Origin: a virus
Taxonomy: Duplodnaviria; Caudoviricetes
Direction: 5' to 3' (one strand)
IMG/VR virus record: IMGVR_UViG_3300022181_000084
Span: 1 to 24,854 of that record
DNA length: 24,854 nt
The notes beneath the pieces are model-generated. The model searched no databases. It saw only the letters and a list, made by a program, of their open reading frames with translations, and was not told the DNA's origin. A program made the position numbers and the translations under genes. Below are positions 1 through 24,854 of the stretch, in pieces. The number at the start of each line of letters is the position of its first letter. Position 1 is the stretch's first letter.

Positions 1-17
1 GTAAAGGTTGTGTAGCT

Positions 18-1019
18 ATGCTAGTTGATATCTATACTTTGAAATTAATAAGAGATTCTTTAGTGTTTGATATAACACCTTTATGCGAAGAATTAACCTG
101 GAAAGATAGTATTGATACCTTGGGAATGGAATTGGATTTTAGCATTGCTTATAATGACGCTAGATTCATTCCTAAGGTCAATATAGATTTAGGAGACCTA
201 TTAGTATTAAATAATAATGCAGTAGAGGTTTTTAGAGGGATTGTAGTAGATGAAACTATAGATGGAAGGTTTAAAAGGTCATATGTTGCTTTTGATTTTG
301 CGTTTTATTTAAATAAGTCTAAAACTATAATTCAATTTAACAAAATGAAAGCTGATGAAGCGATTAAAAAGCTCTGTAATCAATTTAATATACCTATAGG
401 TACTATTTGTCCTATACCTACTCTAATTACTAAAATATATAAAGATAAGACGATAGCAGAACTAATGGAAGATATATTAGAGCAAGCTACAAAAGAACTT
501 GGTTACAAATTTAGAAAAGAGATGAGAGCTGGTAAATTTTATATTGATAAGTACACCGATCTTGTTGTGAAAGGCCTTTTTAAACCAGCAAGTAATATAC
601 AGGCTTTTGATGTTACTAAGGCAATAGAAAAAGTGAATAGAAAAAGAAATATATCAGATATGAAGAATAGTATATTGATTGTATCTGGAGATGAAAAGAG
701 TGCAAGAATAGAAGCTAAGGCAGAGGATTCTTCATCAATAGCAAAATATGGACTTATGCAAGATGTTGAGAGTGTAGATAGTAAAGACATAGCACAAGCT
801 AGAAACATAGCTAAAAACAAGCTAGAAGAGTTGAATAAAATCGCAGAGGATACAAGTATAGAGGTACTTGGTTCTGACGAAGTAAGAGCTGGAAGGATAC
901 TAGAAATAACAGAGCCAGTTACTGGTCTAAGCGGTAGGTATTTAGTTAAAGATTGTACACACACATATAAAGACATGGTCCACAAAATGAGCATGAATAT
1001 TGAGAAGGTGAGTAATTAA
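18..1019 (+). CDS. XkdQ/YqbQ-like tail/baseplate hub protein
   Basis: 333 aa; motifs VFRGIV, AFDFAFYLNKS, SIAKYGLMQ, GRYLVKDCTHTY; first gene of an XkdQ-R-S-T-U type run. Confidence 0.8.
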   Translation: MLVDIYTLKLIRDSLVFDITPLCEELTWKDSIDTLGMELDFSIAYNDARFIPKVNIDLGDLLVLNNNAVEVFRGIVVDETIDGRFKRSYVAFDFAFYLNKSKTIIQFNKMKADEAIKKLCNQFNIPIGTICPIPTLITKIYKDKTIAELMEDILEQATKELGYKFRKEMRAGKFYIDKYTDLVVKGLFKPASNIQAFDVTKAIEKVNRKRNISDMKNSILIVSGDEKSARIEAKAEDSSSIAKYGLMQDVESVDSKDIAQARNIAKNKLEELNKIAEDTSIEVLGSDEVRAGRILEITEPVTGLSGRYLVKDCTHTYKDMVHKMSMNIEKVSN

Positions 1020-1279
1020 TGAGCTGGGATATAGAACTTGCTAAAAGATTTAAAAATACATCATCTGCTTCAAGCTCATCAGATATCTTGGTTGGAAAAG
1101 TAATATCTAAGAGTCCAGTGAGCATAGCTATTTACGATGGTCTTGCAAAACTTGAAAATCAGCATTTATATTTAGCAGATGGTTCAGATGCTTTTAATTA
1201 TAATCAAGGAGAAGAAGTTTTACTTGCTACTCCTGATGGCCAAGTATTTTTTATTATTAATAAGGCAAAAAAACTATAA
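1019..1279 (+). CDS. XkdR/DUF2577-like baseplate spike protein
   Basis: 86 aa; GKVISKSP and GEEVLL..DGQVFFII motifs; position after the XkdQ-like gene, TAATG coupling. Confidence 0.7.
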   Translation: MSWDIELAKRFKNTSSASSSSDILVGKVISKSPVSIAIYDGLAKLENQHLYLADGSDAFNYNQGEEVLLATPDGQVFFIINKAKKL

Positions 1280-1293
1280 AGGAGGTTTAAAGC

Positions 1294-1740
1294 TTGAGCA
1301 TATTTCCAATTGCAGATATAAGTCTACTCCAAAATGAAGAAATACAAGAAGAAACAGAACAGAGTTTAGGTAAAGTTTATAAGTTTGATTTTGACAATAA
1401 TAAATATTTATTGAAAGATGGAAAACTTATTGAAACTACAAAGACAGAAGCAATACAGCAATTTGTAAGATGGACTTTAAAAACTATTATAAAAAAATAC
1501 AAAATATATGATGAAGATTATGGTATGGATTATTCTTTTGTAGGTTATAGAAATCTACCTTTTGGATTCATAAATTCAGAATTAAAAAGGCAAATAGAAG
1601 AGCAATTAACCACACATCCTTTAATAAATTCTATTTTGAATTATAAGAGTTATAAAGAGTCAACAAGTCTTTATGTAGAGTTTGTTTTAGTTACAACAGA
1701 AAATGAAAACTTAGTTTTCAATGAAAGCGTGGTGATTTAA
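1294..1740 (+). CDS. XkdS/DUF2634-like baseplate protein
   Basis: 148 aa; FDFD...LKDGK, EAIQQFV, YKIYDEDYG, SELKRQIEEQL motifs; RBS AAAGGAGG upstream. Confidence 0.8.
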   Translation: MSIFPIADISLLQNEEIQEETEQSLGKVYKFDFDNNKYLLKDGKLIETTKTEAIQQFVRWTLKTIIKKYKIYDEDYGMDYSFVGYRNLPFGFINSELKRQIEEQLTTHPLINSILNYKSYKESTSLYVEFVLVTTENENLVFNESVVI

Positions 1741-2840
1741 TGAGCTTTGAATATAAAACAGTTGAAGAACTAAGAACAGATATTTTGAATAATATTTCTG
1801 ATGAACATGAAAAAAGCAAAGGGAATTTGACTTATGATATTCCTGCAGCTACAGCTATTGTATTAAATAAAACCTATGACAAACTTAAGGAGCTTACTAA
1901 TAAAGTTGATGTAGATAATCTTCAAGGTGAGGATTTAACTAAATATGTAAAGCAAAGAAGAGGGCTAAAAAGAAAACTAGCTACAAAAGCTAAAGTTGTA
2001 TTAACTATTACTGGTGAAGCTAGTATAAATATAGGAGATTTGTTTGAAACACATGCAGGTACTCAGTTTTCATCTACTCAAGCAATTTCTATAGTAGGTA
2101 GTGGAACTATATTAGCTGAAGCTGTAATTCCAGGAGAATCTGGAAATGTAGGAGCAAATACTATAACTTTAATGCCAGTTACAATACAAGGTGTAGTATC
2201 TATTACAAATATCGCACCTAGCTATGATGGATTTGCAGAGGAATCAGATGCAGCTCTTAGGGAAAGATACTATGAAGCAATTCAAAGACCTGCTACTAGT
2301 GGTAATGTATTTCATTATATGGCTTGGGCAAAAGAAGTTCCTGGAACTGGAGATGCTAAAGTTATATCTTTATGGGATGGAGATAACACTGTGAAGGTAG
2401 TTGTTATTAATGCTAATAAAGAACCTGCTTCAAGCGATATTGTGAATGCAGTCCAGGAATATATAGATCCTAAAGGAACTTTCATAGCAGAAGAAAACAG
2501 ATGGACATTATGGGGTACTGGTTCAGGGCAAGCGCCAATAGGAGCTTACTGTACAGTCATAAGTGCTGCAGGTTTCGTGCTTAATGTGTCTGTAGACATT
2601 ATGGAAGAAGAAGGATATCTTGCGGAAGAAGTAAAAACAAATATTGAAGAAAATATTACTGCATATCTGCAAGCTATAGCATTTAAGCAAAATTATATAA
2701 GCTATGCAATAGTAGGAAGTATCATAGTGCAAACTGACGGAGTAGCAGATTATCAAAACTTAAAGCTTAATAATACTACTGCTAATGTAAATATTGGTAA
2801 TGAGCAAGTCGCTATATTAGGCTCTGTTGCTTTAACTTAG
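1740..2840 (+). CDS. Baseplate J/gp47-like protein (XkdT)
   Basis: 366 aa; GESGNVGANTI, ESDAALRERY, SGNVFHYMAWAKEVPG, WDGDNTVKVV motifs. Confidence 0.9.
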   Translation: MSFEYKTVEELRTDILNNISDEHEKSKGNLTYDIPAATAIVLNKTYDKLKELTNKVDVDNLQGEDLTKYVKQRRGLKRKLATKAKVVLTITGEASINIGDLFETHAGTQFSSTQAISIVGSGTILAEAVIPGESGNVGANTITLMPVTIQGVVSITNIAPSYDGFAEESDAALRERYYEAIQRPATSGNVFHYMAWAKEVPGTGDAKVISLWDGDNTVKVVVINANKEPASSDIVNAVQEYIDPKGTFIAEENRWTLWGTGSGQAPIGAYCTVISAAGFVLNVSVDIMEEEGYLAEEVKTNIEENITAYLQAIAFKQNYISYAIVGSIIVQTDGVADYQNLKLNNTTANVNIGNEQVAILGSVALT

Positions 2841-2850
2841 GGGGTCTGAT

Positions 2851-3399
2851 ATGGAAAATAAAATTATAGAATTAATGCATAAGTTAGTAAGAAAAGACCC
2901 TTATGTTATAGACCTTACTAACTCTATAGACTTATCTATTGATGAAATAGAGCTAGTTTTAGAGGATATTGAAAAGCAATTCTGGTTTGATACTATGACC
3001 TGGGGTGCTGATATATTAGCTAAGCAGTTAGATATCAAGATTCCTGCTGGTACATCGTTAGAAGATAAGAGAAGTATCTTAGAAGCTAGATGGAAAAATA
3101 GTGGTAAATCAGATATATATCTACTTCAAACGATAGCAGACAGCTGGAAAAATGGAGAAATAGAAGTAGGATTTGTAAATGGTATAATACAGATAAAATT
3201 TATAGGAGAGTATGGAGCTCCAAGTGATGTTGATAGTCTTAAAAAAGAAATATACCTTTCTAAACCCGCTCATCTAGGGGTTATTTATTTGTTCAAATAT
3301 CTGCTTATAAAAGACATTCATGAGGTTTTAACATTAGAGCAAATGGAGTCATTAACATTAGATAAATTTGCTTCAGGAGGTGAGCCTATTGGCCAGTAA
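2851..3399 (+). CDS. XkdU/YmfQ (DUF2313)-like baseplate protein
   Basis: 182 aa; QFWFDTMTWG, SLEDKRS, KPAHL motifs; follows baseplate J. Confidence 0.8.
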   Translation: MENKIIELMHKLVRKDPYVIDLTNSIDLSIDEIELVLEDIEKQFWFDTMTWGADILAKQLDIKIPAGTSLEDKRSILEARWKNSGKSDIYLLQTIADSWKNGEIEVGFVNGIIQIKFIGEYGAPSDVDSLKKEIYLSKPAHLGVIYLFKYLLIKDIHEVLTLEQMESLTLDKFASGGEPIGQ

Positions 3400-5407
3400 T
3401 ACAACTAATTTAAATTTATACAAAAAAGACCCTATAGAAGATAAGGACCAGACCTTTAATATCAAAACTATGATGAATGATAACTGGGATAAAATTGACC
3501 AATTTTCATATGATATAAAAGAACTGAAAGCAGATAGAACAATGATTGAGAACAGTTATTTTTTTGACCTAGAAGCTTATTACGGAAATACAAAGTTAAT
3601 TGATGATTTTCAGGATATGAGTAGGTGGACAGCTACGGGAGGTACATTAGCAACAGATATATCCAACTACAAGTTAGGTAAACAAAGTTTGAGATTAACA
3701 CAAACTATCTCGGTCGCAAGTATCGTGGGCATGTCTTTAAATAATCTTAACCTGAATTTAACAGCTCTTAATAACAGTGAATTGAGCTCAGAATCTGATT
3801 ATATTGCTACAGCTTTTTATATTTCAGATATTACTAAAATAGATTTTACTGGCGGTCAGGGTATTTGGATATTATTTGACCAAACCACACCATCAGCGGG
3901 GGTTGATACAAAATACTGCAAGATTGGAGTATCAGGCTTAACAACGGGTTGGAACTACTTAAAAATAAAGAAGTCCGAGTTTTTGACAAACGTAAATGGA
4001 AATTGGACAGGTATAAAATCAGTACATCTTAGATGGTTCTCTACAGCTAACGCTCAAAACGCTTATGTATCCTTCCAGTTACTTCAATTGGTAAAGAAAG
4101 ACCCTTTAGAGGATAAACCTAACCCTTTTCAGAAGTTCGGACAAAGAGAATTAAATCATCATTTTGGTGAGTGGTTTATAGGCTACGAGTTTGATAATTT
4201 AGTAGCTAAAGAATTATCAGGGTCTATAGCTTCTATAAGGTCACTTAGCTCAATTAATAAGTACAAAGATTGCTATGCTGAATTTATAACTACAAAAACG
4301 GGTAATGACTGCATTATAGGCGGACTCTATGGAACATCAGGTGACTACATTAGCCTAAAAGTTGAAGGTAGTTTATTTCTTGTAGGTATAAGGGTAGCTA
4401 ACGTAGATACCTTACACACTTTTACAGTTAGCGGTACAGATTTTACTGTAAATCTAAACCGTAAGGATAATAACATCGAAGTTATTGTAAATGGTGGACC
4501 TTTACTTACAACTACATTCGATTACCTAGAAGAGGTTAATCTAGCTATAGGGAGTAATAACCCTGAAGTTAGCTACATTAAATCAGCTACAATTACAGAG
4601 ATAGCACATTCACATCATGCGGATATAGCTGAGAGATTATCAGAAAAAGGAAAGCTTGACTTACTGAGAGTGCCTAAATATATATCAAATAGCAATAACA
4701 CTATCATGCAACTAGGGCATGTAGTTGATGGTTTTAGCATATACGCAAAAATAATGCGACCTAGTTTAAATGATGGTAGTCAGCTATCTTATGCTGAGTT
4801 ATTCCTTGGCAAATATAAAACTGGAGCTACCGTTCAAGGAAAGTTGCAATACCTTATGGACCTAACTTTAGGTACATATAAACTACGTTTCAAATTAACA
4901 GACAAAGGTATTTTATACGCTCTATCACCTCAATACAATTATTCAACGTTAACAATGATAGAAGCTAGAGGATTTACAGAAGATATTAAAACCGTACCTG
5001 CTATAGAGGGTAATGTTATATGGGATAGTGAGGGAAACACAAGAAGCGTATGCGTTAATGAAGCGCCAACAGAAACAGTAATTACGTCAGGCTTTGCTGC
5101 TGGGTGGAGTGGCGAGATTAGGCTAGGTAAAACGCAAGAAGGGATTAAGTATATACACATAGTATCGCTGGCTAAAACTAGCGATATTTCTACAGGTGGT
5201 GATATACCATATACTATTCCAATAGGACATAGACCTATCAAGACAGTATCTGAAAATTTAGTCGGTTATAGTAGCAGCGGACCTTTTAAAGCTGGTAGCT
5301 CAATTCAAGTTAGGGTACAATCTGACGGAGTATTAGCACTTACAAGCACTGGGAGCGTTACAGCAGACGTTAGATCTATTGTAGGTGCTTTACTAACATT
5401 TATATAG
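3389..5407 (+). CDS. Tail fibre / receptor-binding protein (~672 aa)
   Basis: Start revised to TTG at 3389 behind AGGAGGTGA. N-terminal NTTNLNLYK...MNDNWDKID baseplate-anchor-type motif; beta-rich middle; C-terminal TIPIGHRP motif common in fibre tips. Confidence 0.75.
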   Translation: MASNTTNLNLYKKDPIEDKDQTFNIKTMMNDNWDKIDQFSYDIKELKADRTMIENSYFFDLEAYYGNTKLIDDFQDMSRWTATGGTLATDISNYKLGKQSLRLTQTISVASIVGMSLNNLNLNLTALNNSELSSESDYIATAFYISDITKIDFTGGQGIWILFDQTTPSAGVDTKYCKIGVSGLTTGWNYLKIKKSEFLTNVNGNWTGIKSVHLRWFSTANAQNAYVSFQLLQLVKKDPLEDKPNPFQKFGQRELNHHFGEWFIGYEFDNLVAKELSGSIASIRSLSSINKYKDCYAEFITTKTGNDCIIGGLYGTSGDYISLKVEGSLFLVGIRVANVDTLHTFTVSGTDFTVNLNRKDNNIEVIVNGGPLLTTTFDYLEEVNLAIGSNNPEVSYIKSATITEIAHSHHADIAERLSEKGKLDLLRVPKYISNSNNTIMQLGHVVDGFSIYAKIMRPSLNDGSQLSYAELFLGKYKTGATVQGKLQYLMDLTLGTYKLRFKLTDKGILYALSPQYNYSTLTMIEARGFTEDIKTVPAIEGNVIWDSEGNTRSVCVNEAPTETVITSGFAAGWSGEIRLGKTQEGIKYIHIVSLAKTSDISTGGDIPYTIPIGHRPIKTVSENLVGYSSSGPFKAGSSIQVRVQSDGVLALTSTGSVTADVRSIVGALLTFI

Positions 5408-5422
5408 AAAGGAGTTGAAATT

Positions 5423-5725
5423 ATGGTGGTACAAAAGCAGGAAGAGGTTTTAATAAATGCTCAGGGCGAGTTTCTACAGATACTTTATGAGTATCCTGAA
5501 ACATTAGAAGAGGGTCAAAGTATTATAGTACCTCTAAGTAATTATTATGAAGTATTAAATGAAGAAAGATATGATATGTCAGTATGGGATTTTGCTCAAG
5601 AAAAGTGGACAGGAAAAGGCGAGCAAAGACCGATTGTTGTACCTGAATTAAGTGAAATTGAAAAACTTAAAATATCACAAGCAGAGCAATTTGAAACTAT
5701 ATTAAATTTAATAGGAGGAATGTAG
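5423..5725 (+). CDS. Probable tail fibre assembly/chaperone (XkdW-like position)
   Basis: 100 aa; WDF..EKW motif and C-terminal helix SEIEKLK..QAEQFE; RBS AAAGGAG. Confidence 0.55.
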   Translation: MVVQKQEEVLINAQGEFLQILYEYPETLEEGQSIIVPLSNYYEVLNEERYDMSVWDFAQEKWTGKGEQRPIVVPELSEIEKLKISQAEQFETILNLIGGM

Positions 5726-5727
5726 AC

Positions 5728-5901
5728 ATGGATACATTATATGCAGATTTATGCGAGATGGGACAAAGAGCAACAAGAGAAAATACTTTAGGAATTAAAT
5801 TAGTTCCTGATGTACTTGAATTAAGACAGAAAACAGAAAAAGAGCTTGAAAGAAGAGGGACATTAGTTGGCTTGCTTGAAAAATGGAATTCTGCACAGTA
5901 A
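5728..5901 (+). CDS. 57-aa small phage protein, CD1375/XkdX-like (not in ORF track)
   Basis: MDTLYADLCEMGQRATRENTLGIKLVPDVLELRQKTEKELERRGTLVGLLEKWNSAQ; RBS AGGAGG upstream; LYADL..G...VP..LR...E.EL pattern and typical position. Confidence 0.7.
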   Translation: MDTLYADLCEMGQRATRENTLGIKLVPDVLELRQKTEKELERRGTLVGLLEKWNSAQ

Positions 5902-5912
5902 TTTTAAATTAT

Positions 5913-5930
5913 AGCCTTATGGCTTTTTTT
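5913..5930 (+). terminator. Weak rho-independent terminator between tail and lysis genes
   Basis: AGCC-TTAT-GGCT followed by T tract; only a 4-bp stem. Confidence 0.4.
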
Positions 5931-5959
5931 ATTTCTAACTTAAAGGATGGTGAGGTTAT

Positions 5960-6253
5960 TTGACAGTAGAAGTTGCAATGTTAATTTCATTTGTTTCTGT
6001 TGCTTGGGGAATATATCAAGGGGTTTTAAATCTTAAAAGGAACCAGATAAATGACACTAAGAATGATACTGCACAACTTACAACAATAATCGTGAAACTG
6101 GAAAATATAGGTGATGATATTTCTGAAATTAAGAATGACATGGGAAATGTAAAACATGATATGAAGGATATGAATGCTCGTTTAATTAAGGCCGAACAAC
6201 AATTGAAAGTCTTGAATAAAACTATATTTAAGAATGGTGATTCAAATGAGTAG
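5960..6253 (+). CDS. Lysis-module membrane protein (one N-terminal TM plus coiled coil; XhlA/holin-accessory-like)
   Basis: 97 aa; hydrophobic VAMLISFVSVAWGIY followed by heptad-like repeats; precedes the endolysin. Confidence 0.6.
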   Translation: MTVEVAMLISFVSVAWGIYQGVLNLKRNQINDTKNDTAQLTTIIVKLENIGDDISEIKNDMGNVKHDMKDMNARLIKAEQQLKVLNKTIFKNGDSNE

Positions 6254-6620
6254 AATAAGCAAAACGGTTGCTGAACTTGAAGCAGAACTAAAAGCTGCAA
6301 AAGAAAAAGAGAAAACTAAAGTTAGAGAACGAAGATATGTTGAAGCTAGTAAGCTAACTCTCTTCGTTATCGTAGGCATCGTCATAGGTGCTTTTTTTAT
6401 TGCTTCTTATTTGGCAATAATAACTGGAGATACCACTTCGGCTACAAACAATCTAGAAATTCTCACAAATTGGGCACAAATAGTCCTCGTGGCTATAATT
6501 GCTAAGTCAGGCTTTGAAAATCTCTCTAAAGGCAAAATACGAAGTCAAATTATTAAGAACAAGATAGAAAATAATGAAGAGTTGATTGAGGGTTCAGAAG
6601 ATTTCAGAAATGGGGTTTAA
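6246..6620 (+). CDS. Two-TM membrane protein, putative holin
   Basis: Start revised to ATG 6246 (MSRISK); hydrophobic segments LTLFVIVGIVIGAFFIASYLAII and WAQIVLVAIIA; directly upstream of the endolysin. Confidence 0.55.
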   Translation: MSRISKTVAELEAELKAAKEKEKTKVRERRYVEASKLTLFVIVGIVIGAFFIASYLAIITGDTTSATNNLEILTNWAQIVLVAIIAKSGFENLSKGKIRSQIIKNKIENNEELIEGSEDFRNGV

Positions 6621-6621
6621 T

Positions 6622-7686
6622 ATGCAAGATTTCATAGATAAAGTACTGCCTGGAGCTAGAAAAGGATATTTAGAACATAATATTTTACCTTCACTAACGA
6701 TTGCTCAAGCAATTTTAGAAAGTAATTCAGGTAAATCTCAGCTAGCTAAAAAAGGAAATAATCTGTTTGGGATTAAGGCAGATTCTAGATGGACTGGTAA
6801 AAAGATAAATTTTCCCACTAAGGAATTTATTAAAGGAAAAGAGATAACAGTTAATGCTTACTTTAGAGCGTATGATTCATTTTCTGATTCAGTTGAGGAC
6901 CATACAAAGTTTTTACTTACTAAGCGTTATGAAAAAGTAAGAAGCTCAAAGGATTATGAAGAAGCATGTACCGAGATATGGAAAGCTGGATATGCTACGG
7001 ACCCAAAATATCCAAATAAGTTAATTAGCATCATAAAGCAATATGAACTATATAAATATGACGAAGAAGGTGAGGGTTTGATAAACAGAAATACGATTCT
7101 TGATGCAGCTCTTATGCTGCAATCTAAAAAAGTAAAGTATAAACTAGGAGCTAAAGCTTTACCACCTAAAATTCCAACACATCTTGATTGCTCTGGCTTC
7201 GTGAGGTACTGCTATAAAGTAGCAGGGGTAAACATACCCGATGGTACTTATTTTCAATGGGATGCAAGCAATTCAATAAATGCAAAAGATTTAAAGATAG
7301 GAGACCTAGGTTTTAAGTTTGATCCTACAATGTCAACTGGAACTAATCACATTGGAATATATGCAGGTTCAGGAAAGTGGATTCATTGCAATGGTACAAG
7401 AAATGGAATCACTTTAGAAAAAACTAATATTTTCCCATATGCACGAAGATTAAAAGGTGTAAGTTTTACTAATATAAATATAAAAAAACAGGAGGATGAT
7501 GATATGCCAAGAATAGAAGTTAGTGACAAAGAAAAAGGATATGCTACAGCTGCAATAAAAAGACTCGCTGAGCTTAATGTTATTTCTAATCCGGATGTGC
7601 ATATAAAGAATTTAGAAACTGACCCAAGCTCATGGGCGCAGTGGGTAGTAAATGCAAAGCTGGCCGAGAAATTGGAGGGGAAATAA
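6622..7686 (+). CDS. Endolysin: GH73 glucosaminidase + NlpC/P60 peptidase + short C-terminal domain
   Basis: Start revised to ATG 6622. IAQAILES, NNLFGIKA, FRAYDS and GYATDPKY (GH73); LDCSGFV, GDLGF and HIGIY (NlpC/P60 Cys-His). Confidence 0.9.
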   Translation: MQDFIDKVLPGARKGYLEHNILPSLTIAQAILESNSGKSQLAKKGNNLFGIKADSRWTGKKINFPTKEFIKGKEITVNAYFRAYDSFSDSVEDHTKFLLTKRYEKVRSSKDYEEACTEIWKAGYATDPKYPNKLISIIKQYELYKYDEEGEGLINRNTILDAALMLQSKKVKYKLGAKALPPKIPTHLDCSGFVRYCYKVAGVNIPDGTYFQWDASNSINAKDLKIGDLGFKFDPTMSTGTNHIGIYAGSGKWIHCNGTRNGITLEKTNIFPYARRLKGVSFTNINIKKQEDDDMPRIEVSDKEKGYATAAIKRLAELNVISNPDVHIKNLETDPSSWAQWVVNAKLAEKLEGK

Positions 7687-7687
7687 T

Positions 7688-8017
7688 ATGAACGATTTTC
7701 AATTCAATATAATAATAGCGCTAATCCCAGTACTTGGGTTAATATTGACAACAATAGTTGGAAATGTTGCTAAGAAGTATGGCAAGAATTTAGATTTAAA
7801 AGCTGCTTCATTTTGGACTAAAATAGCTGTTTCTATATTTGAAGACAAATATGGAAAAGGAAAAGGAGATGAGAAGAAACAAGATGTAATTAAGTTTTTG
7901 AAAGAACAAGGAATTAATCTTAGTGAGAATCAAATAGATTTACTAATAGAAGCTGTGGTAAAAGAGCTTACTATTGCTGGAGTAATTAATAGAGATAATA
8001 ATAAAATGCTAAATTAA
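7688..8017 (+). CDS. Phage holin, LL-H family-like
   Basis: Start revised to ATG 7688 behind GGAGGGG; N-terminal TM then GKGDEKK...GINLSENQIDLLIEAVVKEL. Confidence 0.8.
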   Translation: MNDFQFNIIIALIPVLGLILTTIVGNVAKKYGKNLDLKAASFWTKIAVSIFEDKYGKGKGDEKKQDVIKFLKEQGINLSENQIDLLIEAVVKELTIAGVINRDNNKMLN

Positions 8018-8055
8018 TACTAAGATAAAATAAGTATTTAAATTAAAAATAAACG

Positions 8056-8088
8056 TATAGCTGGTTAAGTTGCCAGCTATATTTTTTT
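8056..8088 (+). terminator. Rho-independent terminator ending the lysis operon
   Basis: TATAGCTGG-ttaagttg-CCAGCTATA followed by T7. Confidence 0.85.
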
Positions 8089-8115
8089 GACATTAAAAAG
8101 AACATATGTTCTAAT
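8087..8115 (+). promoter_or_regulatory. SigA promoter overlapped by a LexA (SOS/Cheo) box
   Basis: TTGACA (8087-8092), 17 nt, TCTAAT (8110-8115) preceded by TGn; perfect palindrome AGAACATATGTTCT at 8099-8112 matches the Firmicute GAAC-N4-GTTC consensus. Confidence 0.8.
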
Positions 8116-8135
8116 GTGTGAAGGAGTGATTGAAT

Positions 8136-8885
8136 ATGATGAAATCGCCGATTTCAAGAATGGGAGGAAAATCAAAACTAAGAAGTAAGATTATAGAATT
8201 ATTTCCAGAGCATAAGTGTTATGTAGAAGTATTCTTTGGGGCTGGATGGGTTTATTTTGGGAAAGATAAATCTAAATGTGAAGTAATCAATGATAAAGAT
8301 AAGGAGCTTATTAATTTATTTAAAATAATTAAGCATCATAATGAAGAGTTTGAACGATTGCTGCAGTATGAAATTAGTTCAAGAGATATCTTCTTCGACT
8401 ATAGAAATGATAGTTATGATAAGCTTACTGATATTCAAAGAGCTGTCAGGTTTATGTATATAATATCTCAAAGCTTTGCTTCTAAAGGAGATACTTATGG
8501 ATATGCAACGTCTAAAGGTCCATAAAATAAGATTTTCAACACTTCAAACCTTAAAGAAGTTAGAGACAGACTGTCTAATACATTTGTCGAGAATCTTGAT
8601 TTTGAAGACTTAATTAAAAGATATGATAGAGAGCATACTTTGTTTTTCTGTGACCCACCTTATTTAGAAACAGCAGGATATCACTGTGAATTTAAAAAAG
8701 ATGATCACTATCGATTATATGAAGTCCTAAGTGGCGCAAAGGGCAAATTCATATTAACAATAAATGACCATCCTCTTATAAGAGAATTATATCATAGTTA
8801 TGATATTGAAGTTGTTGAAACCATGTATTCTGTAAGTAAAAATATTAATAAAAAAGTAAACGAACTAATAATCAAAAACTTCTAA
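8136..8885 (+). pseudogene. Dam/D12-class N6-adenine DNA methyltransferase interrupted by a single TAA (8523-8525)
   Basis: ORFs 8130..8525 and 8640..8885 share a frame and the sequence between them is open (NKIFNTSNLKEVRDRLSNTFVENLDFEDLIKRYD); motifs MGGKSKL, EVFFGAGWV, ND and DPPY. Confidence 0.85.
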
Positions 8886-8940
8886 AATAAAACCAACCTT
8901 TTTTTTAATTCTTCCATATATATAAATAGGAGGTGAAAAT

Positions 8941-9096
8941 ATGGAAGAATTTAAAAAGGTAATCGAAGAGTTAATCATTACGAGCTTAGAAGAAGTAATG
9001 CTGCAAACTGGATTAGAAAAATATGAAGTATTAAAATTAGCAAAAGAATGTGGGTATGTAATAGATTATCAGGGATATTTGTCTAAAAAAATGTAA
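8941..9096 (+). CDS. 51-aa hypothetical protein (not in ORF track)
   Basis: MEEFKKVIEELIITSLEEVMLQTGLEKYEVLKLAKECGYVIDYQGYLSKKM; strong RBS AGGAGGTG at 8928-8935. Confidence 0.65.
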   Translation: MEEFKKVIEELIITSLEEVMLQTGLEKYEVLKLAKECGYVIDYQGYLSKKM

Positions 9097-9307
9097 ATAT
9101 AGAAACAATAATATTATTTTGGAATAAGAGCCTATTGAAAATGGCAATATATAAAAAATACACAATATGTAAAAATATATATTTACAAGGTGTAATCTAG
9201 TTGTAATATATTATAATTAAGTATGACTCTTTTTAATTTGCTAAATATATTAATGTTAAAAATTAAATGATTATATTAATAGTAAGAAAGAAAAGGAGAG
9301 GTTATTT

Positions 9308-9613
9308 ATGACGGATTCTGTAAAAGCATTGGTAGCTGTAAATAATTTTATGAGGTCAAAAGATCTAAGTTTTGGAGTTTCCTATAGACTTAATGTACAT
9401 GTAGAAAATATTATTGATGAGGATATTAATGTCCAAATTTCTAGAAAAAATAATAATTTTTATAACGTAAATATTTTTTGGGAAGATATAATAATTAATT
9501 ACAAGAACTTAGGTTTGCATGGTTATTATTCAACTATGTACTGCAAATTTTATTTTGAAAATGAAAGTTTAATAATTGTAGATAGCAATGGTAAAAAAAT
9601 TATTCTTAAATAA
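9308..9613 (+). CDS. Hypothetical protein (prophage accessory)
   Basis: 101-aa ORF with RBS AAAGGAGAGG; no family recognised. Confidence 0.6.
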   Translation: MTDSVKALVAVNNFMRSKDLSFGVSYRLNVHVENIIDEDINVQISRKNNNFYNVNIFWEDIIINYKNLGLHGYYSTMYCKFYFENESLIIVDSNGKKIILK

Positions 9614-9697
9614 AATAATAGAAAATATTAATATTTTATTTGCTTAAAAAGAATAATATAAATGATAAAAAAGTGAATTATCGAGGAGCTTATAAAA

Positions 9698-10459
9698 GTG
9701 AGAGATACTATAGTTAGGCCTAGTTATATTCCTGATAAATACGACGGCTATGCATTTATAAAATTTTTTAAAGAAGAAAATTTTTTAAATGATTTTATTT
9801 CTGGGAAGTTGTATATGGGATCTAAAGAAAAATTTGCTATGATGGAATCAATAGGGAGAAGTGATGAATTAGAAAATAAATTTATTATTTCAAAACCTAC
9901 AATGAATATGAAACCAGCATATTCTCTTCAAAAAATGAATGATAAAAATATTATTGTTTTTGATGAAGTACCTAAAAATGGATTTGATGATGGACCATTA
10001 TTGATGATTCATGATAGAAATGCTGAAAGAACGAAAATATTTTGCTTATATACTATTTGGTTTAATACCGAATCTGGAGAAATATACGAAATAAGTGAAG
10101 AAATGGAATCTAATTTCGGAGATTATTGTGCGTTTATCTTTAATCCAGAGGAGTTTTTAAAAATAGTAGAGAATGGCTTAGAGCAAAATAAATGTAACAA
10201 AATTGATTTTGGTTTTGTGGATTATTATAATTTAGAAGATTCAACATTTCATATATGGAATACATTTAAAAAACCATATTTAAATTATCATTATCAAAAC
10301 GAATTTAGGATTTCAATTCTAACAGATAATGATGATGATCACATCCTATATAATTTAGAAAGTGATATAACAAATATTTGTACAAGGACTAAGTATAAGG
10401 ACATTATTGATGGAAAAATATTTATTAGAGATGGATATATATATATGATACAAGAATAG
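9698..10459 (+). CDS. Hypothetical protein, DUF2971-like motif pattern
   Basis: 253 aa, GTG start behind GAGGAG; IKFF...G.LYM, RSDELE, IFCLY, FGDYC, VDYY and FKK..Y.YQNEFRI. Confidence 0.6.
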   Translation: MRDTIVRPSYIPDKYDGYAFIKFFKEENFLNDFISGKLYMGSKEKFAMMESIGRSDELENKFIISKPTMNMKPAYSLQKMNDKNIIVFDEVPKNGFDDGPLLMIHDRNAERTKIFCLYTIWFNTESGEIYEISEEMESNFGDYCAFIFNPEEFLKIVENGLEQNKCNKIDFGFVDYYNLEDSTFHIWNTFKKPYLNYHYQNEFRISILTDNDDDHILYNLESDITNICTRTKYKDIIDGKIFIRDGYIYMIQE

Positions 10460-10548
10460 TTTTAGGCAAGTTTAAAGTAAATAAGAAATTATACTTAAGA
10501 ATAATGGATGTTATCAAATATAAATAATAATATAAATAGATATTTAAT

Positions 10549-10583
10549 AAAAAAGAGCCTAAATCAGCAAACGGCTCTTTTTT
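10549..10583. terminator. Bidirectional rho-independent terminator
   Basis: AAAAAAGAGCC...GGCTCTTTTTT between convergent genes. Confidence 0.85.
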
Positions 10584-10587
10584 AAAC

Positions 10588-10716
10588 TTATTTCTTATTT
10601 GGAATCACAAAATCTCCATTTACTGGGATTCTGAAAGCTTTTTTCCCATATGTTCTTGCATATATCTTAGTACCATCTTTTAATGTTATTGATGCTCTAA
10701 AAATGTATTTCTTCAT
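10588..10716 (-). CDS. 42-aa basic small protein downstream of the XRE/ImmA pair
   Basis: Start revised to ATG 10716 behind AAAGGAGGTG; MKKYIFRASITLKDGTKIYARTYGKKAFRIPVNGDFVIPNKK; terminator immediately after the stop. Confidence 0.75.
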   Translation of the reverse strand: MKKYIFRASITLKDGTKIYARTYGKKAFRIPVNGDFVIPNKK

Positions 10717-10748
10717 ATGGACACCTCCTTTCTTGACAAAAAAATTAT

Positions 10749-10777
10749 TTGCCAAAAAAGAAAATATGTAATACAAT
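10749..10777 (+). promoter_or_regulatory. Putative SigA promoter firing antisense to the immA/small-ORF intergenic region
   Basis: TTGCCA (10749-10754), 17 nt, TACAAT (10772-10777); no plus-strand ORF follows. Confidence 0.45.
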
Positions 10778-10884
10778 AAATTTGAATGTAAGTATTATTG
10801 TATACAGCTGATTTATTTAATTTTTTGGCACCTAGCTTAGCGTCAACTGAACTAGGTAATTTTATTTTAAATAGTTATAACTAT

Positions 10885-11391
10885 TTAAAAACCACAATAT
10901 TTTTTTTGTATCTCGGCAACTTGTCGAGATACTTTGCATTTTTTGGATATTTCGTTAGGTTGCATTTTTTGTACTAATTTGTGTGGTACTAAAAGTTCTG
11001 CTGCGAAAGTATTAGCTTGCCATTCTGGATCTTCGTAAGATTTAATTTGCCCTCTAGCAAAAGAAATAGATGAAGAGGGATGCAAAAAATAGTGTCCTAT
11101 TTCATGAGCTATAGTAAATCTATCTCTATAATTATCATTACAAGCCCCTTCGTAAACTGAGTTTCTTATTACTATCTTCTTTTCTTCTGGAAATATTCGA
11201 GCATAACAATTTAATTCATAGTCTTCAACAATTTCCATATAAAATCCTGGATCTCCGGCCAACTCACTTAAACGTTCCAACAATTCTACGACTGGAAACT
11301 CATAGGAATTTGATAAATCCAAAGCATCTCTTATTAAATCAGTAATTTTTCGTATATCACTTCTGGATCTAGGTTTACTTTTATAATTCAT
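10885..11391 (-). CDS. ImmA/IrrE family (DUF955) Zn metallopeptidase
   Basis: RDRFTIAHEIGH (HExxH) and EWQANTFAAELLVP; start revised to ATG 11391 behind AAGGAG. Confidence 0.9.
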   Translation of the reverse strand: MNYKSKPRSRSDIRKITDLIRDALDLSNSYEFPVVELLERLSELAGDPGFYMEIVEDYELNCYARIFPEEKKIVIRNSVYEGACNDNYRDRFTIAHEIGHYFLHPSSSISFARGQIKSYEDPEWQANTFAAELLVPHKLVQKMQPNEISKKCKVSRQVAEIQKKYCGF

Positions 11392-11396
11392 GTGAA

Positions 11397-11750
11397 TCAA
11401 CTCCTTTTGAAGATTTTTCTAAGATATTCTTTATTCTTATCATCAAGTGAATCAAAATTTCTAGCAAAAGATAGAATTAAATCTTTATCAGAATCATCTT
11501 TTTGATTTAAATCTATATTTATTGAATCAAGGCTATTTTCATATGATCTTTCTAATTCTAAATATTGTTCGTGAGAAAGATTATACTCTGTCTTCAATAT
11601 ATCAAGCCATTTTACAGGAATAGGTCGTTTACCTATTTCTGTAGCAGATAGATAAGATGAACTAATTCCCAATTTATCCGCCATATCTTTAAGTCGTTGA
11701 CCAGTTTCAATTCTTAGTTTTCTTGTGAATATGCCAAATTCATTTAACAT
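11397..11750 (-). CDS. XRE-family HTH regulator
   Basis: Start revised to ATG 11750 behind GGAGG; FG..TRKLRI..GQRLKDMADKLGISSSYLSATEIGKR. Confidence 0.9.
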   Translation of the reverse strand: MLNEFGIFTRKLRIETGQRLKDMADKLGISSSYLSATEIGKRPIPVKWLDILKTEYNLSHEQYLELERSYENSLDSINIDLNQKDDSDKDLILSFARNFDSLDDKNKEYLRKIFKRS

Positions 11751-11811
11751 GGCAATTCCTCCCTTATTCTTTTCAAAAGTAATATTCATGTATTAATAGT
11801 TTCCTAAAAAC

Positions 11812-11864
11812 ATAATATCACATATTTGTGTAAAAAATCAACAAAATTTGTAGAAAAATTTCTA
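11812..11864 (-). promoter_or_regulatory. Putative promoter and operator palindromes for the xre-immA operon
   Basis: Minus strand TTGATT, 18 nt, TATTAT with TGn extension; palindromes CACATATTTGTG (11819-11830), ACAAAATTTGT (11841-11851), TAGAAAAATTTCTA (11851-11864). Confidence 0.4.
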
Positions 11865-11955
11865 AAAAAAGTAGTTCTATTTCATCGGATTAATTTTATG
11901 AGTCTCACTTTTTATTTGCATTTGATATAATTGTTAATAAAAAGGAGGGATAGGA

Positions 11956-12594
11956 TTGAAAAATATTACATTATATTTGATAGGAACAGCAACAGGATTT
12001 GTAATTTTCGCTTTGATACTAGCATTTAATGATTATAATTTATTTGGAGTTGGATTATCAGATGCGTGGATATCTTTCTTAGGAGCAATAGCGGGAGGGA
12101 TTATTACAATAATAGGAGTATATTGTACACTTAAACAGAACAGAGAATTAATGGAAGAATCCCATAATAAACAAATGAAGTTAATGTTAACACAAATAAG
12201 GACTCAATTTTGGATGGAAAAATTTTCAGATGCAATTGCCTATGCAGAAAACATTAATAAAGATATCACAAATTTTGTAAAAGAATTTAATGAAATGGAT
12301 TTAAGTTCTAGATCTGAGAAAACATTTAATATCAATTATCTTAAAAATAAGGTAGATGAACTAGATAAACATTCTTATAGTATTTATCCTATGTTACTTG
12401 TTGATGAAAACTTAAAAAACACATTTGATAATTTTAAATACTATATTTTGGATTTAAATCTTAAAGTAGAATCCAATTTCAACTTTGTACATTATAACAA
12501 AATTAATATGGATGAGATCACTTATGATATAAAGTTGTATAGTAATTATTTTGGAAATCTAATGCACTATGTAATTAGTAAAGAGGAATTATAA
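11956..12594 (+). CDS. Membrane protein with two N-terminal TM helices and a helical soluble domain
   Basis: 212 aa, TTG start behind AAAGGAGG; WISFLGAIAGGIITIIGVYCT-type TM motif. Confidence 0.7.
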   Translation: MKNITLYLIGTATGFVIFALILAFNDYNLFGVGLSDAWISFLGAIAGGIITIIGVYCTLKQNRELMEESHNKQMKLMLTQIRTQFWMEKFSDAIAYAENINKDITNFVKEFNEMDLSSRSEKTFNINYLKNKVDELDKHSYSIYPMLLVDENLKNTFDNFKYYILDLNLKVESNFNFVHYNKINMDEITYDIKLYSNYFGNLMHYVISKEEL

Positions 12595-12618
12595 TTTATA
12601 ATTAATTTTGATATATAT

Positions 12619-12668
12619 TTTCATCCTGGACCTCCTGTAGGATAGGGAAATGGAGGCCCAGAATGAAA
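12619..12668 (-). terminator. 17-bp hairpin between convergent genes (terminator or stabilising stem)
   Basis: TTTCATCCTGGACCTCC (12619-12635) / GGAGGCCCAGAATGAAA (12652-12668); the two plus-strand mismatches become G-U pairs on the minus strand. Confidence 0.55.
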
Positions 12669-12674
12669 TTTTAC

Positions 12675-13172
12675 CTACATTATAATAGATATATATTGAT
12701 CTACTGATTCTTGTATTCTTTTTGTTCTTGGAAATCCACCATTAAGATATCTAGCAATACTATCCCTGCCAACTCCTATTTCTTTAGCACAAGCTTCATA
12801 ACTATGTCCGTGATACTTAATAGCTTTATATAGTTTTTCAGCAAAGGTTCCCTCGGGTAAATTATAAAAATCTCCAACAAAAGAAATTTTTTCATTAGTA
12901 GCGTAAGCTATTTTTTTTATGGTATCAATACGAGGAGACCTTCTTACTTCTGCTTTTGTTATTGCAACCTCTGATAAATTACATAATTTAGCAAAATCTT
13001 TAACAGAAAGATTGAGTTTCTTCCTTATAATGTATATATTGTTAGTAGGAACATTATTTTCATTACTATAATAGAAGGGATTATCTGGAGTGTTAATCTC
13101 ACGGATGCCCTTGCGGAAACTTTTTGAATCAATCAAAGGCATGCAGCTGTAATGATAATAAGATAAAAACAT
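12675..13172 (-). CDS. Double XRE-HTH protein whose reading frame crosses the prophage/comM junction
   Basis: Two HTH units (IRKKLNLSVKDFAKLCNLSEVAITKAE; KAIKYHGHSYEACAKEIGVGRDSIARYLNG); codons 1-22 lie in comM antisense, so the true start is uncertain. Confidence 0.7.
   Translation of the reverse strand: MFLSYYHYSCMPLIDSKSFRKGIREINTPDNPFYYSNENNVPTNNIYIIRKKLNLSVKDFAKLCNLSEVAITKAEVRRSPRIDTIKKIAYATNEKISFVGDFYNLPEGTFAEKLYKAIKYHGHSYEACAKEIGVGRDSIARYLNGGFPRTKRIQESVDQYISIIM
13095..13120. other. Predicted attR junction (crossover about 13104-13108)
   Basis: CACGGA|TGCCCTTGCGGA: the right side encodes CPCG of ComM, the left side does not encode the expected AAMNP. Confidence 0.75.
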
Positions 13173-13585
13173 ATCTATCTAGAGCCTCAACTCCTATTTT
13201 GGATAGAATGGATATTTTTGTCGAAACTTCTCCTATTCCCTATGAGGATTTAGTAGTGGAAATTGATGAGGAGGACTCAGCTACAATTAAGAAAAGGGTA
13301 GAAAAAGCAGTTGAAATTCAAAAAAATAGATTTAAATCCTTGAAAATTAATTACAATAGTCAGATGAATTCTAGGCAAATAACAAAATATTGCATACTAT
13401 CAAAGGAAGCAAAAAGCTTGCTTGAGGCAGCTTTTAAGCAAAGTAATCTGACAGCAAGAAGCTATCATAGGATTTTAAAAGTATCTCGTACTATTGCAGA
13501 TTTGGATTCAAGTGAATTAATTAATATAAATCATATAGCAGAAGCTCTGAATTTCAGGAAAACATTTCATAAGTATTGGGATTAA
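13106..13585 (+). pseudogene. comM: 3' fragment of ComM/YifB Mg-chelatase-like AAA+ ATPase, split by the prophage
   Basis: CPCGNF...CSC...YLSRASTPILDRMDIFVE, LTARSYHRILKVSRTIADL, HIAEALNFR; directly upstream of dprA. Confidence 0.9.
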
Positions 13586-13629
13586 AACGATTTTAAAATA
13601 CGAAATTTTCAAAATTTTCACTGAAAGGA

Positions 13630-14706
13630 TTGACTATGAGCCGAAAAAAGTTATTTTTATCATTATTTAAGAAACTCTCAATTGAAAGACTTGCTTATAT
13701 AGATTCTACTATTGAAGAAGATAATAAGATTCCGAGTATTGAAGAAATGAACGATTCTATTAATTCATCTATAGTTGATAATGAGTTATATTCCTCTAAA
13801 TATGATTATTTTATTCAAATAGAAAACTATATTGAAAAAAATAATTTGAATTATTTGACATACTTTGATGATAAATTTCCTCAAAAGCTAAGAGAGATAG
13901 CACAAGCTCCAAGACTATTATATTACAAGGGAAATTTAGATAATATAGGGGCTCTATCAATAGCTATAGTAGGAACGAGAAAACCATCAAATTATGGGAT
14001 ATGGGCGGCAAATAAATTCTCAAAAGAACTTGCTTCTAATGGGTTTTGTGTAATTAGCGGGATGGCCTCTGGTATTGATAAATTTGCTCACCAAGGAGCC
14101 TTAGAAAGTGATGGAAAAACTATATGTGTACTAGGCTCATCGATAACGAAGCCATATCCCAAAACCAATTCTAAGTTGATGCAAAGTGTGATTGATTCAG
14201 GAGGTTTGGTGATAAGTGAGTATTCTGATTTAAGCCCTATTATTCCTGCGAATTTTGCTTACAGAAATAGAATTGTAAGTGGATTGTCGGATGGGATATT
14301 GATAATTGAAGCTGGAATGAAAAGTGGAACACTCATTACTGCAGATTTTGGATTGGAGCAGGGAAAAAATATTTTTGCAGTACCAGGAAGCATTGACTCT
14401 GTTTCTAGTATTGGTACAAACAACCTAATAAAGCAAGGAGCACAACTAGTAACCTGTGTAAATGATATTTTAGAAGCATATGGAATAAATTATAAAAATG
14501 CCGTGACAGGCAGTAAAGATATGAGCTCTCTTTCTGAGATAGAAAGAACTATATATGGTTGTATTCAAAGTAAGGGAATATGTACTGCTGATATGATATC
14601 AATTCATACTTCACTAAATATTAAAGATGTAACAGGAATTCTCAATATCTTGGATATAAAGTCATTTATTAATTATGATGGACATATAGCGAGTATAAAA
14701 ACATAA
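13630..14706 (+). CDS. dprA: DNA-processing protein DprA (Smf)
   Basis: AIVGTRKPS, ISGMASGID, NFAYRNRIVSGLS, EAGMKSGTLITA, GTNNLIKQGA; start may be ATG 13636. Confidence 0.95.
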   Translation: MTMSRKKLFLSLFKKLSIERLAYIDSTIEEDNKIPSIEEMNDSINSSIVDNELYSSKYDYFIQIENYIEKNNLNYLTYFDDKFPQKLREIAQAPRLLYYKGNLDNIGALSIAIVGTRKPSNYGIWAANKFSKELASNGFCVISGMASGIDKFAHQGALESDGKTICVLGSSITKPYPKTNSKLMQSVIDSGGLVISEYSDLSPIIPANFAYRNRIVSGLSDGILIIEAGMKSGTLITADFGLEQGKNIFAVPGSIDSVSSIGTNNLIKQGAQLVTCVNDILEAYGINYKNAVTGSKDMSSLSEIERTIYGCIQSKGICTADMISIHTSLNIKDVTGILNILDIKSFINYDGHIASIKT

Positions 14707-14712
14707 TGTGTA

Positions 14713-14741
14713 TTGAAATAATTCATTATTTAATATATAAT
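14713..14741 (+). promoter_or_regulatory. Putative SigA promoter upstream of topA
   Basis: TTGAAA, 17 nt, TATAAT; a second candidate TTGACA, 17 nt, TATAAA lies at 14859-14887. Confidence 0.5.
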
Positions 14742-14968
14742 CCATAAAGCATTCAAAATTCAGAATATTATCTTTTAAAAAAATATAATATTATACTTCT
14801 AATGCTGATTACAGCTAATTAAGATTAAGGTTAGTATATGAATCAAATTTGTTTTTATTTGACAAAATTGAATTTTAAATATATAAATAGATTCGTATCG
14901 TTTTTTTAAGCAAATTGTTTTATTTATATTATATATAAGCAACCAGATAAAATATTTGAGGTGAAATA

Positions 14969-17023
14969 ATGGGAAAAAATTTGGTTATCGTAGAATCACC
15001 TGCGAAAGCTAAGACAATTGGAAAATTTCTAGGCAAAAACTATACGGTTAAGGCTTCTGTAGGACATATTCGAGATTTGCCAAAAAGCAAATTGGGTGTT
15101 GATGTAGAAAATGATTTTGAGCCACAGTACATCACAATAAGGGGAAAAGGAAGCGTAGTAAACGAATTAAAAAAGCAAGCAAAAAAATCTGACAAGGTAT
15201 ATCTGGCAACTGACCCTGATAGAGAGGGAGAGGCTATTTCGTGGCATCTTGCTTATCTACTAGGGCTAAATGAAGAAGAACCTATAAGAATTGAATTCAA
15301 TGAAATAACAAAGGATGCAATAAAAAAAGCTATCAAGCATCCTAGGAAAATAGACAGACCTCTTGTAGATGCTCAGCAAGCTAGGAGAGTAGTAGATAGA
15401 TTGGTGGGTTACAAAATCAGCCCGATTTTATGGGCTAAAATCAGAAAAGGCTTAAGTGCTGGTAGAGTTCAGTCTGTCGCTACCAAGCTAATTTGTGATA
15501 GAGAAAATGAAATTAATGCTTTTGAGCCTGAAGAGTATTGGTCTATTGATGCAATTACCCAAATCGACAAGAAAAATAAAGTTGACTTTAAGTTTTATGG
15601 TGATGAAAAGGGTAAAATAGAATTGCATAGTAAAGATGAAGTAGATTTAATTTTAAAATCAATTAAAAATAAAGATTTAGTGATAAAAGCTGTAGAAAAA
15701 AAGGAAAGAAAGAGAAGCGCGCCAAAACCTTTTACTACAAGCTCACTTCAGCAGGAAGCATCAGGCAAATTGTCTTTTACTACAAAAAAGACAATGATAG
15801 TAGCTCAGCAGCTTTATGAAGGCGTAGATATAAAAGGCAAGGGAAGTCTTGGTCTTATAACATATATCAGAACCGATTCCTTTAGAATATCGGATGAGGC
15901 TCAGGAAAATGCAAAAAACTATATTAATGATAAATATGGAAAAGACTATTTCAAAAAGTATCAAAATAATTCTAAATCAAAAAAGAAAATTCAAGATGCA
16001 CATGAATGTATTAGACCTTCATATGTAGACTTAGCACCAGAAGACATAGAAGATTCACTTTCTAAAGAGCAGTTTAAACTATATAAATTAATCTGGGAAA
16101 GATTTATCGCGACAATGATGGCAGATGCAATATATGATTCGCAAAATATAAGTGCATCAATAGACAAGTATATTTTTAAAACAAGTGGTTCAAAGCTGAA
16201 ATTCGATGGTTTTATGAAAGTATATAGTTTTAGCTCTCAAGAAGAGACCATTTTACCAGATATGAAAGAAGAAAGTGTTTTTCCAGTAAAGAAGATAGAC
16301 CCAAAACAGCATTTTACTCAGCCTCCTGCACGATATAGTGAGGCTAGCCTAGTAAAGACTTTAGAGGAGCTGGGAATAGGAAGACCTAGTACGTACGCTC
16401 CAACGATTTCAACTATACTACAAAGAGATTATGTAGAAAAAAAAGGCAATAGCTTGATTCCTACTGAGCTAGGATTTATAGTAACAGAAATAATGAGTGA
16501 AAATTTCAAAGAAATCGTTGATTATACATTTACAGCTGATATGGAAAACAATTTAGATAAGATAGAAGATGGAGAAATTGAATGGCAAAATATAGTTAAG
16601 GATTTTTATTCTCCTCTAGAAGAATCTATTGAAAAAGCTGTTGAAAATATAGAGAAGGTTATTTTGGAAGAAAAAACTGATGAAATCTGCGACATATGTG
16701 GTTCTGAAATGGTAATTAAATTTGGAAGATTTGGCAAATTTATAGCTTGCAAAAACTATCCTGAATGCAAAGGAACTAAGCCTATACTTGAGAGGATAGG
16801 AATTAAATGTCCAGAATGTAGTGATGGCGATGTAATAATTAGAAAAACAAAAAAAGGAAGAATTTTTTATGGATGTTCATCTTTTCCAAAGTGCAGATTT
16901 GTTTCTTGGGATAGACCAAATGGAGAAAAGTGTCCTAAATGTGATTCTTTCTTGGTTATAGCTAAAACTAAGACCACTGAAAAAATAAAATGTTCAAACA
17001 AAGAGTGCGATTATGAAAAATAG
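14969..17023 (+). CDS. topA: DNA topoisomerase I
   Basis: LVIVESPAKAKTI, ATDPDREGEAI, SAGRVQS, ITYIRTDS, GIGRPSTY; C-terminal Zn ribbons. Confidence 0.98.
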   Translation: MGKNLVIVESPAKAKTIGKFLGKNYTVKASVGHIRDLPKSKLGVDVENDFEPQYITIRGKGSVVNELKKQAKKSDKVYLATDPDREGEAISWHLAYLLGLNEEEPIRIEFNEITKDAIKKAIKHPRKIDRPLVDAQQARRVVDRLVGYKISPILWAKIRKGLSAGRVQSVATKLICDRENEINAFEPEEYWSIDAITQIDKKNKVDFKFYGDEKGKIELHSKDEVDLILKSIKNKDLVIKAVEKKERKRSAPKPFTTSSLQQEASGKLSFTTKKTMIVAQQLYEGVDIKGKGSLGLITYIRTDSFRISDEAQENAKNYINDKYGKDYFKKYQNNSKSKKKIQDAHECIRPSYVDLAPEDIEDSLSKEQFKLYKLIWERFIATMMADAIYDSQNISASIDKYIFKTSGSKLKFDGFMKVYSFSSQEETILPDMKEESVFPVKKIDPKQHFTQPPARYSEASLVKTLEELGIGRPSTYAPTISTILQRDYVEKKGNSLIPTELGFIVTEIMSENFKEIVDYTFTADMENNLDKIEDGEIEWQNIVKDFYSPLEESIEKAVENIEKVILEEKTDEICDICGSEMVIKFGRFGKFIACKNYPECKGTKPILERIGIKCPECSDGDVIIRKTKKGRIFYGCSSFPKCRFVSWDRPNGEKCPKCDSFLVIAKTKTTEKIKCSNKECDYEK

Positions 17024-17185
17024 GTAAAAAAGCTTGAATATTTTCATAAGTTGTGATAATATTTTTTGTGGTATTAAAATACTTTAGAAAATTTAAAAAA
17101 TTCAAAAAATAATACTAAATTCTCTAATATAAAAAATAATTCATTAATATAAAAATTGTGTAGAAACGATAAAGGAGAGAATAAG

Positions 17186-17965
17186 ATGTCAAGCTTATTA
17201 TTAGAAAAAACAAGAAAAATCAATAAGATTCTTCAAAACTCAGGATCAAACCCAGTATCATTTACGGAGCTTAGCAAAACATTAAAAGACGTTTTAAATG
17301 CCAATGTATATATTGTAAGTTCTAAAGGAAAGGCTCTTGGAGTTGAGCTTACTCATATGTCAGACAGTTCAACTATTATTGATGAAAAAACAGGAGAAGA
17401 AAGACTACCAGATAGCTATATTGAATCAGTTAATCGTATATTTGAAACCATATCAAATTTAACTCAAGAAAAGCTTTTAGAGGTTTTCAAAGATGACGTA
17501 AAAAGCTATGAAAAATATGCAACAATTGTACCGATAATGGGAAGTGGACAAAGACTAGGAACTCTTATTTTATCAAGATATGAAAGTAAGTTTTCTGATG
17601 AGGATTTGATACTTGCTGAATATAGTGCAACTGTTGTTGGTCTGGAAATTCTAAGAGCTAGAAGCGAAGAATTAGAAGACGAAATGAGAAGCAAAGCTGT
17701 TGTTCAAATGGCTATTAATACACTATCATATTCAGAGCTTGAAGCTGTTGAGCACATCTTTAATGAACTTAATGGAGATGAAGGGCTTCTAGTTGCTAGT
17801 AAAATAGCTGACAGAGTTGGAATTACTCGTTCTGTTATAGTAAATGCACTTAGAAAATTTGAAAGTGCTGGTGTAATTGAATCTCGTTCTCTTGGAATGA
17901 AGGGTACTCATATTAAGATCCTAAATGACAAGCTGCTTGATGAACTTAAAAAGAATAAGCATTAG
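17186..17965 (+). CDS. codY: GTP/BCAA-sensing repressor CodY
   Basis: Start revised to ATG 17186 behind AAAGGAG; [51 protein letters not shown]. Confidence 0.97.
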
Positions 17966-17972
17966 TAATTAC

Positions 17973-17999
17973 AGCCCGGCTATTTGTCCGGGTTTTTTT
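17973..17999 (+). terminator. Rho-independent terminator after codY
   Basis: AGCCCGG...CCGGGTT followed by T tract. Confidence 0.85.
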
Positions 18000-18139
18000 A
18001 TGTATAAAATTGTTTAAGGATTAGTAAATTATATTTGATTGATTAATCGTTTAGCTTATTATTCAAATACTTAATTTTATCCATAACCATATTAAAAGAG
18101 TTATAATAATTTATATTATTATTACGAGGAGTTATCTTT

Positions 18140-19396
18140 ATGAAAAAACCACTGGCAGATATGATAAGGCCTAAAAAAATTGATGAAATAGTTGGACAAG
18201 AGCATTTGACAGGGTATGACGGAGTGATCTATAGGGCTATAGAGAATAATATAATACCAAATATGATATTTTATGGCCCGCCTGGAGTTGGAAAAACAAG
18301 TGTAGCAAATATTATTGCAAATTCCTGCAATAAATCTATACACATGTTAAATGCAACCTATACTAAAACTGAAGAAGTAAAAGAAATACTAAAGGACTCT
18401 AAGCTTCAAACTCTTGACAGTAAAGAGATTATATATATAGATGAAATACAAAATTTTAATAAAAAACAGCAACAAATTCTTTTAGATTATATTGAAAAAG
18501 GGGACATTGTTCTTATAGCTAGCACCACTGAAAATCCATACCACTATGTATATAAAGCGCTGCTTAGTAGATGCTTTGTGCTTGAGTTTAAAGCCTTAGA
18601 GCATAAGGATATAAAAAAAGGGGTGCAAGTTCTTATTGCATCTTTAAAAAATGACACTTACAAAATTAAGATTGATGATATTGCCTTAGATAATATCGCT
18701 CATTATGCAGATGGAGATATGAGAAAAGCAGTTAATTTAATAGAACTTATTTTGCAGTTATATGAAGATGAAAATGAAATCAACATTAGTATTGAGCTTT
18801 TGAAGAAGCTAAATATATCAAAGCAGCTTATGTATGATATAAGTGGAGATAGTCACTACGATATTTTAAGCGCATTCCAAAAATCAATAAGAGGTAGCGA
18901 TACAGATGCCTCACTTCACTATTTAGCTCGGCTTATTAAATCAGGTGATTTGAAATCTATTTGCAGAAGGTTGCTTGTGATTGCTTCAGAGGATATTGGA
19001 CTAGCTTATCCTAATGCTATAACTATAATAAAAAACTGCGTTGATAGTGCTCTTCATTTAGGATTTCCAGAAGCGAGGATACCTCTTGCTCAAGCAGTTA
19101 TACTATTAGCAACATCGCCTAAATCCAATTCCGTTATTAAAGCAATTGATAGCGCTATGGATGATTTAGAAAAGTTTTCAGTAGGAGATATACCTCTTCA
19201 TTTAAAGGATGCACATTATTTAGGAGCGCAGAATTTGGATAGAGGAATAGATTATAAGTATCCACATAATTATGAGAATAATTATGTTGTGCAACAATAT
19301 CTACCAGACGCAATAAAAAGCAGAGTATATTACCAATCGCAAAAAAATAAATTCGAAACTAGCATTAAAAATTATTGGAAAGATATTAAAAAATAA
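18140..19396 (+). CDS. rarA: Replication-associated recombination protein A (MgsA/RarA)
   Basis: PLADMIRP, Walker A GPPGVGKT, IDEIQ, STTENP, HYDILSAFQKSIRGSD, YKYPH. Confidence 0.95.
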   Translation: MKKPLADMIRPKKIDEIVGQEHLTGYDGVIYRAIENNIIPNMIFYGPPGVGKTSVANIIANSCNKSIHMLNATYTKTEEVKEILKDSKLQTLDSKEIIYIDEIQNFNKKQQQILLDYIEKGDIVLIASTTENPYHYVYKALLSRCFVLEFKALEHKDIKKGVQVLIASLKNDTYKIKIDDIALDNIAHYADGDMRKAVNLIELILQLYEDENEINISIELLKKLNISKQLMYDISGDSHYDILSAFQKSIRGSDTDASLHYLARLIKSGDLKSICRRLLVIASEDIGLAYPNAITIIKNCVDSALHLGFPEARIPLAQAVILLATSPKSNSVIKAIDSAMDDLEKFSVGDIPLHLKDAHYLGAQNLDRGIDYKYPHNYENNYVVQQYLPDAIKSRVYYQSQKNKFETSIKNYWKDIKK

Positions 19397-19411
19397 TTGA
19401 TTGTCTTTTGA

Positions 19412-19471
19412 TTGACAAAGAAAAGACACTAAGCTATAATAAAATTAATTCATAGTAAATGACTAGGGATT
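19412..19471 (+). promoter_or_regulatory. SigA promoter and probable Rrf2/IscR operator
   Basis: TTGACA (19412-19417), 17 nt, TATAAT (19435-19440); imperfect palindrome AATTCATAGT-N5-ACTAGGGATT at 19447-19471. Confidence 0.75.
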
Positions 19472-19490
19472 ATGAAAAGAGGTTATAAAC

Positions 19491-19937
19491 GTGAAACTAT
19501 CAACGAAAGGAAGATATGGACTTAAAGCCATTTTTGAATTAGCCTTAAAGGAAGAGGAAAATCTTCCACTTTCATTAAAGTATATTGCAGACAAGAATGG
19601 ACTTTCAGAGCAGTACTTAGAACAAATCTTTGCTATATTAAAAAAATCAGGCTTAGTAAAAAGTGTAAGAGGAGCTCAAGGTGGTTATTATCTTAGCAAG
19701 CCTTCCTCACAAATCACAGTAGGTCAAGTGCTTAGAGCTTTAGAAGGACCTATGGCTCCATCTGATTGTGTTTTAGAGGAAGATGCTGATTGTGAGAACT
19801 CTGACTTTTGTGTTACCAAGGTAGTTTGGCAAAGAATTAAAGATAGTGTAGATAGTGTTATAGATTCTGTAACTTTAAAAGATATGGTTTTAGATCATAA
19901 ACTAAAAAGTAGCAAAAATAATTTTAAGGAGATGTGA
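19491..19937 (+). CDS. iscR: Rrf2-family regulator, IscR-like (three Cys retained)
   Basis: MKLSTKGRYGL, YLEQIF, SVRGAQGGY, C-x7-C-x5-C; heads the iscS-iscU operon. Confidence 0.85.
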   Translation: MKLSTKGRYGLKAIFELALKEEENLPLSLKYIADKNGLSEQYLEQIFAILKKSGLVKSVRGAQGGYYLSKPSSQITVGQVLRALEGPMAPSDCVLEEDADCENSDFCVTKVVWQRIKDSVDSVIDSVTLKDMVLDHKLKSSKNNFKEM

Positions 19938-19940
19938 TTT

Positions 19941-21137
19941 ATGGAGCAAAAAAGAGTTTATCTTGACAATGCAGCGACTACTCCGGTGAAAAAAGAAGTT
20001 CTAGATGCTATGATACCTTACTTTACAAATAATTATGGAAACCCATCTAGTATACATTTCTTTGGCAGAGAGGTTAGAAAACCTGTAGATGAAGCTAGAG
20101 AAAAAGTAGCAAAGTTATTAGGAGCTGCAAGCAATGAAATATATTTTACAGCTGGTGGATCGGAATCAGATAACTGGGCAATTAAAGGTGCAGCTTTTAA
20201 ATTGATGAATAAAGGCAAGCATATAATAACAACTAAAATTGAGCACCATGCTGTGCTTCACACTTGTGAATACTTAGAAAAGGAGCATGGATTTCAAATC
20301 ACTTATTTAGATGTAAACAAGGATGGCTTAGTAGATTTAGATAATTTTAAAAATAATCTAAGGGAAGATACAATTTTAGTTAGTATAATGTTTGCTAACA
20401 ATGAGATTGGAACAATTCAGCCTATAAGAGAAATCGGCCAAATTTGTAAGGATAAAGGGATTGTTTTCCATACAGATGCAGTACAGGCAGTTGGAAATAT
20501 AAAAATTGATGTAAAAGAACTTAATATAGATATGCTATCACTTTCGGCTCATAAAATTTATGGACCTAAAGGAATAGGTGCTCTTTATATTAAAAATGGA
20601 ATTAAGCTAGATAATCTAATCCATGGTGGAGCACAGGAGCGTAAGAAAAGAGCTGGAACAGAAAACGTACCTGGAATTATAGGTCTTGGAAAAGCTTGTG
20701 AAATTGCAAATGACAATTTAGAGAGTCATATTTCTAAGCTTACTAATTTAAGAGAAAGACTTATGAATGGAATTTTAAATGAAATACCTCATACTATTGT
20801 AACTGGAAGCAGAGAAAGTAGACTACCTGGAACTGCAAGCTTTTGCTTTAAGTTTATAGAAGGTGAGGCTTTGCTTCTGAGCTTAGATTTAGTTGGTATA
20901 GCAGGCTCGAGTGGTTCAGCTTGTACATCTGGTTCGCTTGACCCTTCTCATGTGCTTATGGCACTTGGACTTACTCATGAGATAGCTCATGGCTCTTTAC
21001 GACTTAGCTTATCAGATTTTACAACTGAAGAAGAAATTGATTATGTAATTGAAAAGCTTCCACCGATTATCGATAGACTTAGAAAAATGTCACCATTATA
21101 TGAAGATTTTTTGAAGGGAGAATCAGTTAATGTATAG
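19941..21137 (+). CDS. iscS: Cysteine desulfurase IscS/NifS
   Basis: YLDNAATT, SAHKIYGPKG (PLP Lys), SSGSACTS (catalytic Cys). Confidence 0.95.
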   Translation: MEQKRVYLDNAATTPVKKEVLDAMIPYFTNNYGNPSSIHFFGREVRKPVDEAREKVAKLLGAASNEIYFTAGGSESDNWAIKGAAFKLMNKGKHIITTKIEHHAVLHTCEYLEKEHGFQITYLDVNKDGLVDLDNFKNNLREDTILVSIMFANNEIGTIQPIREIGQICKDKGIVFHTDAVQAVGNIKIDVKELNIDMLSLSAHKIYGPKGIGALYIKNGIKLDNLIHGGAQERKKRAGTENVPGIIGLGKACEIANDNLESHISKLTNLRERLMNGILNEIPHTIVTGSRESRLPGTASFCFKFIEGEALLLSLDLVGIAGSSGSACTSGSLDPSHVLMALGLTHEIAHGSLRLSLSDFTTEEEIDYVIEKLPPIIDRLRKMSPLYEDFLKGESVNV

Positions 21138-21570
21138 CGATAAAGTTATGGACCATTTTACAAATCCTAGAAATGTTGGAGAAATTGAAGGTGCAGATGG
21201 TGTTGGAGAAGTTGGAAATGCCAAATGTGGAGATATAATGAAAATATATCTTAAAGTAGAAGATAATGTAATTCAGGATGTAAAATTTAAAACTTATGGA
21301 TGTGGCTCAGCCATAGCAAGCTCTAGTATGGCTACAGAAATGATTAAAGGCAAGACTGTTCAAGAAGCTTTAAATTTAACAAACAAAGCAGTTGCAGAAG
21401 CTTTGGATGGTCTTCCTCCAGTAAAAATGCACTGCTCAGTTTTAGCAGAGCAAGCAATAAAGAAAGCTCTTCAAGACTATGCGCTAAAGAATAATTTAAC
21501 TATTGAAGGATTAACTGATGTTGAGTTTGATGATGATCACGATCATCATGATGATATAGAAGAAGATTAA
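21130..21570 (+). CDS. iscU: Fe-S scaffold IscU/NifU-N
   Basis: YSDKVMDHFTNPRNVG, CGD, GCGSAIASSS, LPPVKMHCS. Confidence 0.93.
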   Translation: MYSDKVMDHFTNPRNVGEIEGADGVGEVGNAKCGDIMKIYLKVEDNVIQDVKFKTYGCGSAIASSSMATEMIKGKTVQEALNLTNKAVAEALDGLPPVKMHCSVLAEQAIKKALQDYALKNNLTIEGLTDVEFDDDHDHHDDIEED

Positions 21571-21572
21571 TA

Positions 21573-21601
21573 TTGATTTTTGTAGTCCAAGGCTATATAA
21601 T
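21573..21601 (+). promoter_or_regulatory. SigA promoter of the alaS leader
   Basis: TTGATT, 17 nt, TATAAT. Confidence 0.7.
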
Positions 21602-21624
21602 TGTATCAATATAATTTTAATACC

Positions 21625-21863
21625 AAACGGCTATGATAAGAATAGTAAAGTAGCTTAATTGCCTTACAGAGAGGGGATATACGCTGAAAGTCCCTAGGTT
21701 ATTATTACTTGAAGCTAACTTTGAGCCTGACTATCTAATAAATAGTCACGTTAACTACGTTACAGTTAGATTAAGTGGCCAATTGGCAATTAGGGTGGTA
21801 CCGCGATTTAACCTCGTCCCTGTGATATAATATATATATCATAGGAACGGGGTTTTTTATTTT
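21625..21863 (+). ncRNA. T-box riboswitch (Ala specifier)
   Basis: Stem I motifs AGTA, CAGAGA and GCTGAAA; specifier GAA-GCT (GCT at 21714-21716); T-box AATTAGGGTGGTACCGCG (21788-21805); terminator CCTCGTCCC...GGAACGGGG plus T tract. Confidence 0.92.
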
Positions 21864-21892
21864 GATTTTAATTTGATTAAGGAGGTTATGAT

Positions 21893-24541
21893 TTGAAGAA
21901 TTTAGGGGTAAATGAAATTAGAGAAATGTACCTTAGTTTTTTTCGCTCGAAAGATCATTATTCTAGAAGTAGCTTTTCTTTAGTACCAGAAAATGATAAA
22001 AGTCTTTTGCTTATAAATGCGGGCATGGCTCCAATGAAAAATTATTTTATGGGGATAGAGACTCCGCCTAATAAGAGAATGGCTACCTGTCAAAAGTGTG
22101 TTAGAACAGGAGATATCGAAAACGTTGGAAAAACTGCTAGACATGCTACTTTTTTTGAAATGCTTGGAAATTTTTCTTTTGGAGATTATTTCAAAAAAGA
22201 AGCTATTGCATGGGCTTGGGAGTTTGTTACAAAAGACTTAGAGCTAAATCCAGATGATTTATGGGTTACAGTTTATTTAGAGGATGATGAGGCCTTTGAT
22301 ATATGGGAAAAGGATATAAATGTTCCTAAAGAAAGAATTGTTAGACTTGGAAAGGAAGATAATTTTTGGGAGATAGGAACAGGAACAGGTCCTTGTGGTC
22401 CGTGCTCAGAAATATATATAGATAGAGGAAAAGAATTTGGATGTTCTGACCCTGATTGTAAACCAGGATGTGACTGCGATAGATTTTTAGAATTTTGGAA
22501 TTTAGTTTTTACCCAGTTTAATAAAGATGAAGATGGAAACTATAACCCTCTTCCAAATCCAAATATCGATACTGGTATGGGATTAGAAAGAATGGCATGC
22601 ATCATGCAGGGCGTAGATAGCATTTTTGATATAGACACTATGAAAAGCATCAGAGACAATGTATGCGAGTTGTCAGGCAAAGAATATGGAAAATCGACTG
22701 AAACAGATGTTTCTATTAGATTGATTACTGACCATTCTAGAGCAGTGACTTTCTTGATTTCAGATGGAGTTCTTCCTTCGAATGAAGGTAGAGGCTATGT
22801 GCTAAGAAGGTTAATAAGAAGAGCTTCAAGACATGGAAGATTATTAGGAATAAAAAATAACTTTCTAGTTAAACTTATGGAAACTGTAATAGAAAATTAT
22901 GGCGAGGCATATCCAGATTTAGTGGAGAAAAAAGAGTATATCAAAAAAATATTAACAGTTGAAGAAGAAAAATTTTCCGAAACCTTAGATCAAGGTATGG
23001 TTATTTTAAAAGAGTATATGGATAAAATTAAGTCAGAATCTAAAGCTGTTTTAAGTGGAGAAGATGCATTTAGATTATATGACACTTATGGCTTCCCTAT
23101 AGAATTGACATTGGAAATTGTTGAGGAATATGGACTAAAGGTTGATGAGGATGGATTCAAAGCTGAAATGCAAAAGCAAAAAGAAAGAGCTCGCTCTGCA
23201 AGGACAGATAAAGGAGTAGAGGGATGGAAGGAAACTGCTGACACACTTACTTTTTCTATAGAAAAAAATGAATTTATTGGATATGATGAACTTGAAACAT
23301 CGGCTCAAATTAAAGATATCATATATGATAACCAGAAAATAGATATCTTATCAGAGGGGCAAGCAGGAGAACTGGTTTTTGAAAAAACTCCATTTTATGC
23401 AGAATCAGGTGGACAAGTAGCTGATAAAGGGGTTGTAAAAAGTGAAAATTTTGTGGCTGAAGTTAAGGATGTCCAAAAATCTCATAATGGACTATTTATC
23501 CATAGGGTAGAAGTTGTATCAGGAGAAGCTAAGCTTTCGGATAAATGTGAATTAGTAGTCGATGAAAAGCTAAGAAAATCTACTCAAAGAAACCACACTT
23601 GTACTCATCTTTTGCATAAAGCTTTAAGGGCGGTATTAGGGGCTCACATACATCAAGCAGGTTCTTTGGTATCTGATACTAGATTAAGATTCGATTTTAC
23701 TCATTTTGAACCTATTACTTCTGAGCAATTAAGTCAAATTGAAAATATGGTGAATGAAGCTATATTTAAAGCTTATCCAGTTAAAGTAGAGGTAATGAAT
23801 ATAGAAGAAGCAAAGAAATCTGGTGCTATGGCTTTATTTGATGAGAAGTATGAAGATAATGTAAGAGTTGTTTCTGTAGGAGAATTTTCTACTGAGCTTT
23901 GCGGAGGAACGCATGTGAGCAATTCTTCTGATATCGGTATGTTTAAAATTCTTTCTGAATCTGGAATTGCTTCTGGAGTAAGAAGAATTGAAGCAATTAC
24001 AGGAAGTAATGTATATCAATATTTATTGGAAAAAGAAGCAGTTCTTGATGAGATAAAATCTTTAGTAAAATCAAATGAAGACAACCTAGTAATTAAACTA
24101 TCTCAAACTATTGAAGATTATAAGACAGCTCAAAAAGAACTTTCAAAGCTAAAATCAGAAATTGCAAAGAATCAGATTAATGAAATTTTAGAGGGAGCTA
24201 AAGATATTGAGGGTATTAAATATGTATATAGCTCATTTGAAGATTTAGATGATGAAACACTTAGAAATGCAGCAGAAAATGTAATTGATAAAATAGAAAA
24301 TTCTGTTGTACTACTAAGCAGTTATTTTGAAAATAAAATTTCTTTTGTTTGTATGGTATCAAAAGGTGCACTTCAAAAAGGTGTTCATGCTGGAAAATTC
24401 ATAAAAGAAGTATCTTCACTAACAGGCGGCGGTGGTGGTGGAAAACCTAACATGGCTCAAGCTGGTGGTAAAGATATCTCGAAATTGAGCGAGGCTATGA
24501 GGCAATCTGAGACGATACTAAAAACTTTTATAAATTCTTAA
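21893..24541 (+). CDS. alaS: Alanine--tRNA ligase
   Basis: LLLINAGM, HATFFEMLGNFSFGDYFK, IDTGMGLER, NHTCTHLLH, ELCGGTH, GGGGGGK; TTG start behind AAGGAGG. Confidence 0.98.
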   Translation: MKNLGVNEIREMYLSFFRSKDHYSRSSFSLVPENDKSLLLINAGMAPMKNYFMGIETPPNKRMATCQKCVRTGDIENVGKTARHATFFEMLGNFSFGDYFKKEAIAWAWEFVTKDLELNPDDLWVTVYLEDDEAFDIWEKDINVPKERIVRLGKEDNFWEIGTGTGPCGPCSEIYIDRGKEFGCSDPDCKPGCDCDRFLEFWNLVFTQFNKDEDGNYNPLPNPNIDTGMGLERMACIMQGVDSIFDIDTMKSIRDNVCELSGKEYGKSTETDVSIRLITDHSRAVTFLISDGVLPSNEGRGYVLRRLIRRASRHGRLLGIKNNFLVKLMETVIENYGEAYPDLVEKKEYIKKILTVEEEKFSETLDQGMVILKEYMDKIKSESKAVLSGEDAFRLYDTYGFPIELTLEIVEEYGLKVDEDGFKAEMQKQKERARSARTDKGVEGWKETADTLTFSIEKNEFIGYDELETSAQIKDIIYDNQKIDILSEGQAGELVFEKTPFYAESGGQVADKGVVKSENFVAEVKDVQKSHNGLFIHRVEVVSGEAKLSDKCELVVDEKLRKSTQRNHTCTHLLHKALRAVLGAHIHQAGSLVSDTRLRFDFTHFEPITSEQLSQIENMVNEAIFKAYPVKVEVMNIEEAKKSGAMALFDEKYEDNVRVVSVGEFSTELCGGTHVSNSSDIGMFKILSESGIASGVRRIEAITGSNVYQYLLEKEAVLDEIKSLVKSNEDNLVIKLSQTIEDYKTAQKELSKLKSEIAKNQINEILEGAKDIEGIKYVYSSFEDLDDETLRNAAENVIDKIENSVVLLSSYFENKISFVCMVSKGALQKGVHAGKFIKEVSSLTGGGGGGKPNMAQAGGKDISKLSEAMRQSETILKTFINS

Positions 24542-24558
24542 TTAAATAGATTTTAGAA

Positions 24559-24587
24559 TATAAAGGAGCCTTTATGGCTCCTTTATA
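24559..24587 (+). terminator. Hairpin terminator after alaS
   Basis: TATAAAGGAGCC-tttat-GGCTCCTTTATA perfect 12-bp stem. Confidence 0.8.
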
Positions 24588-24651
24588 CTTGATTTAATTT
24601 GTTTTATATAATATCATATCTAACATAGATAGTTGTAGAGGAGGAGAAATA

Positions 24652-24732
24652 ATGAACGATAACATGGATTTTACTATGAAGTTTGAGCATAAAAAAGACG
24701 AAGAGAAAATGGACGAAAAGGAAGTAGCCTAG
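24652..24732 (+). pseudogene. ireB: 5' fragment of IreB/ReoM (DUF965), truncated by an IS insertion
   Basis: RBS GAGGAG; MNDNMDFTMKFEHKKDEEKMDEKEVA* has the DxTMKF N-terminal motif; position after alaS is the conserved one; the stop codon lies inside the IS end. Confidence 0.75.
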
Positions 24733-24854
24733 ATTCTACGTGCAATCTACTCATATAACCCTTTAAGCAAGTATTTATAATCGTTAAGCCAAAACCATTC
24801 TTTCACCCAATGGGTGAAAGAAAATTGCAGCAAATTAACATCTATTTGTATGTT
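24728..24854 (+). mobile_element. Left end of an ISEcp1-like (IS1380 family) insertion sequence, running out of the window
   Basis: CCTAGATTCTACGT (24728-24741) equals the ISEcp1 IRL as I recall it; palindrome TTCTTTCACCCA-A-TGGGTGAAAGAA (24798-24822) resembles the subterminal one recalled from ISEcp1; no transposase is visible in the window. Confidence 0.75.

What the first reader, a model, noticed from the sequence alone, without database searches (positions are those of the whole stretch)
12675..13172. Start-less double-HTH gene reading across the att site: candidate recombination-switched protein
Seen: the minus-strand frame encodes two intact XRE-type HTH domains and stays open through the prophage/comM junction. 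Reading its 143 phage-side codons (13106 down to 12678), I find no in-frame ATG, GTG or TTG except the final Met. The only possible starts (ATG 13172, TTG 13133 and ATG 13142) lie in the antisense of host comM and have weak or no RBS (GAGG 12 nt before 13172). Inference: in the excised circle (attP) the N-terminus comes from the other prophage end, possibly the 3' end of the integrase or a leader with its own RBS. Integration and excision would then build or break this protein, giving an integrase-HTH fusion, a state-specific regulator or a directionality factor. Precedent for att-controlled gene products: integration-dependent immunity in mycobacteriophage BPs, where attP lies in the repressor gene. 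I do not know a characterised double-HTH version.
Basis: partly seen in the sequence, partly recalled or inferred. Interest (0 to 1): 0.82.

Follow-up and report, generated by a model that had tools for sequence, protein, structure and literature searches.

The report
Excision restores integrase's double DNA-binding tail
The start-less gene at the edge of this prophage is the cut-off tail of the phage's own integrase gene: inserting into the host gene comM splits that gene, so free phages encode a long integrase with two DNA-binding domains and integrated ones a short one, which likely lets the phage use a different enzyme form for going in than for coming out.

Summary
Observation confirmed, with one codon slip: the TTG is at 13136, not 13133. 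Crossover is TG 13106-13107 in comM's NPCPCG codons; contigs from three other runs show the empty site.

The window lacks attL. Two close proviruses carry a large serine integrase reading into attL, and rejoining gives 681/677-aa integrase-HTH-HTH fusions. Both forms occur naturally: 539/544-aa proteins match residues 1-536 of a 675-aa fusion 100%, and its tail is 79% identical to the window's. Isolated phage Harrison encodes the long form. Across Bacillota, 35 of 38 rebuilt attP sites are in frame, and tails are under purifying selection.

Likely mechanism: the long form integrates and the short, often LexA-boxed, form excises. The tail's role is untested; my best guess is a DNA tether favouring integration.

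Precedents: Mx8 and streptococcal rumA ICE serine integrases. Ten searches found no paper on the XRE tail. This scan noted the same arrangement before on other DNA. The window's own integrase was not seen.

The parts
12675..13106 (-). 3' part of the split integrase gene: 143 codons plus stop, encoding linker plus tandem XRE HTH; no start codon of its own
   Evidence: 79% identical to residues 537-675 of natural fusion P0006, starting at the first residue
13041..13106 (-). 22-codon linker; its first 7 codons are the P' arm of attP; predicted flexible
   Evidence: arm symmetry and conservation; P0006 residues 528-552 pLDDT <50
12891..13040 (-). XRE helix-turn-helix 1 (approximate limits)
   Evidence: Pfam HTH_3 E 7e-12; helices 555-602 in the P0006 model
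12681..12845 (-). XRE helix-turn-helix 2 (approximate limits)
   Evidence: HTH_31 residues 121-146 of the ORF; helices 620-674 in the P0006 model
13085..13105 (.). phage arm (P') of attR; mirrors the P arm at the end of the integrase gene in relatives
   Evidence: arm symmetry 0.76-1.0 at distances 4-6 and mostly 0.7-0.94 at 11-21, falling off beyond 23
13106..13107 (+). crossover dinucleotide TG (first Cys codon of comM NPCPCG); read as CA across codon positions 3|1 of the integrase frame
   Evidence: empty-site contigs join at 13105
13106..13585 (+). 3' part of the interrupted host gene comM/yifB (B' arm of attR at its start)
13107..13172 (-). 22 antisense-comM codons that gene callers add as a false N-terminus; probably not a real start
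   Evidence: the host-side open stretch is 1-165 codons in relatives, 8 or fewer in 12 of 33; 4 of 34 tails have no start at all
12614..12673 (.). strong hairpin directly after the tail's stop codon, between it and the converging cargo gene 11956-12594; candidate 3' end or terminator of the long integrase mRNA
   Evidence: 22-nt arms, 82% complementary; -28.1 kcal/mol, z -5.1; no canonical U-tract called
1..13105 (.). right arm of the prophage (tail and baseplate, lysis, cargo genes); left end with attL and integrase absent from the record
   Evidence: ORFs; tail and lysis labels read from the sequences and from likeness to proviruses G001/G002

Best explanation
This frame is the 3' end of a large serine integrase gene that runs across attP, so integration into comM cuts the double-XRE tail off and excision would put it back; the long form is likely the integration enzyme and the short form the excision enzyme. 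Shown: the split layout; both natural protein forms of one integrase; the crossover at codon positions 3|1 about 8 residues after the last conserved strand of the zinc-ribbon domain (18 in this clade); selection on the tail. Inferred: an infecting phage can encode only the long form and a prophage only the short one, so each form must carry out its own direction of the reaction. In this clade the short form is likely made on SOS induction from a LexA-boxed promoter, probably with an RDF that I did not identify. Most likely role of the tail (about 45%): a single-chain XRE pseudo-dimer on a flexible tether that binds phage DNA and raises or steers attP x attB recombination. Its loss would then act as a latch that leaves a quieter, excision-ready enzyme, as in Mx8. 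The confidence value refers to the split-gene, two-form switch, not to the role of the tail.
For: (1) Proviruses G001/G002 end in a 546/541-aa recombinase whose last codons are antisense comM; the joins that restore NPCPCG at the shared GGACAT/CAT core give 681/677-aa ORFs ending at the tail's stop. (2) Of the top 120 homologues, 23 are 664-722 aa and all 23 carry HTH_3; 97 are 520-599 aa without HTH and end a median 8 residues after the same column (97 of 97 within 40), 60 of 97 with comM-antisense-type ends. (3) P0219/P0223 (539/544 aa) are 100% identical to residues 1-536 of P0006 (675 aa), and P0225 has the window's host-side residues joined to a P0006-type tail. (4) Isolated phage Harrison has a 695-aa Resolvase-Recombinase-Zn-HTH-HTH protein with a symmetric attP-type site at the junction; viral contigs L084/L085 carry natural attP sites that match one rebuilt site across both arms. 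(5) 39 of 50 integrase-bearing genomes hold the tail; of 41 pairs, 38 had the comM motif on both sides and 35 of 38 are in frame. (6) The linker takes 11 different lengths (23-42 aa) and stays in frame; tail dN/dS is 0.11-0.18 in 8 pairs outside this clade. (7) The attP centre flips between CA and TG at least 3 times on the tree, reversing the element's orientation in comM but keeping the codon phase. (8) An SD-like start is found for 5 of 34 tails against 40 of 57 integrases. (9) A LexA-type box lies within 80 nt of the integrase start in 19 of 57 loci (shuffles 1.8%), including both close proviruses. (10) In SPbeta integrase the extreme C-terminus lines the RDF pocket and acts as a directionality toggle (10.1101/2025.01.03.631226, passages); Mx8's truncated integrase is less active (PMC4701971, passages).
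Against: The window's own attL and integrase were not seen, and no attP joint appeared in 8 runs laid (contigs only). In the window's clade tail dN/dS is higher (0.34, 0.42, 0.83; small counts), and two close relatives carry a different HTH2. One element (L054/L221, Selenomonas noxia) keeps the in-frame linker but its tail stops after about 30 residues. The supernatant record Acetoanaerobium phage ANDSL2_ph1 has the short integrase, attL and about 560 bp of comM but no tail. Its host chromosome does hold the tail, so the record looks like an imprecise excision or a prophage cut-out, but I could not tell which. Neither AlphaFold model fixes the tail against the integrase (pTM 0.41 and 0.37; linker pLDDT mostly <55). 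The HTH1 recognition helix varies (top-residue share 0.21-0.47 at most positions) while the att arms are conserved, which argues against the tail reading the att core. No operator was found, and no expression or activity data exist.
Confidence: 0.85

Rival explanations
1. Same anatomy, but the tail is a transcription regulator riding on the integrase. The long protein exists only while the phage is unintegrated and represses (or activates) the int promoter or a lysis-lysogeny promoter; integration switches it off.
For: The tail's closest solved relatives are repressors and controllers (SinR, P22 C2, 434, C proteins). The HTH1 recognition helix is diverse and HTH2 differs among close relatives, as in specificity-bearing repressors. 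The linker is predicted flexible.
Against: No shared palindrome other than the LexA-type box was noticed upstream of int (no formal motif discovery). It does not explain why the regulator must stay fused to the integrase across cores only 41-96% identical.
Confidence: 0.3
2. Same anatomy, but the tail works as a built-in directionality factor by protein contact: it covers the RDF pocket so the long form cannot excise (or, conversely, it blocks re-integration after excision), and no separate RDF is needed.
For: The swap point lies just after the strand that in SPbeta integrase forms the RDF pocket. Many linkers have an alternating hydrophobic stretch after the att arm, modelled as a strand at low confidence (residues 541-546, pLDDT about 52). 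Engineered C-terminal RDF fusions switch direction, and two larger fusions inhibited activity (PMC12286644, passages).
Against: The window's clade lacks that stretch. Both single-chain models leave the linker at low confidence. A block on integration is hard to square with the long form being the only one an infecting phage encodes.
Confidence: 0.15
3. The tail is (also) a stand-alone regulator of the prophage state, translated from the antisense-comM ATG/TTG or a non-canonical start.
For: The frame is open for 22 host codons with ATG 13172 and a GAGG 12 nt upstream. Public annotations call it a 149-165-aa gene. A weak promoter-like match lies at 13224-13196 on the minus strand (13 found against 8.7 expected).
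Against: No start position is conserved; 4 of 34 tails have no ATG/GTG/TTG before HTH1 yet are intact, and only 5 of 34 have an SD-like start. The host-side frame is closed within 8 codons in 12 of 33.
Confidence: 0.06
4. The fusion is a neutral accident: a decaying HTH gene lies in frame by chance.
For: Higher dN/dS in this clade; one element has lost the tail.
Against: 35 of 38 in frame with 11 linker lengths; dN/dS 0.11-0.18 elsewhere; tail and core identities track each other (rho 0.72 over 528 non-independent pairs); in L035/L202 integrase and tail have decayed together.
Confidence: 0.02

Closest known systems
Streptococcal ICE serine integrases that target rumA (PMC4701971; passages read)
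   Same: Serine integrase with the att site inside its own gene; integrated and excised forms differ in C-terminus and length; the authors propose a functional difference.
   Different: There the 3' parts of rumA and int are exchanged with a change of frame, and no folded domain is reported in the passages read. Here the free form gains a conserved, selected double-XRE domain, the target is comM, and the element is a prophage.
Myxococcus phage Mx8 IntP/IntX and Mx9 (as described in PMC4701971, PMC6070905, PMC4383910; passages; the primary paper PMC93897 was not held)
   Same: attP inside int; integration replaces a long C-terminus (112 aa) by a short one (13 aa) and gives a less active enzyme; read as a lysogeny switch.
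   Different: Tyrosine recombinase; no XRE domains named for the lost piece in the passages read; different target.
Archaeal 'suicidal' tyrosine integrases, SSV1/pTN3/pT26-2 (PMC8371274; passages)
   Same: The integrase gene is split by its own integration.
   Different: There the catalytic part is cut off and both pieces are inactive. Here all catalytic and att-binding domains (Resolvase, Recombinase, Zn ribbon, coiled coil) stay in the short form.
Large serine integrases with separate RDFs (SPbeta SprA, phiC31, Bxb1, LI; fold matches; passages)
   Same: Same core architecture and a symmetric attP of about 46 bp with a 2-bp crossover.
   Different: One protein form, with att outside the gene, and direction set by a separate RDF.
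comM/Mg-chelatase-targeting LSRs (PMC10083194: 12.4% of predicted site-specific integrases; PMC9203015: phage WO sr1WO; passages)
   Same: Same target gene family. sr1WO prophages also have HTH_XRE genes at the far end.
   Different: A word search of PMC10083194's main text found no 'HTH' or 'helix-turn-helix', and the passages of PMC9203015 describe no fusion. I did not test WO for in-frame joining.

Membership tests
Large serine integrase | Resolvase + Recombinase + Zn-ribbon domains with a coiled coil and N-terminal catalytic Ser (YxRVS) | tested here: met
   P0006 and relatives; tested on relatives, since the window's own integrase is outside the record
Large serine integrase | Short att sites with a 2-bp crossover and a symmetric attP | tested here: met
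Large serine integrase | Separate RDF required for excision | not testable with these tools
   no RDF identified; needs an assay
Mx8-type / rumA-ICE-type integrase modified by its own integration | att site inside the integrase coding sequence; integrated and free forms differ only at the C-terminus; catalytic core intact | tested here: met
Mx8-type / rumA-ICE-type integrase modified by its own integration | The two forms differ in activity or specificity | not testable with these tools
   no activity data
Mx8 integrase family | Tyrosine recombinase | tested here: not met
   serine recombinase domains
SSV1-type suicidal integrase | Tyrosine recombinase whose catalytic part is separated on integration | tested here: not met
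   the short form keeps all core domains
Stand-alone XRE regulator | Own start codon and RBS, independent of att | tested here: not met
XRE/HTH_3 domain | HTH_3 profile match and HTH fold | tested here: met
XRE/HTH_3 domain | Sequence-specific operator binding | tested here: inconclusive
   no operator found by inspection or repeat search
   attP is in the integrase gene; provirus G001 has a separate repressor/Cro-like pair and ImmA-like gene about 5 kb from int (labels from my reading of the sequences)

The most novel reading that the evidence does not exclude
A widespread family of comM-targeting serine integrases sets its own direction by rewriting its gene: the excised genome makes an integrase with a double-XRE tail that licenses integration, the prophage makes a tail-less enzyme that excises without any separate RDF, and recombination itself is the switch.
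Probability: 0.2. Interest if true: 0.85.

Novelty: new variant of a known kind. Interest (0 to 1): 0.64.

Why it matters
Directionality control is the central question for serine integrases, and this family offers a natural pair of enzyme forms, one per state, that can be compared directly. comM is among the commonest LSR targets (12.4% of predicted site-specific integrases in PMC10083194, passage seen). In an even draw of 401 Bacillota genomes, 8 had a strong tail match (E below 1e-37; a floor, since only 9 candidates per genome were scored). Integrases mined from integrated prophages for genome engineering would be the truncated form, so their best integration activity may have been missed. 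Annotation pipelines miscall the tail as a small regulator with a false antisense start. The phage also interrupts comM beside dprA, so excision restores a host competence gene (function of comM recalled).

Tried and rejected
Longest-shared-word choice of the att core picked wrong words and out-of-frame joins. It was replaced by the rule that attB must restore comM NPCPCG.

Rows dropped: of 74 genome loci, 50 were searched for the tail. Of 41 pairs, 3 had no motif on both sides (L030 and L046 at contig ends; L031). Three failed: L035 has a broken integrase and stops in its tail; L034 and L061 are not at comM and the motif call was spurious. Two in-frame calls with doubtful crossovers (L018, L047) were removed, leaving 33.

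Tail search in 21 viral records found only single-HTH matches, in 5 of 21; many of these records are fragments or may be trimmed at the ends.

Of 10 of the 11 genomes without a tail hit: 6 show an unbroken comM-length frame (509-543 aa); one had no comM match; one element is decayed (L014); one has a truncated tail (L054); one has an integrase-comM fusion (L043); G055 was not resolved (counted by genome from the open-frame column). G030 was not examined further.

Even draw of 401 genomes, 15 new hits: six strong and one partial are of the tail type (4 with a comM motif called, 3 of them in phase, 1 shifted; 3 without). Eight weak hits (70-76 bits) are other multi-HTH proteins, most with their own Met.

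Reads: no attP joint in 8 runs, contigs only; this proves nothing about excision. tblastn of the tail alone against the phage collection: no match. The profile search gave mostly generic tandem-HTH pieces. Atlas: only recombinase clusters. PADLOC on cargo genes: only CapP/CapH-like matches for the IrrE-XRE pair.

Literature: ten searches found no paper on an XRE tail joined across attP. The library lacks most subscription papers and I read no supplements; those of PMC10083194 may list such enzymes.

Full report
OBSERVATION. The window holds the right arm of a prophage followed by host genes (3' comM, dprA, topA, codY and others; topA and codY labels from my reading of the sequences). The laid genome is the window alone, so attL is missing. 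The minus-strand ORF 13172-12675 has two XRE-type HTH domains, and no ATG/GTG/TTG among its 143 phage-side codons except the last. The junction is the TG at 13106-13107, the first Cys codon of comM's NPCPCG motif. Contigs from three other runs leave the window at 13105 and continue into the 5' half of comM, and two runs besides the possible source carry the same lysogen junction (X3, X14).

WHAT IT IS. Two proviruses with tails 88% and 79% identical to the window's have at their other end a large serine recombinase reading into attL, whose last codons are antisense comM. Joining the ends at the shared core, so that comM is restored, gives 681- and 677-aa ORFs that end at the tail's stop, against 546 and 541 aa in the integrated state. 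Joins at chance 2-base matches further in also passed the script's filter and gave other lengths; they do not lie at the shared core. These forms exist in nature. Among the 120 best homologues, 23 are 664-722 aa and all carry HTH_3, while 97 are 520-599 aa without HTH and stop shortly after the same column. P0006 (675 aa) continues from its integrase core straight into a tail 79% identical to the window's, beginning at the window's first phage-side residue. P0219 and P0223 are 100% identical to its first 536 residues but end in comM-antisense residues. Named members of the neighbouring cluster are from Acetoanaerobium, one with a tail 96% identical to the window's, so the host is probably of that genus. 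The isolated phage Harrison encodes a 695-aa long form directly behind an XRE gene, and Paisley matches over the same length. The paper describing them calls it only a serine recombinase, and 'attP' does not occur in its main text (PMC5056774, passages).

GENERALITY AND SELECTION. Of 74 genome loci I searched 50; 39 hold the tail, mostly once. With the crossover set only by the host motif, 35 of 38 pairs are in frame; failures and dropped rows are listed under Tried and rejected. These pairs are related, not independent, but the cores are only 41-96% identical, and the linker takes 11 lengths from 23 to 42 residues without losing frame. Tail dN/dS is 0.11-0.18 in 8 pairs (cores 0.04-0.07 where measurable); in the window's clade it is 0.34, 0.42 and 0.83 on small counts. 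The attP centre is CA in 25 and TG in 8 of 33 elements. This reverses the element within comM, has changed at least three times, and keeps the codon phase. No independent start is conserved: 4 of 34 tails have none, and 5 of 34 have an SD-like start against 40 of 57 integrase starts. In an even draw of 401 genomes, six new strong hits and one partial hit were of the tail type, four with the comM motif called; weaker hits were unrelated multi-HTH regulators.

HOW IT LIKELY WORKS. Shown: two forms of one enzyme, set by recombination state. Inferred by exclusion: an incoming phage encodes only the long form, so that form must integrate; a prophage encodes only the short form, so that form must excise, with or without an RDF. 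A LexA-type box (consensus recalled) sits 15-18 nt before the integrase start in both close proviruses and within 80 nt in 19 of 57 loci, against 1.8% of shuffles, so SOS induction would make the short form first and, after excision, the long form from the same promoter. AlphaFold models of two natural long forms show a normal core, a low-confidence linker and a well-folded two-HTH unit with no fixed position; the core matches SPbeta, phiC31, Bxb1 and LI integrase structures (SPbeta and LI identities of the entries partly recalled). The segment joining the two HTHs is strongly conserved, the HTH1 recognition helix is not, and the att arms are. The tail therefore looks like a single-chain DNA-binding pseudo-dimer that does not read the att core. 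I put about 45% on a tether that favours integration and whose loss quiets the prophage enzyme (as reported for Mx8), 30% on a transcription regulator that exists only while the phage is free, 15% on a protein-contact directionality role (the swap point follows the strand that forms the RDF pocket in SPbeta integrase), and under 10% on the rest.

AGAINST. The window's own integrase was not seen, and no attP joint was found in 8 contig sets. One element has lost the tail. A supernatant phage record of this clade has the short form, attL and a piece of comM, without the tail; its host chromosome has the tail. I read it as imprecise excision or a cut-out, untested. Nothing here measures expression or activity.

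COMPARISON. An att site inside a serine integrase gene is in print for streptococcal ICEs in rumA, and inside tyrosine integrase genes for Mx8, Mx9 and SSV1-type enzymes (passages of PMC4701971, PMC6070905, PMC4383910, PMC8371274). comM targeting by LSRs is known (passages of PMC10083194 and PMC9203015). I also read passages of PMC12286644, PMC11795197 and 10.1101/2025.01.03.631226; no paper was read whole and no supplements were read. Ten searches found no description of a conserved double-XRE tail restored at attP. Earlier notes of this scan report the same arrangement on other DNA. I reached the reading before looking at them (note) and do not count them as support. Their claim that the split is known only from archaeal tyrosine integrases does not hold.

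VERDICT. Real, conserved and under selection; a new variant of a known kind. The layout is solid, the role of the tail is open and directly testable. Interest 0.64.

Noticed in passing
window 8100-8885: A perfect LexA-type palindrome (GAACATATGTTC, 8100-8111) precedes a D12-class adenine methyltransferase gene that is interrupted by one in-frame stop at 8523-8525.
   Followed up: partly
window 10885-11789 (minus): XRE plus IrrE/ImmA-like peptidase pair in the cargo region, with CapH/CapP-like PADLOC matches; flanking cargo genes 9308-9613, 9698-10459 and 11956-12594 have no Pfam or PADLOC match and may be regulated defence genes.
   Followed up: partly
L043:1501-3630: In a Veillonellaceae MAG the integrase runs in frame into the 3' part of comM, giving a 709-aa recombinase-Mg-chelatase fusion.
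   Followed up: partly
L217:4601-5164: Phage record ANDSL2_ph1 from culture supernatant carries attL plus about 560 bp of the comM 5' half joined to the region after the endolysin and lacks the right end: possible imprecise excision or assembly cut-out.
   Followed up: partly
L034/L210, L208/L209, L232, L236, L237: Elements of this family at sites other than comM (secondary attB sites), keeping the P' arm and tail; genome G065 has three tail copies and G070 two.
   Followed up: no
P0002, P0004 versus window 12681-12845: Two close relatives carry a different second HTH (recognition helix and C-terminus replaced) behind a near-identical first HTH, suggesting modular exchange.
   Followed up: no
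L218:2125-4552: In phage Harrison the long integrase starts 1 base after an XRE gene ends, so it is probably co-expressed with it; regulation may differ from the LexA-boxed clade.
   Followed up: no
L238-L245: Stand-alone multi-HTH regulators in several Bacillota resemble the tail at 70-76 bits and could be its source family.
   Followed up: no
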